Assembly: GCA_048940645.1 (NCBI GenBank)
Contig: JBHLOI010000014.1
Location: forward strand, 1 to 64,000
Direction of reading: 5' to 3'
DNA length: 64,000 bases
Origin: Promethearchaeota archaeon
GTDB lineage: Archaea; Asgardarchaeota; Lokiarchaeia; Sigyniarchaeales; SOKP01
The notes beneath the pieces are model-generated. The model was not told where the DNA came from, ran no database searches, and saw nothing but the letters and a program-made list of their open reading frames with translations. The position numbers were made by a program, and so were the translations under genes. Below, in pieces: positions 1 through 64,000 of this stretch (positions are counted from its first letter, which is position 1; every line of letters starts with the position of its first letter).

Positions 1-64
1 TTAATATTATATTATTTATTATTACTTGTCCAAGTAAAAATTAAGATTTGAAAAAAGATAATTA

Positions 65-1087
65 GTGCCTTATATGAATATACGTTCGAAAGCCCCTTTC
101 AGAGTGAGTTTTGGAGGAGGAGGTACTGATATGGCACCTTATTGCACAGAACATGGAGGTTGTGTAATTAGCACAACAATCGACCGCCATGTATATATTA
201 CAATTAAACCTCGAACCGATAACAAGATTAAAGTGATTTCCACAGATTATAATGAAGATTACACATTTAAAGTTGGAGACGCTAATTATTCTGAGGGTTA
301 TGAATTATTTAAAGGTACAGTGAATATATTAGAAATCCCTGACGGGTTTGATATTATAGTATCTTCAGATTTGCCTGCTGGTTCGGGTATGGGTGGATCT
401 TCTACTTTGTGTGTTGCACTTATAGGAGCATTTAATGAATTCTATAAATTGAACTTGACAAAACATGAGATTGCTCAAAAAGCTTATGATATTGAAAGAA
501 TTGAGCTAAAGCAGAAAGGAGGATATCAAGATCAGTTTGCTGCTGCATATGGGGGTTTTAATTTTATTGAATTCACAGATAAAGTAAAGATGTTTCCAAT
601 AAATACAACAGCAGAGATGATTAACGAGATACAATATAGAACAATTTTATGTTATGTAGGTGGTTCTCATTTTTCTTCAGACATCCAAGATGAAGTATTA
701 AAAGGTTATAAAATTGAAAAGAAATCTTTTATAGAAACTATGCAGGATCTAAAAGATGTTGCATATGAAATGAGAACAATAGTTGAATCTAAAGATATGA
801 GTAAATTAGATCAGTTTGGGGAACTTATTCATAAAGGATGGTTAGCTAAGAAAAGTCTTAGTTCGAAAATCACAAATGAAAACATAAAAAATTTCTATTT
901 AACCTCAAGAAAATTTGGCGTAATTGGTGGTAAATTACTTGGAGCAGGAGGAGGTGGACATCTTCTTCTCTTTTCAGATCCTGACAAAAAATTTGATGTT
1001 ATTAATGAATTAAAAAAAATTGGAGGAGTTATAGTAAATTTTCATTTTAATCCCAAAGGATTAGAAGTTTGGAAATATAATATTTAG
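65..1087 (+). CDS. hddA: D-glycero-alpha-D-manno-heptose-7-phosphate kinase (GHMP family)
   Basis: APFRVSFGGGGTD, PAGSGMGGSS ATP loop, GGYQDQ, GGKLLGAGGGG; adjacent to gmhA/gmhB. Likely start is ATG at 74. Confidence 0.88.
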   Translation: MPYMNIRSKAPFRVSFGGGGTDMAPYCTEHGGCVISTTIDRHVYITIKPRTDNKIKVISTDYNEDYTFKVGDANYSEGYELFKGTVNILEIPDGFDIIVSSDLPAGSGMGGSSTLCVALIGAFNEFYKLNLTKHEIAQKAYDIERIELKQKGGYQDQFAAAYGGFNFIEFTDKVKMFPINTTAEMINEIQYRTILCYVGGSHFSSDIQDEVLKGYKIEKKSFIETMQDLKDVAYEMRTIVESKDMSKLDQFGELIHKGWLAKKSLSSKITNENIKNFYLTSRKFGVIGGKLLGAGGGGHLLLFSDPDKKFDVINELKKIGGVIVNFHFNPKGLEVWKYNI

Positions 1088-1101
1088 ATGTATAGATAAA
1101 A

Positions 1102-1677
1102 GTGATATTTATGGAAAATGAAATAATTTCTATATTGAATGAGACTATCAAAATTAAGGAAGATATTAAAGAGTTAACCCCTCTAATAGCAAATATTTCT
1201 AAAGAAATTGTAAAGGCATATAGAAATAAGAAAAAAGTGGTATTATTTGGAAATGGGGGAAGTGCTGCAGATGCACAACACATTGCTGCAGAATTTGTAG
1301 GAAAATTTTATAAAGATCGTGAATCCCTTCCTGCTTTAGCATTTCACACAAACACATCTGTAGTTACAGCTACTGCAAATGACTATGGCTATGATTTTGT
1401 ATTTGAGAGACAAGTTTCTTCTTTTGTTGAGGCGGGAGATATTGCTATAGGAATTAGTACTTCTGGAAATTCTCCTAATGTGATAAAAGGATTAGTTAAG
1501 GCTAAAGAGAAGGGAGCAATTACTGTAGGTTTTACGGGACAAAAAGAAAATCAGATAGAAAAGATTGTAGATTATTGCCTAAAGATGCCTTCTACAGATA
1601 CACCGAGAATTCAAGAGGGGCACATCACTGTAGGACATATTATATGTTATTTAGTTGAAAAAGAACTATTTAGTTAA
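1102..1677 (+). CDS. gmhA: Sedoheptulose-7-phosphate isomerase
   Basis: FGNGGSAADAQHIAAE, ANDYGYDFVFERQ, ISTSGNSPN, RIQEGH. Likely start is ATG 1111 after an AGTGA SD. Confidence 0.95.
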   Translation: MIFMENEIISILNETIKIKEDIKELTPLIANISKEIVKAYRNKKKVVLFGNGGSAADAQHIAAEFVGKFYKDRESLPALAFHTNTSVVTATANDYGYDFVFERQVSSFVEAGDIAIGISTSGNSPNVIKGLVKAKEKGAITVGFTGQKENQIEKIVDYCLKMPSTDTPRIQEGHITVGHIICYLVEKELFS

Positions 1678-1695
1678 TAAGTAATTAGAAAAAGT

Positions 1696-2256
1696 ATGAT
1701 AACCAATAATAAAGCAATATTTCTAGACAGAGATGGAGTTATAAATGAAGAAGTCAGTTACCTCTCTAACCTTGACGATTTTCAGTTAATTGAAGGATCT
1801 GCTGAAGCTTTAAGAATTCTTAAGGATTTAGGTTATTTCTTAATTGTCATAACTAATCAAGCGGGAATAGCAAGGGGATTTTTTACAGAAGATACTCTTA
1901 AGGAGATTCATAATAAGATGGCTCAAATTTTAAAACAAAATAATACGGAACTCGATGATATATTTTATTGTCCTCATCATCCTGACTTTACAGGAGTGTG
2001 TAATTGCAGAAAACCCAACCCTGGGATGATATTACAAGCAAAAGATAAATATAATATTAACTTAAGAGATTCTTTTATGGTTGGAGATACGTTAAATGAT
2101 ATTGAGACAGGTTTAGCAGCTGAATGCCAAACAGTATTAGTTTTAACTGGTTATGGGATTGAAGAAAAAAAGAAGATCAATGATATCATACCTGATTTTA
2201 TTTTTCCTAATTTATTGGAATTTGCTAAAAATTTAAAATTAGATTCAAAATTATAG
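1696..2256 (+). CDS. gmhB: D,D-heptose-1,7-bisphosphate phosphatase (HAD)
   Basis: FLDRDGVIN, ITNQAG, CPHH..C.CRKP zinc motif, MVGDTLND. Confidence 0.92.
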   Translation: MITNNKAIFLDRDGVINEEVSYLSNLDDFQLIEGSAEALRILKDLGYFLIVITNQAGIARGFFTEDTLKEIHNKMAQILKQNNTELDDIFYCPHHPDFTGVCNCRKPNPGMILQAKDKYNINLRDSFMVGDTLNDIETGLAAECQTVLVLTGYGIEEKKKINDIIPDFIFPNLLEFAKNLKLDSKL

Positions 2257-2286
2257 ATTATTAAAAAATAATGATGTGAAGATAAT

Positions 2287-2943
2287 ATGAAATTCTTTAT
2301 AGATACCGCTAATTTAGACCAAATTAAAGAAATGCAGGATTTGGGAATAATCGATGGTGTAACCACCAATCCTACATTATTATCAAAGGAGGGTGCTGAG
2401 CCTATAGAACAATTAAAAAAAATTTGTAAAATAGTAGATGGACCCATAAGTGCAGAAGTTGTTGGATTAAAAACAGAAGAAATGGTTAAAGAGGCAAGAG
2501 AATTAGCTAAAATCGCTCCTAATATCGTTATTAAAATTCCAATGACAAGGGATGGCATTAAAGCTGTTAAAATTCTTGAATCAGAAGGAATCAAAACAAA
2601 TGTAACATTAGTTTTTTCCCAGAATCAAGTCTTAATTGCGGCTAAAGCAGGCGCTTCCTATATAAGTCCCTTTATTGGAAGATTAATGGATGATGGACAA
2701 GACGAGATTGATATGTTATGGGAAACCATGGAGATTATTAAAGCTTATAATTTTAAATCCGAAATAATTGTAGCTTCTGTAAGAAATTCCAGGCATGTAA
2801 TTGAAGCTGCAAAGATGGGGGCTCACATCGCAACAATTCCTTTTAATGTGCTTGAAAAAATGTTCAAACATCCTAGAACCGACCAAGGTTTAGATGCCTT
2901 TCTTAAAGATTGGGAAAAGTTACAAGCTCAATTAAAAAAATAA
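2287..2943 (+). CDS. tal: Transaldolase (short TalC/fructose-6-phosphate aldolase family)
   Basis: FFIDTAN, GVTTNP, VIKIP Schiff-base Lys, [15 protein letters not shown]. Confidence 0.88.
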
Positions 2944-2956
2944 TCAAGATTTAAAA

Positions 2957-3952
2957 ATGGATTTAATTGAATTGATACCTAATTGGAAGAATAAAAAAGT
3001 CTTAGTAATAGGAGAAGCATTAATAGATACATACATTTTTGGACAAGCTGATAGAATTTCTCCCGATGCTCCGATCCCTAATGTAAAAATTGAACGTCAT
3101 GAGACTTATTTGGGAGCTATTGGGTTAGTGTTACAATTTATAAAGTCATTAGGTGGAAATCCTGAGCTATGTACAATTGTAGGCGATGATTATGAAGGTG
3201 ATTTCTTTGTCAAAAAAATCGAAGCTTTGAACTTTGATTCCTCGAATATTATTATTGATAATGATACTAACACGCCACAGATTACTCGAATAAAAGCGAT
3301 GAACCAACATTTATTAAGACTAGAAACAGATTATACAACAGAGATTTCACCCAGCGCCATTAACGATTTTTTTGGCATAATTCAAACGGGTTATGAAGAT
3401 ATTGATTCAATTATAATTTTGGATTATGGTGCTGGTGGCCTTTTTCACGATGATTTTATTTCGAGATTATTGAGTACGTTAAAAGAAGTATATAAAGAGA
3501 CTCCTATATTAGCGCGTCCGAATGTATCAAATTACTACCTCTATGAAGATATTGACTTAATGAAGATTAATTTACAAAAAGCATTAACCAATTTTTCAAT
3601 AGATTGTTGGACTGAAACGAGTATTATTATTGCTGGGAAGCGTATTATCAATTCATCCAAATGTAAGAATTTACTTCTAAACTATTTGGAAACTGATTCT
3701 TTTCTTTTTTATAAAGACCAAGAAAAGGTTGAAAAAATAAAACCGATTTTAAACCAACCTGTTAGAAGCCATGTGGCAGTTGGTAGTTCTATTATAGCAG
3801 TTTTAGGCCTAACTTATGCATCTAATATTCCTGTCTTAGATGGGGCAAAAATTGCTATGGCCGCAGCAGCACTTTCAGCAACTTTTCCACCGGTAGAATT
3901 TTTTAATTCAGAAACTCTCAAGAATTATATTTCAACAAATTTTGTAGACTAA
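2957..3952 (+). CDS. HldE/RfaE kinase-domain homologue (PfkB fold) with degenerate catalytic motif
   Basis: VLVIGE..IDTY.FG..DRISPDAPIP, NQHLLRLE and ILDYG match HldE domain I; the GAGD motif is replaced by AVGS. Confidence 0.75.
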   Translation: MDLIELIPNWKNKKVLVIGEALIDTYIFGQADRISPDAPIPNVKIERHETYLGAIGLVLQFIKSLGGNPELCTIVGDDYEGDFFVKKIEALNFDSSNIIIDNDTNTPQITRIKAMNQHLLRLETDYTTEISPSAINDFFGIIQTGYEDIDSIIILDYGAGGLFHDDFISRLLSTLKEVYKETPILARPNVSNYYLYEDIDLMKINLQKALTNFSIDCWTETSIIIAGKRIINSSKCKNLLLNYLETDSFLFYKDQEKVEKIKPILNQPVRSHVAVGSSIIAVLGLTYASNIPVLDGAKIAMAAAALSATFPPVEFFNSETLKNYISTNFVD

Positions 3953-3964
3953 TTATAAAAAATT

Positions 3965-4822
3965 GTGTATGATTTAGTGAAAATCTCGAAAAAAGATGAA
4001 AAACAGATTTTAGGAGAGATCATTGATCTTAAAAAAGATATCTTAAAAATGCTATATCAAGCACAATCAGGACACCCAGGAGGCTCATTATCCTGTGTAA
4101 ATATAATCTTTCTGCTGTATACTAAAATTATGAAATTTAAAAAGGATAATCCTTTATGGGAAGAGAGAGACATATTTATCTTAAGTAAAGGTCATGCTGC
4201 CCCTGCTTTATATGCCGTATTATCTAAAATTGGACTAATCGACAGACAAGCATTACTTACACTTAGGAAATTTGGATCAGATTTACAAGGTCATCCTGTA
4301 AAAAATCCTAAATTAGGAATAGAGATTTCCACTGGTTCATTAGGGATGGGTTTATCAATAGGCGTCGGATGTGCTTTAGCATCTAAAATAGATAAAAGGC
4401 AGAATTTCATTTATGTGCTGATTGGTGACGGAGAATTAAATGAAGGTGCAATATGGGAAGCAGCTATGGCAGCAAGTCATTATAAATTGGATAATTTAAT
4501 TGCGATTGTAGACCGTAATGGTATTCAGATCGATGGATCAACTGAAGAAATTATGGCATTAGAACCCCTAGCCGAAAAATGGAAGGCTTTTGGCTGGGAA
4601 GTAATAGAAGTTGATGGTTCAAATCTCAATGATATAATTCAAGGATTTGAAAAATCTAAAAAAATTTTAAGAAAACCTAAAGTAATAATTTTTTACCTCA
4701 TCAAGGGCTCAGAGGTCTCATTCATGGAGCACACAAGAAAATTTCATGGAAGGGCACCCAATAAGGAAGAATATGAGAATGCAATTATTGAGCTTGAAAA
4801 TATTAAAAAAAATTTAGTTTGA
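3965..4822 (+). CDS. Transketolase, N-terminal (TPP-binding) subunit
   Basis: SGHPGGSLS, FILSKGHAAP, STGSLGMG, GDGELNEG..WEA. Confidence 0.95.
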   Translation: MYDLVKISKKDEKQILGEIIDLKKDILKMLYQAQSGHPGGSLSCVNIIFLLYTKIMKFKKDNPLWEERDIFILSKGHAAPALYAVLSKIGLIDRQALLTLRKFGSDLQGHPVKNPKLGIEISTGSLGMGLSIGVGCALASKIDKRQNFIYVLIGDGELNEGAIWEAAMAASHYKLDNLIAIVDRNGIQIDGSTEEIMALEPLAEKWKAFGWEVIEVDGSNLNDIIQGFEKSKKILRKPKVIIFYLIKGSEVSFMEHTRKFHGRAPNKEEYENAIIELENIKKNLV

Positions 4823-4832
4823 GGTAATTTAA

Positions 4833-5768
4833 GTGGAAGAAAAATTACTTCGGGACACTTTTGGAGATTATTTAGTGAAAGCGGGTAAATTAAATACAGA
4901 TCTAGTAGTATTAGATGCTGATGTATCCAGTTCAACAAGAACCAACAAATTTGGTAATGAATTTCCTCAGAGATTTTTTAATATGGGAATTGCAGAACAA
5001 AACATGGTTGGTGTAGCTTTAGGATTTGCTATTTCTGGTAAAGTTCCAGTAGTTAGTGGGTTCTCTATATTTACTACAGGAAGAGCTTGGGAGTTTATAC
5101 GGTTAGCTTCTCATGACAATTTAAATATTAAATTTGTAACCACCCATGCGGGTATTGTAGGTGAAGATGGGGGTACTCATCATGCTTTAGAGGACTTGAG
5201 TATAATGTCTGTTTTACCTCATTTGAATGTTTTAGTGCCTGCAGATAACATTGAGCTGATTGAAATTTTGGATTATGCTTTAAAATCCCATGGGCCTTTT
5301 TATATAAGACTGCCAAGAGGATCTTTTCCAAAGATTCATAATCAAGATTACAAATTTAGGCTTGGAAGACCTGATATATTGAGAGAAGGCAATGATATCT
5401 GCTTGATAGCAGCTGGATATGGTAATTTTTTAGCTTTGGAATCGATATCAAAAATTGAAAAAGAGTTAAATATCTCAACGAAAATTATTAATCTTCCCAG
5501 CATAAAACCAATTGACAAAGAAGCTTTAAGAAAAGAAGTAAAAAATATGAAAGCTATAATAGTAATTGAAGAACATAATGTTTATTGTGGATTAGGCGCT
5601 ATTGTAGCAAGGATAATAACAGATGTATATCCAATAAAAATTAAATGCATAGGAATAGAAAACTCATTTGGTTCTTCAGGAAATAGAGAAGACTTATTAG
5701 ATTTTTTCTGCTTAAATTCAGAAAAAATAATTGAAGAAGTAAAATTAATGTTAAAAACAAATTTATAG
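4833..5768 (+). CDS. Transketolase, C-terminal subunit
   Basis: RFFNMGIAEQNM, GEDGGTHH, PFYIRLPR, IEEH; GAGGTAA SD upstream of GTG. Confidence 0.95.
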   Translation: MEEKLLRDTFGDYLVKAGKLNTDLVVLDADVSSSTRTNKFGNEFPQRFFNMGIAEQNMVGVALGFAISGKVPVVSGFSIFTTGRAWEFIRLASHDNLNIKFVTTHAGIVGEDGGTHHALEDLSIMSVLPHLNVLVPADNIELIEILDYALKSHGPFYIRLPRGSFPKIHNQDYKFRLGRPDILREGNDICLIAAGYGNFLALESISKIEKELNISTKIINLPSIKPIDKEALRKEVKNMKAIIVIEEHNVYCGLGAIVARIITDVYPIKIKCIGIENSFGSSGNREDLLDFFCLNSEKIIEEVKLMLKTNL

Positions 5769-5786
5769 ATTATATTTAAAAGAAAC

Positions 5787-6410
5787 ATGAAGAAAATCGC
5801 AGTATCTATACATGCTAAAGATAATTTTAACCCAGATATTTTAAAAAATTTAAAAGAAATAGATTTCATTCACATTGATGTTATGGACGGTAAATTTGTA
5901 GATTCTTTGAATTTAAATTTAGATATTTTTAAAATTGTTAAGGAAAATTTTGAAATACCAATATTAGCTCATCTTATGGTGATCGATCCGTTAAATTACG
6001 TTAATGTGATTATTAATTATGTTTATGCGTTTTTATTTCACTTTGAAATAGAAACAGATATTATCAGTGTCATTGAAGCAGTAAAAAAATATAATAAAAA
6101 AGTAGGGTTAGTATTAAATCCCAGTACTAACATTTCAGACATTTTAGAATATTTATCTTTATTAGACATCATTTTAGTCTTAGGAGTTAATCCAGGTTGG
6201 TCTGGACAGAAGTTTATTCCAAAAACTATTAATAAGATTGAAGAATTAGCAAATTACAAGACTAATTATAATTTTCTAATAGATGTTGATGGAGGAATTA
6301 ATCCTGAAACTGCTAGAAGTCTAATAAACGCAGATATTTTAACAAGCGCAAGCGCAATTCTAAATGCAAAAGAACCAAATGCTATAATTCAAAAATTAAA
6401 AACTATTTAA
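5787..6410 (+). CDS. rpe: Ribulose-phosphate 3-epimerase
   Basis: HIDVMDGKFV, HLMV, VNPGWSGQKF, VDGGIN. Confidence 0.93.
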   Translation: MKKIAVSIHAKDNFNPDILKNLKEIDFIHIDVMDGKFVDSLNLNLDIFKIVKENFEIPILAHLMVIDPLNYVNVIINYVYAFLFHFEIETDIISVIEAVKKYNKKVGLVLNPSTNISDILEYLSLLDIILVLGVNPGWSGQKFIPKTINKIEELANYKTNYNFLIDVDGGINPETARSLINADILTSASAILNAKEPNAIIQKLKTI

Positions 6411-8059
6411 TCCCGAACTAATTTTTTGATTATATTTAAAACTTTTCTAATTGCTTTTGTCAGATAATTTTCTCTAACCAATAAAGCCTCAATATTATTT
6501 AAATCTTGCTTTCTAATAATTTTAAAGATTATATTTAAACATATATATGAAAAACAAAAAATAATTATAGAAAATAAATTAAAATATCTGAAAAAATCAA
6601 GATGGAGGAGATTTAATAAATAATTATTAAAATCGTTTAAAAAGAAAAACTCTAATAATAATGTCAAGCCAAAAGATATAAAAAATGCAAAATATTGAAA
6701 AAGAGTTTTTTTGATATTTGCCTTGATCTTAAAGATTTTATTAATTAATATAAAAAGGACGATAAAATACAAGATATTTATAATTAATAAAGTAAATAAT
6801 GCCCAGATTATACCGTAATACATTATTACGACTATGAAACAAATTAATCTTAATGGTACCCAAATTAAATAAATTGGAATATATATAATGCCTTTATTCA
6901 TTGCCCTAATCAATCCTAAAAAGAATATATTTTGGATATTAAAAATTATGGGCAATATCATAATTTTCAATATTATTGAATAATCAATGTAAATTTCACC
7001 ATAAATCAGAAAAAGAAAAAAATCAATTATAAAATAAAGTAAACCGGTAATAAATAAGACTCCAAACAAAATATAATTAAATATTGTTTGATAAATTTTT
7101 ATTATTTCTTCCGTTTCCTCTTTTGCATATAATCTCGTAAAAGATACAGCTAAAGGGTTAGATAATGAATTAAGCGATTGGGAACCAACATTAGTATAAT
7201 TCGCCCCGATATTATATCCCGTTACAACTTCAGGCGATTCAAATATGCCTATTGATTGAGTTTGAAGCTCCCTTAAAACACTATCACCAAAATTTTTAAC
7301 ACTGAAGGGTGTTCCATATTTATATAAATTAATTAATGTAGCACGAAAGTTTTCAGGTGGTTCTTCAGTTTTTTTAATTTTAAATTTTATTTTAATAGTA
7401 AGGTATGTTACATTTATGAGAAATGGAATTACTGATGATAATAAAATAATCACTGCTAAAAGCTCTAATATAATAAGATGTTGGAAAAAGAATAAAATTA
7501 CAAATCCAATTATTTGTATAACGTAATTTAAAACTAATAAGTAAAAAACTAAGTTAAAAAGATTTAATGCCCGGTAAATGTCATATATATCCAAATTTAA
7601 GCTCTTTATTATAATTAATGGAGATAAAATTAAAAAAAGATTAGTATAAATTCCAAGGTTAATTTGAAAAAGTTCTATAGAAAAAATGAATAAAGCTATT
7701 GCTATTCCAAAAAATAAAGATACAAATAAAATCCTTAACCCAAGAGCATTTCGAATAAATGACTTTAATTTTGTATTCTGCTCTAATGAATGATATGATG
7801 CAATGTAATAGTTTATTGTAATTCCAAAACTTGGTGGGAAAAAAATCAAAATAAGCGAAAAAAGTGAAGTATAAGATAGCGCAAGAATTAAATAACCCCA
7901 TTCCTGTTGTGTAATCATACGTGCCAAAATAAAAGATGTCACAAGGGATAAAAAGAACCCACTATATATATGTAAAATAGAAAATAGGGAATTCTTAACA
8001 AAGGCTCTGCGACTTTTAATTAAAGACCTTCTTGGAGCCTCTCCTTCAATATCATTCAT
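6407..8059 (-). CDS. Wzx/MOP-type oligosaccharide flippase
   Basis: Many TM segments; N-terminal SFILARMITQQEWG pattern typical of Wzx; located in a glycan locus. Confidence 0.8.
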   Translation of the reverse strand: MNDIEGEAPRRSLIKSRRAFVKNSLFSILHIYSGFFLSLVTSFILARMITQQEWGYLILALSYTSLFSLILIFFPPSFGITINYYIASYHSLEQNTKLKSFIRNALGLRILFVSLFFGIAIALFIFSIELFQINLGIYTNLFLILSPLIIIKSLNLDIYDIYRALNLFNLVFYLLVLNYVIQIIGFVILFFFQHLIILELLAVIILLSSVIPFLINVTYLTIKIKFKIKKTEEPPENFRATLINLYKYGTPFSVKNFGDSVLRELQTQSIGIFESPEVVTGYNIGANYTNVGSQSLNSLSNPLAVSFTRLYAKEETEEIIKIYQTIFNYILFGVLFITGLLYFIIDFFLFLIYGEIYIDYSIILKIMILPIIFNIQNIFFLGLIRAMNKGIIYIPIYLIWVPLRLICFIVVIMYYGIIWALFTLLIINILYFIVLFILINKIFKIKANIKKTLFQYFAFFISFGLTLLLEFFFLNDFNNYLLNLLHLDFFRYFNLFSIIIFCFSYICLNIIFKIIRKQDLNNIEALLVRENYLTKAIRKVLNIIKKLVRD

Positions 8060-8103
8060 TTTTTGTAATTCTGTGCGATTAGAAATTAAAATAAATTATA
8101 AAA

Positions 8104-9249
8104 CTAGTGATTCATCTCAAAGAACTGTTTAATTTTTGTTGCTATATAATTTTGATCACTATCTTTAAATCTCAACGAAAATGGTAAAGATAAAATTTTT
8201 TTTGATATTTTTTCTGTATTTGGAAAATCTCCTTCTTTATAACCAAATTTATTTTTATAATATGTTTTTAAATGGATTGGTGGAAAATATATTTTTGTAT
8301 AAATTCCATTATTTAGAAGAAATTCTTGTAAATTAGATCTATCCTCTGGATTTTTTAAGAAAATAGTATATAGTTGATATACCGTTCTAGTTCCTTCTAA
8401 TTCTGGATTTATTTTAATCTGAGGTATTTCTGTTAAGATTCTATCATAAAATTTACCCTTTTCTCTTCTTAATCTAATAATTTTTTCAATTTTTTCTAAC
8501 TGGGAAATCCCTAAAGCAGCTCCTATGGATGCTAATCTAAAATTATATCCTATTTCAATATAATCCATTTCGTTAATATTTGAAAAATAATTTACACCTT
8601 TTTGTTCAACTCTACCATGACTTCTTATTAATAAAAGTTTTTCAAATATATCTTTATCATCAGTTATAACACCTCCTCCTTCTCCAGTTGTAATTATCTT
8701 ATTTTGACAGAAACTTAGAACCCCTGCGTTACCTATAGTACCAGTAAATCTATTTTTAATTTTTGCTCCAAAACTTTCTGCATTATCTTCAATCAAAACT
8801 AACTTGTAATCATCAGCAATTTCTCTTAATGCCTCAATATGTTTGCAGACTTTTCCTCCATAATGCATTGGGATTATTACTTTTGTTTGATCTGTTATTT
8901 TTTCCTTTACATCTTCAGGGTCTAATCCTAATGTTTCATCTTCAATTTCAGCAAAAATAGGTTTAGCACCTGCTAATATTACACAATTTGCGGTGGCTAT
9001 AAACGACATAGACGGTACTATAGCTTCTCCAGATGTTATCCCATATGCTAATAATACTGCATGCAAGGCAGATGTACCTGAATTAAATGTTATACTATAT
9101 TGCGAATTAAAATAATCACTTAATTTATCTTCAAAATCTTTAATTTCAGGTCCTATTGCCCAATAAGAACCTCTCTTTATAACGGATACAACATTCTCTA
9201 TATCCTTTTTATCCCAATAAATATCAAAAAGTGGATAATTCTTATCCAT
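8104..9249 (-). CDS. DegT/DnrJ/EryC1/StrS PLP sugar aminotransferase (LegC-like)
   Basis: FNSGTSALH, LIEDNAESFG, SFCQNKIITTGEGG, GYNFRL. Confidence 0.92.
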   Translation of the reverse strand: MDKNYPLFDIYWDKKDIENVVSVIKRGSYWAIGPEIKDFEDKLSDYFNSQYSITFNSGTSALHAVLLAYGITSGEAIVPSMSFIATANCVILAGAKPIFAEIEDETLGLDPEDVKEKITDQTKVIIPMHYGGKVCKHIEALREIADDYKLVLIEDNAESFGAKIKNRFTGTIGNAGVLSFCQNKIITTGEGGGVITDDKDIFEKLLLIRSHGRVEQKGVNYFSNINEMDYIEIGYNFRLASIGAALGISQLEKIEKIIRLRREKGKFYDRILTEIPQIKINPELEGTRTVYQLYTIFLKNPEDRSNLQEFLLNNGIYTKIYFPPIHLKTYYKNKFGYKEGDFPNTEKISKKILSLPFSLRFKDSDQNYIATKIKQFFEMNH

Positions 9250-9273
9250 TCATATTTCACTTGTTTAATAGCC

Positions 9274-10323
9274 TTAAATTAACTTTAATTCTCTTAAAAT
9301 ATCTTTTATTTCATCCTTGCTTAAAGCAGTAGCATGTTCAGTATTGTAATGAAAATCTTTATCAAGAATCGCTTTAATTCCATTTTTTTCCACTTTATAA
9401 TGTGAGTTATCGTAGTTAAAATGCGCTAATGGATAGATACAATACATTCCGTTAAGTTCATAACATGATGAAAACTCTATAGGAGAGATTAAAACCTCAT
9501 TAAGTTTTTCTCCCATTCGAGGACCAATTATATTTATTTTAATAGATTTTGGGTCTTTACCAATTTTTGGTGCATATTCTTCAATCAAAATTTCTATAAG
9601 GTCCTTTATGAAGAAACTAGGCATCTTGAGCACAAAAATCTCGCCGCCTTTAGCCATAACAGCAGCTTTTAAAACCAATCCAACAGCTTGGGATATCGAA
9701 AGAAAAAATCTCTTCATTTTTTCATCGGTTAATGTAACATAATTTCCTGTTTTAATTTGTTCCTTAATTAAAGGAATAACTGATCCTCTTGATCCTAAAA
9801 CATTTCCAAAACGAACTATTGATATTTGAGTTTTATGAGTGCCTTTTGCTATTTCTCTTGAGATACATAAGCGCTCTCCTAGCATTTTTGTTGCTCCCAT
9901 AACAGTTGTAGGGTTTACTGCCTTATCTGTAGATATGTGAATAACCTTTTTTACATTACAATTAAAAGCAGCTTCAATAATGTTTTCTAAACCATGAATA
10001 TTTACATTTATTGCTTCCATTGGATTGTATTCGCTAATGGGAACATGCTTTACAGCAGCTGCATTGAAAATATAATCTACATTATTAGCAGCTCTTAAAG
10101 TTCTTTCGTAGTCTCTAATATCACCTAATAGAAATCTCAATTTTAATATTGAATCCTTAAACCTTAATCTTGTTTTCCATAACTCATTTTCTGAATTTGA
10201 TAAGATTCTAATAGTTTTTGGATTCATATCTAATAGTTGAGCTACAATTTCAGAACCAATGGTTCCAGTACCCCCAGCTACTAAAATTGTTTTGTCTTTA
10301 AAAAAAGTTGAATAATCCAACAA
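9274..10323 (-). CDS. NDP-GlcNAc 4,6-dehydratase (PseB/FlaA1/CapD-like)
   Basis: AGGTGTIG, NAAAVKHVP..EYNP.EA, ISTDKAV, MGATK, VRFGNVLGSRGSV. Confidence 0.9.
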   Translation of the reverse strand: MLDYSTFFKDKTILVAGGTGTIGSEIVAQLLDMNPKTIRILSNSENELWKTRLRFKDSILKLRFLLGDIRDYERTLRAANNVDYIFNAAAVKHVPISEYNPMEAINVNIHGLENIIEAAFNCNVKKVIHISTDKAVNPTTVMGATKMLGERLCISREIAKGTHKTQISIVRFGNVLGSRGSVIPLIKEQIKTGNYVTLTDEKMKRFFLSISQAVGLVLKAAVMAKGGEIFVLKMPSFFIKDLIEILIEEYAPKIGKDPKSIKINIIGPRMGEKLNEVLISPIEFSSCYELNGMYCIYPLAHFNYDNSHYKVEKNGIKAILDKDFHYNTEHATALSKDEIKDILRELKLI

Positions 10324-10512
10324 GAATTCACTATATCAATATTATTTATGAATATAAATCTTTGATTGTTTTTTTAAATTATATATTTAGAGTAAAATTT
10401 AAGCAATATTTTAACATTAAGAATGTTATTTATTATATTAAATTTATATGAGTTTAATAAAATCTATTTTCGTAAATTCAAAGTTAAGAGAATAGAAGAA
10501 AATTTTTGAATT

Positions 10513-11571
10513 TTGTGCTTAAAATTGCGGATTAAAATAGGAGATAAGTTAATTGGGAATGGTTTTCCGTGTTTTATTATAGCAGAAGCAGGAGTTAACC
10601 ATGATGGAGATATTGGAAAAGCTAAAAAACTTATTGAAATCGCAAAAGATGCAAATGTAGATGCGATTAAATTTCAAACATGGATAACTGAAGAAATTGT
10701 TACAAAATCCGTAGAAATGGCAAAGTATCAAAAAGAAAATATAGGGAAAAAAGAATCACAGTTCGAAATGATAAAAAGATTTGAGTTAACTTATGATGAA
10801 TTTAGAGAACTAAAAAAGTATGCCGATAAACTAAAAGTAACTTTTCTTTCAACCCCTGCTGATGAAAAAAGCGTAGATTTTTTGGAAGAAATTGAAATAC
10901 CTGCATATAAAATTAGTTCTGGAGATTTGACAAATAACTTTCTATTGAAAAAAGTTGCCAAAAAAGGTAAACCGATAATTTTATCTACAGGAATGGCTAA
11001 TTTGCATGAAATTGAGAAAGCAATAAGTATTATTTATGATAATGGCAATGATAAATTGATATTATTACATTGTACGTCCCAATATCCTACAGAATATAAT
11101 GATGTTAATTTGAGAGCAATGATCACCCTTAAAAATTCTTTCAATCACATAGTGGGTTATTCAGACCATACTCTTGGAACATTGGTTCCTCAATTAGCTG
11201 TAGGCCTCGGGGCTAAGTTGATTGAAAAGCATTTCACTTATGACAAACATGCGATAGGGCCAGATCATATCTGTTCATTGGATCCAGTTGAATTGAAGGA
11301 TTTAGTAAAAAAAATTAGAACAGTTGAATTAATCCTTGGAAAGAGTAATAAAGAACCGAGCAAGGAAGAATTAGAATTGAGAAAGATAATAAGAAAAACT
11401 GTTGTTGCTAAGATAAACATTCCAAAAGGGAGTAAAATCACTGAAGAAATGTTAACAGTTAAAAGATCAAAAGGAACCATTGAACCAGAAGAAATTTCTG
11501 ATTTACTAGGAAAAATTGCATTAAAAAATATAAAGAAAGATCAACCTATAAATAAAATAGATTTAAATTAA
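10513..11571 (+). CDS. neuB: Nonulosonic acid synthase (NeuB/LegI family) with C-terminal SAF domain
   Basis: FIIAEAGVNHDG, IKFQT, KISSGD, ILSTGM, LLHCTSQYP, GYSDHT, IEKHFT. Likely start is TTG 10525. Confidence 0.93.
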   Translation: MCLKLRIKIGDKLIGNGFPCFIIAEAGVNHDGDIGKAKKLIEIAKDANVDAIKFQTWITEEIVTKSVEMAKYQKENIGKKESQFEMIKRFELTYDEFRELKKYADKLKVTFLSTPADEKSVDFLEEIEIPAYKISSGDLTNNFLLKKVAKKGKPIILSTGMANLHEIEKAISIIYDNGNDKLILLHCTSQYPTEYNDVNLRAMITLKNSFNHIVGYSDHTLGTLVPQLAVGLGAKLIEKHFTYDKHAIGPDHICSLDPVELKDLVKKIRTVELILGKSNKEPSKEELELRKIIRKTVVAKINIPKGSKITEEMLTVKRSKGTIEPEEISDLLGKIALKNIKKDQPINKIDLN

Positions 11572-11595
11572 TAAAAATAAAAAAATGCTAATTAA

Positions 11596-12543
11596 ATGAG
11601 AGAAATTGGTGGATATTTTGAATTGGAACTGGAGAAGAGAAAAGAATATCATCCAGAAGCATTAAGACTTAACAGTGGAAGAAATGCCTTATATTATATT
11701 TTAAAAGTTTTGGAACCAGCTAAGATTTTTATACCCTATTATATTTGCGATAGTGTACTAGAACCGATACACAAATTAAAAATTGAGCTTGAATTTTATC
11801 ATATAAATAAAAAGTTTGAACCAGAAATACCAACCAATTTTAATCAAAATGATTTTGTCTTATCTGTTAATTATTTTGGAATTAATGATTCAATTGTAAA
11901 ATTTTTAGCAGCTACTATTAAGAATCTTATAATAGACAATTCCCAAGCATTTTATTGCAAACCTTATAAATATCCAACCTTTTATTCAACCAGAAAATTT
12001 TTTGGAGTTGTCGATGGAGGTTATTTATATATAGAAAAATTTTTAGAAGAAGAATTAGAACAAGCTATCTCTTATAAAAATTATTCTCATATATTAAAAA
12101 GATGGGAATTGGGAGCAGATGCAGGTTATGAAGATTATTTAAAAGTAGAAGAATTTCTCTCACACGATCCTATTAAAAGAATGTCAAATTTAACTCAAAA
12201 TATTTTATCCTCAATTAATTATAAGAAAGTAAAGTTAACTAGGGAAAGAAATTTTATTTTTCTTCACAAAAATTTAAAGGATCTCAATGAATTACCTATT
12301 AATCTTGAAAATTTAAATGGTCCAATGAAATATCCTTTCTTAATTAATAACCGAAAATTAAAACAATTTTTAATAGACAATAAAATATATATCTCAACTT
12401 ACTGGCAAGAAGTAATTGATAGAGTAGAAAAAAGTAGTTTTGAATATTATTTAACAGAAAATCTAATTCCAATACCAATAGATCAAAGATATAATCTTTC
12501 AGATATGAAATTAATTATAGAAAAAATAAAAGAGGTAATATAA
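11596..12543 (+). CDS. Divergent DegT-like PLP-dependent protein
   Basis: EIGGYFEL, SGRNAL, IPYYIC, VNYFG, IIDNSQAF, STRKFFGV.DGG, IPIDQRY. Confidence 0.65.
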   Translation: MREIGGYFELELEKRKEYHPEALRLNSGRNALYYILKVLEPAKIFIPYYICDSVLEPIHKLKIELEFYHINKKFEPEIPTNFNQNDFVLSVNYFGINDSIVKFLAATIKNLIIDNSQAFYCKPYKYPTFYSTRKFFGVVDGGYLYIEKFLEEELEQAISYKNYSHILKRWELGADAGYEDYLKVEEFLSHDPIKRMSNLTQNILSSINYKKVKLTRERNFIFLHKNLKDLNELPINLENLNGPMKYPFLINNRKLKQFLIDNKIYISTYWQEVIDRVEKSSFEYYLTENLIPIPIDQRYNLSDMKLIIEKIKEVI

Positions 12544-13061
12544 TGGTTTATTTAAAAGAACTTTCCAGAAAAGACATTCCAATGATAAATAAATGGAGAA
12601 ATGATCCAGAAATTATTGATTTTTTAGGAGGCCCATTTCGTTATATTAATATCGAAATTGAAGAAGCTTGGTTTGAGACATATTTAAAAAATCGCGATAA
12701 ACAAGTAAGATGTTCTATTTTTTTAGATTCTGATGAAAAACTGATAGGTCTCGTTAGTCTTTTAGACATTGATCATATTAGTAAATCGGCAGAATTTCAT
12801 ATAATGATTGGTGATAATAGAAACTATGATAAAGGATACGGTACTGAAGCTACAAGCCTCATGTTAAATCATGCTTTCAATAATCTTAATTTAAATCGTA
12901 TTTATTTGAAAGTTTTAGAAGATAATCCACGCGCAATTAAAATATATGATAAATGTGGTTTTAAAAAAGAAGGAGTTTTACGTTCTGCGGTCTACAAAAA
13001 CGGTTCTTATAAAAATTTAATTCTTATGAGTATATTGAAAAAAGAATTCACCATTATTTAG
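12543..13061 (+). CDS. GNAT N-acetyltransferase (RimJ/PseH-like)
   Basis: WRNDPE, KGYGTEA, NPRAIKIYDKCGFKKEG; TAATG overlap with the upstream gene. Confidence 0.85.
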   Translation: MVYLKELSRKDIPMINKWRNDPEIIDFLGGPFRYINIEIEEAWFETYLKNRDKQVRCSIFLDSDEKLIGLVSLLDIDHISKSAEFHIMIGDNRNYDKGYGTEATSLMLNHAFNNLNLNRIYLKVLEDNPRAIKIYDKCGFKKEGVLRSAVYKNGSYKNLILMSILKKEFTII

Positions 13062-13075
13062 TAATTCAATATTTT

Positions 13076-14140
13076 TTAAACGATTGTCTCATCATAGCCA
13101 ACTCGGTATAAGGGAAAGAAATCTCTATTTTCTTTCGTTAATGAATTCAAAGAAGTTAGTTCTTTATATATTTTAGAATCAAACATTATCTTACCTATAT
13201 AAAATGGCAAATAAGTTTTAGAAAAACCTTTTTTGAAATTAAATAAACTATCATTTTTTGCTCTACCTCCACCAAAGTAAAGATAATTTAATCCGTGTTC
13301 TTTAGCCCATTCAATTGCGCCCCATAAAACTGCCCGAGAAGGAGGATTTTTGAAACTATAGTTTGTAGCACTTAGATGATAATGCAATATCTGATTTCCT
13401 TTTAAAAACATTGCGCTAGAGCCCACAATATTATCTTTATTCTTACAATAGATAAGTAAATTTCCAAAATTGTAATGGTTCTTAATAAACTCATGTGGAA
13501 AATAATATTTTTTTGTTGCGTTGTTTTTATCCATGGTTTCATAGTATAGGGATACAAATTCATTAATCTCTTCGGTAGTGGGGTTATCCGCTATAACTAT
13601 TTTTTCAAATTCGGTAAGGGCTTTTTTAGTATAATATCTAGTATTTTTTGCCATATTACCCCAAATCTCTTCATAATCTTGAGTCAAATCAAGAACAACA
13701 ACATCATTCAAATAGATTGTATTAAATAATTTCTCAAAATTGACCCAATTTTTTAGAATTGGATAAAAACGAATGAACTCACATACATATTTCTGCTCTC
13801 CTGCATATTCAAGATATTCATTGAAAAATATTTCCAGAGAATCTTCTAATTCATCACAATCATCTACTGTTGGATAAATTAAGGGTCCTCCATAACCATA
13901 AGGAGTAGTTAAATCATAATAATTATAATCCTTAAAAAGATCAATATTTTTAATTTTTCTTATAAGATGGCTCCAAAAAATCTTTACATTTTTATCTTCC
14001 CAATAAAGACCTTCTGGCAAAACATCATAAGTTTTAGAATACAGATCAAAATATTCATATCTAAAATAAATATCCATTAATTCTTGAAAATTTGATCTAA
14101 GAATCCTGTTCCATTCTATTTTGTTTTTTATGATCTGCAT
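13076..14140 (-). CDS. FemAB-like tandem-GNAT (amino)acyltransferase
   Basis: DLTTPYGYGGP, EFIRFYP, VLDLT, HYHLSA, YFGGG, SLFNFKKGF. Confidence 0.78.
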   Translation of the reverse strand: MQIIKNKIEWNRILRSNFQELMDIYFRYEYFDLYSKTYDVLPEGLYWEDKNVKIFWSHLIRKIKNIDLFKDYNYYDLTTPYGYGGPLIYPTVDDCDELEDSLEIFFNEYLEYAGEQKYVCEFIRFYPILKNWVNFEKLFNTIYLNDVVVLDLTQDYEEIWGNMAKNTRYYTKKALTEFEKIVIADNPTTEEINEFVSLYYETMDKNNATKKYYFPHEFIKNHYNFGNLLIYCKNKDNIVGSSAMFLKGNQILHYHLSATNYSFKNPPSRAVLWGAIEWAKEHGLNYLYFGGGRAKNDSLFNFKKGFSKTYLPFYIGKIMFDSKIYKELTSLNSLTKENRDFFPLYRVGYDETIV

Positions 14141-14257
14141 CTTAACTTTAAATTCTTTAATATATTAGTAAGTACTTAAGTTATTTTTAAATAATACTTT
14201 CCACATCTATTAAATTATCTGAAAAAAATTTAAACTCTTTTTGGGAAAAATCTTCGT

Positions 14258-15415
14258 ATGAAAAAAATTGCGGTAGTTACTGGTTCTAGAGCAGAATATG
14301 GAAATATTTATTTATTACTTAAAAAAATTCAAGAATCTAAAGATTTGGAATTACTTTTTTATGTTACAGGAATGCATTTATTAGAAAAGTACGGAAATAC
14401 AATTGAATTAATTAAAAAAGATAATGTACCAATACATAAAATAATTCCAATGTATCCAAAGGAGGATATAACTAGTTCAGAAACTCTTGGTAATGCTATA
14501 GGTCTAGCAATACAAGGTTTTACAAATTCATTTCATAACGATAAACCAGATTTATTATTAATCCCTGGAGATAGGTTTGAAATTTTCAGTGCTGTAATCG
14601 CAGCAGCTAGTTTAAACATTCCAGTTGCTCATCTCCAAGGAGGTGATAGTGCTGAATCTAGTCAAGTTGATGAAAGAATAAGGCATTCAATATCTAAGTT
14701 TGCACATCTTCATTTTCCTGCTTGTAAATCAAGTGCAGAAAGATTAAAAAAGATGGGAGAAGAAGAGTGGAGAATTCACAATGTTGGTGGGGTTTCACTC
14801 GATCAAATATATGAAATGCAATTGTTGGAAAAGGAAATAATATTCAAAAAGCTTGGGCTTGATATTGATAAAACTACTGCGTTATGTATATATCATCCAT
14901 ATATCCCTGAAGCAGAAAACGCAGGTAATCAAATGGAGGAGATTTTAACTGCTTTAAGCCAAATGGACCTTCAAACGATAATATTTTACCCTAACAACGA
15001 TCTAGGAAGCGATAAAATTATTCAAGTGATTGAAAGTAAAAGAAAAGTAAAAAATTTTAAAATCTTTAAAAACATCCCTCGATTTGATTATTTAAGTATA
15101 CTAAAAAACATTGATTTGTTTATAGGAAACTCAAGTAGTGGAATTGTAGAGGTTCCTACGTTTAAATTACCTTTTTTAAATATAGGACCACGTAATAAAG
15201 GTAGAGAAACAGGAATTAATACTATTAATATAACTACTATCAATGCAGAGAACATAAAATTCGAAATTAAGAGAGGCCTATCAGAAGAATTTAAATTAAT
15301 ATGCCAAAAAACAGTAAATCCTTATGGAAATGGAAAAGCTTCTGAAAAAATTGTAAAGATACTTGAAGATCTCAAAATTGATAAAAGGTTTACATCAAAA
15401 ATTTTGACATATTAA
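14258..15415 (+). CDS. neuC: Hydrolysing NDP-HexNAc 2-epimerase (NeuC/LegG)
   Basis: VTGSRAEYG, VTGMHL, GDRFE, HLQGG, DERIRHSISK, GNSSSG, NPYGNG. Confidence 0.92.
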   Translation: MKKIAVVTGSRAEYGNIYLLLKKIQESKDLELLFYVTGMHLLEKYGNTIELIKKDNVPIHKIIPMYPKEDITSSETLGNAIGLAIQGFTNSFHNDKPDLLLIPGDRFEIFSAVIAAASLNIPVAHLQGGDSAESSQVDERIRHSISKFAHLHFPACKSSAERLKKMGEEEWRIHNVGGVSLDQIYEMQLLEKEIIFKKLGLDIDKTTALCIYHPYIPEAENAGNQMEEILTALSQMDLQTIIFYPNNDLGSDKIIQVIESKRKVKNFKIFKNIPRFDYLSILKNIDLFIGNSSSGIVEVPTFKLPFLNIGPRNKGRETGINTINITTINAENIKFEIKRGLSEEFKLICQKTVNPYGNGKASEKIVKILEDLKIDKRFTSKILTY

Positions 15416-15447
15416 ATAGGTAGTATTGAAAAAAAGTTTTTTTTCCA

Positions 15448-16242
15448 TTACCAGATTGTCCAGCCGCCATCAACCATTAGTATATGACCAGTTATATAAG
15501 ATGCTGCTTTTGAAACAAGGAACAACACTGGACCTGCAATTTCTTCGGGTTTGGCCATTCTATTGAGTGGTACTTTTTTATTATAGTTACTCAGGAAAGG
15601 TTCTTGTTGATTGTCAAAAACACCGCCAGGAGCTATCACATTTGCGCGGATGTTATCTTTTCCATAATATGTTGCGATATATTTTGTTAGCATATTGATT
15701 CCCCCTTTTATGGCTGCATATGGAATAGCATTTGTCATCTCTGTACCTTCATAGATTGAAAAATCAGGTGCAGTAATTCCATAAATCGAGCCAAAATTTA
15801 CTATACAACCACCACCTATATCTTTCATCTTTTCTGCGGCTTTTATTGAAGTGATATAATATCCACCTAAGTGCATATTTAAATTTTGAATAAATGATGG
15901 ATAATTAGTCAATTGTTCTTTTGTTCCCCAGTCACTAGTTTTAGGATAAGAAACATTAACCCAGGCATCGAGTTTATTAAATTCTTCTGCACAAAAATCT
16001 AGTAGTTTGTCAATAGACTTTTCACTTGTTATATCTAATTTTTTAAAAATTACATCTAGATTTTTATTCCTATAATCCTCTGCTAGCTGATTTCCTTTTT
16101 TCTTATCAATATCTGCCATTATTACTGTAGCTCCTGCTTGGGCTAGTGCTTTGATAATAATTGAACCAATTAGCCCAGTTCCAGCAACTACAACAATCAT
16201 ATTATCTAATTTAAATAAATCAGGCCAGATTTTAGTAGTCAA
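15448..16242 (-). CDS. SDR oxidoreductase (PtmA/ElaC-like)
   Basis: GTGLIG, SYPKT.DWG, GSIYG, YAAIKGG, PGGVFD.Q; TTG start at 16242 after a GGGGTG SD (ORF track starts at 16269). Confidence 0.85.
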   Translation of the reverse strand: MTTKIWPDLFKLDNMIVVVAGTGLIGSIIIKALAQAGATVIMADIDKKKGNQLAEDYRNKNLDVIFKKLDITSEKSIDKLLDFCAEEFNKLDAWVNVSYPKTSDWGTKEQLTNYPSFIQNLNMHLGGYYITSIKAAEKMKDIGGGCIVNFGSIYGITAPDFSIYEGTEMTNAIPYAAIKGGINMLTKYIATYYGKDNIRANVIAPGGVFDNQQEPFLSNYNKKVPLNRMAKPEEIAGPVLFLVSKAASYITGHILMVDGGWTIW

Positions 16243-16939
16243 ATTTAAAAACACCCCTTTTAACAACAAATTCTATAAAATCAAAATCAATAAGTCTATC
16301 TATATCTATTGAAAAATCAGGCATTACATAGATCCCAACCTTCCCTTCAAGAAGGTTACTTATATTAACTAGATAATCTCTCCTATAAATATAAATTGAA
16401 GCATTTACAGCATAAACTTGAGGAGCTTGTTGCCTTGATATTAAATTTACTTCCGATTTCTTACATATTTGAGCATAACCCTTATCATCAAGTTCGATCA
16501 TATTAAAATAAGGATTTTTATGAGCTTTATAGACACTTAGAATGAGATCCGCTTTTGTATCAATTAATTTTTTAAAGGCATTATCAATATCTTTAACTAA
16601 TCTTAAGGGTGAAGTTGGATCTAAATCCACAATATAATCATATTTTAATTCTTCTTCATCTTCACAAAATTTAACCATATGCTTTAATACATCAAGTTTT
16701 CCAGCATTATCCGAAGCTAATTCTCTTGGTCTCGTAAATGGTATTTCAGCACCGTAGTTTTTAGCAATTTTTTGGATTTCTTGACTATCTGTTGAACATA
16801 CTAATCGATTTGTTTTTCCCCAAGCTTTTAAAGTTTTAATTGAGTGTGCAATTAATGGTTCTCCCAAAAAACTTCGAATATTTTTATTTTTTATTCCCTT
16901 TGAACCCCCACGAGCGCATATTGTCCCTAAAATTTTCAT
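16232..16939 (-). CDS. neuA: CMP-nonulosonic acid synthetase (acylneuraminate cytidylyltransferase)
   Basis: ICARGGSKGIKNKN, STDS, PFTRP.ELA.D, PTSPLR, SIDID. Confidence 0.93.
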   Translation of the reverse strand: MKILGTICARGGSKGIKNKNIRSFLGEPLIAHSIKTLKAWGKTNRLVCSTDSQEIQKIAKNYGAEIPFTRPRELASDNAGKLDVLKHMVKFCEDEEELKYDYIVDLDPTSPLRLVKDIDNAFKKLIDTKADLILSVYKAHKNPYFNMIELDDKGYAQICKKSEVNLISRQQAPQVYAVNASIYIYRRDYLVNISNLLEGKVGIYVMPDFSIDIDRLIDFDFIEFVVKRGVFKFDY

Positions 16940-17004
16940 AATTCAACAATTTGAATTTTAAAGATTTGGATAATAAATATTAAATTGTTAACATATTTGA
17001 GTTA

Positions 17005-17970
17005 TTATCTAGTAATCATGTCACTTTTATTTTTAAATTCAAGTAATTTTTCAAGTAATTCTTTTGTCTCTTCAAGATTCGCAATTTCTTTTGATTCATT
17101 TTTTACTCCATCTAAGAAATATCTTAGTTGTTCTTCAAAAATATCATCTATTTCAAAAGAGAAATCTTTTTTTTTAATGTTTTGATAATCATTTATTACA
17201 ATTTCTTTTTTTATTAAGTCAGCGATTATTTCTTCTTCAAATGTTAAGATCCTTATTAATCTTTTATCAGAAGGGCTAAAATAATCTAGATGGATTGCCC
17301 CAAAAATATCATATTCAAATTTAAGAAAAACATCACAAAAATCCTCAGCATCAATTTCAAGATTGCTAATTTTGCCATAAACTCCAGTTATGGAATTAAT
17401 TCTACCAAATAAATATTGATTATAATCAAATTCATGAGATAAGTCTAAAATTACTCCTCCTCCCTGATTTTTTTTAGAACTATAGCTTTTTCGATAATCA
17501 ACTCCAGCACGCCAATTTGGCAAAAATGAACTGCATTGAGTTTCAGTATAATAAATTTCTTTTTTTCTTTCTTCAATTAAGGCTTTTAAATACTTTATCA
17601 TGGGATGATGTCGCATTACATAACCTATGTAAACTAAAGCTCCAGCTCTTTTAACTTCCTCACTAAAGGTGTTTAGATTCTCAAAACTATGAGATAAGGG
17701 TTTTTCGATAAAAAAATTTTTTATACCTGCTTTCAAACAATAAAGTGCGGTGGTGATATGTAGATGTGTTGGATTTGTAATAAAAACTATATCTGGCTTA
17801 ATTCGAAGTGCTTCTTCGAAGTCATAGATATTTTTTACATACTCGTGAGGTTTGTCTCTTTGTGTTCTATATGCATATAATTTATAATTATAATTTTTTT
17901 GAAGAAGCCTTAAATGCCTTTTACCAATTGAACCTAAGCCAAAGAATAAGATCGTATTTATTTCTGTCAA
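17005..17970 (-). CDS. Gfo/Idh/MocA oxidoreductase (PtmF/ElaA-like)
   Basis: GLGSIGKRH, TNPTHLH, FIEKP, LPNWR..DYR.SYS, GGGVILDLSHEFD. Confidence 0.85.
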   Translation of the reverse strand: MTEINTILFFGLGSIGKRHLRLLQKNYNYKLYAYRTQRDKPHEYVKNIYDFEEALRIKPDIVFITNPTHLHITTALYCLKAGIKNFFIEKPLSHSFENLNTFSEEVKRAGALVYIGYVMRHHPMIKYLKALIEERKKEIYYTETQCSSFLPNWRAGVDYRKSYSSKKNQGGGVILDLSHEFDYNQYLFGRINSITGVYGKISNLEIDAEDFCDVFLKFEYDIFGAIHLDYFSPSDKRLIRILTFEEEIIADLIKKEIVINDYQNIKKKDFSFEIDDIFEEQLRYFLDGVKNESKEIANLEETKELLEKLLEFKNKSDMITR

Positions 17971-18025
17971 AAATAAATCTCCACTTTTGTTTTCAATAAA
18001 GTTATTTTATTGATTAGCCATTTTC

Positions 18026-19684
18026 TTAATTTTCACAAAACTCAATTAATTTACCAATAGTAAAAGCCCCTCCGAGATTCATATCAGGCATGTTTTCTGG
18101 ACTAACAGATTTCTCAAGAATCCCTTCCATTTTTAAAAGTTCTATCATTTCGTCAGTTTTATTTAGAGTTCTCGCAGTAGGATAGTAATTGGGGTTCAAA
18201 TTTAGAATTCTTTCTTTCTTCTCCCTGAAATGACTAATGATATAATGATTTATAAGTCCTTTTACTTGCTGAAATGCTGTTGATGAGGCCGAATAATCTA
18301 GGGCGTCAGCGATTCTTACTTTTGCTGCTTTTTTGTTTAATGAAGTAGTTATTTTGCTTTCAAATAAGTATCTATTATCCCATGGTCGAATAAGAATTAA
18401 CTTGATAGCTCCTCCTATAGTTTTCTTTTTTCCACCTTTAAGTGTTATTCCACATGGAACGATATATTTATCTAATAATGGGCTATAACGATCTATTAAA
18501 TGTCCTGTAGCGATTCTACCACATTCCATGAAATAATAGTAAATTTTTGCTAAAACTTTTCCTGATTTATCATTACCATATAGATTAAGTAGTGTATTAG
18601 TTATTCTCTCCTTATATGATAGACTTAATTTTTTGTAATCTTTTGAAAAAATATTATGGGGAATTACCTTAAAACCAAGCCCATATCGCATACTTAATGC
18701 TTCTGCATTAATTAAATTTTTAATGGCGATACGGGAGTCTGGATCATTATATTTCCATATAGGAAATGGTTTATAAAGCTCTCCCGAATGACCTGTAATA
18801 TTTAATACGTAATTATTTTTAACCCTAAACTTCTGTAATTGATAAGGCCTATTCCAAGCGATTATATCCATACAGCCATCGAAATCTATAAAACAATCTT
18901 CTAATTCTTTTTCAAGTGTATTTGAATTTACAGCATGATATAATATGTGGTGTTTTACGTCTATTCTTTTAGCTATTTCTTTAGAAAGGTATACGTCAGG
19001 ATAATTTGGAACTCCGGCTATACCTGATTCAAAATTTAATCCGTGGTATTTGAGTATGGTCGATATCATCCGGCCGTCATATCCCCCCGATAGATCTACA
19101 CATATCTTACCCTTAACTTGTTTAAGGGTTTTTACAATTTTACCCATTCTTTCTATAATTGACTCAGGACAATGTTTTATTTTAAAAACATCATAAAGGT
19201 TTTTGTTTTGATATTTTATTTCAGTTCCATTATCTACTATAATTATATCAAATTGGATTTTCTCAATTCCTCGAAATATAGTTTTCCATCCCATACTTGA
19301 TTGACTTATAATAAAATCTACGACTTTTTCGGGTATTATATCTGACTTACTTAATTGATTTAATTTTATAGTATCTAAAAATGATGTAGACATAAATTTC
19401 GGAGATTTAAATAAATTTTGAATTCCACTATTATCTGAGAAAGAATAAATAATATCTTCTTTTTTATTATGGATTATGCAAGTAAAAATACCTGATAATA
19501 TTTGGCATCTATCTCTAATTAGCTCCTTTTTTAGTCCATTTACAAAATTTTCAATTGATTCTTGTCCTGGTGCTAATTCTCTAATGAATAAAAATCCTTC
19601 CCAATATACTTTAAAGTCATCGTTTTCGAATATTTTAGTCTTTTTTCCAGGGATAATTTCTTTAGTTAATAATTCATAATGCAT
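18026..19684 (-). CDS. Asparagine-synthetase-like ATP pyrophosphatase (putative glycan amidotransferase)
   Basis: DLSGGYDGR PP-loop, ITGHSGE, YSPLLD; degenerate N-terminal GATase-like region (GIFTC..SDNSG). Confidence 0.6.
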   Translation of the reverse strand: MHYELLTKEIIPGKKTKIFENDDFKVYWEGFLFIRELAPGQESIENFVNGLKKELIRDRCQILSGIFTCIIHNKKEDIIYSFSDNSGIQNLFKSPKFMSTSFLDTIKLNQLSKSDIIPEKVVDFIISQSSMGWKTIFRGIEKIQFDIIIVDNGTEIKYQNKNLYDVFKIKHCPESIIERMGKIVKTLKQVKGKICVDLSGGYDGRMISTILKYHGLNFESGIAGVPNYPDVYLSKEIAKRIDVKHHILYHAVNSNTLEKELEDCFIDFDGCMDIIAWNRPYQLQKFRVKNNYVLNITGHSGELYKPFPIWKYNDPDSRIAIKNLINAEALSMRYGLGFKVIPHNIFSKDYKKLSLSYKERITNTLLNLYGNDKSGKVLAKIYYYFMECGRIATGHLIDRYSPLLDKYIVPCGITLKGGKKKTIGGAIKLILIRPWDNRYLFESKITTSLNKKAAKVRIADALDYSASSTAFQQVKGLINHYIISHFREKKERILNLNPNYYPTARTLNKTDEMIELLKMEGILEKSVSPENMPDMNLGGAFTIGKLIEFCEN

Positions 19685-19935
19685 TTTTAATCAAAATTTA
19701 ATATTAATTGGGTTTGAAATATAATTCAATTAAATTTAATAACATAATTAAAGTTTTAAAAGATCGATTAATTAAAAAAAAATATTGAAGCAATGTTGGA
19801 TATTTTTCACCTTTTAAAATATTCCTAAACCAGAATGAATAAATTTAAAATTAAAAGAAAGTTTGTAGAGCGTAGAGATTTTAATCATTATAAGAATTTG
19901 AAAAAACAATAAAAAATTTCTGCCAAATAATCACA

Positions 19936-21819
19936 ATGAAAGTTTTAATTATAAATAATTGCTTTAAAAGAAGTTTTAAATATCTTCCACGATTGCTAAA
20001 AAAGTTTCTTAACTTTTACACAAATCTCAAATTAAAGCAGATTATAAATTTTCTAATAAAAAAACATCCTAATGATATTCAAATTAAAGTTTTAAATGTT
20101 GATTATGAGAAATTAAATCTTAATAAAAACATAGAGTTTATTTCTCTTTCAAATTTTAGATTAAATTTAGATCGAGATAAATATGTCAACCTTAGAGATA
20201 AAATTATAAATGCTACTAAACAGAATTTAAGCAAATTCTTTAATAATATACAAACTTTAAAAAATCTTAGTTACAAAGGAATTTCTATTGCTAATGCGTT
20301 AGAATTTGAGTTAATCACATTATTTAATGAATATTTTGGGCAGTATGAGTTATTAAAAAGAAAAATTAAAACCAATCTTTTTGATACAATTATACTATTC
20401 AATTTTGAGTCTGATTCACTCTCTCTATTTCACTCTTTAAATTTTAACCATAACATTAAGGTATATAGTGATAATTTCTTAATCAGGATTCAAAGTATTT
20501 TGAAAATTATCAATATTACAACGTACCTTATCATTACATTTGGCTTATTTTTAAAAAGAGGCTTATTTAAGAGAATTACTCTTGATTATCCCTCAAATAA
20601 CTTAAAAAAGAAGCCTATTTTATTTTTTACAGATACTAAAAATCAGTTTTACAGCATTAAACCTGTATATGATGGTTTAATGAAATATAAAAACGAAGAT
20701 TTCATACCTCGTCAATATTCCTGTGAAAAATACCTCCATTTCAATACAATTCCAAAACTATTGAAATTTTTGTTAAAGATAAGAAAAATTATTATTAAAA
20801 ACAAGGAAAGCATTCTAAATGGTTTAAAATTCGAATCCTTTAATTTATATGGTATTTTGAAACTTTACTATGATTATGATCTTTTCTTTCGACTAATAAA
20901 TATATTCAATATGTTAAATAATCTTACAAATTTTATAGGGAACAACCCCCCTATTTTGGTTGTTATTTCTAATGATAGTTCAATTAGAGGGAGATTAGAA
21001 ATAGGATATTTTAAATTAAAAAATATTCCTGTTGTATATATACCTCATTCAGGAATCCTAATAATGGAAGAATTAGCTACTATGTCACAAGTAAGCTATA
21101 TTACGGTGCCTGGAGGAGCTGAAAAAAAACATCTCATTCATAAAGGTGAACCGAGTGATAAGATTGTAGTAACAGGTAGACCTCGTTATGAGCAGTTTCA
21201 TAAAGGAAAAATTGAGAAGTTAATAGAAGTTAAAGATATGTTTAATGCTAGAAAATATAACTTTAATTCAAAAAAGTTTACAGTATTATTAACAACTAAT
21301 CCAATAGATGAAAAGTCAAATGAAAAAATTATCTCTTCTGTAGTCAATTCATTAAAAGAATTAAATTTAATTGATAATTTAATCATAAAATTGCATCCCC
21401 GGGAAGATGGAAAAATCCATAAGAAGATTTTAAGAAAATTAGAAGTAAATCCATTAATAGTAAAGGATTATGACATTCTACAACTTATCAAATCAAGTAA
21501 TTTATTGTTATCAAGAGTTTCTAATACAGTAGTTGAATCAATGATAATAGGAACCCCCGTCATTTTGTTAGATTTTATAAACATAAATTTTATTTTTACA
21601 AGTAGATATGTATTTACAGAAGAAAAAGTTCTAATTAGAGTTAAAAATCAAAAAGAATTAAGAGAAACTTTACAGAAATTAATTGAAAATAAAGATTTTT
21701 ACAATAAATATTCAAAAGATCTTAATAACCTTTCGAAGGGATACTCATTTTATGATGAAAAACAAAACCCAACTGAAAAAATAATAAATTTATTTTTAAA
21801 GGAAATTAGAGATGATTAG
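19936..21819 (+). CDS. GT-B glycosyltransferase-like protein, candidate nonulosonic-acid transferase
   Basis: YIPHSG, VTGRPRYE, IIKLHPRE, SNTVVESMIIGTPVI; next to the NulO pathway. Confidence 0.6.
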   Translation: MKVLIINNCFKRSFKYLPRLLKKFLNFYTNLKLKQIINFLIKKHPNDIQIKVLNVDYEKLNLNKNIEFISLSNFRLNLDRDKYVNLRDKIINATKQNLSKFFNNIQTLKNLSYKGISIANALEFELITLFNEYFGQYELLKRKIKTNLFDTIILFNFESDSLSLFHSLNFNHNIKVYSDNFLIRIQSILKIINITTYLIITFGLFLKRGLFKRITLDYPSNNLKKKPILFFTDTKNQFYSIKPVYDGLMKYKNEDFIPRQYSCEKYLHFNTIPKLLKFLLKIRKIIIKNKESILNGLKFESFNLYGILKLYYDYDLFFRLINIFNMLNNLTNFIGNNPPILVVISNDSSIRGRLEIGYFKLKNIPVVYIPHSGILIMEELATMSQVSYITVPGGAEKKHLIHKGEPSDKIVVTGRPRYEQFHKGKIEKLIEVKDMFNARKYNFNSKKFTVLLTTNPIDEKSNEKIISSVVNSLKELNLIDNLIIKLHPREDGKIHKKILRKLEVNPLIVKDYDILQLIKSSNLLLSRVSNTVVESMIIGTPVILLDFININFIFTSRYVFTEEKVLIRVKNQKELRETLQKLIENKDFYNKYSKDLNNLSKGYSFYDEKQNPTEKIINLFLKEIRDD

Positions 21820-21964
21820 AAAATTGTTGTAAAACTATATGTGGTTATTATTCTTACTCAAATTTTATAATTTCCCCTATCTGTTTTCAATCCCTTTCGA
21901 AAAGTTAATTAGCTTATAGATATTTGGATTCTCTCTTGTTAAGAAACAAGAAATATTTTTAAAG

Positions 21965-22870
21965 GTGAAAATATTGATAATATTAATGAGAATTATCAAA
22001 AACTTTGGTTTTTATTTGAAATACTTTGTAAAGAGATTAATAACAAAAGCTATTCACATTTTTAGGATATTTACAGCACCAATAAGAACCCAACCTGACT
22101 TTATTATCATCGGAGCATGTAAAGCAGGAACGACATCTCTCTACAAATATTTAACAAAACATCCATCTATATTTCCTGCATTCGATAAGGAGCCTCAATT
22201 TTTTGATAATAATTATAAAAAGGGTAAGTTATGGTATAAATCTTTTTTTCCGTCTATAATATTAAAATATTTTATTAATAAGTTTACTAGCCATAGTTTT
22301 ATAACTGGTGAGGCATCACCCTATTATATTTTATATCCTCATGCTCCCAAAAGGATTGTTTCTATGCTTCCACATATAAAAATAATAGCATTATTAAGAA
22401 ATCCAGTTAATAGATCATTTTCTCATTATCATCACGCAGTTAAAGTAGGAGTGGAATGGTTAACATTTGATGAAGCTATAAAAAAGGAAGATATTAGAAT
22501 AAAAGGAGAGTTCGAAAAGATTTGTAAAGATGAGCAATATATGAGTCATAAATTTCCTGCTTATGCGTATTTAAATAGAAGCCTCTATTTGGATCAGATA
22601 ACGAATTGGCTAAGATATTTACCTAAAAAACAAATATTAATAATAAAAAGCGAAGATTTATTTAATTTTCCCCAGAAAATAGTAAATCAAATTTTTAAAT
22701 TTTTAAATTTGCCTAAATGGGAAATGATAGAATTTAAGCAATATCACTCTGAAACTAGAGATCAAAAGATGAATACCGATACTAGAAAGTTGTTAGTTGA
22801 CTATTTTAAACCATACAATCAACAATTATATGAATATCTAGGTAGAGATTTTAATTGGGAAAAAGAATAA
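21965..22870 (+). CDS. PAPS-dependent sulfotransferase (HS3ST/NDST-like family)
   Basis: 5'-PSB PDFIIIGACKAGTTSLY, KEPQFFD, GEASPYY, 3'-PB LRNPVNRSFSHY. Likely start is TTG 21974. Confidence 0.92.
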   Translation: MKILIILMRIIKNFGFYLKYFVKRLITKAIHIFRIFTAPIRTQPDFIIIGACKAGTTSLYKYLTKHPSIFPAFDKEPQFFDNNYKKGKLWYKSFFPSIILKYFINKFTSHSFITGEASPYYILYPHAPKRIVSMLPHIKIIALLRNPVNRSFSHYHHAVKVGVEWLTFDEAIKKEDIRIKGEFEKICKDEQYMSHKFPAYAYLNRSLYLDQITNWLRYLPKKQILIIKSEDLFNFPQKIVNQIFKFLNLPKWEMIEFKQYHSETRDQKMNTDTRKLLVDYFKPYNQQLYEYLGRDFNWEKE

Positions 22871-22884
22871 AATAAATTAAGCAA

Positions 22885-23427
22885 GTGATAAAAAATATGA
22901 GGTCTAACTTCCTTAAAACAATAAAAACAATCCTATTTAAATATTTTATACCCTCCTGGGAAACTAAAATAAACCTAAAGATAATTGCAGGTTATAAGGG
23001 TAAGCCAATTATTAGGCCCCGTTCTAATACACGACTTAATAGTAAAACATATTTAGGTGAAAATTGCCATATTAATGGAATGGTAATCCGAGGTGATGGA
23101 AAAGTAGTAATCGGAGATAATTTACACACCGGCGAAGAGATCTTAATAATTACAAGATATCATAATTTTGATAAGGGGAAAATGATACCCTATGATTCAA
23201 CTTTCATTTATGAGGACGTAATAATTGAAGATAACGTTTGGATAGGTTCTCGTGTAATAATACTTTCTGGGGTAACTATAGGAGAAGGCGCAATAATTCA
23301 AGCAGGTAGTGTAGTCACTTCAGACATCCCTAAATGCGGTATTGCGGGGGGGCATCCTGCTAAAGTTTTTAAGTATAGAGATATAGAACACTATGAAAAG
23401 CTTAAAAAACAGAAAAAGTTTTTTTAA
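22885..23427 (+). CDS. Hexapeptide-repeat O-acetyltransferase
   Basis: VIIEDNVWIGSRVIILSGVTIGEGAIIQAGSVVTSD...GGHPAK. Confidence 0.9.
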   Translation: MIKNMRSNFLKTIKTILFKYFIPSWETKINLKIIAGYKGKPIIRPRSNTRLNSKTYLGENCHINGMVIRGDGKVVIGDNLHTGEEILIITRYHNFDKGKMIPYDSTFIYEDVIIEDNVWIGSRVIILSGVTIGEGAIIQAGSVVTSDIPKCGIAGGHPAKVFKYRDIEHYEKLKKQKKFF

Positions 23428-23432
23428 ATAAT

Positions 23433-24623
23433 ATGGATTTAATTGGTCAGATTCTAAATTTTATTTTTTCAAAATGGTTTATCATATTTTTATTTATATT
23501 CATCATTTTATATCATATAATTCTTTTTTTCATTAGAGATAAACAATATATTAATGCTTTTAGAAAAAACATTAATCCTAAGGTTAATTCAATCGAAGAT
23601 TTAATCGACACTCCTTTAGTTAATGTTATAATCCCCGCTTGGAAAGAAGGAGAAATTTTTAAATTATGTATGCAAAAACTTGCAGAACTTAACTATCCCA
23701 AGTTAAAAATAATCATCAATGCGGGTGGAAATGAGGAAACTATGAAAATAGCTAATTCTTTCAATAAGTTTGAAAATTTTCTTATTATTGAACAAAAAGC
23801 TGGAGGTGGTAAAATCAAGGCTATAAACGATGCATTAAAATTAGTTGAAAGAGGAATTGTCTGTATTCTCGATGCTGATGTATCCTTAGGCTTTTCTACC
23901 CTGTTAACAATGTTATATAAAATTATAAATGAGAAAATAGATGTTGTTGTCGCAGAACTTAAACCAATAAAATCTATCTTAGGCAGTGATTTAATTATTT
24001 ATCTATTTATCAACAGAAATCCTAGATTTAGATCAAAATTTACTAATTATGGTCGCATTGAATTAACTCAATGTGCTTGCTTAAATTATAACGTGATTCT
24101 AAATATTGGTGAATTTACCGAGAAAAGATTATATGGAGATGGAAAAGCAATGGCTAATGATATTATAAATAAGAACTATAAAATCTATCAGTTATCTGAA
24201 CCCATTGCTGAAAGTTACAACTATCCTAATAAAATCTCAAAATTTATACGCCAAAATATTAGATGGGTAGAAAATGGATTTTTCTTCAATTTAAAGAAGA
24301 ATAAAATAAAAGTAATAGTAAAATTTCTGATTTTAATATTCTTTTCTCTGTATATAATTGCTTTTCCCTTTCTTATTTTTATTAATATATATCTAGTTTT
24401 AATTGGAGCTTCAATATTGATATATTTCTATTTAAAAAAAATTCGAGAAGTTATATTCTTCAAAAAAACAACGGATAAAGAATATTTTGGAAAATTAGGT
24501 GTGTTTTTTTACTTCAAAATCCTTCTCTATATTTACATAGAAGCACTTATGAACATTTATATCTTTTTCGAGTTGCTTATTTTTCAAGATAAGAAATTAA
24601 AGAAAAGAAAAAACATAGATTAA
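23433..24623 (+). CDS. Membrane GT2 glycosyltransferase with D,D,D,QxxRW signature
   Basis: N-terminal TM, VIIPAWKE, GKIKAIN, DAD, YGD, QNIRW, C-terminal TMs. Confidence 0.85.
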   Translation: MDLIGQILNFIFSKWFIIFLFIFIILYHIILFFIRDKQYINAFRKNINPKVNSIEDLIDTPLVNVIIPAWKEGEIFKLCMQKLAELNYPKLKIIINAGGNEETMKIANSFNKFENFLIIEQKAGGGKIKAINDALKLVERGIVCILDADVSLGFSTLLTMLYKIINEKIDVVVAELKPIKSILGSDLIIYLFINRNPRFRSKFTNYGRIELTQCACLNYNVILNIGEFTEKRLYGDGKAMANDIINKNYKIYQLSEPIAESYNYPNKISKFIRQNIRWVENGFFFNLKKNKIKVIVKFLILIFFSLYIIAFPFLIFINIYLVLIGASILIYFYLKKIREVIFFKKTTDKEYFGKLGVFFYFKILLYIYIEALMNIYIFFELLIFQDKKLKKRKNID

Positions 24624-24684
24624 ATCTACTATTTAAATAGAGAAAAAAAATTTTAACTTTCTTCTGGAAAATACTCGTTGATAA

Positions 24685-25461
24685 TTAGCTTTTAGTTTTT
24701 ATTCCAATTCTACCTTTATCATCTATACGATTTAATAATATTTTTATATTATTTTCTTTAAAGTATTTATCTATTGCTTCCTTTTGACCCTTCCAATAAC
24801 CATAATCATCAATTATAATAATTCCATTTAATGACAACTTTGGATAAAGATGGGTTATCTCGTGATATGTTGATTCAAATAAGTCTGTATCTAAACGTAA
24901 AAGTGAAATTTTTTCAGGAATAGTATTAGGTATGGTATGTTCAACTTTTCCCTTAATAAATCGAATATTTTCTGTTGGAAAATTAGTTGAATACAAATTT
25001 TTCTTAACCTCTTCTAAAGAAATTTCAAGCCATTTTCTAGCATCTCCTTTTTGAGTCTTTTTCCATATACTAATCGCGTCTTTATTATCGAATGCTCTTA
25101 AGTCTTTTTCAGTGGGCATGCTCATACCTTCATATGTATCATACAGATATAAGATTTTTTCTGCTTCATTCATTTTTAATAGAGTGAGAGCACTAATCAT
25201 CATACTCCCGCCCTTCCATACTCCACATTCAACAATATCACCTGGAATTTTATTATTTACAACATATTCTGTTGCTTTATACATTGCATACATTCTTTCC
25301 ACGGAAGTCATTGTAAATTGCTCAGTTTTTTCATAAATTTCTTTAAAATTAACATCCATATCGTAAGCAATTTTTTTTTTAAAGTGACTATTATAAAGAT
25401 TCGTTTTAATTACAGTATACCCGAACTTATTTAGCACTTTCTTAATAAGTTTGTTTATCAT
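24685..25461 (-). CDS. TylF/MycF-family sugar O-methyltransferase
   Basis: GDIVECGVWKGG, YDTYEG, LRLDTD, IIIDDYG. Confidence 0.92.
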   Translation of the reverse strand: MINKLIKKVLNKFGYTVIKTNLYNSHFKKKIAYDMDVNFKEIYEKTEQFTMTSVERMYAMYKATEYVVNNKIPGDIVECGVWKGGSMMISALTLLKMNEAEKILYLYDTYEGMSMPTEKDLRAFDNKDAISIWKKTQKGDARKWLEISLEEVKKNLYSTNFPTENIRFIKGKVEHTIPNTIPEKISLLRLDTDLFESTYHEITHLYPKLSLNGIIIIDDYGYWKGQKEAIDKYFKENNIKILLNRIDDKGRIGIKTKS

Positions 25462-25522
25462 AGGTTTCCTATCCCTTCATAATTTCTATATTCTATTTAT
25501 GTATAATTATTTTAATTAAATA

Positions 25523-26830
25523 TTAATTTTTGATGATGTTTAATGATTTTGCCCTCATATGTTTAGGAATTTCTTTTTTATATATCTTAAGGATTGTTGG
25601 TGCGATATTTTGATGAGAAATAATCCTTCTTTTCCCTGGTATAATATCTTTTCCGTAAGCCATAAAGAAACCGTGATTTTGATGACTAAAAGCCTCAGTT
25701 CTTCTCTTTAAGAATAGAGATGACTCTTTCGTAAAGATATATGTATCCTTAAGCGCAATCAGAAAATCTGGGTATCCAGGTAAGTTATATTCATAAAAAT
25801 TCTCAATATATTTGTCTTTTTTTAGAGTTTCTTTAATTTCTTCTTTTTTAATTTTATCCTCTCCAAAGAGAAATAAAGCCCCCATATTTGAAGTCAATTT
25901 TTGAATAAATGTTTGAGGGTTTTCTGCATCAAAAAAATCTAAATATCGATCTTTTTTCTTTTCAAGTGCCCTCTTCTTAGGATTTGATAATTTATCATAT
26001 ATTTTTTTTGAAATTTGAACATTAATGAATGGTCTAATTAGATCATAAAATTTTAATAAAATATTATTTAATTTTTTTCCTTTATCATTATTTAGATATA
26101 GAAGCTTCTTTTTTTCAAGCCATCTAGGAAAATGTAATACTTTTTTATAAAATTTGAGACCATGATCACTAAAAATGAGGATATTATCAAAATTATTCTC
26201 TTCAAAAATTTCTCCAAGAAAATTATCAATCTTTTGATATCCTAAATTCATAAAATGTAATATTTTTTTTCTATTTCCAACAACACGATGAGAAACAGAA
26301 TCGGGTACTCTAATTACATATATCATCAAATCAAAATCTTCTTTCATTTTGCGCAAAAATAAGTTCTTCTTTATATCAAACGCTTTAAATATTTCTTTTA
26401 AGTTTTTTCCTTCAACAATCCAATTCTTTTTTAAGATAAATTCTAATTCCTTAGGATAGCAAGATATTGTTGGTGATAAGATGCCACTTATCATTTCCCC
26501 GTTTATCCTCCAAGCAGGATAAGTACCTGGAACATTTAAAGAGAAAATTTTTAAATCTTCCATCGAAAGTATTGATTTATCTTTCCATACTTGTGAATTA
26601 AATATGCCTTTTGTTGGATGTATAAATATATAATACCCTAAATTTTCAACACTTAGTCCTGAAAATAAACATGGCCAAGATGGTATGGTAGTATGTGGGA
26701 TTGTTGAATTAATCGGCGCAGAGAAGCCATTTTCAATAATTTTTTTAAAATTTGGTAATAAATCTTTCTCTAATAATGGTTTGATGCTTTCAAAACAACC
26801 ACCATCCATACCAATAATAATATTTCTTAT
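25523..26830 (-). CDS. Alkaline-phosphatase-superfamily (NPP/phosphodiesterase-like) protein, paralogue 1; ATA start proposed
   Basis: IIIGMDGG, TIPSW nucleophile Thr, NVPGTYP, PDSVSH, SDHG. The frame opens at ATA 26830 directly after an in-frame TAA, 5 nt after GGTGGT (ORF track starts at ATG 26809). Confidence 0.82.
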   Translation of the reverse strand: MRNIIIGMDGGCFESIKPLLEKDLLPNFKKIIENGFSAPINSTIPHTTIPSWPCLFSGLSVENLGYYIFIHPTKGIFNSQVWKDKSILSMEDLKIFSLNVPGTYPAWRINGEMISGILSPTISCYPKELEFILKKNWIVEGKNLKEIFKAFDIKKNLFLRKMKEDFDLMIYVIRVPDSVSHRVVGNRKKILHFMNLGYQKIDNFLGEIFEENNFDNILIFSDHGLKFYKKVLHFPRWLEKKKLLYLNNDKGKKLNNILLKFYDLIRPFINVQISKKIYDKLSNPKKRALEKKKDRYLDFFDAENPQTFIQKLTSNMGALFLFGEDKIKKEEIKETLKKDKYIENFYEYNLPGYPDFLIALKDTYIFTKESSLFLKRRTEAFSHQNHGFFMAYGKDIIPGKRRIISHQNIAPTILKIYKKEIPKHMRAKSLNIIKN

Positions 26831-26835
26831 TTACA

Positions 26836-26841
26836 ACCACC
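26836..26841 (-). promoter_or_regulatory. Shine-Dalgarno-like GGTGGT preceding an ATA codon
   Basis: Resembles the archaeal SD core GGTGA; same element and spacing as at 29728-29733. Confidence 0.6.
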
Positions 26842-27258
26842 AAAATCAAAAGTATTTACAAAAGTAAACGATTTTTCTCTTAAAAGCTTTATCCTCAACT
26901 ATATCATTTAATTCTATTAGATCTTTATTGATTAAGCTTTTAATCTGTTCCGCTTTCCACGATAATTTGATATGTTCCTTTCTAATTCAAATTTTTGTTA
27001 TCTAAAGTTATTTCAAAATTTCAAAATCTTAAATATTTTAATTTTTTACTTATAACTGAGTCTTATTTTATAAAAGAACAATTGATTGAAAGATTAGTTT
27101 ACCCTTCAATTTAATTTTTATCTGAAAATTATTTCTTATACTCAAATTCATTTCTTTTTGAAATTATTTTATATAGAAAAAAGAAACTTAAAAGTCGAAA
27201 AAATATTGAATAATAATATAAATTCATAAACTTTACATCAGATAATCAGTAATATAAT

Positions 27259-28359
27259 ATGCTGTCGCACATATACAGAAAATTTTTTTATAACTTTATT
27301 GAATTCAAATTAAAACCAATTTTCTTAAAACATTTTTTATTTCTAGTTTTTTTTTATAACAGATATTTATTTCCCTTAAAAGCGGATTTTAGCACAATCT
27401 TTAATTATTACATTTTAAAAAGAAGGTTAAAACCTAAATTAAAAATTCCAGATACTCTTATAGTTGTTCCCTCAGATTTATGTAATGCAAATTGTGTGTT
27501 TTGTGCTTACCGACATCTGAGCTATGAAAAACAATTTTTGTCTTTTGAGTTGTTTAAGAAGGCTATAGATGATTATAAGAAGTTAGGTGGTAAATCCTTG
27601 ATGTTATCCCCTACAATTGGAGAAGATTTAATAAATAAAGATTTTTTTGAGTTTATTAAATATGCTAAAAAGCAAGATTTCCATGTAGCTATATTCACAA
27701 ATGGTATTCTCTTGAACACTAATGAGAATTATAAAAAAATTATTGAATTTGGAATTGATGATATATTTATTAGTACAGGAGATATTCTCCCTAAATTTGA
27801 AGCAGAGGTTTTTGGGATTCCGATTAAATTAGCTTTAGAAAAATTAAAAGGAGTAATCCATTTATTAGAATATAAAAAAGAAACAAAATCAAATATAAAA
27901 ATAACAATCGGTTTCAGAGCGAAAAGACCATTTAGAGAAATATGGAATACTATGAAGTACACGAAGTTTAAATATTTTTTTGACAAAAAATATTTCCATA
28001 TTCTATTCAAAACCTGTTATGATAATTGGTGTGGAAATATTACAGAAAAGGATTTATTAGGAATTATGAAATTAAGACGGAGTCCTAAACTTAAAAAGTA
28101 TCCTTGTTCTGCTCTTTGGAGCATTAGCGTATTGCCAAATGGAGATATTAGATTATGTGGATGCAGAATTAAGAAGAACGAATATGATGATTTAGTAATT
28201 GGTAATTTGAAAAACAATGATTTATTCGAAATTCTTAATAATAAAAAAGGCGAGGATGTTCTGGTAAATTGGATGAATGGTAAGCTAGTTGACGTTTGTG
28301 TAGATTGTATACGCTACGGATTCCCAAAAATAATTAAAAATAAAAATTTCCAGCTGTAG
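27259..28359 (+). CDS. Radical SAM protein with SPASM/twitch domain
   Basis: CNANCVFC; C-terminal YPC...NGDIRLC...IGNL...CVDC. Confidence 0.9.
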   Translation: MLSHIYRKFFYNFIEFKLKPIFLKHFLFLVFFYNRYLFPLKADFSTIFNYYILKRRLKPKLKIPDTLIVVPSDLCNANCVFCAYRHLSYEKQFLSFELFKKAIDDYKKLGGKSLMLSPTIGEDLINKDFFEFIKYAKKQDFHVAIFTNGILLNTNENYKKIIEFGIDDIFISTGDILPKFEAEVFGIPIKLALEKLKGVIHLLEYKKETKSNIKITIGFRAKRPFREIWNTMKYTKFKYFFDKKYFHILFKTCYDNWCGNITEKDLLGIMKLRRSPKLKKYPCSALWSISVLPNGDIRLCGCRIKKNEYDDLVIGNLKNNDLFEILNNKKGEDVLVNWMNGKLVDVCVDCIRYGFPKIIKNKNFQL

Positions 28360-28414
28360 ATTAAAAAATCGCCTAAAAAATATTATAATTCAAAATATAT
28401 TTTTAATCCATAAT

Positions 28415-29722
28415 TTAATCAAAATTATTATAATTCTTTTTATAAATATTCAGAGGGTTACCTTTCATAAAATCCATTTTATCTATACCAAATAGCTTTA
28501 TAATAGTAGGAGCAATATCAATATAATTAACTCTTTTTAGCTGATTAGATCTTATATTTTTCCCATATGCTATGAAAAATCCAAATTGTGAATGGTTGAT
28601 GGAATTTCTCCTCCTGGTAACAAAAAGAGAAGATTGATGATTGAAAATATACTTTTCTTTTAAAATGATGAATAAATCTGGAAATCCTTCAATATCCATA
28701 GATTCAACCTCTTTTACCCTTCTATCCATTTTTAATGATTCAATAATCATTTTATTTTTATTTTTATCTATTCCTTTTAAAAACAAACCCCCAACATTAG
28801 ATAAAAAATTTACAACAGATGTATCATTAACCTTATCTTGAATTGAAATTGAATCATCGATTATGTTCTTTAATATTGTTGTTTTCAGGAAATGATATTT
28901 TCTATAGTCGATCTTTATAAAAGGACGAAAATTATCATATATTTTTGTGATTAGGGTAAAAAATTTCCTCCCTTTAGCTTTATTAATATATAGTATCTTG
29001 TTCTTTTCTAACCATCTTCTCAAATTGAACTCATGACCATAGAATTTTAATCCATGATCACTAAAGATGAATAAATTATCAAAACTGTTATTTGCTAAAA
29101 TTTCACCTAAAAAATCGTCGATTTTCTTATATCCAAGAGAAATATAACTGTTTACCATATCTGTACTAAGATGAGTATGATGAGATAATACATCTGGCAT
29201 TCTAATCACATAACTCATTAAATCGAAATCTTCCCTTAACTTTCTAAGAAATAACCTTTTTTTAATCTCAAATGCTCTAAAAATCTCTGAAACCGTTTCA
29301 CCATCAATTATCCAATCATCTCTAATAAATGAGTTTAATTCTGAAGGAAAGCAACTAAGTTTAGGTGACATCATTCCTGTAATCATCTCACCATTTATTT
29401 TCCAAGCAGGATATGTGCCAGGTACATTTAAAACAAATTGTCTAATTTTAGGTATTGAAAATATTGATTGATCTTGCCATTGTTTAGAACTAAAAAGTCC
29501 CTTTTTAGGGTGGTCAAAAAAATAATACCCTAATTGCTCTGGGGTTAATCCTGAGAATAAACATGGCCAGGAAGGGATGGTTACAGGAGGAATAGTGACT
29601 TTTAGTTTTGCAGATACACCATCTTTAATTAACTTTTTAAAATTTGGTAATGAATTTTTTTGTAATAAAGATTCAATACCTTCGAAACAGCCTCCGTCTA
29701 TTCCTAGAATTAAATTCTTTAT
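28415..29722 (-). CDS. Alkaline-phosphatase-superfamily (NPP-like) protein, paralogue 2; ATA start proposed
   Basis: The frame is open 112 codons upstream of the ORF-track ATG (29386), encoding IKNLILGIDGGCFE...TIPSWPCLFSG...NVPGTYPAW colinear with paralogue 1. There is no in-frame ATG/GTG/TTG in that stretch. Confidence 0.85.
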   Translation of the reverse strand: MKNLILGIDGGCFEGIESLLQKNSLPNFKKLIKDGVSAKLKVTIPPVTIPSWPCLFSGLTPEQLGYYFFDHPKKGLFSSKQWQDQSIFSIPKIRQFVLNVPGTYPAWKINGEMITGMMSPKLSCFPSELNSFIRDDWIIDGETVSEIFRAFEIKKRLFLRKLREDFDLMSYVIRMPDVLSHHTHLSTDMVNSYISLGYKKIDDFLGEILANNSFDNLFIFSDHGLKFYGHEFNLRRWLEKNKILYINKAKGRKFFTLITKIYDNFRPFIKIDYRKYHFLKTTILKNIIDDSISIQDKVNDTSVVNFLSNVGGLFLKGIDKNKNKMIIESLKMDRRVKEVESMDIEGFPDLFIILKEKYIFNHQSSLFVTRRRNSINHSQFGFFIAYGKNIRSNQLKRVNYIDIAPTIIKLFGIDKMDFMKGNPLNIYKKNYNNFD

Positions 29723-29727
29723 GAGAT

Positions 29728-29733
29728 ACCACC
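29728..29733 (-). promoter_or_regulatory. Shine-Dalgarno-like GGTGGT preceding an ATA codon
   Basis: GGGTGGT-ATCTC-ATA; spacing identical to the paralogue. Confidence 0.6.
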
Positions 29734-29779
29734 CAACTAAAATTAATCTTATTTTAGTGTTTAAAAGATTATCCTTTTC

Positions 29780-30973
29780 CTATATTTTATTTTTTACAAT
29801 ATTTTCGATAAAATCTTTAAACATTTCAATTTCTTTTGAAATTGTATATGTTTGGAATACATATTTACTTGCTGAATTTTGTAATCGTTTAAATTTTTCT
29901 GGATTTTCCAACCATAATTTATATACTTTAAGGATTTTTTCTATAATTTCATCTTCTGACAATTCTTCAAGAAAAAATGCAAAATCTTTTCCTTTTAAGA
30001 TATCAATTGCCCCAAATGTTTTAGTAGAGATTATAATCGATTTTCCTGCTAATGCTTCAATAATTACTCTTCCGAAAGGTTCTCTTCGTGACGAGGATAT
30101 AAAAACATCACAATTCTTAAAGGCTTCAACTAAATCTTTATAATCTATATATCCAAATAATTTTATATATTGAGGAAACCTTCGTATTAAGTCTTTTGTT
30201 TCTTCTTCTAAAGGTCCAAATCCATATATTTCAAACTTTAATCTTAATTCATTGTATTTCTTAATAAATCCTTCTATAGCCTTTAATAATACTCCGATTC
30301 CTTTATGTTCGTCATTAAGAGCACCTGCATACATTATTATTAAATTTGGATTTCTTTTTTTCTCAAAATCTTCATTAAAGAAATTCTCGATTTCTAATCC
30401 TTCAACTATATGAAAAACCTTCTTGGGAGTATAAAAATTTTCTAAAAATATTTTTGCGTGTTGTGAAATTGTTTGATGATAAAATCTTCTTTTAAAAAGG
30501 GAGAGAAGGAGAATTGAAAGCCGATATTTTAGATTATATAGAGAAAATAATTTTTCACTGTGTAATGGCCTATGATATCCAAGTATAAACTTTGTTTTAG
30601 GGTTTAAAAGATATAAAAGCATAAATATCAAATTATTTTTAACATTACTAACAGATAAATATACTACATCATTCTTTTTGATTTTTTTATGTAAACGTAT
30701 AACTTCTAATGGATGTGGAAAACTAAATTGTCTATTAGCTATATTAAATGTAGCAAAATTCATTCTTTCAATTTTTTTAAACTTAAAACCCCTTTCTTTT
30801 AGTTTTTCAATTGTCTCACGTTTAGTTAAAAATTTATCTGCATAGTAGAGGTTTGTATGAAATAATGTAGTGTTATAGTATTTCTGTAATCCTGCTGCCA
30901 GATCCATGGAATATATTTCTCCACCTCTTCCATATTCGAGAGATACTGGAGAAAATATAAAGATATTTACCAT
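29780..30973 (-). CDS. GT4 (GT-B) glycosyltransferase
   Basis: GRGGE, YAGAL...HKG, DVFISSSRREPFGRVIIEALAG. Confidence 0.9.
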   Translation of the reverse strand: MVNIFIFSPVSLEYGRGGEIYSMDLAAGLQKYYNTTLFHTNLYYADKFLTKRETIEKLKERGFKFKKIERMNFATFNIANRQFSFPHPLEVIRLHKKIKKNDVVYLSVSNVKNNLIFMLLYLLNPKTKFILGYHRPLHSEKLFSLYNLKYRLSILLLSLFKRRFYHQTISQHAKIFLENFYTPKKVFHIVEGLEIENFFNEDFEKKRNPNLIIMYAGALNDEHKGIGVLLKAIEGFIKKYNELRLKFEIYGFGPLEEETKDLIRRFPQYIKLFGYIDYKDLVEAFKNCDVFISSSRREPFGRVIIEALAGKSIIISTKTFGAIDILKGKDFAFFLEELSEDEIIEKILKVYKLWLENPEKFKRLQNSASKYVFQTYTISKEIEMFKDFIENIVKNKI

Positions 30974-31243
30974 TTTTATAACTGCCTTTAAGTATTACTA
31001 AATAACTCAATTAAAGTTAAATATTTCAAATAAAACGCTCATAACTTTATTTTTAATATAAAACTTTCTTATCATCTTAGAGTTAAAATATTAAAAATTT
31101 AATTAAAAAAAAAATTTTCTAAAAATTTTTTCAGATTTCAATGTAAATTTTAAAAACTATTATTTCTACTTTTTAAACTCATCTTAGCATTTACCAAAAA
31201 TAAGAAAAAAAAATTTTTTTTATTTATTTAATTATATACTTAA

Positions 31244-32707
31244 ATGTTTGAAAATGAAACTGAAAAAACTGTTTTTCTAATAACTATTGATGCATTAAGA
31301 GCAGATCATTTAAAACAATATGGATATTCCTTAAATACAGCGCCATACCTAGATAAATTCATAAAACAAGGATCTACTTTTAATAATGCATACACAAATG
31401 GTCCTGCGACTCCATCTTCATTTTCTGCTATTTTTACATCGATCTTACCTCTTTTAAATGGTGGATATAGCCCCTTACCTAATGAAAAGGTTACTTTTCC
31501 TCAACTTTTAAAAAAAAAAGGGGTTTTCAACTACGGGATTCATAGCAATCCAAATTTAGGGGCTTTTTTCAATTACAACCGCGGATTTGATATATTTTTG
31601 GATGGAGAAAGATATAAAATTGAAAAAGATCGTCCAATTAAGAAAGGAATACGTTATCAATTGATTTATGTTATAAAGAAGATTTTCAATTACAAAAACT
31701 TCTCAAGAAAGTTAATATATAGATTTAAAGGTTTCAATCGATTTATAGATTGGGTTAGAACTAAATTCCCCTTTATTACAGACGTGTTGTTGCCATTTAC
31801 ACCAATGTCTTATAATGCCACATATATAATTAATAAAATAGTCTCTTTTTTGAACAACCATAAAGGACCACTTTTCATATGGGCTCATTTTATGGAAACT
31901 CATGGTCCATATAACCCTCCTTCGAAAAATGTATTAAATCTTAGAAAATTTGATATAGATTCTAATGAAAGGGAGTATTTATCCAAGGAAATTCTTGTAC
32001 ACCACCAAAAATATAAAATCTCAAGGGAGATATTAGACAAATTAATAGTTCTTTATGATGGAGAAATTAATTTCTGTGATGAAAATTTAAGAAATTTATT
32101 TGAATATATAAATTATCATTATAAGAAGAATACCTTGATTATAATTACCTCAGATCATGGAGAATCTCTTTATGAGCACGGACTTCTTGGGCACCAAGGA
32201 AGTGTTTATCAAGAATTATTAAGAGTCCCTCTTTTTATTGTTGAAAAAGGAGTAAGTACCAATTTAAAATATATTAAAGAGAAAGTACAATTAATAGATA
32301 TTGCACCCACAATATTAGATTATTTTGGGATAGAAATTCCAGAATGCTTTCAAGGGAAAAGCTTGATTCCTTTAATGAGGGGTGTTCCCCGAAAAGGGGA
32401 TGATTTTATTATTTCTGCTTGCTACCAAAAGAATAGAATGATGAAAAGAAATCATAGAGAAGGCTTTCTTCTAATATCTATTCAAAAAGCAGAATGGAAA
32501 TACATTTTTGATGAGGAACTAAATCAAGAATATTTATTTGATTTACACAAAGATCCTAATGAAAATACCAATTTAGTTAATATAAATAAGCAAAAAGCCA
32601 ATGAATTCAGATTAATAAAGCAATATCATCTAATTAGATCACAAGAAACGGATGAAAGATATAGAATTAGCTCTGCAATTAGTAAATTAAAGTCTAAATT
32701 ACGATAA
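31244..32707 (+). CDS. Sulfatase-like hydrolase/transferase
   Basis: ITIDALRADH, HFMETHGPY, YDGEI...D, TSDHGE, HGLLGH, DIAPTILD, YLFDL..DPNE; the active-site position reads ATPSSF rather than CxPxR. Confidence 0.85.
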   Translation: MFENETEKTVFLITIDALRADHLKQYGYSLNTAPYLDKFIKQGSTFNNAYTNGPATPSSFSAIFTSILPLLNGGYSPLPNEKVTFPQLLKKKGVFNYGIHSNPNLGAFFNYNRGFDIFLDGERYKIEKDRPIKKGIRYQLIYVIKKIFNYKNFSRKLIYRFKGFNRFIDWVRTKFPFITDVLLPFTPMSYNATYIINKIVSFLNNHKGPLFIWAHFMETHGPYNPPSKNVLNLRKFDIDSNEREYLSKEILVHHQKYKISREILDKLIVLYDGEINFCDENLRNLFEYINYHYKKNTLIIITSDHGESLYEHGLLGHQGSVYQELLRVPLFIVEKGVSTNLKYIKEKVQLIDIAPTILDYFGIEIPECFQGKSLIPLMRGVPRKGDDFIISACYQKNRMMKRNHREGFLLISIQKAEWKYIFDEELNQEYLFDLHKDPNENTNLVNINKQKANEFRLIKQYHLIRSQETDERYRISSAISKLKSKLR

Positions 32708-32739
32708 TTTTATAAAAATTAAGAAGAAAAAAGATGGAT

Positions 32740-33468
32740 TTATAAATTTAAAACCTGTTTTTGTATTTGAATTAATTCTAATATTCCCTTTTGACCAAGC
32801 TCTAAAATTTCGTTTAATTTGTCTTTATTAAACGTTTTGCCTTCAGCTGTACCCTGAATCTCTATAAATTCTAAATCTTCATTTACCACGAGATTAAAAT
32901 CAACATCTACTTTTGAATCTTCATTATAATTCAAATCCAAAATAACTTTATCATCCTTAATACCTAAGGATATGGCCGCAGTAACTTTGTAATCTGGGAA
33001 GTCATATATTAATTTCTCATTATATAAATAATTTATAGCATCAAAAACTGCCACAAACGCTCCAGTAATAGCAGCACATCTTGTACCTCCATCTGCTTGA
33101 ATAACATCACAATCTATTTGGATAGTTCTTTCTCCTATTTTTTCATAATTAAACGCAGCACGCATTGATCTCCCTATTAAGCGTTGTATCTCATGGGTTC
33201 GACCTTTTATCCTTAATCTATTCCTTTCTCGATTATTTCGTGATTGAGTAGCTCTAGGTAACATATTATACTCAGCAGTTATCCATCCAGTACCTGTATC
33301 AGCTAAAAATTTAGGAACATAATCTAAAATAGATGCTGTTATAATTATTTTAGTACTACCCTGAGTAATTAAGACAGAACCTTCTGGATATTTAAGATAA
33401 TTACGTTCTATATTGGTTTTTCGAATCTCATTAAAGATTCTTCCATCATTCCTTACTTTACCAAGCAT
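32740..33468 (-). CDS. rph: Ribonuclease PH (bacterial type)
   Basis: GWITAEYNMLPRAT, GRTHEIQRLIGRS, IDCDVIQADGGTR, DLNYNEDS..DVD, EIQGTAE. Confidence 0.93.
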   Translation of the reverse strand: MLGKVRNDGRIFNEIRKTNIERNYLKYPEGSVLITQGSTKIIITASILDYVPKFLADTGTGWITAEYNMLPRATQSRNNRERNRLRIKGRTHEIQRLIGRSMRAAFNYEKIGERTIQIDCDVIQADGGTRCAAITGAFVAVFDAINYLYNEKLIYDFPDYKVTAAISLGIKDDKVILDLNYNEDSKVDVDFNLVVNEDLEFIEIQGTAEGKTFNKDKLNEILELGQKGILELIQIQKQVLNL

Positions 33469-33580
33469 ATTAACCGAACCAAATTAAACTCTTTAGAATT
33501 GTTAAACGTGATATATTTAATTAAAAAAGAAATAATTAAAATACTTTTAGAAATCAAATTACTTCAAAGTAAAGAGATTT

Positions 33581-34696
33581 TTATTTCATAGGGTAAGATC
33601 CAAGGATTTTATGCCAAATAACATTTGTTTTCATTAATTGAAGTGCTTCCTTAACATATGGAGCATCTCTATCTCCTTCAAAATCCATAAAGAAAATATA
33701 TTCCCAGCGGATTTTTCTGCTAGGTCTGGATTCGATCTTAGATAAATTTATTTTTGCATCAGAAAATATTTTTAGAACGTTGTATAAAGCACCAGGTACA
33801 TGTTTAGTAGCAAATACTACTGAAGTTTTCGTCTTTTCGGTTTTTAATGGATATTCTTTTTTAGATAATACTAAAAATCGTGTATAATTTATCGGCTCAT
33901 CTTCAATTTTAGATTTTAGAATCTCTAAATCATAAACTTTACTCGCAAATACCGTCCCTATAGCCCCATAAGATTTGTCATTTAATTTACGAACTCTTCT
34001 AACGGCTTCTGCAGTTGAGCTTACATTGATCAAATTTGCATTAGGTAAATTTTCTTTCATCCATAAACGTGTTTGGGCGAATGCTTGAGGATGTGAGAAT
34101 ATATGTTTAATATCAATAACTTTTGACTCCTTTAAGCCAATCAAATTTTGAATAATTCTTAATTCAATCTCGCTATAGATAAGAAGTTCTTTTTCGATTA
34201 ATATATCAATAGTTTCTAGAACAGTCCCTTGTAAACTATTTTCTATAGGAACTACTCCAAAAACAATCACATCCTTTTCAATATCATTAAATATATCTAA
34301 TGAGCTGTTATATGGAATAAATTTTGAACCTGATTTAGGAAATAATTCAAGTGCCGCTTGATGGGTGAAAGTCCCCATAGGTCCTAGATATCCAACATTA
34401 ATGATTTTTCCTTGAATAGCTTTACTAGCACCAATAATTTCATTCCAAATTAATTCCATATTTGACTTTTTAAAAACAGATGATTTATTTTTAATCCTCC
34501 CTATAACCTCTCTTTCCCTGTGTAGCTGAGTAAGGTCTAGTTTTAACTTTTTTTTAATTTCTCCTAATTTAATAGCGAGATTTCCTCTTTTGTTTAATAA
34601 ATCAACAATATTATCATCAATTTCATCAATTTCTTTTCTATATAATTCCAATTCTTTCTTAAGTTCTTCATTATTGCTCAATATTAAAACCTTCAA
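33581..34696 (-). CDS. pheA: Chorismate mutase/prephenate dehydratase (P-protein)
   Basis: RKEIDEID CM domain, YLGPMGTFT, VVPIENS..G, SHPQAFAQ, NYTRF, ACT domain INLSKIESRP. Likely start is TTG 34681. Confidence 0.93.
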   Translation of the reverse strand: MKVLILSNNEELKKELELYRKEIDEIDDNIVDLLNKRGNLAIKLGEIKKKLKLDLTQLHREREVIGRIKNKSSVFKKSNMELIWNEIIGASKAIQGKIINVGYLGPMGTFTHQAALELFPKSGSKFIPYNSSLDIFNDIEKDVIVFGVVPIENSLQGTVLETIDILIEKELLIYSEIELRIIQNLIGLKESKVIDIKHIFSHPQAFAQTRLWMKENLPNANLINVSSTAEAVRRVRKLNDKSYGAIGTVFASKVYDLEILKSKIEDEPINYTRFLVLSKKEYPLKTEKTKTSVVFATKHVPGALYNVLKIFSDAKINLSKIESRPSRKIRWEYIFFMDFEGDRDAPYVKEALQLMKTNVIWHKILGSYPMK

Positions 34697-34742
34697 AAAA
34701 TGTTTCTAATATTCTAATGAATTTTATTCTTTATTGCATATG

Positions 34743-36440
34743 CTATAAAACATTTTCAGTTAATAATTCCAAATTCAATTCCATTGCGGCTACAGGGAAC
34801 TCCAATTTAAAATTTACTAATACTTCTGGATGAATTTCTCCAATTTCTCCAATAATAGACCCATTCAAATGGATTTCTCCATATCTGCCAGAAATGTAAG
34901 TTGGATTCTTTCCTGGCTTTACTTGGTAATTTGAGTAATGACCAAGTGATGTCATTATAAAGTCCAATGTTGATCGTATCTCTGTAAAATCAGCATCATC
35001 ATGATAAGTAACTGCTGAGAGATGTACTTCTCTCTTAGCACCTGTTTCTTCTTTAGGTGCTAATAATATCACATCCCCTACCTCGAAAATTCTAATTGGC
35101 TTTTCCTCAGAACGATTATAAAGAAGTGTTTCCATTAATTTTGGAAGAATTCTCGTACGTGTAGTATTGTATTCCTTAGAAACTGGATTTGCAATTTGAA
35201 GTGATTTTTCCTCTTTAAATTCTTGTTTCATATAATTATAATGTTTCTCAGAATTAGATAATATAAAGTTTAAAACTTCTAAATATCCTGCTCCGATCAT
35301 AAAAGTACGTACTTTATTTGAGAAGGTTTGAAGAGGATGATACTCTCCAATACAACCTTCTTTAATTGTTTTAGGAATATTAAAATATCCATATCCAATT
35401 CCACATTCTTCCGTAAAATCAACAACGTGCATTATATCTCCGCGATAAGCTGGTACCCATATGTCTAGGTGCCCTTTCTTCCTGGAACTTTTGGCTTCCA
35501 TTCTAACTTTTTGAAAACATTTAACCATTTCTATAGCTGATAAATTCAATCCAATATAGTCATTAATATAATCAATATTTACTTCCCACTTATTAGGTTT
35601 TAGATTGGGAGTAACTATTTCTTTTTCACCTTCATAATTTACTTTAACACTTTCGATTAATGCGTCCATGTCTGCTAATGTTGTTACTAAGATATTTAAG
35701 GCTAAGTTTACCGCATTAAAATCAGTTCCTGTTAAATCTAAGAAAAGATTTTGTGTTTGCTCTGTAACTGTTGTTAGCTCCCCATTAATGATTGGAGGAA
35801 AGGAAAGTACTTCATTATTTTTATCAAAAATAATAGGATAAACTTCTTTTTCTTCTAAGATATGAGCATATTCAATTCCTTTTTCGTGTAAAAGTAAAAT
35901 TTCCTCTAAATTCATGGGATATCCATCTCCATGCAAGGGAGTAAAGCTAACAGAATCTGGTTTAACTGCGGTATAACGATAAGGAGGAATCACTTTATCA
36001 AAATCGTGGACTCCTATTGCGACTTTCTTCCTATCTCTACCAACAGCCCAATGCAAGTGTTCTTGAATATTCATTAAAGTAGCGACCTCGTCCTCATCTA
36101 AATCAATATTACGGATCACGGCACATACAATAAACGGTCTGACTTTTTTAACTGAAGGATCTACGTTTAAAACTATTTCTCCAGGAGTAACCTCATATTG
36201 GGGCAACCCTAATTCAATTTCATAATAACCTTTTAATGTTCGTGCAATACCTTCTGGACTTGAGAAATCAGGTCTATTTGGGTTATATTCCACTTTAATT
36301 TTTTGCTCTTCCTCATTAACACCCTCCAAATCAAGGCTAATCCATTGTAAATCATATTCCAAATCTTGAATATTTAACTTTTTTCCCACCAGTCTTTCTA
36401 ATCTTTCAATTTTTAATTCTAATGTTGGAATTCTTTTCAC
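34743..36440 (-). CDS. pheT: Phenylalanyl-tRNA synthetase beta subunit (archaeal type)
   Basis: PNRPD, QEHLH..VGRDRKKVAIGVHD, LSFPPIING, YRGDIMH..D..E, GEIHPEVL. Possible true start is ATT 36431. Confidence 0.96.
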   Translation of the reverse strand: MKRIPTLELKIERLERLVGKKLNIQDLEYDLQWISLDLEGVNEEEQKIKVEYNPNRPDFSSPEGIARTLKGYYEIELGLPQYEVTPGEIVLNVDPSVKKVRPFIVCAVIRNIDLDEDEVATLMNIQEHLHWAVGRDRKKVAIGVHDFDKVIPPYRYTAVKPDSVSFTPLHGDGYPMNLEEILLLHEKGIEYAHILEEKEVYPIIFDKNNEVLSFPPIINGELTTVTEQTQNLFLDLTGTDFNAVNLALNILVTTLADMDALIESVKVNYEGEKEIVTPNLKPNKWEVNIDYINDYIGLNLSAIEMVKCFQKVRMEAKSSRKKGHLDIWVPAYRGDIMHVVDFTEECGIGYGYFNIPKTIKEGCIGEYHPLQTFSNKVRTFMIGAGYLEVLNFILSNSEKHYNYMKQEFKEEKSLQIANPVSKEYNTTRTRILPKLMETLLYNRSEEKPIRIFEVGDVILLAPKEETGAKREVHLSAVTYHDDADFTEIRSTLDFIMTSLGHYSNYQVKPGKNPTYISGRYGEIHLNGSIIGEIGEIHPEVLVNFKLEFPVAAMELNLELLTENVL

Positions 36441-36447
36441 CTCGATT

Positions 36448-37983
36448 TTAATAAGCCTGTTGTCTTAACCATTTTATTGGATTGATATACAAATCTCTTA
36501 TATCTTCTCGTCCATAATATAACATTGCTATCCGCTCAAGACCCTGCCCCCATGCGAGTACTCTTGTGGGTTCTTTAATTCCGAAAGGGTAGGTCACTTC
36601 TGGGCGAAAAATTCCACTTCCCCCCATTTCTAGCCATTCACCTAACTTATCATAATAAACTGAAACTTCCATACTAGGTTCTGTATAAGGAAAAAAGCCT
36701 GGTCGAGTAATAATCTTTTTAAATCCCATTTTTCTATAGAATTCTGATAAAAGTCCGATAAGATCACCTAGATTTACGTGATCATCAATAACTATACCTT
36801 CTACCTGCATAAATTCTGCTAGATGTGATTTATCAACTCTTTCATTCCTAAATACGCGGTCTATACAAAAAACTTTTACAGGTACATTTTCATTATTTTT
36901 ATAGAATTGAGCTAAACGTCTAATAGTTGTTGCTGTCGTATGGGTTCTTAAAACTGTTCTTTTTGCAATATCCTCATCCCATTCATACCCCCATCCAATC
37001 GAGTTAGAATCTCCCCCATTTTCATGGGTTTCTTTTACCGCAAGTACTCTATCTTTTTCTGGTAATCTTGCCACTTTAGGATTATTCAGATAAAAAGTAT
37101 CCTGCATTTCTCTCGCTGGATGATCTTGAGGTTGAAATAAAGCATCAAAATTAAAAAAGGCACTCTCTACAATAGGACCACGTATTTCAGTAAAACCCAT
37201 TGATAAGAAGATTTCTCTTATTTCATTTATTAAGGCAATAACGGGATGAAACTTACCAGCCTTTAAGAGAGGGCCTGGCTTAGTTATATCAAAAGCTTTT
37301 AAGTCATAAGTATTCCAAGAGCCATTTATAAGCATTTTAGATGTAATCTTACTAACTTGTTTTAATTCTTTGATTTTTGAAAGTTGTAACTTCTTACCTT
37401 TTTCTGTTAGAAATATTATTCTTTCAATCTTTTTCGTTTTAATAATCAATTTTCTTTTATTTAGAATTTCAATATGTTCTAAATCCTCTTTCGAAAATAT
37501 AGAATAATCTAAAAACTTATTTTCTTTAAACTTATTTAAGAGTTTTTCCAATTTGGTTTCAGAGTAGTCTTCCGTTATAAGATAAACTTTATTATCCCCT
37601 GTTGCCTTACTCTGAGCAATCCAACGATTTCTTTTCATATTTGAAAGGCCAATGTAGAAGATATTTTTATCTAATTTAGATCTCTTTAAAAAATCTTCAA
37701 TAGATATTTCTTTAATCTCATTTTTTAATAAAAGTTGTAATAATTGTCTTTCAGGTAATCCTTTTTCTAGATATCCTTGCCCCTCTTCATTTAATGAGAT
37801 TCTATTAATCTCTTTCTCTTTAAATCCGCCTAAATTATATTCAATTAAATCATTTACAGCAGACATAAGCACTATATAATCAATATTTAGTTCCAGAGCT
37901 AAATTTTCTGCAATAACTTTTTCTTTTTTTTCTTTTAAAATCTTTAATATCTTTATTACTTGTTTTTTAAGCCTGATTGCCAT
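36448..37983 (-). CDS. pheS: Phenylalanyl-tRNA synthetase alpha subunit (archaeal type)
   Basis: FNFDALFQPQDHPAREMQDTFY, LRTHTT, RVFRNE, FFPYTEPS, GGSGIFRPE, WGQGLER. Confidence 0.97.
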   Translation of the reverse strand: MAIRLKKQVIKILKILKEKKEKVIAENLALELNIDYIVLMSAVNDLIEYNLGGFKEKEINRISLNEEGQGYLEKGLPERQLLQLLLKNEIKEISIEDFLKRSKLDKNIFYIGLSNMKRNRWIAQSKATGDNKVYLITEDYSETKLEKLLNKFKENKFLDYSIFSKEDLEHIEILNKRKLIIKTKKIERIIFLTEKGKKLQLSKIKELKQVSKITSKMLINGSWNTYDLKAFDITKPGPLLKAGKFHPVIALINEIREIFLSMGFTEIRGPIVESAFFNFDALFQPQDHPAREMQDTFYLNNPKVARLPEKDRVLAVKETHENGGDSNSIGWGYEWDEDIAKRTVLRTHTTATTIRRLAQFYKNNENVPVKVFCIDRVFRNERVDKSHLAEFMQVEGIVIDDHVNLGDLIGLLSEFYRKMGFKKIITRPGFFPYTEPSMEVSVYYDKLGEWLEMGGSGIFRPEVTYPFGIKEPTRVLAWGQGLERIAMLYYGREDIRDLYINPIKWLRQQAY

Positions 37984-38158
37984 GTGATTAAATCCAAAAT
38001 TTTTTCCATTTTATTATATAATTTCTAAATTTTTAACTTATTTAAACTTTACGCGCGAAATTTTACTTAAAATTATCCTATCTTAAATTAGAATAAATCT
38101 ATAGTTACTAAGGAAGAAATTTGTTCATTTTTATCAATTAAAATAGACAATATCCGCA

Positions 38159-38202
38159 GCCAAGGGAAAAAAACTTAAAAAATTAATTTTTACACCCTTG
38201 GC
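38159..38202. repeat. Perfect GC-rich inverted repeat GCCAAGGG...CCCTTGGC in the coaD-pheS intergenic region
   Basis: Arms at 38159-38166 and 38195-38202 enclose the palindrome AAAAATTAATTTTT (38178-38191). Confidence 0.6.
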
Positions 38203-38344
38203 AAAATAAAGAATTGAAAGAAAAATGAAGCTTGATTGAGATGATATTCCGAGTATAATTTGTTAATAGCGTTAAGCAATTGAATCGCAACTCAAGCAAT
38301 TAATTAATATAATTCTAAATATCAAGGTTCCTTAAAAAAACTTT

Positions 38345-38800
38345 TTACATTAACTGTTCACGAATCGCTGTAGAACTAATTTTTTGATTTTTGTAGTCTT
38401 TAATAATTGGTATTACAATTAAAATTAAAGGACTAAATCCTTTGCTTTCTCTTATTTCATTAATCTTGAGTGCAGTATTATAAGTTTCTTGACTTACGAT
38501 AATGCTTTCGTAATCAGGTTCATGAATAGGAGGTCCATATGGATCTTCTAAAGGTATAATTTCTACTCTACTAATATCAGTGAATGTCTTGATAAATTCC
38601 TTTAAATTTTCTTCTCTTGTTTTATAATTTTCTATTTTAGAAGGAAATTTTTTATTTTTTAATAAACTTTGAGTCGTTAAACCAATAATCACTTTTCTTG
38701 AGAGAGACAAAGCAATCTTAATTAAGTATTTGTGGCCTTCATGAAGATGGTCGAAAGATCCACCCATTCCTAATTTATTAAAAATAAGGAAACACCACAC
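38345..38800 (-). CDS. coaD: Phosphopantetheine adenylyltransferase (archaeal/eukaryotic type)
   Basis: GGSFDHLHEGH, DPYGP, IIVSQET...A.KINEIR, KISSTAIR. Possible true start is ATT 38785. Confidence 0.9.
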   Translation of the reverse strand: MWCFLIFNKLGMGGSFDHLHEGHKYLIKIALSLSRKVIIGLTTQSLLKNKKFPSKIENYKTREENLKEFIKTFTDISRVEIIPLEDPYGPPIHEPDYESIIVSQETYNTALKINEIRESKGFSPLILIVIPIIKDYKNQKISSTAIREQLM

Positions 38801-38823
38801 TAATTATACAATTAACTAATTTA

Positions 38824-39249
38824 TTACTTAGCTTTACTTTTTAGGTCTTCTTCTTTTTTAGCTACTGCTGGTTTTTTTAATTTTACACTATAGATTTGAT
38901 CTATTAGCATTCGATCCCCGCAATCATTACATGTTTCTACTTCTCTAAAAACATAATCTCCGTGTTGGTAATTTCTTACTTTCGTGATCCCACACACATT
39001 ACATTTTAAAATGGACAGAGTTTGCATAATTGGTTCAGATTGACGTTTTTTAATTTGAATTAATGTGGAACCTAAGCATATAAATGAAAAACCTATAAAC
39101 CAGTTAGTGACTTGATCGGTACCACTGGCTAAATAAATAAAAAGTGCTCCAACTATGATTAGCAGAACTAAGAGTAAGTTTTTTAGCACACTTTTTAATG
39201 AGACCTTCTTCTTTAAAATCTCCTCATCATCATCCTCATCGTCGATCAT
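38824..39249 (-). CDS. Two-TM membrane protein with C-terminal zinc ribbon
   Basis: Two hydrophobic helices, CNVC...GDYVF...CNDC; divergent from DUF1512. Confidence 0.75.
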   Translation of the reverse strand: MIDDEDDDEEILKKKVSLKSVLKNLLLVLLIIVGALFIYLASGTDQVTNWFIGFSFICLGSTLIQIKKRQSEPIMQTLSILKCNVCGITKVRNYQHGDYVFREVETCNDCGDRMLIDQIYSVKLKKPAVAKKEEDLKSKAK

Positions 39250-39393
39250 GTGTATCTCTTAAGCTGTCTGTGTTCTTCTAATTATATTCTTTATAATAGA
39301 AAAGAATATAAGACTAAATAAATTTTGTTATTATGAAAATTTACTAGATTAAAATTCTAAAATGTTAATACTTGAAATAAAGAAAGGATAATT

Positions 39394-40548
39394 ATGATCT
39401 TAAATTTAATGCAATTTAGCCAAACTCAAGTAGATCCACTTAGTTTAATAATCCAAGTTTTGTGGTTCGTATTAATATTCATTTCGATGTTTTACGGAAC
39501 TAAAATTCAAGCATGGAGATCACAGAAAGAAATTGAATCTGGATTAACAAAACTTAAGGAATGGGATGATGAATGTAAACAAATTTTATTATCGAATTTT
39601 AAAAAGTATGCTGATAAGAAAGAGACTGATAAAGATCTAATGATTAAACTCGAAGATTTTTTAACTTTTATTGCAATTACTCCTGTTTCAATTGATCCTT
39701 TTGGCATTATTCCAAAGTTGGATCATGTAATTGATGTTAGAGATGATAGATTCAGAGAAGAAGTAGCTTTAATGGCTCCAAGTGTAATAAAAGGTTCTGC
39801 AGATGCTCAAAATTTGGAAAATTTACTTGAAGCAGTAATGGCTGTAGATTTTATATATAGACTTGTAAAACATTACTTAATTTTAGGTAAGAAATCAAAA
39901 TCCTATATTTTACTAATGCAAATCTCGATGCAAATGAGCTTAATTACTTCAATGGCAAAATCATATTATCACGCTACTAAAGCATTTTCAGAAGGTAGCC
40001 CTATTGGAGACTCCCTTGGTCCTTTGGTTGCTGGAAATTTTGTAAGAAACGTTTCTGATAATGGTGAAGTTGATGCTCGTGAAATTGCAAAAGATACTAT
40101 ACTCCAAGAAGTAAACTTTGAAGATAGAATTGTTTATGTTGTTCGTGCAAAGGGTCCAGGTGGAACTGTTGGAAAACCAGGTACTGCGATTAAGAAGTTA
40201 ATTGAAGAACATGGAGATGATATCTCTAGAATTATAATGATTGATGCAGGCCTGAAACTTTCAAGTGATAAGCGTGGTTCCATTGCTGTAGGAGTTGGAG
40301 CAGCTATTGGTGGAATTGGTGTAGAGAAATTTTATATTGAAGAATCTTCGACAAAAAAAGAAATTCCAATTGATGCATTGATATGTAGAGAGTCTTTAGA
40401 AGATGCTATCACTACTATGCGTAGAAGTATTACCCAAAGTGTACCAAATATTGTAGAAAAGATTAAAATGGGGATACGTAAACGTACAGAAAAAGGATCA
40501 AAAATAATAGTAGCTGGTATTGGAAATACAATCGGGATTGGCGTTTAA
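39394..40548 (+). CDS. DUF1512-family archaeal protein
   Basis: PVSIDPFGI, PIGDSLGP, AKGPGGTVG.PG, IDAGLK, GAAIGGIG.EK..IE, AGIGNTIGI. Confidence 0.8.
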   Translation: MILNLMQFSQTQVDPLSLIIQVLWFVLIFISMFYGTKIQAWRSQKEIESGLTKLKEWDDECKQILLSNFKKYADKKETDKDLMIKLEDFLTFIAITPVSIDPFGIIPKLDHVIDVRDDRFREEVALMAPSVIKGSADAQNLENLLEAVMAVDFIYRLVKHYLILGKKSKSYILLMQISMQMSLITSMAKSYYHATKAFSEGSPIGDSLGPLVAGNFVRNVSDNGEVDAREIAKDTILQEVNFEDRIVYVVRAKGPGGTVGKPGTAIKKLIEEHGDDISRIIMIDAGLKLSSDKRGSIAVGVGAAIGGIGVEKFYIEESSTKKEIPIDALICRESLEDAITTMRRSITQSVPNIVEKIKMGIRKRTEKGSKIIVAGIGNTIGIGV

Positions 40549-40684
40549 TAAATCTTTTTTTTAATAACTAAATTTATATCACAAATTTCTAGAGAGTTTC
40601 TCAATTTTAAGGTTGAAAAAGTAATTTATAATAAACAATCTTAATAAAAAATAATATTAACAATAATTATAATTTAGACAAAGA

Positions 40685-41152
40685 GTGAAAATCATGAAAG
40701 TATTTTCAGAAGAATGGACTCAAGCATATATGAAAGCCATAAATGCTAATCCTAATTTTAAAGCAGCAGCATCATGGTGGGAAGGGGATTTTATTTTTAT
40801 TGTTGAACCTGTTGGAAATTTAGATCATGAAATTAAATTTTTTATCGGGTTTTATAAGGGTGATTGTACAGGAACAAAAGTTTTAGCACCTGGTGAGGAA
40901 TATGATATTCTTCCCCCTAATTCACCATCTAGACCTTTAAAGGAAGGTGAAAAGGTGGGAGCTGAGTTTGTTTTTTCAGGTCCATATGATAATTGGGTAA
41001 AGGTGTTAAAGAAAAAACTCGATCCTATCCAAGGGTTAATGGCAGGAAAGTTTAAACTAGTTGGAAATATGGCTAAAGTCATGCGAGCCACAAAAGCAGC
41101 ACAAGAAATGGTTGTAGCGACCACTATGGTTGAAGGAGCCGAGTTTTATTAA
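40685..41152 (+). CDS. SCP2 sterol/lipid-binding domain protein, copy 1
   Basis: FSEEW..AY..AIN, W.GDF, FVFSGPYDNW, LDPIQGLMAGKFKLVG. Likely start is ATG 40694. Confidence 0.85.
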   Translation: MKIMKVFSEEWTQAYMKAINANPNFKAAASWWEGDFIFIVEPVGNLDHEIKFFIGFYKGDCTGTKVLAPGEEYDILPPNSPSRPLKEGEKVGAEFVFSGPYDNWVKVLKKKLDPIQGLMAGKFKLVGNMAKVMRATKAAQEMVVATTMVEGAEFY

Positions 41153-41167
41153 GACCCTCTTTTTTTT
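41153..41167 (+). terminator. Probable archaeal oligo-T terminator
   Basis: CCTC followed by a T-run immediately after the stop; similar at 41912-41928 and 56793-56812. Confidence 0.5.
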
Positions 41168-41233
41168 ATAATTAGTAAAACTAGTTCTCATTAAATTTCT
41201 AGTGTTATATAAACCAGTGATAATAATTGGACT

Positions 41234-41279
41234 AATAATTGTAGCTGGTATTGGGAATACAATCGGAATTAGTGTCTAA
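41234..41279 (+). pseudogene. Relic of the DUF1512 C-terminus (IIVAGIGNTIGISV*)
   Basis: Aligns codon-for-codon with the last 14 codons and stop of 39394..40548. Confidence 0.8.
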
Positions 41280-41443
41280 TAAAACTTTTTTACAAACTTT
41301 TTTTTCTTAAAGACATTTGACAAATTTGTGTGAATATTCCTCTAGATCTATTTAATTTGAATTAAATTTGAAAAAATAATTAATAAAAAAAAGTATTTAT
41401 AAAAATAATATCAACAGAACATATATAAAAATTTAAATAAATA

Positions 41444-41911
41444 GTGAAAATTATGAAAGTTTTTTCAGAAGAATGGGCTGAGGCTTATGTAAAAGCACTA
41501 AACAGTAATCCTAATTATAAAGCTGCAGCATCTTGGTGGGAAGGGGATTTTATTTTTATTGTTGAGCCGAGTGGAAATTTAGATCATGAAATTAAAATGT
41601 TTATTGGATTATACAAGGGTGATTGTACGGGAGCAAAAACTTTAGCAACTGGTGAGGAATTTGATATTCTCCCTCCTAACTCACCACCTAGACCTTTAAA
41701 AGAAGGTGAAAAAGTGGGTGCTGAGTTTGTTTTTTCAGGTCCTTATGATAACTGGGTAAAAGTCTTAAAGAAAGAACTCGATCCTATCCAAGGGTTAATG
41801 GCAGGGAAGTTTAAATTAGTAGGAAACATGGCGAAAGTAATGCGCGCTACTAAAGCAGCTCAAGAAATGGTCGTTGCTACCACTATGGTTGAGGGTACAG
41901 AGTTTTATTAA
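41444..41911 (+). CDS. SCP2 sterol/lipid-binding domain protein, copy 2
   Basis: Same length and near-identical to copy 1. Likely start is ATG 41453. Confidence 0.85.
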   Translation: MKIMKVFSEEWAEAYVKALNSNPNYKAAASWWEGDFIFIVEPSGNLDHEIKMFIGLYKGDCTGAKTLATGEEFDILPPNSPPRPLKEGEKVGAEFVFSGPYDNWVKVLKKELDPIQGLMAGKFKLVGNMAKVMRATKAAQEMVVATTMVEGTEFY

Positions 41912-42159
41912 AATCTCCTCTTTTTTTTATTTCTATTCAGATATTAGTTTATACAATTTATAAATTGAGTGTTTTTAGGGTTTTAGTCATTTGAAATTAT
42001 TAACTAAACATTATGAAAATATAATTTGATTATATTTAGTGAAATTTGCAGGAATAAATTATATAAGTTGGTGATAATAATTGGACTATAGTAACATTTA
42101 ATAGTTCAATCTTTTTTTGTAATTAATAACTAATTTATCCAAAAAATTTGTGAAAAAGA

Positions 42160-43173
42160 ATGGGCTTATCCACTAAGGAATATTTTGTGAAGGATTTAGT
42201 AATAGATGACGAATATGACATAATTGCTGCAAAAGCAACAGTTGAAGATGCTGCGAAAAAGATGAAACAATTAGGCATTCCAGATTTAGTTGTTGTTGAA
42301 GAAGGAACAGAGCAAGTAATTGGGGTAATAGGAGATTTCGATATTGTCCAAAATACTATTGCAGAAGGATTAGACCCAAAAAGTACTAATGTTACTTCAG
42401 CAATGTATAAAATATCTCCTGTCTCATTGGATACTCCTGTAAAAGAAGCATTTACTAGGATGCGTGATTTACAAGTCAATGTTGTACCGGTCGTAGAAAA
42501 TAATAAATTAATTGGTGTATGCTCAATCCAAGATTGTTGGAGTTATATTCCTGATCAAATAGTAGATGAAATTGGATTGATACCAGTGGCAAATACAAGA
42601 GTTGCCGAATTTTGGTTTGCTAGTGTTTCAGCTGTTATAGCTTTAATTTTAGGAATAATTTTGCCATTAGCGGGAGTTTTTGGATTTTTCATTGCGGATC
42701 AAGCAGATGTAATGTCGTTATTGGGTTTAGCTGATGTTCGTGGAGGATCAATGGTTTTTTATCTGTTTGAAGCACACGGCTATGATTTTTTTGTATCAAT
42801 TATTAATATAGCCGCTAGGAGTGGAGTGATCTGGATAGTAATAGTTGTATTTAGTATATTACTCCTGATTATTGGATTTTTAGGATTGTTTGCCATAATT
42901 TATACGAGTTTTGCCGATACAAGAAATATAAAGACGGGAAATATTGTCCGAATCTTAATACCATCCCTAGTAATCGTTTTTATAGTGCTTGAATGGATAT
43001 TATTCGCTATTGGTTTTGCAACAGCAAGTAGTCCAGTTTCATTTGCCTTAGATCCAGTTGGATTGACTATGTCTATCGTTTCAATGATATTAATCATAAT
43101 TGCAATCAATCGTGATTACATTTTTCGGCAAAAAAAATCCATAGATTCTGAGTTAAGAGAGGTGAAATCATAG
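42160..43173 (+). CDS. CBS-pair protein with C-terminal multi-TM domain
   Basis: TVEDAAKKM..LVVVE...IGVI.DFDI and TPVKEAFTRM..VPVVEN.KLIGV; about four TM helices follow. Confidence 0.85.
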   Translation: MGLSTKEYFVKDLVIDDEYDIIAAKATVEDAAKKMKQLGIPDLVVVEEGTEQVIGVIGDFDIVQNTIAEGLDPKSTNVTSAMYKISPVSLDTPVKEAFTRMRDLQVNVVPVVENNKLIGVCSIQDCWSYIPDQIVDEIGLIPVANTRVAEFWFASVSAVIALILGIILPLAGVFGFFIADQADVMSLLGLADVRGGSMVFYLFEAHGYDFFVSIINIAARSGVIWIVIVVFSILLLIIGFLGLFAIIYTSFADTRNIKTGNIVRILIPSLVIVFIVLEWILFAIGFATASSPVSFALDPVGLTMSIVSMILIIIAINRDYIFRQKKSIDSELREVKS

Positions 43174-43175
43174 GC

Positions 43176-44642
43176 ATGCCTCGTGGTGGAGGTTTTCGAG
43201 GAGGTGGTTTTCGAGGGGGGGGATTTCGAGGAGGTGGTTTTCGAGGAGGTCCAGCAGGATTTCGAATGGGCGGAATTAGACCAGGTGGTGCTCCATTTGG
43301 TAGAACTGGAGCGTCAAGAATAGTTTCACGATCTCCTCGTGGACCATATAGACATACATATTATTATCCACATCGTAGATATTGGTATGGATACAGACCT
43401 TGGTATTGGAGATGGTGGTATTCCCCATGGTGGGCAGGACATTGGTATAGACCATGGTATTATAGCCCAGTATATATTGGAGGAGGAATTTTCTTTCTTA
43501 TTATACTTGGTTTAATAATATTACCTCTGTTTCAAATAGGTTTTTGGTTTCCTTTTTCTAATGCGGATTCATCTGGTACTGTTGCTTATCGTTCTACCGA
43601 AGTTATTGGTTTTAATGAATATTGGTATGAATATGAGTATATAGAGGGAGGTAATGATATCACATATTCAGTTCAATCATCAATAAGCCCCATAAGTTTT
43701 GCAATATGGGATCAACCTTTTGAGAATTTACCTTTTAAACCTCCTATATATGGAAATGATACATTCTTAATATCATTACCAAGTAATTGGTATGAGTATT
43801 ATTTTATATTTTTAAAACCAGGATCTTCAATATTTTACAATTTTACTGTAACTTCAGGCAATCCAATCGACTTTTTTATTACTGATGTATCAAACCTTGT
43901 TAAATGGAATGATAATGATCCATCCGCCTCTTTCTATAACCAAAGCGATAATACATTGGGAGAAATCGGAACTTTTTCAAATATATTCAGTGCACAAGAC
44001 TATTATCTTGTATGGTATAATGACAATCCTTCTAGTGCTTCTGTAGATATTGAAATTAACTATACAGCAGTTAATGTTATTGATCTCTCAGCAGCAGACT
44101 TATCTCACGAAAATGTATTTTCTGCTTCAGGCACTTTCCCTGTTCCTTCCGACCGATCAGGTAATTGGTATTTCTTTGTATATTTTGATCCATTATTTTC
44201 ATTAGAAGAGTCAACAACTATTACTTTTGATGTTACCTATGAGACAGGGGTTACTTATGTTGAAAGATGGCAAAGTATTCAATGGATATTAATTATTATT
44301 CTGGTTGTTGTTATCATTGTGATAATCGCAGCTTTTGCCGCAAGAAAAGGACAAAAAGCTGTGAGTTTAAAAGCAAAAAAGGAACAAAAAACAGAACCCT
44401 CCAAGGCTGTAAAGGAAGAAGTTAAAGGTGAGACAAAAAAATGTCCTCGATGTAATTTCGATATTAAAACTGATGCGAATTTTTGTCCCAAATGTGGAGG
44501 CAAAATAGAAGGAAGAAGTATTGGGTCATCTGAAATTACAACGCCGGTTGAAGCTAAGACATGTTCTTTTTGCGGTAGTAAACTTTCTGAAACTTCAAAT
44601 TTTTGTCCATGGTGCGGTACTCCAAAACTGAAGAATGATTGA
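43176..44642 (+). CDS. Two-TM protein: RGG/aromatic low-complexity N-terminus, beta-sandwich ectodomain, two C-terminal double zinc ribbons
   Basis: (RGGGF)4, YW/R-rich tract, TM, ectodomain with four N-x-S/T sequons, TM, CPRC/CPKC and CSFC/CPWC. Confidence 0.85.
   Translation: MPRGGGFRGGGFRGGGFRGGGFRGGPAGFRMGGIRPGGAPFGRTGASRIVSRSPRGPYRHTYYYPHRRYWYGYRPWYWRWWYSPWWAGHWYRPWYYSPVYIGGGIFFLIILGLIILPLFQIGFWFPFSNADSSGTVAYRSTEVIGFNEYWYEYEYIEGGNDITYSVQSSISPISFAIWDQPFENLPFKPPIYGNDTFLISLPSNWYEYYFIFLKPGSSIFYNFTVTSGNPIDFFITDVSNLVKWNDNDPSASFYNQSDNTLGEIGTFSNIFSAQDYYLVWYNDNPSSASVDIEINYTAVNVIDLSAADLSHENVFSASGTFPVPSDRSGNWYFFVYFDPLFSLEESTTITFDVTYETGVTYVERWQSIQWILIIILVVVIIVIIAAFAARKGQKAVSLKAKKEQKTEPSKAVKEEVKGETKKCPRCNFDIKTDANFCPKCGGKIEGRSIGSSEITTPVEAKTCSFCGSKLSETSNFCPWCGTPKLKND
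43182..43250 (+). repeat. 15-bp coding tandem repeat encoding RGGGF x4 + RGG
   Basis: CGW-GGD-GGD-GGW-TTT units with synonymous variation. Confidence 0.9.
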
Positions 44643-44749
44643 TCAGGTATTAAAAAAAAAAAATAATAATTTCCTTTTTTTTTCTAATATTATTTTTACT
44701 CTAAATATGGATTAACTTATTAGAATAGTAAAATTCTAAACTCATAAAA

Positions 44750-45439
44750 ATGATGAAAGAATTTTTTTCTTTATATTTAAGAGGTAAAGCTGAAAAAATC
44801 ATATCAAATATTTTTCTAATCTTAATTATTATCTTAGGGTTATTTTTATTAGATATTATTCCTCCTCTTGAGTGGTATATTTATGTATCTTTTTCAGGTT
44901 TGTTGTTATTATTCTTATTTTTATTAATTTTGCGAAGAATCAAAAGAACATGCATTGCACTAGATACAAAATTAAGGCGTGAGAACTTTAAAGACAAGAT
45001 GGGTTTAGAACCGTTAAAGAAAAATAATTTAACAAAAGCCTATAAAAGATGGTTAATCAAGGATGCTGCAAATAAAAAATTAGATATACAACTTAAACCA
45101 AAAGTTAGTTCTTCGGGAATTCCTTACTGTTTTTATTGTTGTTATTGTATTATCCCTTTAATCTTAATCCTTGGATTAATAACTATTATTTATACTCCAG
45201 AAATCGTCCAAAGGATAATTATCCCTGGGATATTCCTTGGATTATTCATAATTTATTTCTTAATACAAAAAAGAATAAATTATTACACATATAAGGAGAT
45301 GGATTCAGCAATAAAAAGAGTTTTATTTGAGGAAGAAACAGGATATAAACCCTTAATAAAAGGTAGATTCTCTTTCAAATATAAAGCATGGCTCATACAA
45401 AATGAAAAAAAAGATGAAACATCTAACATAATTGCTTGA
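44750..45439 (+). CDS. Four-TM protein with internal two-fold repeat
   Basis: Two halves, each TM-TM followed by F...(M/T)G..PL......YK.WLI; Cys cluster YCFYCCYC. Confidence 0.7.
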   Translation: MMKEFFSLYLRGKAEKIISNIFLILIIILGLFLLDIIPPLEWYIYVSFSGLLLLFLFLLILRRIKRTCIALDTKLRRENFKDKMGLEPLKKNNLTKAYKRWLIKDAANKKLDIQLKPKVSSSGIPYCFYCCYCIIPLILILGLITIIYTPEIVQRIIIPGIFLGLFIIYFLIQKRINYYTYKEMDSAIKRVLFEEETGYKPLIKGRFSFKYKAWLIQNEKKDETSNIIA

Positions 45440-45556
45440 ACTTATGATGTTTATGATTTCTAATTAAATTTTTTATTTTAAAATCATTTTTCTATTTAAT
45501 TTTGAATTTAAAAATAGTATTTAATTAAATCTGCTTAAAACATCAAAAAACCGCTT

Positions 45557-46366
45557 ATGAATGATCAAAAACAACATTTATCCGAAATCCTTAAAAAGAA
45601 GGTATTTTTTTTTGATTTGGATGGAACAATTTATTTAGGCGATACACTTTTTGATGGAGTGATTGAATTAATTAATATATTAGAACGTAAAAATAAACAC
45701 TTCTACTTTCTTTCAAATAATTCTAGTAAATCTACTTCTGATTATATTCGGAAGCTACTTAATTTAAATCTAAACATAACCCGGGATAATATCATCTTAT
45801 CTCAACACCCAACCATAGATTTTCTTAAAAAAAATGATTATGAGAGGATTTTCTTATTAGGGACACAATCACTTAAGAAGGAATTTTTGGAAGAAGGTTT
45901 TATTTTAACAGAAGAAGATCCAGAAATAATTGTGCTTGCTTTTGATCAAGAATTAACTTATGAGCGTTTAGTTAATGCTTCATATTTTCTTCAAAATCAA
46001 ATTCCATATATTGCAACTCATTTAGATGATAGATGCCCTACAGAGGAAGGCTATATTCCTGATGCGGGTGGAATTGCTGCTTTATTATATAAAGCCACTG
46101 GAAGAATGCCTGAAGTCTTTGGAAAACCAAATAAACAGATGCTCTTATTTAAGCTTCAAGAATTAGAAATCTCTCCTAAAGATGCAATAATGTTTGGAGA
46201 TAGATTATATACTGATATTAAAATGGGAATTGAGGCAGGTGTTACCACATGTTGCGTATTATCTGGAGAAATTACAATGGAAATGATAAAAAAAAGTAAA
46301 GATTCTAAACCTGATTTTATTATTGATGGAATTTGGGAATTATATGAATTATTAAAACAGCTATAA
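45557..46366 (+). CDS. HAD-IIA hydrolase (NagD-like)
   Basis: FDLDGTIY, LSNNSS, IPDAG, FGKP, GDRLYTDI. Confidence 0.9.
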   Translation: MNDQKQHLSEILKKKVFFFDLDGTIYLGDTLFDGVIELINILERKNKHFYFLSNNSSKSTSDYIRKLLNLNLNITRDNIILSQHPTIDFLKKNDYERIFLLGTQSLKKEFLEEGFILTEEDPEIIVLAFDQELTYERLVNASYFLQNQIPYIATHLDDRCPTEEGYIPDAGGIAALLYKATGRMPEVFGKPNKQMLLFKLQELEISPKDAIMFGDRLYTDIKMGIEAGVTTCCVLSGEITMEMIKKSKDSKPDFIIDGIWELYELLKQL

Positions 46367-46521
46367 TTACATATAGCTATATATATATTCAATAAAGCAA
46401 AATTTTATTTCAGAAAGTATATTTATAAACTTAAGAATTTTAAATTCTTATTTATTTAAAACAATAAAATTTTCTATTTGATTTCATTAATTTAATATTA
46501 ATAGAGAATTGGTAAAATAAA

Positions 46522-49218
46522 ATGACAGCCACTGAGACAAACAAGTATATTTATAATTTTACTGAGGGAAAAAAAGAATTAAAGAATCTTTTAGGCGGAA
46601 AAGGAGCAAATCTTGGGGAAATGACTAATTTAGGTCTAAATATTCCATCAGGATTTACGATTACTACTGAAGCATGTTTGAAATATTTTCAAAACCCAGA
46701 ACAAATAATGGCTGAAATTGAACCTATAGTAATTAGGCATCTCAAAGAATTAGAGAAAAAGACAGGTAAAAAGTTTGGTGATGAGCGAAATCCCTTGCTG
46801 GTTTCTGTCCGCTCCGGGGCACCTCAATCTATGCCTGGAATGATGGACACTGTTTTAAATCTTGGCTTAAATGACGTATCCGTCAAAGGCATGGCAGAAC
46901 AGACTGAAAATCCTCGATTTGCTTACGATTCATGGAGGCGTTTTATTCAGATGTTTGGAGATGTAGTAATGGGAATTGGAGATGAGAAATTTGAAAGGAT
47001 CCTTAATAAATATAAGCGTGAAATTTCCAGAAATGCACAAGATACTGATTTAACAGTATCAGATTTACAGAAAGTAATTGCGGATTATAAAGCGTTGTAT
47101 GAAAAAGAAAAAGGATCACCTTTTCCACAAGATCCTTATAAACAATTATTTCTCGCAATTGAAGCTGTCTTTAAATCATGGAATAATAAAAGAGCGATTA
47201 CATATAGGAAAATCAACGATATCCCTGATTTTGGGACTGCAGTGAATATCCAAACAATGGTTTTTGGAAATAAGGGATGGGATTCGGCGACGGGAGTAGC
47301 ATTCACGAGGGATCCATCTACTGGTGAAAATAAGAAATTTGGAGAATATTTATCAAATGCGCAGGGTGAAGATGTAGTTGCAGGCATAAGAACACCAAAA
47401 AAATTGGAAGAAATGAAAGAAGAGTTTCCTAAAATTTATGATGAATTAAGAAAGACGATGGAAAAACTCGAAAATCATTACAAAGACATGCAAGATATTG
47501 AATTTACTATTGAAAAAGGAAAACTCTATATCCTTCAAACAAGAAATGGCAAGCGGACACCATCAGCAGCAGTAAAAATAGCTGTTGATATGGTTAAAGA
47601 AGGTTTAATATCAAAGGAAGAGGCAATAATGAGCCTTGATCCTAATAAAATTTCAAAGTTGTTATTTAAGAGTATCGATGAACATGCTGTTCTACATGTT
47701 TTAGCGAACGGAATTAATGCATCTCCCGGAGCTGTTTCAGGGAAAGCTATATTCGATCCAGATAAAGCAGAGGCGATGGCAAATGCTGGTGAAGAAGAAA
47801 TAATTCTAGTTCGACCACAAACAAAACCAGATGACGTCCATGGATTATATGCTTCAAGCGGAGTACTCACCCAATTTGGAGGTAAGACATCTCATGCTGC
47901 GGTGGTTGCAAGAGGAATGGGTAAACCCGCAGTAGTAGGTGCGCAAGATATTGAAATTAACGAAGAAAAGGCTGAATTTAGTGTAGCTGAAACTGTGATT
48001 CAAGAAGGTGAATATATTACTATTGATGGTACGACTGGACGTGTAATTGAAGGAAAAGTTCCATTAATAGAACCAGAAATAAAAGGGGAATTTTCGGAAC
48101 TTCTAAAAATGGCAGATGAAATAAGAACATTAGGGGTAAGAGCGAATGCTGATACTCCAACAGATGCCAGAAAAGCTTTAGAGTTTGGAGCTGAAGGAAT
48201 TGGGCTAACAAGAACAGAACACATGTTTATGGCACAAGATAGATTACCTGTAGTCCAAAAAATGATAATAGCACGAACTCAAGAGGAACGCCAAGATGCT
48301 TTAAACAAAATATTACCAATGCAAAAAGGAGACTTTTATGAAATTTTCAAAATTATGGAAGGAAAACCTGTCACAATTAGATTACTTGATCCTCCACTGC
48401 ATGAATTTCTACCTGACTTGAATACAGTTCAGCTCGAATATCAAGAGTTAAAAATGACTAATGAATTATCAAAATCTTTACTGAATAATAGCCCCTTAGA
48501 TAATGAGATCAAGAAAAAGAGTAAGGTAATTAGCCTAATCAGGTCACTCTCCGAAGAAAACCCCATGATGGGGCTTCGTGGGTGTCGTTTAGGAATTGTA
48601 TGGCCAGAAATCAATGAGATGCAAGTTAAGGCGATCTTCCAAGCAGCTTGTGAATTAAAACTTAATGGTGTTGATGTAATCCCTGAAGTAATGATTCCAT
48701 TAATAGGTATGATTTCTGAATTACAGCTAGTTAAATCCCAATTACTAGAAATCGCGGAAGAGACAATAAAAGAGTATGGAGTAGATTTAGATTATAAATT
48801 TGGTACTATGATTGAAATTCCCAGAGCTGCTTTAACAGCAGATGAGATTGCCATTGAAGCCGAATTTTTCTCATTTGGAACCAATGATTTAACCCAAATG
48901 ACATATGGATTCAGTAGAGATGATGCTGAAGGTAAATTTTTACCAATCTATTTAAATAAAGAAATCTTGGATACGAACCCATTTGAAGTGTTGGACCAAG
49001 ATGGTGTTGGGAAGCTTATGAAAATGGCTATAGAGCTTGGAAAGCAAACTAGGTCTGATTTAAAATGTGGAATTTGTGGGGAACATGGTGGAGAGCCACG
49101 TTCTATCAAATTTGCTAATTCTCTTGGTATTAATTATGTTTCTTGTTCTCCTTTTAGAATTCCAGTAGCAAGATTGGCAGCTGCACAAGCAGCTATTGAA
49201 CAAAAGAAAGAAATGTAA
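46522..49218 (+). CDS. ppdK: Pyruvate, phosphate dikinase
   Basis: LGGKGANL.EM, SVRSGA..SMPGMMDT, TSHAAVVARG, RTEHMF, SFGTNDLTQ, GICGEHGG. Confidence 0.97.
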   Translation: MTATETNKYIYNFTEGKKELKNLLGGKGANLGEMTNLGLNIPSGFTITTEACLKYFQNPEQIMAEIEPIVIRHLKELEKKTGKKFGDERNPLLVSVRSGAPQSMPGMMDTVLNLGLNDVSVKGMAEQTENPRFAYDSWRRFIQMFGDVVMGIGDEKFERILNKYKREISRNAQDTDLTVSDLQKVIADYKALYEKEKGSPFPQDPYKQLFLAIEAVFKSWNNKRAITYRKINDIPDFGTAVNIQTMVFGNKGWDSATGVAFTRDPSTGENKKFGEYLSNAQGEDVVAGIRTPKKLEEMKEEFPKIYDELRKTMEKLENHYKDMQDIEFTIEKGKLYILQTRNGKRTPSAAVKIAVDMVKEGLISKEEAIMSLDPNKISKLLFKSIDEHAVLHVLANGINASPGAVSGKAIFDPDKAEAMANAGEEEIILVRPQTKPDDVHGLYASSGVLTQFGGKTSHAAVVARGMGKPAVVGAQDIEINEEKAEFSVAETVIQEGEYITIDGTTGRVIEGKVPLIEPEIKGEFSELLKMADEIRTLGVRANADTPTDARKALEFGAEGIGLTRTEHMFMAQDRLPVVQKMIIARTQEERQDALNKILPMQKGDFYEIFKIMEGKPVTIRLLDPPLHEFLPDLNTVQLEYQELKMTNELSKSLLNNSPLDNEIKKKSKVISLIRSLSEENPMMGLRGCRLGIVWPEINEMQVKAIFQAACELKLNGVDVIPEVMIPLIGMISELQLVKSQLLEIAEETIKEYGVDLDYKFGTMIEIPRAALTADEIAIEAEFFSFGTNDLTQMTYGFSRDDAEGKFLPIYLNKEILDTNPFEVLDQDGVGKLMKMAIELGKQTRSDLKCGICGEHGGEPRSIKFANSLGINYVSCSPFRIPVARLAAAQAAIEQKKEM

Positions 49219-49318
49219 TTACAAATATAAAATTCATTTTTTAAAATTCTTTTTAATCCATAAAGATTTTATCATAAAATATATTTAGTATTTTAAAAAC
49301 AACTTATTCACTAGTAAG

Positions 49319-50431
49319 ATGACATTAACTTTAGATGAAAAAATTGCATTATTGCAGGAAGTCGGAGAAGAAATAATAAATCTAGATGAATTAAAGGAAA
49401 TGGTTAAATGGAAAAACGACCATAACCAAGAGATTTATGCTTATGATGGTTTTGAGCCTAGTGGTAATATTCACATAGCTCAAGGTTTATTAAGAGCAAT
49501 AAATGTAAATAAGATAACTAAAGCAGGAGTAAAATTTAAATTTCTCGTTGCTGATTGGCATGCTGCTGCTAATCTTAAATTTAATGGAGATCTGGAGGTT
49601 ATTAAAGAGGTTGGTAATTTTTTCATTGAAGTATGGAAAGTATGTGGAATGGATTTGGGTAAAGTAGAATTTATTTATGCTTCTGATATTGTAAAAGATC
49701 CAGCTTATTGGGAATTAGTTTTAAAAATTGCAATCAATAGTTCATTAAATCGAGTTAAAAGATGTACGCAAATAATGGGAAGAAGTGAATCTGAAAAACT
49801 TACAGCATCACAAATATTATATCCCTTAATGCAAACAGCTGATATTTTTTATCTCCCGGCAGATATATGTCAATTGGGATTAGACCAAAGAAAAGTGAAT
49901 ATGCTCGCGAGAGAGGTTGCTAACAAATTGAATAGACCTAAACCAGTTGCAGTTCACCACCATATGATAATGGGTTTAAATAAACCTCCAGATACAAATT
50001 TAACAGGTGTTGATAGAGTAATAAAACTTAAAATGTCTAAATCTGATCCGGATACTGCAATATTTATGCTAGACTCTCCTGATGATATTAAACGCAAGAT
50101 AAATAAAGCCTATTGTCCTCCAAAGCAAATAACTGAAAATCCGATATTGGAATATTGTAAATATATTATTTTTGAATTAAGAGATAAATTTAAAGTAAAT
50201 AGACCTCAGAAATATGGGGGCATCATAGAATATAATTCATTTAAAGAGTTGGAAAATGATTATGGAAAAGGAAATCTAAATCCTCCTGATTTAAAGCCAG
50301 CAGTAATAGAATATTTAAATCAATTACTACAACCTATAAGAGAACATTTTGAAAAAGATAAAAAAGCGAGAGAATTATATCTATATGTTAAAGAAGCCGA
50401 TGAAAAAGATAAAAATAGGAAGAAGAAATAA
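49319..50431 (+). CDS. tyrS: Tyrosyl-tRNA synthetase (archaeal/eukaryotic type)
   Basis: YDGFEPSG.IHIAQG, YPLMQ.AD, QLGLDQRKVNMLARE, KMSKS. Confidence 0.95.
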   Translation: MTLTLDEKIALLQEVGEEIINLDELKEMVKWKNDHNQEIYAYDGFEPSGNIHIAQGLLRAINVNKITKAGVKFKFLVADWHAAANLKFNGDLEVIKEVGNFFIEVWKVCGMDLGKVEFIYASDIVKDPAYWELVLKIAINSSLNRVKRCTQIMGRSESEKLTASQILYPLMQTADIFYLPADICQLGLDQRKVNMLAREVANKLNRPKPVAVHHHMIMGLNKPPDTNLTGVDRVIKLKMSKSDPDTAIFMLDSPDDIKRKINKAYCPPKQITENPILEYCKYIIFELRDKFKVNRPQKYGGIIEYNSFKELENDYGKGNLNPPDLKPAVIEYLNQLLQPIREHFEKDKKARELYLYVKEADEKDKNRKKK

Positions 50432-50448
50432 ACTTTTAAGAAGCAGTT

Positions 50449-51078
50449 ATGGTAAAATTTCTTATAATTGGAGATAGCCACGTTCCAAAAAGAGCGTCAA
50501 AAATTTCTGAGCAAATTCAGATTAAATTAGAAGAATTATCAAAATCAGAATTATTTGAATATACTTTTTTTACAGGGGATGAAATAAATTACCCTGAATT
50601 TATGGAATCTTTAAATATGATTACGAAAAGAGAGGTTTTTAGAGTTGTCGGGAACATGGATTACTATTATGGAAATAAAGAGGCTCCAAATTACCAAGAG
50701 CTTAATTTATTTATTGAAGAAAACAATAACTTAACTATTGGTTTAACTCATGGTCACCAAGTTTCTCCTCGCGGTGATCATAACCAACTTGAATTACTTG
50801 CTATAGAAAAAGAATATAATATAATGATTTCTGGGCATACTCATAAAGAAGAAATATTTCTTACAAAAAGTGGAATATTACTTATAAATCCAGGGAGTAT
50901 CACTGGGGCATGGTCTTTTGTCGCAAGTGGAATTCCATCATTTGTTATTATGTTTATTAGCAATAAAACCAAGACTATAGAGATATCCTTATTTCAATTA
51001 GATAAAAACTCAGATAAAATTAATGAAACTAAATCTTATTATACTTTTGAAAAAAACAAGATAAATTATAAATATTGA
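50449..51078 (+). CDS. Vps29/YfcE-family metallophosphoesterase
   Basis: GDSHVP.R, TGD, GNMD, HGHQVSPRGD, ISGHTHK, NPGSITGA, PSFVIM. Confidence 0.88.
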   Translation: MVKFLIIGDSHVPKRASKISEQIQIKLEELSKSELFEYTFFTGDEINYPEFMESLNMITKREVFRVVGNMDYYYGNKEAPNYQELNLFIEENNNLTIGLTHGHQVSPRGDHNQLELLAIEKEYNIMISGHTHKEEIFLTKSGILLINPGSITGAWSFVASGIPSFVIMFISNKTKTIEISLFQLDKNSDKINETKSYYTFEKNKINYKY

Positions 51079-51120
51079 TTAGATTTACTCAATAAAATTG
51101 AGGAAAAAGGATAAGAAGTA

Positions 51121-51546
51121 TTATTGTGGTTGTTTTATTTTATCTAAAACTAAAATTTTTGGCAGTTTCAATAATATCCTTAGATATCCTTTCCCTGTAT
51201 TTCCTTTTTTATATCTTAATTTTTTAAAACTAAATTTATTCTTCTTAAACATCATATGAAGAGTCGAGTATTCTCCACTAGAGAAATACATTAAATCTTC
51301 AGGATCTGCTATAATTTCTAAATCATAGTCATCTAATTCTCCCTTACTCAAAGCATAATTACCATCATTTGCAATAAGATTTGTCCAAAAGATATAATCT
51401 TCGTGAATGTGAAGTCCTAAATTGATTTTTGCTTTAAATTTTTTAAGATTTTTTAAATTTTTAGGGTTTTTTCGCTTATCATCAATTATACTTTCTATAA
51501 CCCCTTTAAATGTAATAAACAGATTTTCCTTTTCAAAATCTTCCAT
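51121..51546 (-). CDS. Divergent SCP2-like protein (putative)
   Basis: DLEIIADPEDLMYFSSGE.S....F..KL pattern reminiscent of the SCP2 fold. Confidence 0.5.
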   Translation of the reverse strand: MEDFEKENLFITFKGVIESIIDDKRKNPKNLKNLKKFKAKINLGLHIHEDYIFWTNLIANDGNYALSKGELDDYDLEIIADPEDLMYFSSGEYSTLHMMFKKNKFSFKKLRYKKGNTGKGYLRILLKLPKILVLDKIKQPQ

Positions 51547-51671
51547 TTTAACACACCCTAGTAATAGAAATTTTTTGTAACTAAGATTGCAATTAATAAT
51601 TTATTTAATTTAATAAAGATATAAGTATAATTAATATCCAAATTAGCAAACAATTAATTAAATATACAAAA

Positions 51672-52880
51672 GTGAATGAAAATATGTGGTTCTTTTTTTC
51701 TCCAAATATTATTTATGGACCAGATTCAATAGATTTTTTTGAAAATATCTCTGGTAGCAAATGTTTTATTATAACAGACAAACTTCTAGAGGAACTAGGA
51801 TATTTGAAAATATTGACAGATAAACTAGAAAAATTTGGTAAAGACTTTACAGTTTTTAATGAAGTTCTTCCTGATCCAAGAGAAGAGGGTGTTTTAAAAG
51901 CAAATAAACTCTGTAAGGAATATAAGCCCGATATTATTATCGCACTTGGTGGTGGTTCTGTAATGGACACCGCAAAAACAATTTGGTGTTTATATGAATA
52001 TCCAGAACTTAATCTTGACGATATTTATGTTTTTAGAGCTGATCTCTATGATATGGGAAAAAAGGCTAAGATGGTTGCCATACCAACAACCTCTGGGACA
52101 GGAGCAGAAACTACATTTGTGACTGTAATTTCACGCTATGAAGATGAAATTTGGAAGAAGTATCTGTATATTCATAGAGGATTAATTCCAACATATGCGA
52201 TTGTAGATCCTATCTTTCCGACTGGTATGCCCCCCAAATTAACCGTTGATACCGCATTTGATGCATTAGCACATTCAATTGAGGGTTTAGGATCTCTATG
52301 GAGGAATGAATTTAGCAACGCACTAGCTTTAAAAGCAATTGAACTAATTTTTAAATATCTACCAATTGCTTTTAAAGACGGGAAAAATCAAGAAGCAAGA
52401 GACTATATGCATCAAGCTGCAACTATAGCAGGTTTAGCGTTTGGGAATGGGCAAGTTCATATCGGGCATACTTTAGGACATAGTTTTGGTTCTTTATTTC
52501 ATATACCACATGGCCGTTCTGTAGGAATTGTACTTAAATATGTTACCCAATTTATTATGAATGATCCTAATAGCGATGAAGTCGTTAAAATCTATTCCAA
52601 ATTAGCAAAACAATTAGGATGGGCTAAATGGGATGAAGATGATAGAAATGCCTCGCTAGAGGTAATAAAAAGAATTGAAGATTTGGCAAAAGAAGTTAAC
52701 TTTCCTCTTTCACTTAAAGAATGTGGAGTTTCAAAGGAAGAATTTGAGAAAAACATTGATACTCTTATAGATTTATGTTATCAAGATGCAAGTTCTACGC
52801 TAACGCCAAGATCAATTTCTGATGAGGAATTTAGGAAATTATACCGCTATGCTTATGATGGTAAAGATATTGACTTTTAA
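51672..52880 (+). CDS. Iron-containing alcohol dehydrogenase
   Basis: IALGGGSVMD.AK, IPTTSGTGAE, DALAHSIE, GHTLGH...HIPHG. Confidence 0.93.
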   Translation: MNENMWFFFSPNIIYGPDSIDFFENISGSKCFIITDKLLEELGYLKILTDKLEKFGKDFTVFNEVLPDPREEGVLKANKLCKEYKPDIIIALGGGSVMDTAKTIWCLYEYPELNLDDIYVFRADLYDMGKKAKMVAIPTTSGTGAETTFVTVISRYEDEIWKKYLYIHRGLIPTYAIVDPIFPTGMPPKLTVDTAFDALAHSIEGLGSLWRNEFSNALALKAIELIFKYLPIAFKDGKNQEARDYMHQAATIAGLAFGNGQVHIGHTLGHSFGSLFHIPHGRSVGIVLKYVTQFIMNDPNSDEVVKIYSKLAKQLGWAKWDEDDRNASLEVIKRIEDLAKEVNFPLSLKECGVSKEEFEKNIDTLIDLCYQDASSTLTPRSISDEEFRKLYRYAYDGKDIDF

Positions 52881-53041
52881 GATTAAACTTTTCTAAATTT
52901 TCTTCTTTTTAAAAAATAATTTTTTTACGAAAAAACAATTTTACAAAATGTTAAACATAAATATAACATTTTTATATTATTTTTTTAGGTGCTGAGAAAG
53001 TTAAATAATCAACTAATTAAATCATTATTAAGGATTATCGC

Positions 53042-54772
53042 ATGGCTATTTTAGAAACAGAGCAAAAATACTTAAAACGCTTAGAATTATCTATAGGATT
53101 TCCAATTCCTAGAGTGTCAGACTTACATAGTTATACAGTGGGCTATACTTTACAAGATGGCCACATTTCTGGATTAGGTCTTTTTTCTTGTGGATTAAAG
53201 ATTATTCATGAAAAAATTAACGTCTTATCTCATTTAAAGCAGCTTCTATTAAGAGGAAATAGATTAAAAGTTATACCTGAAGATTTATCGTTTGTTTATT
53301 CATTAGATAGCTTAGACTTAAGCGAAAATAATCTAATTAAAATGCCAAAAGCTATATTTTCGTTAAATAATTTAAAACAATTATTTATTGAATCAAATAA
53401 GTTAACTTCTGTACCAAAAACTATAAGTTCATTAGCATCTCTTGAGCTATTAGATTTAAGCGGTAATATTTTAACAACTATACCAGAATCATTATGTGCA
53501 TTATCTAGCTTAAAAACTTTAGATTTAAGCAGAAATAAAATTTATGAACTCCCTAAAGCGATTGGAAATTTAACATCGCTAGAAATATTATATCTTGGTA
53601 ATAATAATTTAACCACTCTTCCAGAATCTATCAGTTCCTTGAAATCCTTAAAAAGATTAAATTTAAGATCTAATAAACTAGATTATCTTCCAGATTCTAT
53701 TGGGGATTTAGTGTCTTTAACTTCCTTATTTTTAAAGGGAAATAACTTAATCTCTCTTCCAAGTTCAATTGGTAAAATGATTAATCTTAAATATTTAGGA
53801 CTTTCATCTAATAAATTGTCCAATTTGCCTGAATCCATTGGTTCATTAACCTCGTTAGAAAACTTAAGTTTGGCTTCAAATTATTTAACTGATATTCCTA
53901 AATCAATTGGATTTCTTAATTCCTTGTTGAGACTAGAACTTACTAATAATAAATTAACAATTCTACCCGACTTTAACAATTTAAGTTCTCTTAAAGTATT
54001 AAGATTAGATCGTAATAATCTAACAAAACTTCCAGAATCAATTGGAAATTTAACAGCATTAGAAATTTTAAATTTAGATCAAAATGAAATTGATAGTCTA
54101 CCAGAAACCATCAGTAATCTTTCTTTATTAAAAGAATTAGATTTATTTGATAATAAGTTGAATGAACTTCCAGAGCTATTTGGAAATTTAAAAATGTTAG
54201 AGATTTTAGATTTAAGTAGAAACCAATTAAAAGAATTACCAGGAGCTATTGGATCACTTTCCTCATTAAAAGAATTAGATCTTTCTAATAATAAATTAGA
54301 ACAATTACCAAATTCTATAGGTTCTTTAGTGTTGTTAAAAAATCTTATTTTAGGATTTAATCGTTTAAAGTTGATTCCAGGAACAATTGGATTATTAAAA
54401 AATCTAGAAACTCTTGATATAGGGAAGAATAATTTAAAAGGAATTACGGATTCAATTGGTTCATTAAAATCACTTAAAAGACTATATTTATATTATAATG
54501 AAATAGAAGATATTCCAGAGTCTATAGGAGAACTTGAATCATTAAAATATTTATATTTAGGAAACAATAAACTGACGAAACTTCCCGTTTCTTTAGGAAA
54601 GCTTAAATCTCTTAAATACTTATTTTTAAGAACAAATAATATTACCGAATTACCTATAACTGTTGAATCCTTGACTTCTCTCAAGTACTTAAATATAGAA
54701 AGAAATAATTTAATAAAATTTCCTTATTTACTAGATAGATTAGAAGACCAAGACGTAAAAGTCATTAAATAG
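53042..54772 (+). CDS. Leucine-rich-repeat protein (22 canonical LRRs of about 23 aa, no effector domain)
   Basis: LxxLxLxxNxLxxLPxSIGxL repeats counted by eye; short N-terminal cap. Confidence 0.95.
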   Translation: MAILETEQKYLKRLELSIGFPIPRVSDLHSYTVGYTLQDGHISGLGLFSCGLKIIHEKINVLSHLKQLLLRGNRLKVIPEDLSFVYSLDSLDLSENNLIKMPKAIFSLNNLKQLFIESNKLTSVPKTISSLASLELLDLSGNILTTIPESLCALSSLKTLDLSRNKIYELPKAIGNLTSLEILYLGNNNLTTLPESISSLKSLKRLNLRSNKLDYLPDSIGDLVSLTSLFLKGNNLISLPSSIGKMINLKYLGLSSNKLSNLPESIGSLTSLENLSLASNYLTDIPKSIGFLNSLLRLELTNNKLTILPDFNNLSSLKVLRLDRNNLTKLPESIGNLTALEILNLDQNEIDSLPETISNLSLLKELDLFDNKLNELPELFGNLKMLEILDLSRNQLKELPGAIGSLSSLKELDLSNNKLEQLPNSIGSLVLLKNLILGFNRLKLIPGTIGLLKNLETLDIGKNNLKGITDSIGSLKSLKRLYLYYNEIEDIPESIGELESLKYLYLGNNKLTKLPVSLGKLKSLKYLFLRTNNITELPITVESLTSLKYLNIERNNLIKFPYLLDRLEDQDVKVIK

Positions 54773-54953
54773 ATTTTAATTTTTATTATTTTTTTTTCTA
54801 TCCATTCATCTAAAATTAATATTAACTTCATTAATTTCAAAAAGAATAAAATATGTGGATTTAGAAAACATTATTGTTGTTGGTAAAACTTAAAAGGTTA
54901 AAACTCACAAGGTATTAATAACTATATAATCAAAATAATTAAAAGGAAATGAT

Positions 54954-56792
54954 ATGAAAGGATTTATTGGAAAATTAATAAGGATTAATCTGAGTAATAA
55001 GGAAATTTCTGAAGAACCGCTTGATGAAGTAATAGCTAAAAATTTTTTAGGAGCTGCAGGTTATTGTGTAAGATATTTATATGATAAAATAGATAAAGAG
55101 ACAGATCCATTATCACCTGAAAATATTTTAATGATTATGACTGGACCTTTATGTGGATCAAACGCACCTACTAGTGGAAGATTTGCAATATGCTCTAAAT
55201 CACCTTATACTGGCATTTGGGGAGAAGCAATTTGTGGTGGCTTTTTTGGACCAGAGTTAAGAAAAGCAGGGTTTGATGGAATTATAATTGAGGGTGCATC
55301 AGAATCTCCTGTATATTTAGATATTATTAATGGGAAAACTGAAATTAGAGATGCTACTGATTTATGGGGCAAGGGTACATTTGAAACATCAGAACTCTTG
55401 AAGAGTCGTTCAGGATCAAATCTAACGAGAGTTGCTTGCATCGGTCCTGCTGGTGAAAATTTAATAAAGTATGCAACTATAGCTTCTGAAGAAAAAGCTG
55501 CAGGAAGAACTGGAATGGGTGCTGTAATGGGTTCAAAAAAGCTGAAAGCAATTAGCATTAGAGCTCCAAAGAGAAGTTATGAACCTGCAAAACCAGATGA
55601 ATTTAAAGAAGCAGTTAAAAAAACGACAGAAGAAGTGATGTCATCTTTTGCTACACAGATGTTTGGAATTCTGGGTACATCTGGAGGAGTTGATAAATGG
55701 AACTCTGAGGGAGAATTACCCATAAAATATTGGACTTTAGGAACTTGGGACGGAGCTTTTGATATTTCTGGAGCTACGGCCTCAGAAAAAGTGTTCTCAA
55801 GAAGTTATCCCTGTTTTTCTTGTCCTATAGGATGTGCTAAAAAAGCAATGATAAAAGAAGGAGAATATAAAACTGATCAGGAAATTGAGGCTGCAGAGTA
55901 TGAAACTGTAGCAAGTTTTGGTTCCTTGATTCTTAATAACAATCTTGAATCAATACAACAAGCTAATTACTTATGCAATGATCTCGGAATTGATACTATT
56001 AGTGGAGGTAGTACAATAGCATTTATCTATTATTTATTTAATAATGGAAAAATAATCCCTTCGGATATCGATGGTCTAGAACCCAAATGGGGAGATATAA
56101 AACCAGCTTTTGAAATGATAAAGAAAATTGGACTTCGAAAAGAAATAGGAGATCTTTTGGCTGAGGGTTCAGATGTTGTTGGGAAAAAATTCAATATTTC
56201 TCAAGATGAAATCGCTACGGCATATGGAATGGAGATTCCTTATCATGATTTAAGGCGATGTTATGGTAATGCTATCGCTTATGGTATAGGAACTACTAGA
56301 GGACCTTGTCATACAAGTTGCGATCCATATTATGTATTATTAGGACTTCCATTAGAAGAATTTGGGATTAATCTAAATGTTGATTGGTATTCAGATGGTG
56401 AAGATATGACCATACTAAGTGCTAGAGTTCAAGATTATCGAGCAATATATAATTCCTTAGTAATGTGTAGTTTTGCCAACCCGCCTCCTTCTATGATTAT
56501 TGAAATGTTAAATACAGCCACAGGTTTAGATTATGATATAGAAAAATTCAAATTACTAGGTGAAAGAATCTATATGATGAAAAGACTATTTAATCTGAAA
56601 ATGGGCATAACTCCCGAAGATGACAAGTTACCAAAAATAGTATTAGACCCAGTTAATGAAGGAGGTTCGGCAGGAAAGACACCAGATTTTCAAAAATTAA
56701 AAAATGCTTATTATAAATATCGAACATTCGATCCCCAAACAGGCTATCCGAGTAAGGAAAAATTAAAAAGTTTAGGTTTAGATAACTTATAA
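54954..56792 (+). CDS. aor: Tungsten-type aldehyde:ferredoxin oxidoreductase family protein
   Basis: KSPYTG..GE..CGG.FG.EL..AG.D, CIGPAGEN, AGRTGMGAVMGSK, CFSCPIGC, EYET, G.DTISGG. Confidence 0.92.
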   Translation: MKGFIGKLIRINLSNKEISEEPLDEVIAKNFLGAAGYCVRYLYDKIDKETDPLSPENILMIMTGPLCGSNAPTSGRFAICSKSPYTGIWGEAICGGFFGPELRKAGFDGIIIEGASESPVYLDIINGKTEIRDATDLWGKGTFETSELLKSRSGSNLTRVACIGPAGENLIKYATIASEEKAAGRTGMGAVMGSKKLKAISIRAPKRSYEPAKPDEFKEAVKKTTEEVMSSFATQMFGILGTSGGVDKWNSEGELPIKYWTLGTWDGAFDISGATASEKVFSRSYPCFSCPIGCAKKAMIKEGEYKTDQEIEAAEYETVASFGSLILNNNLESIQQANYLCNDLGIDTISGGSTIAFIYYLFNNGKIIPSDIDGLEPKWGDIKPAFEMIKKIGLRKEIGDLLAEGSDVVGKKFNISQDEIATAYGMEIPYHDLRRCYGNAIAYGIGTTRGPCHTSCDPYYVLLGLPLEEFGINLNVDWYSDGEDMTILSARVQDYRAIYNSLVMCSFANPPPSMIIEMLNTATGLDYDIEKFKLLGERIYMMKRLFNLKMGITPEDDKLPKIVLDPVNEGGSAGKTPDFQKLKNAYYKYRTFDPQTGYPSKEKLKSLGLDNL

Positions 56793-56889
56793 TACCTCTC
56801 TTTTTTCTTTTTGTTAAAACTTTTCTATTAGATTTTTTCTAATTCTGTTTTATTTAAAATTTAAATATTAGAGGGAGTTAGATATCAAT

Positions 56890-58902
56890 ATGGATATCTT
56901 AAAAGCTATCAAAGTAAAATTGCCCGATGTGTTACCACCTGATCCAATTTTTAAAGAAGGTATTCGGAGAGCTCCAAATCGTGGATATAATTTATCTAAA
57001 AAAGAAACAGAACTAGCATTGAAAAATGCTTTAAGATATATTCCTGAAAAGCTACAAAAGATTATTGCTCCAGAATTTTTAAATGAACTAGTAGCTAAAG
57101 GAAGAATTTATGGATATCGATATAGACCCACTGGTGAAATAAAAGCTAAACCTATTACGGACTATCAAGGTATTCTGGAAGCCAGAGCTATACAATTAAT
57201 GATTGATAATAATCTAGATTTTGAAGTAGCATTATACCCTTATGAATTGGTTACTTATGGCGAAAGTGGGCAAGTATGTCAGAATTGGATGCAATATCAG
57301 TTGATAAAGAAATATCTTGAACTTATGAATGAAAATCAGACTCTTGTTGTGATGTCAGGGCATCCTTTAGGGCTCTTTCCTAGCAAACGAGAAGCCCCTA
57401 GAGTGATTATGACAAACGGTTTAATGATAGGGATGTTTGATACATCACAAGATTTTCAACGATTAACAGCTTTGGGTGTTGCTAATTATGGTCAAATGAC
57501 TGCAGGAGGATGGATGTATATAGGGCCTCAAGGGATTGTGCACGGAACTTATATAACTCTACTAAATGCTGGTAGATTATATTTAAAAATTTCTCCAAAA
57601 GAAGGACTTAAAGGAATTTTGTATCTCAGTTCAGGATTAGGTGGTATGAGCGGTGCTCAAGCGAAAGCAGTTGAAATAGCAGGGGGAATTGGAGTAATAG
57701 CAGAAGTAGATTATTCTAGAATTCAAACGCGTTATGAACAAGGATGGGTGAGCAAAACATCAGATAATCTCGAGGAAATTTTTAATTGGGTTGATGATTA
57801 CAAGAGAAAAGGTGAAGCAATATCTATTGCTTATCATGGAAATATAATAGATGTATGGGAATATGTTGTAAATAATAATATTGTTGTTGAACTTGCTTCT
57901 GATCAGACCTCTTGTCATGCAGCTTATGAAGGGGGCTATACCCCCATGGGAATAAGTTTTGAAGAAGGTAGAGAACTTTTAAAGACAGATCGAGAGATAT
58001 TTATAAGCAAAGTAAATGAATCTCTTAAAAAGCATTATGAATTGATTAAGGAAATGTCTCAGAGGGGGACAAAGTTTTGGGATTATGGAAATTCATTTCT
58101 CAAAGCAGTTTATGACGCAGGAGCAACTGATATAGCAATTGGGGGTGATCCTAAGAATGGTTTTATTTTTCCTTCTTATGTTCAAGATATAATGGGACCA
58201 ATTTGTTTTGATTTTGGGTATGGTCCCTTTCGTTGGGTTTGTTTAAGTTTAAAGCATTCTGATCTAATTAAAACTGATGAGGCAGCTCTTTCATGTATAG
58301 ACCCCAATAGAAGAGCTCAAGATCGTGATAATTGGTATTGGATAAAAAATGCTGAAGATAATAACTTAGTCGTTGGATCTCAAGCTCGTATATTATATGC
58401 AGATAGAGAGACTCGCGTAAAAATAGCACTAAAATTCAATGAGATGATAAGAAATGGAGAAATAGGACCTATTATGTTAGGAAGAGATCATCATGATACT
58501 GGAGGTACAGATTCACCATTTAGAGAAACTTCTAATATTAAAGATGGTAGTAATATAATGGCAGAAATGGCTCATCATTGTTGGGCTGGAAATATAGCAA
58601 GAGGAATGACAATGTGCGTTCTTTCTAATGGGGGCGGGGTTGGTACAGGGAAAGCTATAAATGGTGGATTTGGATTAGTAATGGATGGTTCGCAACGAGT
58701 AAATGAAATTATTAAAAGTGCTATTGACTGGGATGTCTCATGTGGTGTTGCTCGAAGGGCATGGGCTACAAATAAAAATGCTCTTGAAGTAGCCAAAATT
58801 TGGAATATGGAGCATAAAGACGGATATATTACAATTCCTTTTTTAGCTGATAATGACTTAATAAAGGATGTGATAAATAATTATTTCAAAAGTCCAAAAT
58901 AA
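56890..58902 (+). CDS. hutU: Urocanate hydratase (long form)
   Basis: NNLD..VA..P.ELVTYG, YGQMTAGGWMYIGPQGIVHGT, SGLGGMSGAQ, SDQTSCH, GRDHHD. Confidence 0.96.
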   Translation: MDILKAIKVKLPDVLPPDPIFKEGIRRAPNRGYNLSKKETELALKNALRYIPEKLQKIIAPEFLNELVAKGRIYGYRYRPTGEIKAKPITDYQGILEARAIQLMIDNNLDFEVALYPYELVTYGESGQVCQNWMQYQLIKKYLELMNENQTLVVMSGHPLGLFPSKREAPRVIMTNGLMIGMFDTSQDFQRLTALGVANYGQMTAGGWMYIGPQGIVHGTYITLLNAGRLYLKISPKEGLKGILYLSSGLGGMSGAQAKAVEIAGGIGVIAEVDYSRIQTRYEQGWVSKTSDNLEEIFNWVDDYKRKGEAISIAYHGNIIDVWEYVVNNNIVVELASDQTSCHAAYEGGYTPMGISFEEGRELLKTDREIFISKVNESLKKHYELIKEMSQRGTKFWDYGNSFLKAVYDAGATDIAIGGDPKNGFIFPSYVQDIMGPICFDFGYGPFRWVCLSLKHSDLIKTDEAALSCIDPNRRAQDRDNWYWIKNAEDNNLVVGSQARILYADRETRVKIALKFNEMIRNGEIGPIMLGRDHHDTGGTDSPFRETSNIKDGSNIMAEMAHHCWAGNIARGMTMCVLSNGGGVGTGKAINGGFGLVMDGSQRVNEIIKSAIDWDVSCGVARRAWATNKNALEVAKIWNMEHKDGYITIPFLADNDLIKDVINNYFKSPK

Positions 58903-58920
58903 ATTAAATGTTTTAAAAAA

Positions 58921-60444
58921 ATGGTTAAAATGGTAGAATTATTCAAATATGGTCAAGATCAATTAACTGCTGAATTAGCTTTAAAAATAGCAAGAGGAGA
59001 ATTAAAAGCCGTACTTACTGAACATACAGAAACAAAAGTTAATAGAAGTTTCAAAGCTGTACAAACAATTGCTAAAGGAGAGAAATTAGTTTATAGTATC
59101 AATACTGGATTTGGTTCGTTATGTACAACTAGAATTTCTAAAGAAGAAACCGGTAAATTACAGGAAAATCTCCTAAAAAGCCACAGTGTAGGATTAGGAG
59201 CTTCCATTGATCAAGAAATTGCTAAATTAATGCTGATTCTAAAAGTTCATGCATTATGTAAAGGCTATTCTGGATGTTCTTTAGAATTAATTAAACGTAT
59301 AATTTGGCATATTGAAAATGATTATATTCCTTTAGTACCTGAGCAAGGTTCTGTTGGCGCTTCTGGAGATCTTGCTCCTTTGGCTCATCTATTTTTACCT
59401 TTAATAGGACTGGGCTACTTATCAAAGAATGGAATTGATTATATACCATCTATAGAAATTTTAAATATAAATAATTTAAAACCGTTAATACTTAATGCAA
59501 AAGAAGGGGTAGCTTTGATTAATGGTACACAATTTATTTCTGCTTATGCGATTAGAATAATTGAAAGATTGTCTAACTGTCTTGAGCATGCAGATGTAAT
59601 TGGGGCCCTCACACTTGAAGCTTATTTAGGCTCACCCCAACCATTCGATGAAAGACTAATAAATCTTAGACCTCATCAAGGAGCCAAAATTGTCGCCAAA
59701 AATTTTAGACAGTTTTTAAAAGCGTCTCAGTTTATTGAGTCTCATAAGGATTGCGGGAGGGTTCAAGATCCTTATTCTATTCGGTGCATACCACAAGTTC
59801 ATGGAGCTTCTAGAGATGCATTATTCCACTTAATTGAAAAGCTGAATTGTGAATTAAATTCAGTGACAGATAATCCTATAATATTTAATGAAGAAGATAC
59901 CATTAGTGGAGGAAATTTTCATGGTCAACCCTTAGCTTTGCCGTTAGATTATGTAGGTTTAGCTGCCTCTGAACTTGGAAATATCTCTGATCGCCGAATA
60001 TATCTCCTTTTAGAAGGAAAGTGGGGAATTCCTGAGTATTTAATTAAAGAATCTGGCTTAAATTCAGGATTTATGATTGCTCAATATACATCCGCAGCAT
60101 TAGTAAGTGAAAATAAATCAATGTGTTTTCCAGCGAGTGCAGACAGTATTCCTACTTCAATGGGTCAAGAAGATCATGTAAGTATGGGATCTATTAGTGC
60201 GAGAAAAACTTTAAAAATTATAGAAAATCTTGAAAAGGTGTTAGCAATTGAACTCTTATGCGCTTCACAAGCATTTGATTTTAGAAGACCATTGAGATCA
60301 AGCAAAATTTTAGAATCTTGTCATTCTTACATTCGTCAGGGGATTCCGCATGTTAATCAGGATGTTATTCTTTCTGACTATATTAAGAAAAGCTTAGAAA
60401 TTATAAGAAGTAAGGAATTATTAAATTTAATTAAACAGGATTAG
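58921..60444 (+). CDS. hutH: Histidine ammonia-lyase
   Basis: INTGFG, GSVGASGDLAPL (MIO-forming ASG), QDPYSIRC.PQVHGA, SGGNFHG, QEDHVSMG. Confidence 0.96.
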   Translation: MVKMVELFKYGQDQLTAELALKIARGELKAVLTEHTETKVNRSFKAVQTIAKGEKLVYSINTGFGSLCTTRISKEETGKLQENLLKSHSVGLGASIDQEIAKLMLILKVHALCKGYSGCSLELIKRIIWHIENDYIPLVPEQGSVGASGDLAPLAHLFLPLIGLGYLSKNGIDYIPSIEILNINNLKPLILNAKEGVALINGTQFISAYAIRIIERLSNCLEHADVIGALTLEAYLGSPQPFDERLINLRPHQGAKIVAKNFRQFLKASQFIESHKDCGRVQDPYSIRCIPQVHGASRDALFHLIEKLNCELNSVTDNPIIFNEEDTISGGNFHGQPLALPLDYVGLAASELGNISDRRIYLLLEGKWGIPEYLIKESGLNSGFMIAQYTSAALVSENKSMCFPASADSIPTSMGQEDHVSMGSISARKTLKIIENLEKVLAIELLCASQAFDFRRPLRSSKILESCHSYIRQGIPHVNQDVILSDYIKKSLEIIRSKELLNLIKQD

Positions 60445-60455
60445 ATATTTTAAAA

Positions 60456-61799
60456 ATGTCAGTTACTTCTACAGTTTCTTTAAAAAAAATCAAAAAAAAG
60501 AAAGAGTCTTTAACATCAATAATTGGAGAAGAAAAATCTCCAGATTTGATAATTATTCATGCAAATCAACTGGTAACTTTAGATTCGAACTATGGAGTTC
60601 CAAGAACAGGTGATGAAATGCAAAATCTTGCAATTATTGAGGATGGAGCTGTTGCTGTTATTGATAATAGAATTGAATTTGTAGGCACTACCGAGGAGTT
60701 ATTATCTTTTTACGTAATTAACCAAGATGTGATTGTTATTGATGCCAGTAACAAGCTGGTAACTCCTGGATTTGTCGATCCACATACACATATAATTTTT
60801 GATGGTTCAAGAGAAAATGAGCTGGGAATGAAATTAAATGGGATATCTTATCTTGAAATTTTAAAAGCAGGAGGAGGAATTCTAAAAACTGTAAAGGCAA
60901 CAAGAAAAGCAACTTTAGAAAAATTAGTGGAAAATGGAAAAAAGATACTTAATCGTATGATGAAATATGGCACAACAACGGCTGAGACAAAATCGGGGTA
61001 CGGACTTGATGTTGAAAATGAAATTAAATCATTGCGAGCAGCAAAAATTTTAAATAATGAACATCCAATTGACCTGATTTCAACGTTTTTAGGAGCTCAT
61101 GCGATTCCTCCTGAATATAATAATAAGAAAGAAGAATATATTGACTTGATAATCTCGGAAATGATTCCTAGAATTGCGAGTGAAGAATTAGCTGAATTTT
61201 GTGATGTTTTTTGTGAGGAGGGAGTCTTTTCTATTGAAGAAACGAAAAAAGTATTAAATATTGCTAAACAATTTGGATTAAAGCCTCAAATTCATATTGA
61301 TGAGATTGTAGATACGAATGGAGCATTATTAGCAGCTGAAATAAATGCTGTACAGACTGGACATTTATTGAAATCGAATGATGAGGGTTTAAAAGCAATG
61401 GCCAAAATGGGTGTAATTGCTACACTTTTACCCGGAACACCATTCTCACTAATGTTAAAAGACTATGCTCCAGCTAGAAAGATGATAGATTTTGGAATCC
61501 CAATAGCTATAGCAACAGATTTGAATCCAAACTGTTGGACGGAGTCGATGCAGATAATTATTGCTCTAGCATGTTATAAAATGAAAATGACCCCCGCTGA
61601 AGCTTTAACTGCAGCTACCATTAATGGAGCCTGTGCACTCCAGAAGCAAGATCACATAGGCAGTATCGAAATAGGTAAAAAAGCAGATATTTTAATATTT
61701 GATGTACCAAATTATAACTTTCTACCTTATCAATTCGGTGTTAATTTAATAGATAAAGTTATTAAAAATGGAAAAATAGTTTTTAAAAATATTTTTTAA
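60456..61799 (+). CDS. hutI: Imidazolonepropionase
   Basis: PGFVDPHTH, GGGILKTV, E.KSGYGL, FLGAHA, DVFCE, ATDLNP. Confidence 0.95.
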   Translation: MSVTSTVSLKKIKKKKESLTSIIGEEKSPDLIIIHANQLVTLDSNYGVPRTGDEMQNLAIIEDGAVAVIDNRIEFVGTTEELLSFYVINQDVIVIDASNKLVTPGFVDPHTHIIFDGSRENELGMKLNGISYLEILKAGGGILKTVKATRKATLEKLVENGKKILNRMMKYGTTTAETKSGYGLDVENEIKSLRAAKILNNEHPIDLISTFLGAHAIPPEYNNKKEEYIDLIISEMIPRIASEELAEFCDVFCEEGVFSIEETKKVLNIAKQFGLKPQIHIDEIVDTNGALLAAEINAVQTGHLLKSNDEGLKAMAKMGVIATLLPGTPFSLMLKDYAPARKMIDFGIPIAIATDLNPNCWTESMQIIIALACYKMKMTPAEALTAATINGACALQKQDHIGSIEIGKKADILIFDVPNYNFLPYQFGVNLIDKVIKNGKIVFKNIF

Positions 61800-61809
61800 C
61801 TTTTCTCTC

Positions 61810-62727
61810 TTAAAAATCAAAATAATGTTCAAGTAAGTGTTTTTCTTCAAGTTTATCAGGATTTGATAGCTGTAAGTAATATTCTAAAGAATTAAGGACA
61901 GCACCTAAAGGTAAAACTCCTATCAATTCGGTACCAATAATGTTTACACCAAATCTATTTGCTTCTATTCTTACAAGCTCCATCTGTCTATAAAGTGGTG
62001 TTTTTTTATAGTTAATGTTACTAATTCCGACTTGTACATAATCTCTCCCCTCTATAAACGTTCCCATAGCTTTAATATTGATTAATCCGCCAGAACGTAG
62101 GTGAATTGCTTTTGCTACCTTTTTAGCAATATTAAGATCTTTAGTCCCAAGATTTATATTAAAACTAATTAGTGGTTGTCTAGCACCAGTAATTAAAGCT
62201 CCTGCTGTTGGATGTAATTCCTCAGGTCCATAATCAGGTTTACGTTCAGGATCTCTTTTAATTGCTTCTTTAAGGCCTTCATACTGTCCAACTCTTATAT
62301 TATCTATATTCATTCTATCTAGTTTACGGGCAGATTCTTCATATAAATATACCGGAATACCTTCTTTCGCCATAACTTCTGCAAATCTCACGGATAAATC
62401 TATACATTCTTCAATAGAAACATTTTGAGCTGGTACAAATGGCACTACATCTACAGCGCCAATTCTAGGATGTTGTCCCTTATGATTATTCATATCAATT
62501 AATTCAACGGCTCTTTTTGCAGCAGCGATATTGGCCTTTAATACTGCCTCTGGAGTTCCAACAAAAGTTATGACGGCTCTATTATAATTCGTGTCATATT
62601 GGACATCTACAATTCTAGTATCTGATGTGTTCTTAATTTCATTCGCAATCTTCTCAATTTTACTGCTATCTTTCCCTTCGCTGTAGTTGGGTACGGATTC
62701 CACTATTTTTTTTCTTTTACTTTCCAT
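61810..62727 (-). CDS. ftcD: Glutamate formiminotransferase (FTCD formiminotransferase domain)
   Basis: VESVPNYSEG, D..YNR, H.GQHPRIGAVDVVPFVP, PVYLYE, IR.GQYEG, HPTAGA..TGAR. Confidence 0.92.
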   Translation of the reverse strand: MESKRKKIVESVPNYSEGKDSSKIEKIANEIKNTSDTRIVDVQYDTNYNRAVITFVGTPEAVLKANIAAAKRAVELIDMNNHKGQHPRIGAVDVVPFVPAQNVSIEECIDLSVRFAEVMAKEGIPVYLYEESARKLDRMNIDNIRVGQYEGLKEAIKRDPERKPDYGPEELHPTAGALITGARQPLISFNINLGTKDLNIAKKVAKAIHLRSGGLINIKAMGTFIEGRDYVQVGISNINYKKTPLYRQMELVRIEANRFGVNIIGTELIGVLPLGAVLNSLEYYLQLSNPDKLEEKHLLEHYFDF

Positions 62728-62796
62728 ATTATGTGCCTTTTTTAAATTAAATACATTCTAAATTTATAATATTTAAACTTGTAAAATTATCAATAA

Positions 62797-64000
62797 TTAT
62801 AAAGAATACATCTTTCGCTTATAGGTTTTATCGGTAAAAATATAAACTTGATCTTTTCCATTCCCGATAACGGGTGTTTTAATCTTTAATTCTATCAAGA
62901 TTTTTTTATTCTTAGTACCTCTTGGAGATTTACTAACCTTTTTATTCTCAAATTTAATGTATTGTGCTTTTTGATGAATATAGGTATCTGTTTCTTTCCC
63001 CATGATAATTAAGTCATCTCCTTGAGAAATATATCCATTGCTTATTGAAATCCGGGCAAATCCTGTTTGTTGATCAAAACCAACAATACGACCAACTTTA
63101 ATATATCTATAATGCGAAAGGTTATACGGATAGTTATGCTGATGATCAACTTCTGTCATTCTTTTAAAATAAAAACCCGATGTAAATCCTCTATTATATA
63201 CTCTTTTCAATTCAGTTACCCAACGCCCTACTTTCTTTTCTGTAAACGTTCCATTATAATATGCGTCGATTGCTTCTCTATAGACTTTACTGACAATTTC
63301 AACATAATGAGGGTGTCTCATACGCCCTTCTATTTTAAATGCGTCTACATTTGCTTCAATTAAGTCTGGAATATAAGCAATTGTGCACAAATCTCTTGAG
63401 TTCATAAATCTTACACCATCATAGATATATTCAACTCCAGATTCTTCTCGAACCCACCATCTCCTCCTGCATGGTTGAATACAATTGCCTCTATTCGCAG
63501 ATTTTTCTTCGGTTCCACATATATCTTGAGAAAAATAACACCTTCCACTTACAGAAGTACACATAGCTCCATGAATAAACACTTCTACTTCTGTCTTGGT
63601 TAAGTTTCTTTTAATTTCTTTTATTTTTTCTAGCGACAATTCTCTGGCTAAAATTATACGTTCAGCACCTAAATTTTCATAAAATCTTGCTGATATAGAA
63701 TTAGATACATTACATTGAGTGGAAATATGAAAAGGGATTCCAAAATCTTTAGCAATCTGAATTGCTGCTAAATCATGAACTATTACGGCATCAATACCTG
63801 ACTTTTTCCCTTTTTCAATGATATTCCTAAGTTCATTAATTTCGTTATCATAAACTAAAATATTTGTTGTTAAGTAAGTTTTCAGGTTGTTATTATGACA
63901 GTAATTTACAATCTTAGGCAAATCATCTATAGCAATATTTTCAGTTCTCATTCTCATGTTGAAGCTTTCAACACCAAAATAAATAGAATCTGCATATTCT
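62797..64000 (-). CDS. Peptidase U32-family Fe-S protein (TrhP/RlhA-like); 5' end lies beyond the window
   Basis: HISTQ, RIILAREL, FIHGAMC..SGRC, NRGNC.QPCR, KIEGR. The frame continues upstream of ATG 63957 as EYADSIYFG to the window edge. Confidence 0.9.
   Translation of the reverse strand, partial: EYADSIYFGVESFNMRMRTENIAIDDLPKIVNYCHNNNLKTYLTTNILVYDNEINELRNIIEKGKKSGIDAVIVHDLAAIQIAKDFGIPFHISTQCNVSNSISARFYENLGAERIILARELSLEKIKEIKRNLTKTEVEVFIHGAMCTSVSGRCYFSQDICGTEEKSANRGNCIQPCRRRWWVREESGVEYIYDGVRFMNSRDLCTIAYIPDLIEANVDAFKIEGRMRHPHYVEIVSKVYREAIDAYYNGTFTEKKVGRWVTELKRVYNRGFTSGFYFKRMTEVDHQHNYPYNLSHYRYIKVGRIVGFDQQTGFARISISNGYISQGDDLIIMGKETDTYIHQKAQYIKFENKKVSKSPRGTKNKKILIELKIKTPVIGNGKDQVYIFTDKTYKRKMYSL

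What the first reader, a model, noticed from the sequence alone, without database searches (positions are those of the whole stretch)
25523..29733. Two paralogues both appear to initiate at ATA (AUA) behind identical SD elements
Seen: paralogue 2 has 112 conserved codons, including the metal-ligand Asp and nucleophile Thr, upstream of its first in-frame ATG, with no ATG/GTG/TTG back to the previous stop. In paralogue 1 the first beta strand (IRNIIIG) lies upstream of the ATG and starts right after an in-frame TAA. Homology begins at ATA in both (26830, 29722), each 5 nt after GGTGGT, and both then give exactly 435 aa. Canonical starts in this window sit 5-6 nt after (G/A/T)GTGA (1111, 21974, 40694, 42160), the same geometry. 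Inference: SD-directed AUA initiation conserved through paralogue divergence, which standard gene callers would truncate.
Basis: seen in the sequence. Interest (0 to 1): 0.8.

Follow-up and report, generated by a model that had tools for sequence, protein, structure and literature searches.

The report
Conserved AUA start codons in Asgard
Two sister enzyme genes of an uncultured Asgard (Loki-type) archaeon really do begin at ATA instead of ATG. Dozens of relatives keep that odd start, and it is part of a genome-wide habit of weak start codons that makes standard gene finders cut these proteins short.

Summary
It is not special to these two genes.

- **The genes:** both minus-strand NPP-like (PF01663) paralogues open at ATA (26830, 29722), 7 nt after a GGTG core. 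Neither has a usable ATG/GTG/TTG. Each gives 435 aa.
- **Orthologues:** among 41 distinct start contexts in related Promethearchaeota MAGs and metagenomes, the aligned codon is ATA 25, ATT 6, ATC 1, ACG 1. ATG or TTG sits there or next to it in 7.
- **Where constraint begins:** protein conservation starts exactly at that codon. An in-frame stop lies 0-3 codons upstream in 21 of 41. GGTG keeps its 7-nt spacing in 20 of 41.
- **Not an assembly error:** independent assemblies at 33x and 73x read ATA.
- **Genome-wide:** ATA/ATT/ATC/ACG/CTG behind an in-register Shine-Dalgarno are 2-3 fold enriched, in frame only. In 15 of 20 candidates tested, a Pfam domain starts upstream of the first canonical codon. 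These include Vps4, SucC, a GPN GTPase and folE2.
- **Scale:** roughly 4% of ORFs at minimum, perhaps about 10%.
- **aIF1:** the start-codon proofreader itself starts at ATT in all 28 same-genus genomes with a match.

Other agents of this scan reported the same phenomenon on other Asgard genomes. In the literature I searched I found only a single-gene remark. There is no proteomic or ribosome-profiling proof.

The parts
25523..26830 (-). Paralogue 1: NPP-like AlkP-superfamily phosphodiesterase (PF01663), 435 codons from ATA plus the stop
   Evidence: Translation. Pfam PF01663 E=4.8e-23, protein residues 4-388 on profile positions 2-341. 49% identical to paralogue 2.
26828..26830 (-). ATA, inferred start codon of paralogue 1
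   Evidence: An in-frame TAA lies directly upstream. It aligns with ATA/ATT/ATC/ACG/ATG/TTG of orthologues. No difference in independent contigs at 33x and 73x.
26836..26841 (-). GGTGGT Shine-Dalgarno-like element of paralogue 1 (GGTG core 7 nt before ATA)
   Evidence: The spacing equals the mode at ATG starts. GGTG is at a 7-nt spacing in 20 of 41 orthologue contexts.
26831..26833 (-). In-frame TAA immediately upstream of the paralogue 1 ATA; it excludes any upstream in-frame start
26807..26809 (-). First canonical ATG of paralogue 1 (codon 8, GMDGG), the start that gene callers take (428 aa)
   Evidence: P0003. No SD in register. This codon is Ile (ATA/ATT/ATC) in most orthologues. Starting here would delete strand beta-1.
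28415..29722 (-). Paralogue 2: NPP-like phosphodiesterase, 435 codons from ATA plus the stop
   Evidence: Translation. Pfam PF01663 E=1.2e-20. AF2 model mean pLDDT 84, residues 3-8 form a strand with pLDDT 95. Best PDB folds are ENPP6/7/5/4 and Xac NPP.
29720..29722 (-). ATA, inferred start codon of paralogue 2
   Evidence: No ATG/GTG/TTG between TAG 29782 and ATG 29386. Aligned with orthologue starts. Contigs of run X4 (75x) are identical here.
29728..29733 (-). GGTGGT Shine-Dalgarno-like element of paralogue 2 (GGTG core 7 nt before ATA)
29780..29782 (-). TAG stop of the upstream GT4 glycosyltransferase gene, in frame with paralogue 2, 19 codons upstream of the ATA
   Evidence: The 19 codons in between are not conserved in orthologues.
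29384..29386 (-). First in-frame canonical ATG of paralogue 2 (codon 113); starting here would remove D9 and T48
   Evidence: Invariant columns D9 and T48 in alignment A1.
29699..29701 (-). Second ATA (codon 8, GIDGG), the start used by the record's own annotation (428-aa product)
   Evidence: P0036 begins MDGGCFEG and is listed as the window's own protein. There is no SD before it, and beta-1 would be lost.

Best explanation
Both genes are intact, expressed-type genes for NPP-like metallo-phosphodiesterases in a glycan-modification cluster. Their translation starts at AUA.

Proposed mechanism:
- The small ribosomal subunit is placed by pairing of a GGUG(G/A) Shine-Dalgarno with the 16S 3' end, 7 nt upstream.
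- Initiator Met-tRNA (anticodon CAU) is accepted on AUA with a third-position mismatch.
- The protein therefore begins Met-(K/R)-N-hydrophobic strand-G-I/M-D-G-G.

This is one instance of a lineage-wide relaxed start-codon rule in this Promethearchaeota (Loki-type Asgard) genus and its relatives. There AUA, AUU, AUC, ACG and CUG behind an SD serve as start codons for at least about 4% of genes. The stringency factor aIF1 is itself encoded behind an AUU start. This suggests, but does not show, that aIF1 level sets how well such codons are used.

Shown here: the sequence facts, conservation, SD geometry, genome-wide enrichment and domain boundaries.

Inferred: that initiation occurs there, that Met is inserted, and that aIF1 autoregulates.
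For: 1. No canonical start is available. TAA is adjacent to the ATA in paralogue 1, and paralogue 2 has 112 conserved codons before its first ATG.
2. In 41 distinct orthologue start contexts the aligned codon is ATA 25, ATT 6, ATC 1, ACG 1 and ATG 4. In 3 more, ATG or TTG sits on the adjacent codon. Only one is odd (ACT). So changes stay within one-mismatch relatives of AUG.
3. Amino-acid pair identity is about 0.1 for codons -15 to -1 and 0.5-1.0 from codon 0 onward. An in-frame stop lies 0-3 codons upstream in 21 of 41.
4. GGTG sits at exactly a 7-nt spacing in 20 of 41 contexts, and AGTG or GAGG sits in register in others. This is the same geometry as at ATG starts.
5. In the tree, ATA is present in all deep clades across branch lengths up to 0.8 changes per site. 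The two window paralogues fall in different clades.
6. Distant bacterial homologues have ATG at the same position or 1-4 codons upstream. The Pfam profile starts at residue 4. Residues 3-8 are a confident beta strand.
7. Independent assemblies read ATA.
8. Genome-wide, in-frame near-cognates carry an in-register SD more often than other codons: OR 1.95 (p=8e-11), and OR 3.2 for strong SDs (p=3e-11). Off-frame controls give OR 0.6-0.7. At strong SDs the counts are ATT 41, ATA 31 and ATC 14 against ATG 142, TTG 54 and GTG 15, with the same spacer mode.
9. In 15 of 20 candidates tested, Pfam domains begin 1-36 residues after the near-cognate codon and upstream of the first canonical codon.
10. 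Vps4 orthologues in the genus toggle between ATC, TTG, ATG and GTG at one aligned codon.
11. aIF1 starts at ATT in all 28 same-genus genomes with a match.
12. Internal ATA codons align with Ile, not Met.
Against: - There is no direct evidence of initiation: no N-terminal peptides, no ribosome profiling, and no RNA run was listed.
- In organisms where it has been measured, AUA is a poor start codon. E. coli measurements give near-cognates a small fraction of AUG (bioRxiv 10.1101/063800; the magnitude is quoted from my own knowledge). Use for ordinary enzymes therefore needs an unproven relaxation of stringency.
- Neither the 16S rRNA nor the initiator tRNA is in this 90%-complete MAG, so the anti-SD and the anticodon are assumed.
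- Two orthologues have codons that are not near-cognates at the site: ACT in L073 and ACA in L066.
- For paralogue 1, some initiation at the ATG seven codons downstream cannot be excluded.
- PGAP chose other nearby non-canonical codons in two orthologues: CTG one codon upstream and ATT two codons upstream.
Confidence: 0.83

Rival explanations
1. Translation starts at the first canonical codon downstream: ATG codon 8 in paralogue 1 and ATG codon 113 in paralogue 2. The conserved upstream codons are untranslated or relics.
For: Gene callers and public databases annotate the genes this way. Paralogue 1 loses only 7 residues.
Against: - The upstream codons are under protein-level constraint, with synonymous variation across orthologues.
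- In paralogue 2 the truncated form would lack the invariant D9 and T48 and a quarter of the fold.
- The codon-8 ATG of paralogue 1 is Ile in most orthologues and has no SD.
- Strand beta-1 is modelled with pLDDT 95.
Confidence: 0.05
2. The genes are decaying pseudogenes that lost their start codons, or ATA is an assembly or sequencing error for ATG.
For: MAGs carry errors, and a G-to-A change is a common mutation in AT-rich genomes.
Against: - Full-length open frames with conserved catalytic residues occur in more than 30 orthologues.
- ATA recurs in 25 distinct contexts from many assemblies.
- Contigs from two samples at 33x and 73x agree.
- The same pattern appears in housekeeping genes.
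Confidence: 0.02
3. The N-terminus is supplied from upstream by recoding. For paralogue 2 this would be read-through of the in-frame TAG of the GT4 gene. More generally it would be a frameshift or a termination-reinitiation event from a short upstream ORF, so the ATA is an ordinary Ile codon.
For: - The GT4 stop TAG 29782 is in frame with paralogue 2.
- Short out-of-frame TTG-initiated mini-ORFs end at or next to both ATAs.
- ARAGORN lists a doubtful intron-containing tRNA with anticodon CUA.
Against: - Upstream context is not conserved. Orthologues have different neighbours, and stops (TAA, TGA or TAG) lie 0-3 codons upstream in 21 of 41.
- Amino-acid identity upstream is at background level.
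- The TTG of the mini-ORFs lies inside or 1 nt after the SD, which is too close to be used.
- The conserved element is the SD at start-site spacing.
Confidence: 0.03
4. AUA has been reassigned to Met in this lineage, as in some mitochondrial codes, so ATA is a regular Met/start codon.
For: It would make ATA starts natural. Only one tRNA with anticodon CAU was detected.
Against: - Internal ATA codons of both genes align with Ile (44-47%) and Leu. Met accounts for only 3-5%.
- ATT, ATC, ACG and CTG show the same start-site signal.
- tRNA detection is clearly incomplete in this MAG.
Confidence: 0.02

Closest known systems
Bacterial near-cognate start codons (E. coli infC and pcnB AUU) and IF3-controlled start-codon stringency
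   Same: - A one-mismatch relative of AUG sits at normal SD spacing and serves as the start.
- The fidelity factor's own gene uses such a codon: infC AUU in bacteria, aIF1 ATT here.
- All 64 codons have been measured as starts in E. coli (bioRxiv 10.1101/063800, found).
   Different: - In E. coli such starts are a handful of genes. Here they are at least about 4% of ORFs.
- They are kept across a whole gene family: ATA in 25 of 41 contexts.
- The machinery is archaeal/eukaryotic type (aIF1, aIF1A, aIF2), not IF3.
Eukaryotic near-cognate (non-AUG) initiation with eIF1 autoregulation through a poor start context
   Same: - aIF1 is the homologue of eIF1.
- eIF1 limits its own synthesis through a weak start site (Ivanov et al. 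2010, as cited in PMC6237735 and PMC4705826).
- S. solfataricus aIF1 discriminates against AUU in vitro (PMC4705826).
   Different: - Here the start is positioned by an SD, not by scanning.
- The weak element is the codon itself, not its Kozak context.
- Feedback has not been shown.
Near-cognate initiation sites in Haloferax volcanii ribosome profiling (PMC7261190)
   Same: About 30% of putative alternative initiation sites in an archaeon were near-cognate codons.
   Different: Those were alternative or extra sites on mostly leaderless mRNAs, and the authors set them aside. Here the near-cognate codon is the only possible start of conserved main ORFs.
'Rare ATT start codon' proposed for the Heimdall-group AtubA tubulin gene (PMC13394414)
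   Same: - It is an Asgard gene whose deposited protein lacked its first beta strand.
- An ATT behind a plausible RBS restores it.
- This is the same logic as for these two genes.
   Different: It is a single-gene remark in a methods section. It includes no conservation analysis, no genome-wide analysis and no ATA.
Nucleotide pyrophosphatase/phosphodiesterase (NPP/ENPP) enzymes of the alkaline-phosphatase superfamily (the protein itself)
   Same: - Pfam PF01663 scores above its cut-off.
- Invariant D9, T48, D177/H181, D222/H223 and H377.
- Best structural matches are ENPP6/7/5/4 and Xac NPP, with probability 1.0 and TM 0.5-0.64.
   Different: - Only 12-16% identity to solved NPPs.
- An extra helical insert at about residues 235-300.
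- No signal peptide was seen.
- The substrate is unknown. The genomic context suggests glycan or lipid-linked sugar modification.

Membership tests
SD-directed near-cognate (non-AUG/GUG/UUG) translation start | No canonical start codon between the upstream in-frame stop and the conserved N-terminus | tested here: met
   In paralogue 1, TAA is adjacent to the ATA. In paralogue 2 there is no ATG/GTG/TTG over the 131 codons from TAG 29782 to ATG 29386.
SD-directed near-cognate (non-AUG/GUG/UUG) translation start | The near-cognate codon aligns with Met1 of homologues that have canonical starts | tested here: met
   ATG or TTG occupies the same or the adjacent codon in 7 Asgard orthologues. ATG sits at the same site or 1-4 codons upstream in bacterial homologues. 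The Pfam profile starts at residue 4.
SD-directed near-cognate (non-AUG/GUG/UUG) translation start | Shine-Dalgarno element at the spacing used by canonical starts of the same genome | tested here: met
   The GGTG spacer is 7 nt at both genes and in 20 of 41 orthologues. The mode at ATG starts is 7-8 nt.
SD-directed near-cognate (non-AUG/GUG/UUG) translation start | Evolutionary substitutions at the site are confined to start-competent codons | tested here: met
   40 of the 41 contexts have ATA, ATT, ATC, ACG, ATG or (on the adjacent codon) TTG. The exception is ACT in L073. ACA in the weaker-scoring L066 is a second exception outside the 41.
SD-directed near-cognate (non-AUG/GUG/UUG) translation start | Direct mapping of the N-terminus or of the initiating ribosome | not testable with these tools
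   No RNA or ribosome-profiling run was listed. No proteomics tool is available.
Type I phosphodiesterase / nucleotide pyrophosphatase (PF01663, AlkP superfamily) | Profile match above the curated cut-off, with conserved metal ligands and a Thr nucleophile | tested here: met
   82.7 and 74.8 bits against a cut-off of 23. D9, T48, D177, H181, D222, H223 and H377 are invariant.
Type I phosphodiesterase / nucleotide pyrophosphatase (PF01663, AlkP superfamily) | NPP-type fold | tested here: met
   AF2 mean pLDDT 84, pTM 0.86. Foldseek top hits are ENPP6/7/5/4/1 and Xac NPP, E down to 2e-16.
Type I phosphodiesterase / nucleotide pyrophosphatase (PF01663, AlkP superfamily) | Phosphodiesterase activity | not testable with these tools
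   An enzyme assay is needed.
infC/eIF1-type autoregulation of a start-codon fidelity factor (considered for aIF1 of this genome) | The factor's own gene has a weak start that the factor discriminates against | tested here: met
   aIF1 opens at ATT after an in-frame TGA, with no canonical codon before its zinc knuckle. ATT is found in all 28 same-genus genomes with a match, plus 2 paralogous copies. Discrimination of AUU by aIF1 is known only for S. solfataricus (PMC4705826).
infC/eIF1-type autoregulation of a start-codon fidelity factor (considered for aIF1 of this genome) | Demonstrated negative feedback of factor level on its own translation | not testable with these tools
   Reporter or in-vitro translation experiments are needed.
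Variant genetic code with AUA = Met | Internal AUA codons align with Met in homologues | tested here: not met
   Internal ATA codons align with Ile 44-47% and Met 3-5%.

The most novel reading that the evidence does not exclude
Loki-type Asgard archaea run translation initiation at a deliberately low, tunable stringency. A sizeable set of genes, perhaps one in ten, is placed behind AUA/AUU/AUC/ACG/CUG start codons. That set includes cell-biology genes such as Vps4, small GTPases and GPN-loop GTPases. aIF1 is itself behind an AUU or AUA start in many Asgard lineages, so it would act as an autoregulated rheostat that co-regulates this whole set. On this reading the eukaryotic system, in which eIF1 sets stringency and represses itself through a weak start, would predate eukaryotes.
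Probability: 0.3. Interest if true: 0.88.

Novelty: new variant of a known kind. Interest (0 to 1): 0.72.

Why it matters
1. **Annotation.** Standard gene callers (ATG/GTG/TTG only) truncate or mis-start a noticeable share of Asgard proteins. For this family most database entries lack the N-terminus. This affects structure prediction, expression constructs and the inventory of eukaryote-like proteins. Here a Ras-TIR protein, a RagA-like GTPase, a GPN-loop GTPase and Vps4 all lose their N-terminal domain or P-loop if started at the first canonical codon.

2. **Mechanism.** A family-wide AUA start kept over deep divergence means AUA is either efficient enough or usefully weak in these cells. With aIF1 behind an AUU start, this gives a concrete and testable model for start-codon stringency control in the closest archaeal relatives of eukaryotes.

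3. **Testability.** A 400-kb sample of a complete one-contig genome from a sister family (G044) shows the same statistical signal and a candidate. If that genome belongs to a cultured strain, which I infer only from its size and single contig, the idea can be tested by proteomics or ribosome profiling.

Tried and rejected
- **Expression data:** no RNA holder was listed for the stretch, so nothing can be said about transcripts.
- **Initiator tRNA:** ARAGORN, with and without introns, found only one tRNA-CAU, with G1:C72 (elongator type). A pattern search for the initiator anticodon arm found nothing tRNA-like.
- **16S rRNA:** not present in the MAG. The anti-SD is therefore assumed from the empirically derived SD.
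- **Same-genus sample G008 (399 kb):** no significant SD/near-cognate association (OR 1.2), although single clear cases exist, such as UvrB behind ATT/ATA. Samples of this size are underpowered.
- **Negative control:** G077, a 49% GC Asgard genome, gave OR about 1. So the statistic does not create the signal by itself. No non-Asgard AT-rich control genome could be loaded.
- **Start-stop mini-ORF or reinitiation idea** (TTG-TAA next to the ATA): dropped, because it is not conserved and the TTG lies within or next to the SD.
- **Read-through from the in-frame GT4 gene:** dropped.
- **AUA=Met code change:** rejected.
- **Literature:** searches for AUA/AUU/non-AUG starts in Asgard or Lokiarchaeota returned no systematic description.
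- **Look-alike stretches in earlier scan windows:** none.
- **Not attempted:** comparing aIF1 residues between lineages with and without near-cognate starts.

Full report
**What is there.**
The window (about 28% GC) is contig C1 of a 3.83-Mb, 126-contig MAG that is 90% complete. Database relatives are labelled Promethearchaeota, that is Loki-type Asgard. On the minus strand lie two paralogous genes of the type I phosphodiesterase / nucleotide pyrophosphatase family (PF01663; 82.7 and 74.8 bits). They are 49% identical over their full length. They flank a radical-SAM/SPASM gene. The surrounding cluster holds a sulfotransferase, a hexapeptide acyltransferase, GT2, a TylF-type O-methyltransferase, GT4, a sulfatase and an epimerase-like gene. 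This looks like a glycan-modification locus.

An AlphaFold2 model of paralogue 2 (mean pLDDT 84, pTM 0.86) matches ENPP6/7/5/4 and Xanthomonas NPP best. The bimetal-site residues and the Thr nucleophile are invariant in the family alignment: D9, T48, D177, H181, D222, H223 and H377.

**Check of the observation.**
- Paralogue 1 reads GGTGGT-TGTAA-ATA. The TAA inside that spacer is in frame and directly precedes ATA 26830-26828. The first ATG (26809) is codon 8, after the strand RNIIIG.
- Paralogue 2 reads GGTGGT-ATCTC-ATA (29722-29720). From the in-frame TAG at 29782, which is also the stop of the upstream GT4 gene, to the first ATG at 29386 there is no ATG, GTG or TTG. That stretch is 19 non-conserved codons followed by 112 conserved ones.
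- From ATA both give 435 residues.
- At 2,081 first-ATG starts of the genome, the GGTG core peaks at a 7-8 nt spacer and GTGA at 6-7 nt. The two ATAs have a 7-nt GGTG spacer, so they sit at the modal distance.
- Logan contigs from two samples of the source study (33x and 73-75x) cover both sites without any difference there. A miscalled ATG is excluded.

**Orthologues.**
Whole-genome searches of 60 relatives and of all 42 genomes of the genus found the family. So did pattern scans of species-representative genomes and metagenomes. I projected the N-terminal alignment onto DNA and removed duplicates, which left 41 distinct start contexts of the close Asgard family.
- The aligned codon is ATA in 25, ATT in 6, ATC in 1, ACG in 1 and ATG in 4.
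- In three more, ATG or TTG lies on the adjacent codon.
- One is odd (ACT, L073). A weaker-scoring locus outside the 41 (L066) has ACA directly after TAA.
- So changes at this site stay almost entirely within the one-mismatch neighbours of AUG.
- Amino-acid pair identity is 0.05-0.24 for the 15 codons upstream and jumps to 0.5-1.0 from codon 0 onward.
- The only conserved upstream nucleotides are GGTG at -11 to -8. The spacer is exactly 7 in 20 of 41 and 6-8 in 24. AGTG(A) or GAGG sits in register in several others.
- An in-frame stop lies 0-3 codons upstream in 21 of 41, and directly adjacent in 8.
- Distant bacterial homologues carry ATG at the same position or 1-4 codons upstream.
- In a maximum-likelihood tree of 34 full-length members, ATA occurs in all three deep clades. 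The two window paralogues fall in different clades. At least 12 changes of codon state are scattered at the tips.
- A neutral third-position A would not survive this divergence. ATA, or at least start competence, is being kept.

**Why codon 1 and not another start.**
- The record's own annotation starts paralogue 2 at the second ATA (codon 8, product MDGGCFEG..., P0036).
- Callers start paralogue 1 at ATG codon 8 (P0003).
- PGAP started two orthologues at a CTG or an ATT one or two codons before the ATA (P0004 and P0066).
- None of these alternatives has an SD at working distance, and none is conserved.
- Starting at codon 8 would remove strand beta-1 (residues 3-8, pLDDT 95). That strand leads into the metal-ligand Asp of the GxDG motif.
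- Many database members of the family start at internal M/L/V with lengths of 300-420 aa. This is the footprint of gene callers that could not find a start.

- In the 3,994 stop-to-stop ORFs of at least 100 codons with an upstream stop, I took every in-frame codon lying upstream of the first ATG/GTG/TTG and at least 10 codons before it.
- ATA/ATT/ATC/ACG/CTG carry an in-register SD in 148 of 2,448 cases, against 475 of 14,867 for all other codons (OR 1.95, p=8e-11).
- For strong SDs of 5 nt or more the figures are 59 against 115 (OR 3.2, p=3e-11).
- The same count in the two other frames gives OR 0.6-0.7.
- At strong SDs, at or before the first canonical start, the counts are ATG 142, TTG 54 and GTG 15, against ATT 41, ATA 31, ATC 14, ACG 5 and CTG 5.
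- The near-cognates share the 7-nt spacer mode. The commonest control codon, AAA, peaks at 5 nt, which is the codon before a real ATG.
- Of 52 candidates I translated 20 from the near-cognate codon and scanned Pfam.
- In 15 of them a domain begins 1-36 residues after that codon and upstream of the first canonical start. Examples:
  - Ras domain of a Ras-TIR protein (CTG)
  - GPN-loop ATP_bind_1 (ATT)
  - RagA-like GTPase (ATT)
  - ferredoxin domain of an ETF-alpha fusion (ATT)
  - CCG/Fer4 proteins (ATA, ATT)
  - FlpD (ATT)
  - SucC ATP-grasp (ATT, 105 codons before the first canonical start)
  - nitroreductase (ATA, 97 codons)
  - folE2 (ATC)
  - Vps4 MIT domain (ATC)
- A codon-usage score separates coding from non-coding windows (86% against 7% above threshold).
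- It classifies about 55% of the 294 ORFs that have at least 30 open, canonical-free upstream codons as truly coding there. That is about 160 genes, or 4% of ORFs.
- Only 34% of proteins are expected to lack Met/GTG/TTG codons in their first 30 residues. The true share could therefore be near 10%. This extrapolation is rough.
- In the coding-like set the best-SD codon is a near-cognate in 40 of 88. In the non-coding-like set it is 7 of 56.

**Breadth.**
- Vps4 orthologues in the genus use ATC (8 genomes including this one), TTG (11), ATG (9) or GTG (2) at one aligned codon. Other families use ATG.
- 400-kb samples gave the following results:
  - A complete genome of a sister family (G044): OR 3.0, p=0.0035, about 4.5% of ORFs, and a MazF-like gene behind ATT.
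  - A 31% GC genome of another family (G091): OR 2.2, p=0.015.
  - A same-genus genome (G008): OR 1.2, not significant, but UvrB there starts at ATT/ATA after TAA.
  - A 49% GC Asgard genome (G077): OR about 1. This serves as a negative control for the method.
- The trait is therefore not confined to this species, and its extent varies.

**A lead on mechanism: aIF1.**
- The single SUI1/aIF1 gene of this genome (C43) has no canonical codon before its N-terminal zinc knuckle.
- The frame opens after a TGA that is part of AAAGGTTGTGA. Three codons later comes ATT-AAA-GAC-GAC-GAG-ATT-TGT.
- That ATT is present in all 28 same-genus genomes with a match and in two paralogous copies, while neighbouring codons vary synonymously.
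- Several other Lokiarchaeia genera have ATA at the aligned MPK start. Others have TTG, ATG or GTG.
- Across the phylum, near-cognate aIF1 starts recur in other genera of the same family (ATT) and in at least four further families (ATA or CTG aligned with ATG/GTG of relatives). Most families use ATG or GTG.
- aIF1 is the factor reported to discriminate against AUU in Sulfolobus (PMC4705826). So the arrangement resembles bacterial infC (AUU) and eukaryotic eIF1 (weak context). It suggests self-limiting synthesis that would fix a moderate stringency. This is inference and nothing here tests it.

**Rivals.**
- Downstream canonical starts, pseudogenes or errors, recoding from upstream and an AUA=Met code change are each contradicted by specific results (see the rival entries).
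- For the code change, internal ATA codons of both genes align with Ile in 44-47% of homologue residues and with Met in 3-5%.

**Literature and earlier scan notes.**
- Full-text searches found no systematic account of AUA/AUU/non-AUG starts in Asgard archaea.
- The nearest items are a methods remark on a 'rare ATT start codon' for a Heimdall-group tubulin (PMC13394414) and near-cognate alternative sites in Haloferax ribosome profiling (PMC7261190).
- First-stage notes on other pieces of this genome list many ATA/ATT starts. I checked three of them by Pfam (C42 ATA, C17 ATA, C24 ATA) and they hold. A fourth (MutY, C57) is borderline.
- Follow-up agents on other Asgard genomes reached the same general conclusion, including the aIF1 AUU start. 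So the scan has found this phenomenon before on other DNA.
- What this locus adds is the clearest family-level case for ATA: one start site followed through a duplication and about 40 lineages.

**Verdict.**
- The most likely mechanism is SD-positioned initiation by Met-tRNAi on AUA, under a lineage-wide relaxed start-codon rule (confidence about 0.83).
- Direct proof from N-terminal peptides or initiation profiling is missing.

Noticed in passing
G000:C43:35933-36271 (minus strand; L160:1453-1791); not in the window: The gene for aIF1 (SUI1), the start-codon fidelity factor, has no ATG/GTG/TTG before its zinc knuckle. It opens at ATT three codons after an in-frame TGA, behind AAAGGTTGTGA. ATT is kept in all 28 same-genus genomes with a match and in 2 paralogous copies. 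ATA or CTG takes its place in several other Asgard families, and ATG/GTG/TTG in most others. It resembles infC/eIF1-type autoregulation.
   Followed up: yes
G000:C60:96097-97305 (L159) and L161-L210: Vps4/CdvC starts at ATC here and in 7 sister genomes. The same aligned codon is TTG (11), ATG (9) or GTG (2) in other species of the genus, and ATG in other families. This is a clean example of start-codon turnover that includes a near-cognate.
   Followed up: yes
window 21965-21976 (+): The mechanical ORF list starts the sulfotransferase gene at GTG 21965, which is part of the AGGTGA ribosome-binding site. The properly spaced start is TTG 21974. This is a second kind of start mis-call to expect in this genome.
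   Followed up: partly
window 29699-29701 (-) and proteins P0036, P0004, P0066: The record's own annotation, and PGAP on orthologues, already use non-canonical starts for this family but place them inconsistently: the second ATA at codon 8, a CTG one codon upstream, or an ATT two codons upstream. None of these has working SD spacing.
   Followed up: yes
L066 and L073 (orthologue loci): Two orthologues carry codons at the start position that are not near-cognates. L066 has ACA directly after TAA, and close relatives have ATA there. L073 has ACT, with an ATT two codons upstream. They could be pseudogenes, sequencing variants, or starts shifted to a nearby ATA/ATT.
   Followed up: no
G008:C34:37635 (+) and G044:C1:1349291 (+): In a same-genus genome, UvrB opens at ATT/ATA right after TAA behind GGTG, 63 codons before its first canonical start. 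In a complete sister-family genome, a MazF/PemK-like gene opens at ATT behind GGTGA. I judged both by eye from conserved N-terminal motifs and did not scan them.
   Followed up: partly
window 19936-32707: The two NPP-like genes sit in a cluster of sugar-modifying genes: an epimerase-like gene, a sulfotransferase, a hexapeptide acyltransferase, GT2, a TylF O-methyltransferase, radical SAM/SPASM, GT4 and a sulfatase. This suggests a role in building or trimming a sulfated or methylated surface glycan.
   Followed up: partly
G000 whole genome (ARAGORN): Only 17-29 tRNAs are detected. They include a tRNA-SeC, and doubtful intron-containing calls with anticodons CUA and UUA. No initiator tRNA and no 16S rRNA are in the assembly. 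tRNA genes here probably carry unusual introns that ARAGORN misses.
   Followed up: no

Follow-up and report, generated by a model that had tools for sequence, protein, structure and literature searches.

Among the closest described counterparts of the gene pair considered here are the APD1-4 proteins (PF16040 plus PF16041), which in Arabidopsis are transmembrane RING E3 ligases for pollen mitosis II and have no known substrate (PMC13210498, PMC6118397). The p24/TMED proteins present a membrane-anchored GOLD domain directed away from the cytoplasm, in a type I layout with signal peptide, GOLD, coiled coil, one transmembrane helix (TM) and a short coat-binding tail. Archaeal GOLD/zinc-ribbon membrane proteins are known from the 'Meth_adaptin' loci of Makarova et al. 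2024, in the gene context of ESCRT-like systems (PMC10936438). As for cytoplasmic tails, eukaryotic GAR/RGG proteins such as fibrillarin, GAR1, nucleolin and FUS have tandem RGG(G)F units in disordered, cationic regions with aromatic residues nearby, and the origin of the GAR domain has been placed at the archaea-to-eukaryote transition (PMC7290794). Finally, MgtE, CNNM/CorB/CorC, ClC and CBS-containing site-2 proteases all carry a cytoplasmic CBS pair on a helical membrane domain.

The gene pair P1-P2, found in the 64,000-nucleotide stretch of DNA from a Loki-type Asgard archaeon that was analysed (the window), shares traits with each of these systems and departs from each of them. P2 has the same succession of TM, domain, TM and zinc-binding cytoplasmic tail as APD1-4; however, APD has a RING, whereas P2 has two sequential Cys4 ribbons, and APD lacks both an RGG or aromatic N-terminal tail and any known partner gene of the CBS-4TM type. 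Like p24/TMED, P2 exposes a membrane-anchored GOLD domain, but its chain is a hairpin of two TMs, has long cytoplasmic tails and embeds the GOLD core in a second sandwich; the comparison extended to the GOLD domains found in SEC14L2/SPF and ACBD3. In the Meth_adaptin systems, GOLD is likewise joined via a TM linker to other parts and zinc ribbons occur in the same systems, although their proteins have no CBS-4TM partner, including the single-TM relative L046, for which this was checked. Unlike eukaryotic GAR domains, the RGG tract of P2 is tethered to the membrane, with fixed motifs and a TM helix coming after it, in an archaeon whose own fibrillarin has no GAR domain. The CBS fold of P1 aligns with that of CBS-regulated membrane proteins (VIA-align, Z 11-14), but no sequence match links its membrane domain to those of MgtE, CNNM, ClC and the site-2 proteases, the CBS pair precedes a membrane domain of just four helices, and a two-TM partner gene is obligatory. 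The preliminary description, made from the letters of the DNA, had not recognised this architecture, and the searchable literature (RGG plus Asgard, GOLD plus Asgard, APD1-4/PF16040) yielded no account of the pair either.

The two genes and the parts of P1 are laid out as follows:

42160-43173, + strand: P1 gene, 337 aa, with an N-terminal CBS pair and a C-terminal four-helix membrane domain (open reading frame, Pfam CBS)
42181-42552, + strand: CBS (Bateman) pair, P1 residues 8-131, predicted cytoplasmic (VIA-align, Foldseek, Pfam)
42595-43107, + strand: P1 membrane domain, four TM helices and an outer loop of ~50 residues with an LFEARG motif (AF2)
43159-43165, + strand: GAGGTGA, Shine-Dalgarno-like, for P2, within the final P1 codons (direct sequence reading)
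43176-44642, + strand: P2 gene, 488 aa; product a hairpin with two TMs, N- and C-terminal tails predicted cytoplasmic (open reading frame, AF2 model)

The P1 stop codon TAG (43171-43173) is followed by 'gc' and then by the P2 ATG at 43176, so that both reading frames, the 2-bp gap and the GAGGTGA element inside the upstream gene are as the preliminary description had reported. Its other proposal on this point, a search for the pair in Asgard genomes, bears out conservation: the order P1 to P2 was found in 29/29 loci read, and the spacing ranges from -4 to +5 bp in 27 measured loci that represent four families across two classes of the phylum, a range that leaves out one outlier, an artefact of a long-ORF start. 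The loci read include families f2 and f3 and family f26 of the other class, and these have no further neighbour in common; none of the loci read has an ESCRT, adaptin or SPFH gene in the vicinity of the pair, and a weak search for P1-P2 fusions among P1 forms longer than 590 aa gave none. P1 and P2 are thus a conserved, closely spaced unit and are probably translationally coupled.

The distribution of both genes follows the same pattern. The P2 profile matches in 52/68 genomes of family f1, 6/7 of f2 and 18/21 of f26, and in one of the 28 genomes of f9 (G304, 8% contaminated), with no match in the remaining families sampled. The P1 membrane domain alone shows a distribution parallel to that of P2 and is absent from all 13 P2-negative genomes that could be checked, some of which are 92-100% complete. 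P1 and P2 are, therefore, co-inherited as well as coupled. Three genomes of the same genus, 92-99% complete, lack both genes and, thus, the module is dispensable.

The 462 homologues of P1 are all named only 'CBS domain-containing protein'. The CBS pair and about four TMs ascribed to P1 at the outset are both present, with Pfam CBS matching two stretches (E 5e-14) and AF2 helices at residues 146-171, 224-254, 261-287 and 299-316 (block-mean pLDDT mostly 80-96). The CBS pair superposes on 1xkf_A with Z 16.2 and rmsd 2.6 over 120 residues (VIA-align); all 50 listed VIA-align matches of P1 are CBS-pair domains or proteins with one, and Foldseek agrees. Moreover, its second motif, GVCSIQD, fits the ribose-binding pattern of CBS domains, G-h-h-S/T-x-x-D. 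The membrane domain (residues 140-330) has no match in Pfam, NCBIfam or PDB sequences, and ESM Atlas queries, whether with this domain or with the P2 tail, yielded nothing informative, all scores being below 0.85 and to unnamed clusters; in the fold searches of P1 by Foldseek and VIA-align, CBS pairs took up the lists, with the four-helix domain barely probed. Its conserved residues are P, G, W and E-W.

P2 has 306 homologues, named just 'zinc ribbon domain-containing protein' or similar, and is divided as follows:

43176-43265, + strand: RGG/GAR-like tract, P2 residues 1-30 (MPRGGG, (FRGGG)x3, FRGG)
43266-43475, + strand: PFGRTG and GPYRH motifs (residues 31-60), then the Arg/Tyr/Trp/Pro juxtamembrane tract (61-100)
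43476-43550, + strand: TM1, ~residues 101-125 (AF2 helix 98-124 and hydropathy)
43554-44261, + strand: ectodomain, residues 127-362, a pair of beta-sandwiches (AF2, hhalign, sequons)
43746-44069, + strand: GOLD-fold core, residues 191-298 (VIA-align, Foldseek)
44262-44339, + strand: TM2, ~residues 363-388 (AF2 helix 361-403 and hydropathy)
44340-44435, + strand: Lys-rich cytoplasmic linker, residues 389-420, net charge +5
44436-44624, + strand: two Cys4 zinc ribbons forming one DZR domain (CxxC-x10-CxxC, 22 residues, CxxC-x10-CxxC)

The ectodomain is a GOLD-fold, APD1-4-like domain homologous to the extracytoplasmic domain of APD proteins, an identity that the preliminary description had not noticed. 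Residues ~135-178 and 309-356 build its outer sandwich, the GOLD-like domain is an insertion between these two segments, and block-mean pLDDT is mostly 90 or more throughout the beta-rich region 135-356 (AF2). The GOLD core aligns best with p24beta1 (5azw_B; Z 14.3, rmsd 1.4, 89/93 residues, 21% identity), followed by TMED1 (Z 13.2), p24gamma2 (Z 13.0), SPF (Z 12.2) and p24delta1 (Z 11.7), so that five GOLD domains head the VIA-align list before the following tier at Z 10.5; the same GOLD domains are at the top in Foldseek. Foldseek with P2 also returned birnavirus VP2, which was rejected as an artefact of the two-jelly-roll layout (rmsd 15-16 Å).

The relationship with APD1-4 is seen in profile comparisons. 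The ectodomain profile aligns with eukaryotic APD proteins with a probability of 98.4% and E 8.9e-15 over 186 columns (hhalign), and in a search of 1.84 billion proteins it matched at least nine proteins above the APD Pfam cut-offs, at E 4e-8 to 2e-4, among them APD proteins from Brassica (P0305, E 4.4e-8) and Chattonella (P0352, E 1.9e-5). APD1-4_N is found in 28/50 members of the P2 family at E <=1 (best 3.1e-6). On P2 of the window, APD1-4_N reaches 12.4-13.6 bits at residues 198-227, below its gathering score of 27, and APD1-4_M, colinear with it, 10 bits (E 2.5) at 43980-44066, below its gathering score of 25; PF16040, PF16041 and PF01105 give noise-level scores against the own genome, and likewise against control genomes, so these matches count as colinear hints only. 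No domain above cut-off was found on the P2 ectodomain in Pfam or NCBIfam, and its profile has no meaningful match among PDB sequences. PF01105 (EMP24_GP25L) does not match P2, but occurs in 13/94 of the distant ectodomain relatives (best E 8.8e-11), two of them above cut-off. Many of these relatives consist of signal peptide, GOLD, TM and zinc ribbon, and one comes from a Thorarchaeota MAG; for the distant two-TM relatives (P0282 group), no loci were found in genome or metagenome contigs, and a genome search within the phylum gave only the orthologues already identified. The assignment of P2 itself to the p24 proteins was rejected, given its two-TM hairpin, its cytoplasmic tails of ~100 aa each and the lack of a PF01105 match. 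A shared fold is no proof of a shared function.

The (RGGGF)4 repeat, the Arg/Tyr/Trp tract and the order TM, ectodomain, TM that had been described for P2 were recovered in the sequence and in the AF2 model, and the claim of two cytoplasmic tails agrees with the topology signals: net charge ahead of TM1 is +17, a Lys-rich stretch follows TM2, and P2 has four N-x-S/T sequons in the ectodomain and none in the tails, while sequons across the P2 family amount to 1.26 per 100 aa in the middle domain vs 0.19. Only the 'two double zinc ribbons' had to be corrected, these being two Cys4 ribbons that make up one Pfam DZR domain (PF12773, 40.1 bits against a cut-off of 27.3, residues 423-481; Zn_Ribbon_1, 38.7 bits). 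P2 has eight Cys, all within residues 423-480 and all invariant in 50 sequences.

The N-terminus of P2 reads MPRGGGFRGGGFRGGGFRGGGFRGG and continues into a Y/W/R/P tract. Taking an RGG/GAR box to be at least three RGG units close together within a disordered region rich in Gly and Arg, the P2 tract is such a box, with five RGG units within residues 3-25, four of them RGGGF, with pLDDT of 31-35 (AF2) and with predicted disorder. It is the only run of three or more RGG units when all 3.83 Mb of the genome are scanned in six frames, and its GC content is 57% vs 33% in the rest of the P2 gene, with mixed codons for Gly (GGT/GGA/GGG/GGC) and Arg (CGA/CGT/AGA). The conservation check suggested beforehand found the tract in 29/29 orthologues examined, and P2 has no signal-like hydrophobic N-terminus, in agreement with a tail that is not cleaved. 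With a mean column identity of 0.85 over 50 homologues, the RGG tract is the most conserved part of P2 and, therefore, does something specific, being under selection rather than due to chance; residues 31-60 follow with 0.75 and residues 61-100 with 0.80, and the Lys-rich linker is the least conserved part with 0.50. Invariant residues include P40, F41, G42, R43, T44, G45, G56, P57, Y58 and H60 in the tail and P75, W76, Y77, G88, R92, W94 and P98 in the juxtamembrane tract. Distant relatives have a related aromatic motif ahead of TM1, with the same G-x3-R/K spacing, and in one of them a zinc ribbon and TPR repeats replace the RGG part while the aromatic juxtamembrane motif is retained.

The reading that we favour, with a probability of roughly 55% for the explanation as a whole, is that P1 and P2 constitute an obligate two-subunit membrane receptor or adaptor whose complex is specific to Loki-type Asgard archaea. 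Both proteins would be subunits of one membrane complex, in which the four-helix bundle of P1 may pack against the two helices of P2. P2 would act as a hairpin-shaped receptor or adaptor with its GOLD/APD-like double beta-sandwich facing outward, where it could bind a surface or extracellular ligand; in eukaryotes, the cargo of GOLD domains is lipid, glycan or protein. The cationic tail with its RGG, PFGRTG and Arg/Trp/Tyr elements would lie at or on the inner membrane face and the double zinc ribbon would form the second cytoplasmic tail, both together serving as a multivalent platform for partners that are polyanions or proteins, candidates being RNA, acidic proteins and the head groups of anionic lipids. 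In addition, the CBS pair of P1 could make the state of the complex depend on an adenosyl ligand such as AMP, ATP or SAM. The data establish that the genes are coupled and inherited together, which domains they encode, the topology signals and the conserved tail, whereas the physical complex, its ligands, the partners of the tails and the direction of signalling are inferred.

A narrower version was that of the preliminary description, which had proposed a receptor-like module and in which the RGG/aromatic tail would tether RNA or nucleate a membrane condensate, controlled by an ectodomain ligand and the CBS-sensed energy state. The (RGGGF)x4 repeat with aromatic 'stickers', the high positive charge and predicted disorder, the exceptional conservation of the tail and its uniqueness in the genome all point in this direction, as do the zinc ribbons on the other tail, which are modules that often bind nucleic acids. 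Eukaryotic GAR domains bind RNA; however, they also bind phosphoinositides and phosphatidic acid, and the P2 tract lies directly at the membrane (PMC7290794 for both binding properties). Moreover, the invariant PFGRTG and GPYRH resemble specific docking motifs rather than generic low complexity, and relatives of the same membrane family have Gly/His-rich repeats, plain Asn/Ser/Lys-rich tails or TPR repeats in place of the RGG tail, so that a general cytoplasmic interaction platform fits better than a dedicated RNA binder. Thus, the coupled pair and the cytoplasmic tails of the earlier proposal stand, whereas its RNA and condensate role, an analogy with eukaryotic RGG proteins, is weakened and seems unlikely.

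The membrane and zinc-binding parts invite two other readings. P1 and P2 could form a CBS-gated channel or transporter similar to MgtE, CNNM/CorC or ClC, with a pathway of six TMs and the ectodomain as lid or selectivity module, since channels and transporters make up most of the CBS-plus-membrane proteins whose function is known, the CBS pair of P1 aligns well with those of MgtE and CorB/CorC (Z 11.3-14.1), and TM3 has a near-conserved E, Q or N before an invariant Trp. This seems rather improbable: P1 has no Pfam match to MgtE, DUF21 or ClC, the match to MgtE is via the CBS pair only, full-length superposition giving an rmsd of 19 Å (Foldseek), conserved polar residues are few in the membrane helices, and the large conserved cytoplasmic tails and the zinc ribbons would have no role in it. 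The homology of the ectodomain to APD1-4, and the order TM-domain-TM followed by a zinc-binding tail that both have in common, would also suit a membrane ubiquitin-like/UBL ligase or its adaptor, an archaeal APD1-4 counterpart with ribbons replacing the RING, and zf-C3HC4_3 is detected in 27/50 family members at E <=1 (best 0.0079) and Prok-RING_1 at E 0.002 at best. Nevertheless, the eight Cys are arranged as two successive CxxC-x10-CxxC ribbons, 22 residues apart, whereas only 2-3 residues lie between ligand pairs 2 and 3 of a cross-braced RING; RING models on P2 of the window reach only E 0.11-0.53, every RING match is far below its cut-off, and no E1, E2 or ubiquitin-like gene adjoins the pair in any locus read. 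Such a ligase is very improbable, and the identification of P2 as an APD E3 ligase as such was rejected because the RING is absent.

Beyond the receptor or adaptor reading, it is conceivable, though a long shot, that the pair preserves, in an Asgard version, the APD/GOLD family of endomembrane receptors known from eukaryotes, already equipped with a GAR/RGG tail, and that tail and ribbons would organise an RNA or condensate-like layer at the inner membrane face, responsive to the ectodomain ligand and to the CBS-sensed adenylate state. If so, both the GOLD/APD cargo-receptor scaffold and multivalent tails of the GAR type would predate eukaryogenesis. Asgard archaea are a search ground for forerunners of eukaryotic membrane-trafficking parts. 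A widely conserved Loki-type pair whose domain is common to the orphan APD1-4 E3 ligases and the p24 cargo-receptor fold may represent a new link to eukaryotes, and a tail type regarded in the literature as a eukaryotic invention (PMC7290794) is here joined to a GOLD/APD domain in an archaeon. The pair is small and expressible, so that the GOLD/APD ligand, the partners of a pre-eukaryotic RGG tail (RNA, lipid or protein) and the role of the CBS-4TM protein are testable. Even with a mundane function, it would give the APD/GOLD family an archaeal branch and could inform research on its plant members.

The region downstream of the pair holds one further feature:

44670-44683, + strand: oligo-T tract (TTTCC then T9), ~30 nt 3' of the P2 stop (direct sequence reading)

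Since archaeal transcription termination occurs at oligo-T, this tract is likely the terminator of the two-gene unit. Further downstream, at 44750-45439, lies a TM gene of 229 aa, which is excluded from the system because it is not conserved beside the pair.

The two genes lie in an AT-rich window (GC about 29%) of a 3.83 Mb genome in 126 contigs, with a completeness of 89.6%. P1 encodes a membrane protein with a CBS pair and four transmembrane (TM) helices, and P2, adjoining it downstream, encodes a protein with an RGG tail, two TM helices and zinc ribbons. Their positions in the preliminary description, and the tight junction with its GAGGTGA motif, were borne out by the open reading frames (ORFs) and by direct reading of the sequence, as follows:

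42160-43173, + strand: P1, ORF of 337 aa
43159-43165, + strand: GAGGTGA, read from the sequence
43171-43173, + strand: P1 stop codon TAG, followed by 'gc' and then the ATG of P2
43176-44642, + strand: P2, ORF of 488 aa
44670-44683, + strand: TTTCC-T9 tract 3' of the P2 stop, read from the sequence

Within the genus, 21 of the 24 other genomes have a full-length P2 orthologue, as do the majority of genomes from a second family in the order, and a large protein collection contained 306 homologues. The homologues of both proteins carry generic database names throughout and come from metagenome-assembled genomes labelled Promethearchaeota or Lokiarchaeota. Conservation of the pair, a point on which the earlier proposal depended, was confirmed in all 29 loci read, where a P1 orthologue lies immediately 5' of P2 on the same strand; these loci include two families of the same order, f2 and f3, and one from another class of the phylum, f26, in which identity falls to about 40% for P1 and 43% for P2. 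The spacing between both genes ranges from -4 to +5 bp in the 27 loci measured, a single apparent value of -17 bp being the product of an over-long ORF call. In one f3 locus (L021, G026:C103, 3156-3963), the P1 orthologue is split between the ORFs 3156-3659 and 3664-3963, and there is a stretch of X/N in the P2 orthologue; possible causes are masked bases, a sequencing error or a frameshift.

When 301 genomes of the phylum were surveyed by profile, P2 was detected in 52/68 genomes of family f1, 6/7 of f2 and 18/21 of f26, and in none of the other families sampled (e.g., 0/76, 0/19 and 0/11), with the exception of one f9 genome, G304, which is 8% contaminated and whose copy is f1-like. The membrane domain of P1, searched on its own, matches the P2 pattern and is absent from each of the 13 P2-negative genomes in the family that could be checked, some of them 92-100% complete. 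Both genes have therefore been gained, kept and lost together, and both are dispensable. The f1-type P2 copies out of place by family, in G304 (E ~1e-240) and in the f26 genome G239 (E ~1e-223), which additionally has its own f26-type copy, probably reflect mixed bins.

The preliminary description of P1 as a CBS pair followed by about four TM helices agrees with the analysis. The CBS pair is canonical, with a Pfam CBS match (E 5e-14) in two stretches and a structural match at Z 16.2, and all 50 listed matches were CBS-pair domains or proteins containing one. The four-helix membrane domain, with no match in Pfam, NCBIfam, PDB sequences or Atlas, has conserved P, G and W residues, an E/Q/N-W pair in TM3, an RDY.F motif at its cytoplasmic end and an outer loop that bears a conserved LFEARG hairpin and is lost in one orthologue. 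The CBS pair also matches PDB 9zni chain 6, a CBS-pair protein on the Methanosarcina 70S ribosome in the SriC/SriD complex (Z 12.4), which illustrates that a CBS pair of an archaeon is able to dock on the ribosome and is not evidence about P1.

For P2, AF2 modelling from an alignment of 50 sequences gave the following layout:

residues 1-73: disordered tail (pLDDT 31-37)
residues 98-124: TM1 helix
residues 135-356: all-beta region (block-mean pLDDT mostly 90 or more)
residues 361-403: TM2, a long helix
C-terminus: ribbons (moderate confidence)

The layout proposed earlier thus stood, except for the 'two double zinc ribbons': the eight Cys residues make two Cys4 ribbons, that is, one DZR domain. 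Apart from DZR (40.1 bits) and further zinc-ribbon models, no Pfam match was obtained at E up to 0.01. The net charge is +17 ahead of TM1 and +5 in the linker past TM2, N-x-S/T sequons are more frequent in the middle domain (1.26 per 100 aa) than in the tails (0.19 per 100 aa) of 29 orthologues, and Cys is confined to the ribbons. These signals agree with an N-in/C-in topology and are consistent with the cytoplasmic location predicted earlier for both tails.

The identity of the ectodomain (residues 127-362) emerges from two lines of evidence. An exhaustive structural comparison of residues 191-298 returned GOLD domains, of the p24/TMED-type fold, in all of the top five positions: p24beta1 (Z 14.3, rmsd 1.4, 89/93 residues, 21% identity), TMED1 (Z 13.2), p24gamma2 (Z 13.0), SEC14L2/SPF (Z 12.2) and p24delta1 (Z 11.7). 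The tier below consists of generic jelly rolls from Z 10.5 down, and Foldseek was concordant. By the strand order and the match ranges, strands 135-178 and 309-356 make up a second sandwich, into which the GOLD domain is inserted. At the level of profiles, P2 of the window matches the Pfam domains of APD1-4, a eukaryotic family of transmembrane RING E3 ligases, colinearly but at noise level (APD1-4_N 12-14 bits, APD1-4_M 10 bits); APD1-4_N matches at E up to 1 occur in 28 of 50 family members, the best at 3.1e-6. When a profile of 29 sequences of the ectodomain alone (A3) was searched against 1.84 billion representatives, 189 matches were recovered at E up to 1e-3, and among the 94 outside the family, APD1-4_N was present in 27 (best 1.2e-48), APD1-4_M in 25 (best 2.4e-40), EMP24_GP25L/GOLD in 13 and DZR in 14. 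Named matches included an APD1-4 protein of Brassica cretica (profile E 4.4e-8) and a protein of Chattonella subsalsa. Moreover, hhalign aligned the Asgard ectodomain with eight APD proteins at a probability of 98.4% (E 8.9e-15) over 186 columns (A3 columns 21-225), a span that reaches past the GOLD core, and hydropathy places a TM helix on each side of the domain in APD proteins, as in P2. From these profile matches, this alignment and the shared flanking layout, the ectodomain of P2 is homologous to the extracytoplasmic domain of APD1-4, and its core, by structural comparison, is GOLD-fold. Identification of P2 as an APD E3 ligase was rejected, since, unlike those enzymes, it has no RING; identification as a p24 protein was also rejected, despite the GOLD-fold core.

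The same A3 search delineated a wider family, and no ectodomain paralogue was found in the genome itself. Metagenomic relatives with the full ectodomain, two TM helices and C-terminal ribbons (398-466 aa) have N-tails rich in Asn, Ser and Lys and devoid of RGG, but retain an aromatic juxtamembrane motif, PWY..WGxPFK, whose G-x3-K/R spacing matches that of P2. A second group comprises shorter GOLD-TM-zinc-ribbon proteins, one of them from a Thorarchaeota genome, and several of its two-TM members have RGG-like N-tails (MPVGSRGGGGGFRGGGF..., MRRGGGSRGGGFRGGGG...) or Gly/His tails (MPVGGGHHGGGHHGGG...). Such Gly/His repeats in place of Gly/Arg repeats occur in the GOLD-like metagenomic proteins P0304, P0306, P0307, P0346, P0349, P0366 and P0368, all two-TM except P0307, with one predicted TM. 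In a third group, of domain-swap variants, P0242 (875 aa, metagenome) carries a zinc ribbon at its N-terminus and some 500 aa of TPR repeats instead of the RGG tail and retains YRPWYRRWWY ahead of TM1 and the ectodomain; another variant is a fusion of the ectodomain with beta-propeller-like repeats. No CBS neighbour was found beside one single-TM relative in another Asgard family. Given these tail variants, the aromatic/basic juxtamembrane element is read here as an old core and the N-terminal extension as an exchangeable cytoplasmic interaction module, whose RGG form would have become fixed, under strong constraint, in the clade with the CBS-4TM partner as well.

The predicted-disordered N-tail is the best-conserved part of P2, with mean column identities of 0.85 (residues 1-30), 0.75 (31-60) and 0.80 (61-100), against 0.54 in the GOLD core and 0.50 in the linker. 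The earlier proposal would have been undermined by a loss of the RGG tract in orthologues; the units are present there, numbering from about 4 to about 6, and the invariant motifs PFGRTG, GPYxH, PWY and G88-x3-R92-x-W94 are constant. When the entire genome was scanned in six frames, the only run of at least three RGG units was the P2 tract. A looser scan added a single unrelated open frame of 126 codons on contig C92 (minus strand, around 54582), a possible gene; this frame, whose stretch GMGLGRGWGRGMGWGRGRGRGYWGRWRGG is rich in Gly, Arg, Trp and Met, is the genome's only other one dense in Gly/Arg. Neither scan flagged the genome's fibrillarin, which has no GAR domain (250-codon open frame, 221 codons matching the Pfam fibrillarin model). 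The GC content of the P2 tract is 57% versus 33% in the remainder of the gene and its Gly and Arg codons are mixed, which indicates that it is maintained as protein, not as a DNA repeat.

In the best-supported reading, given a probability of about 0.55, P1 and P2 would be obligate partners in a membrane receptor or adaptor of two subunits. The subunits would associate physically, the GOLD/APD-like ectodomain would bind an external or surface ligand, sensing of an adenosyl ligand would fall to the CBS pair, and the RGG/aromatic tail and ribbons would form a multivalent cationic platform on the inner face of the membrane. The gene coupling, the joint inheritance, the domain identities, the topology signals and the constraint on the tail are results of the analysis, and the physical association, the ligands and the output are inferred. 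Recruitment of RNA or formation of condensates by the tail is a rather doubtful elaboration of this receptor or adaptor: the sequence chemistry is compatible with it, but acidic phospholipids are further ligands of GAR domains (PMC7290794), and the tail variants of relatives point to a broader role. That both proteins form a CBS-gated channel or transporter instead is unlikely, and an E3-like function of P2, against which the ribbon spacing and the absence of ubiquitin-system genes among the neighbours both argue, seems very improbable.

The literature search returned no paper linking APD1-4 or GOLD to the Asgard pair and none describing an Asgard RGG tail, in keeping with the earlier remark that the architecture was not recognised as a described one; the closest published context links GOLD and zinc ribbons to archaeal ESCRT-like loci (PMC10936438). 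Contributions of the present analysis are the fold match, the reciprocal evidence from profiles with named matches in eukaryotes, the phyletic co-loss of both genes, the tail as the most conserved region, and the tail variants of relatives.

The other neighbours in the window (DUF1512, SCP2, HAD and PPDK) are not retained in the distant f2, f3 and f26 loci. Directly 5' of P1 lies a near-identical tandem pair of SCP2-family genes, of lipid-transfer fold (40685-41152 and 41444-41911, + strand, 155 aa each), where two further genomes from the genus have a single copy. Further upstream, a gene for a 141-aa protein with an acidic N-terminus, a TM helix and CxxC...CxxC (38824-39249, - strand) is divergent from the DUF1512 gene (39394-40548, + strand), an arrangement in which both genes are conserved in two more genomes from this genus.
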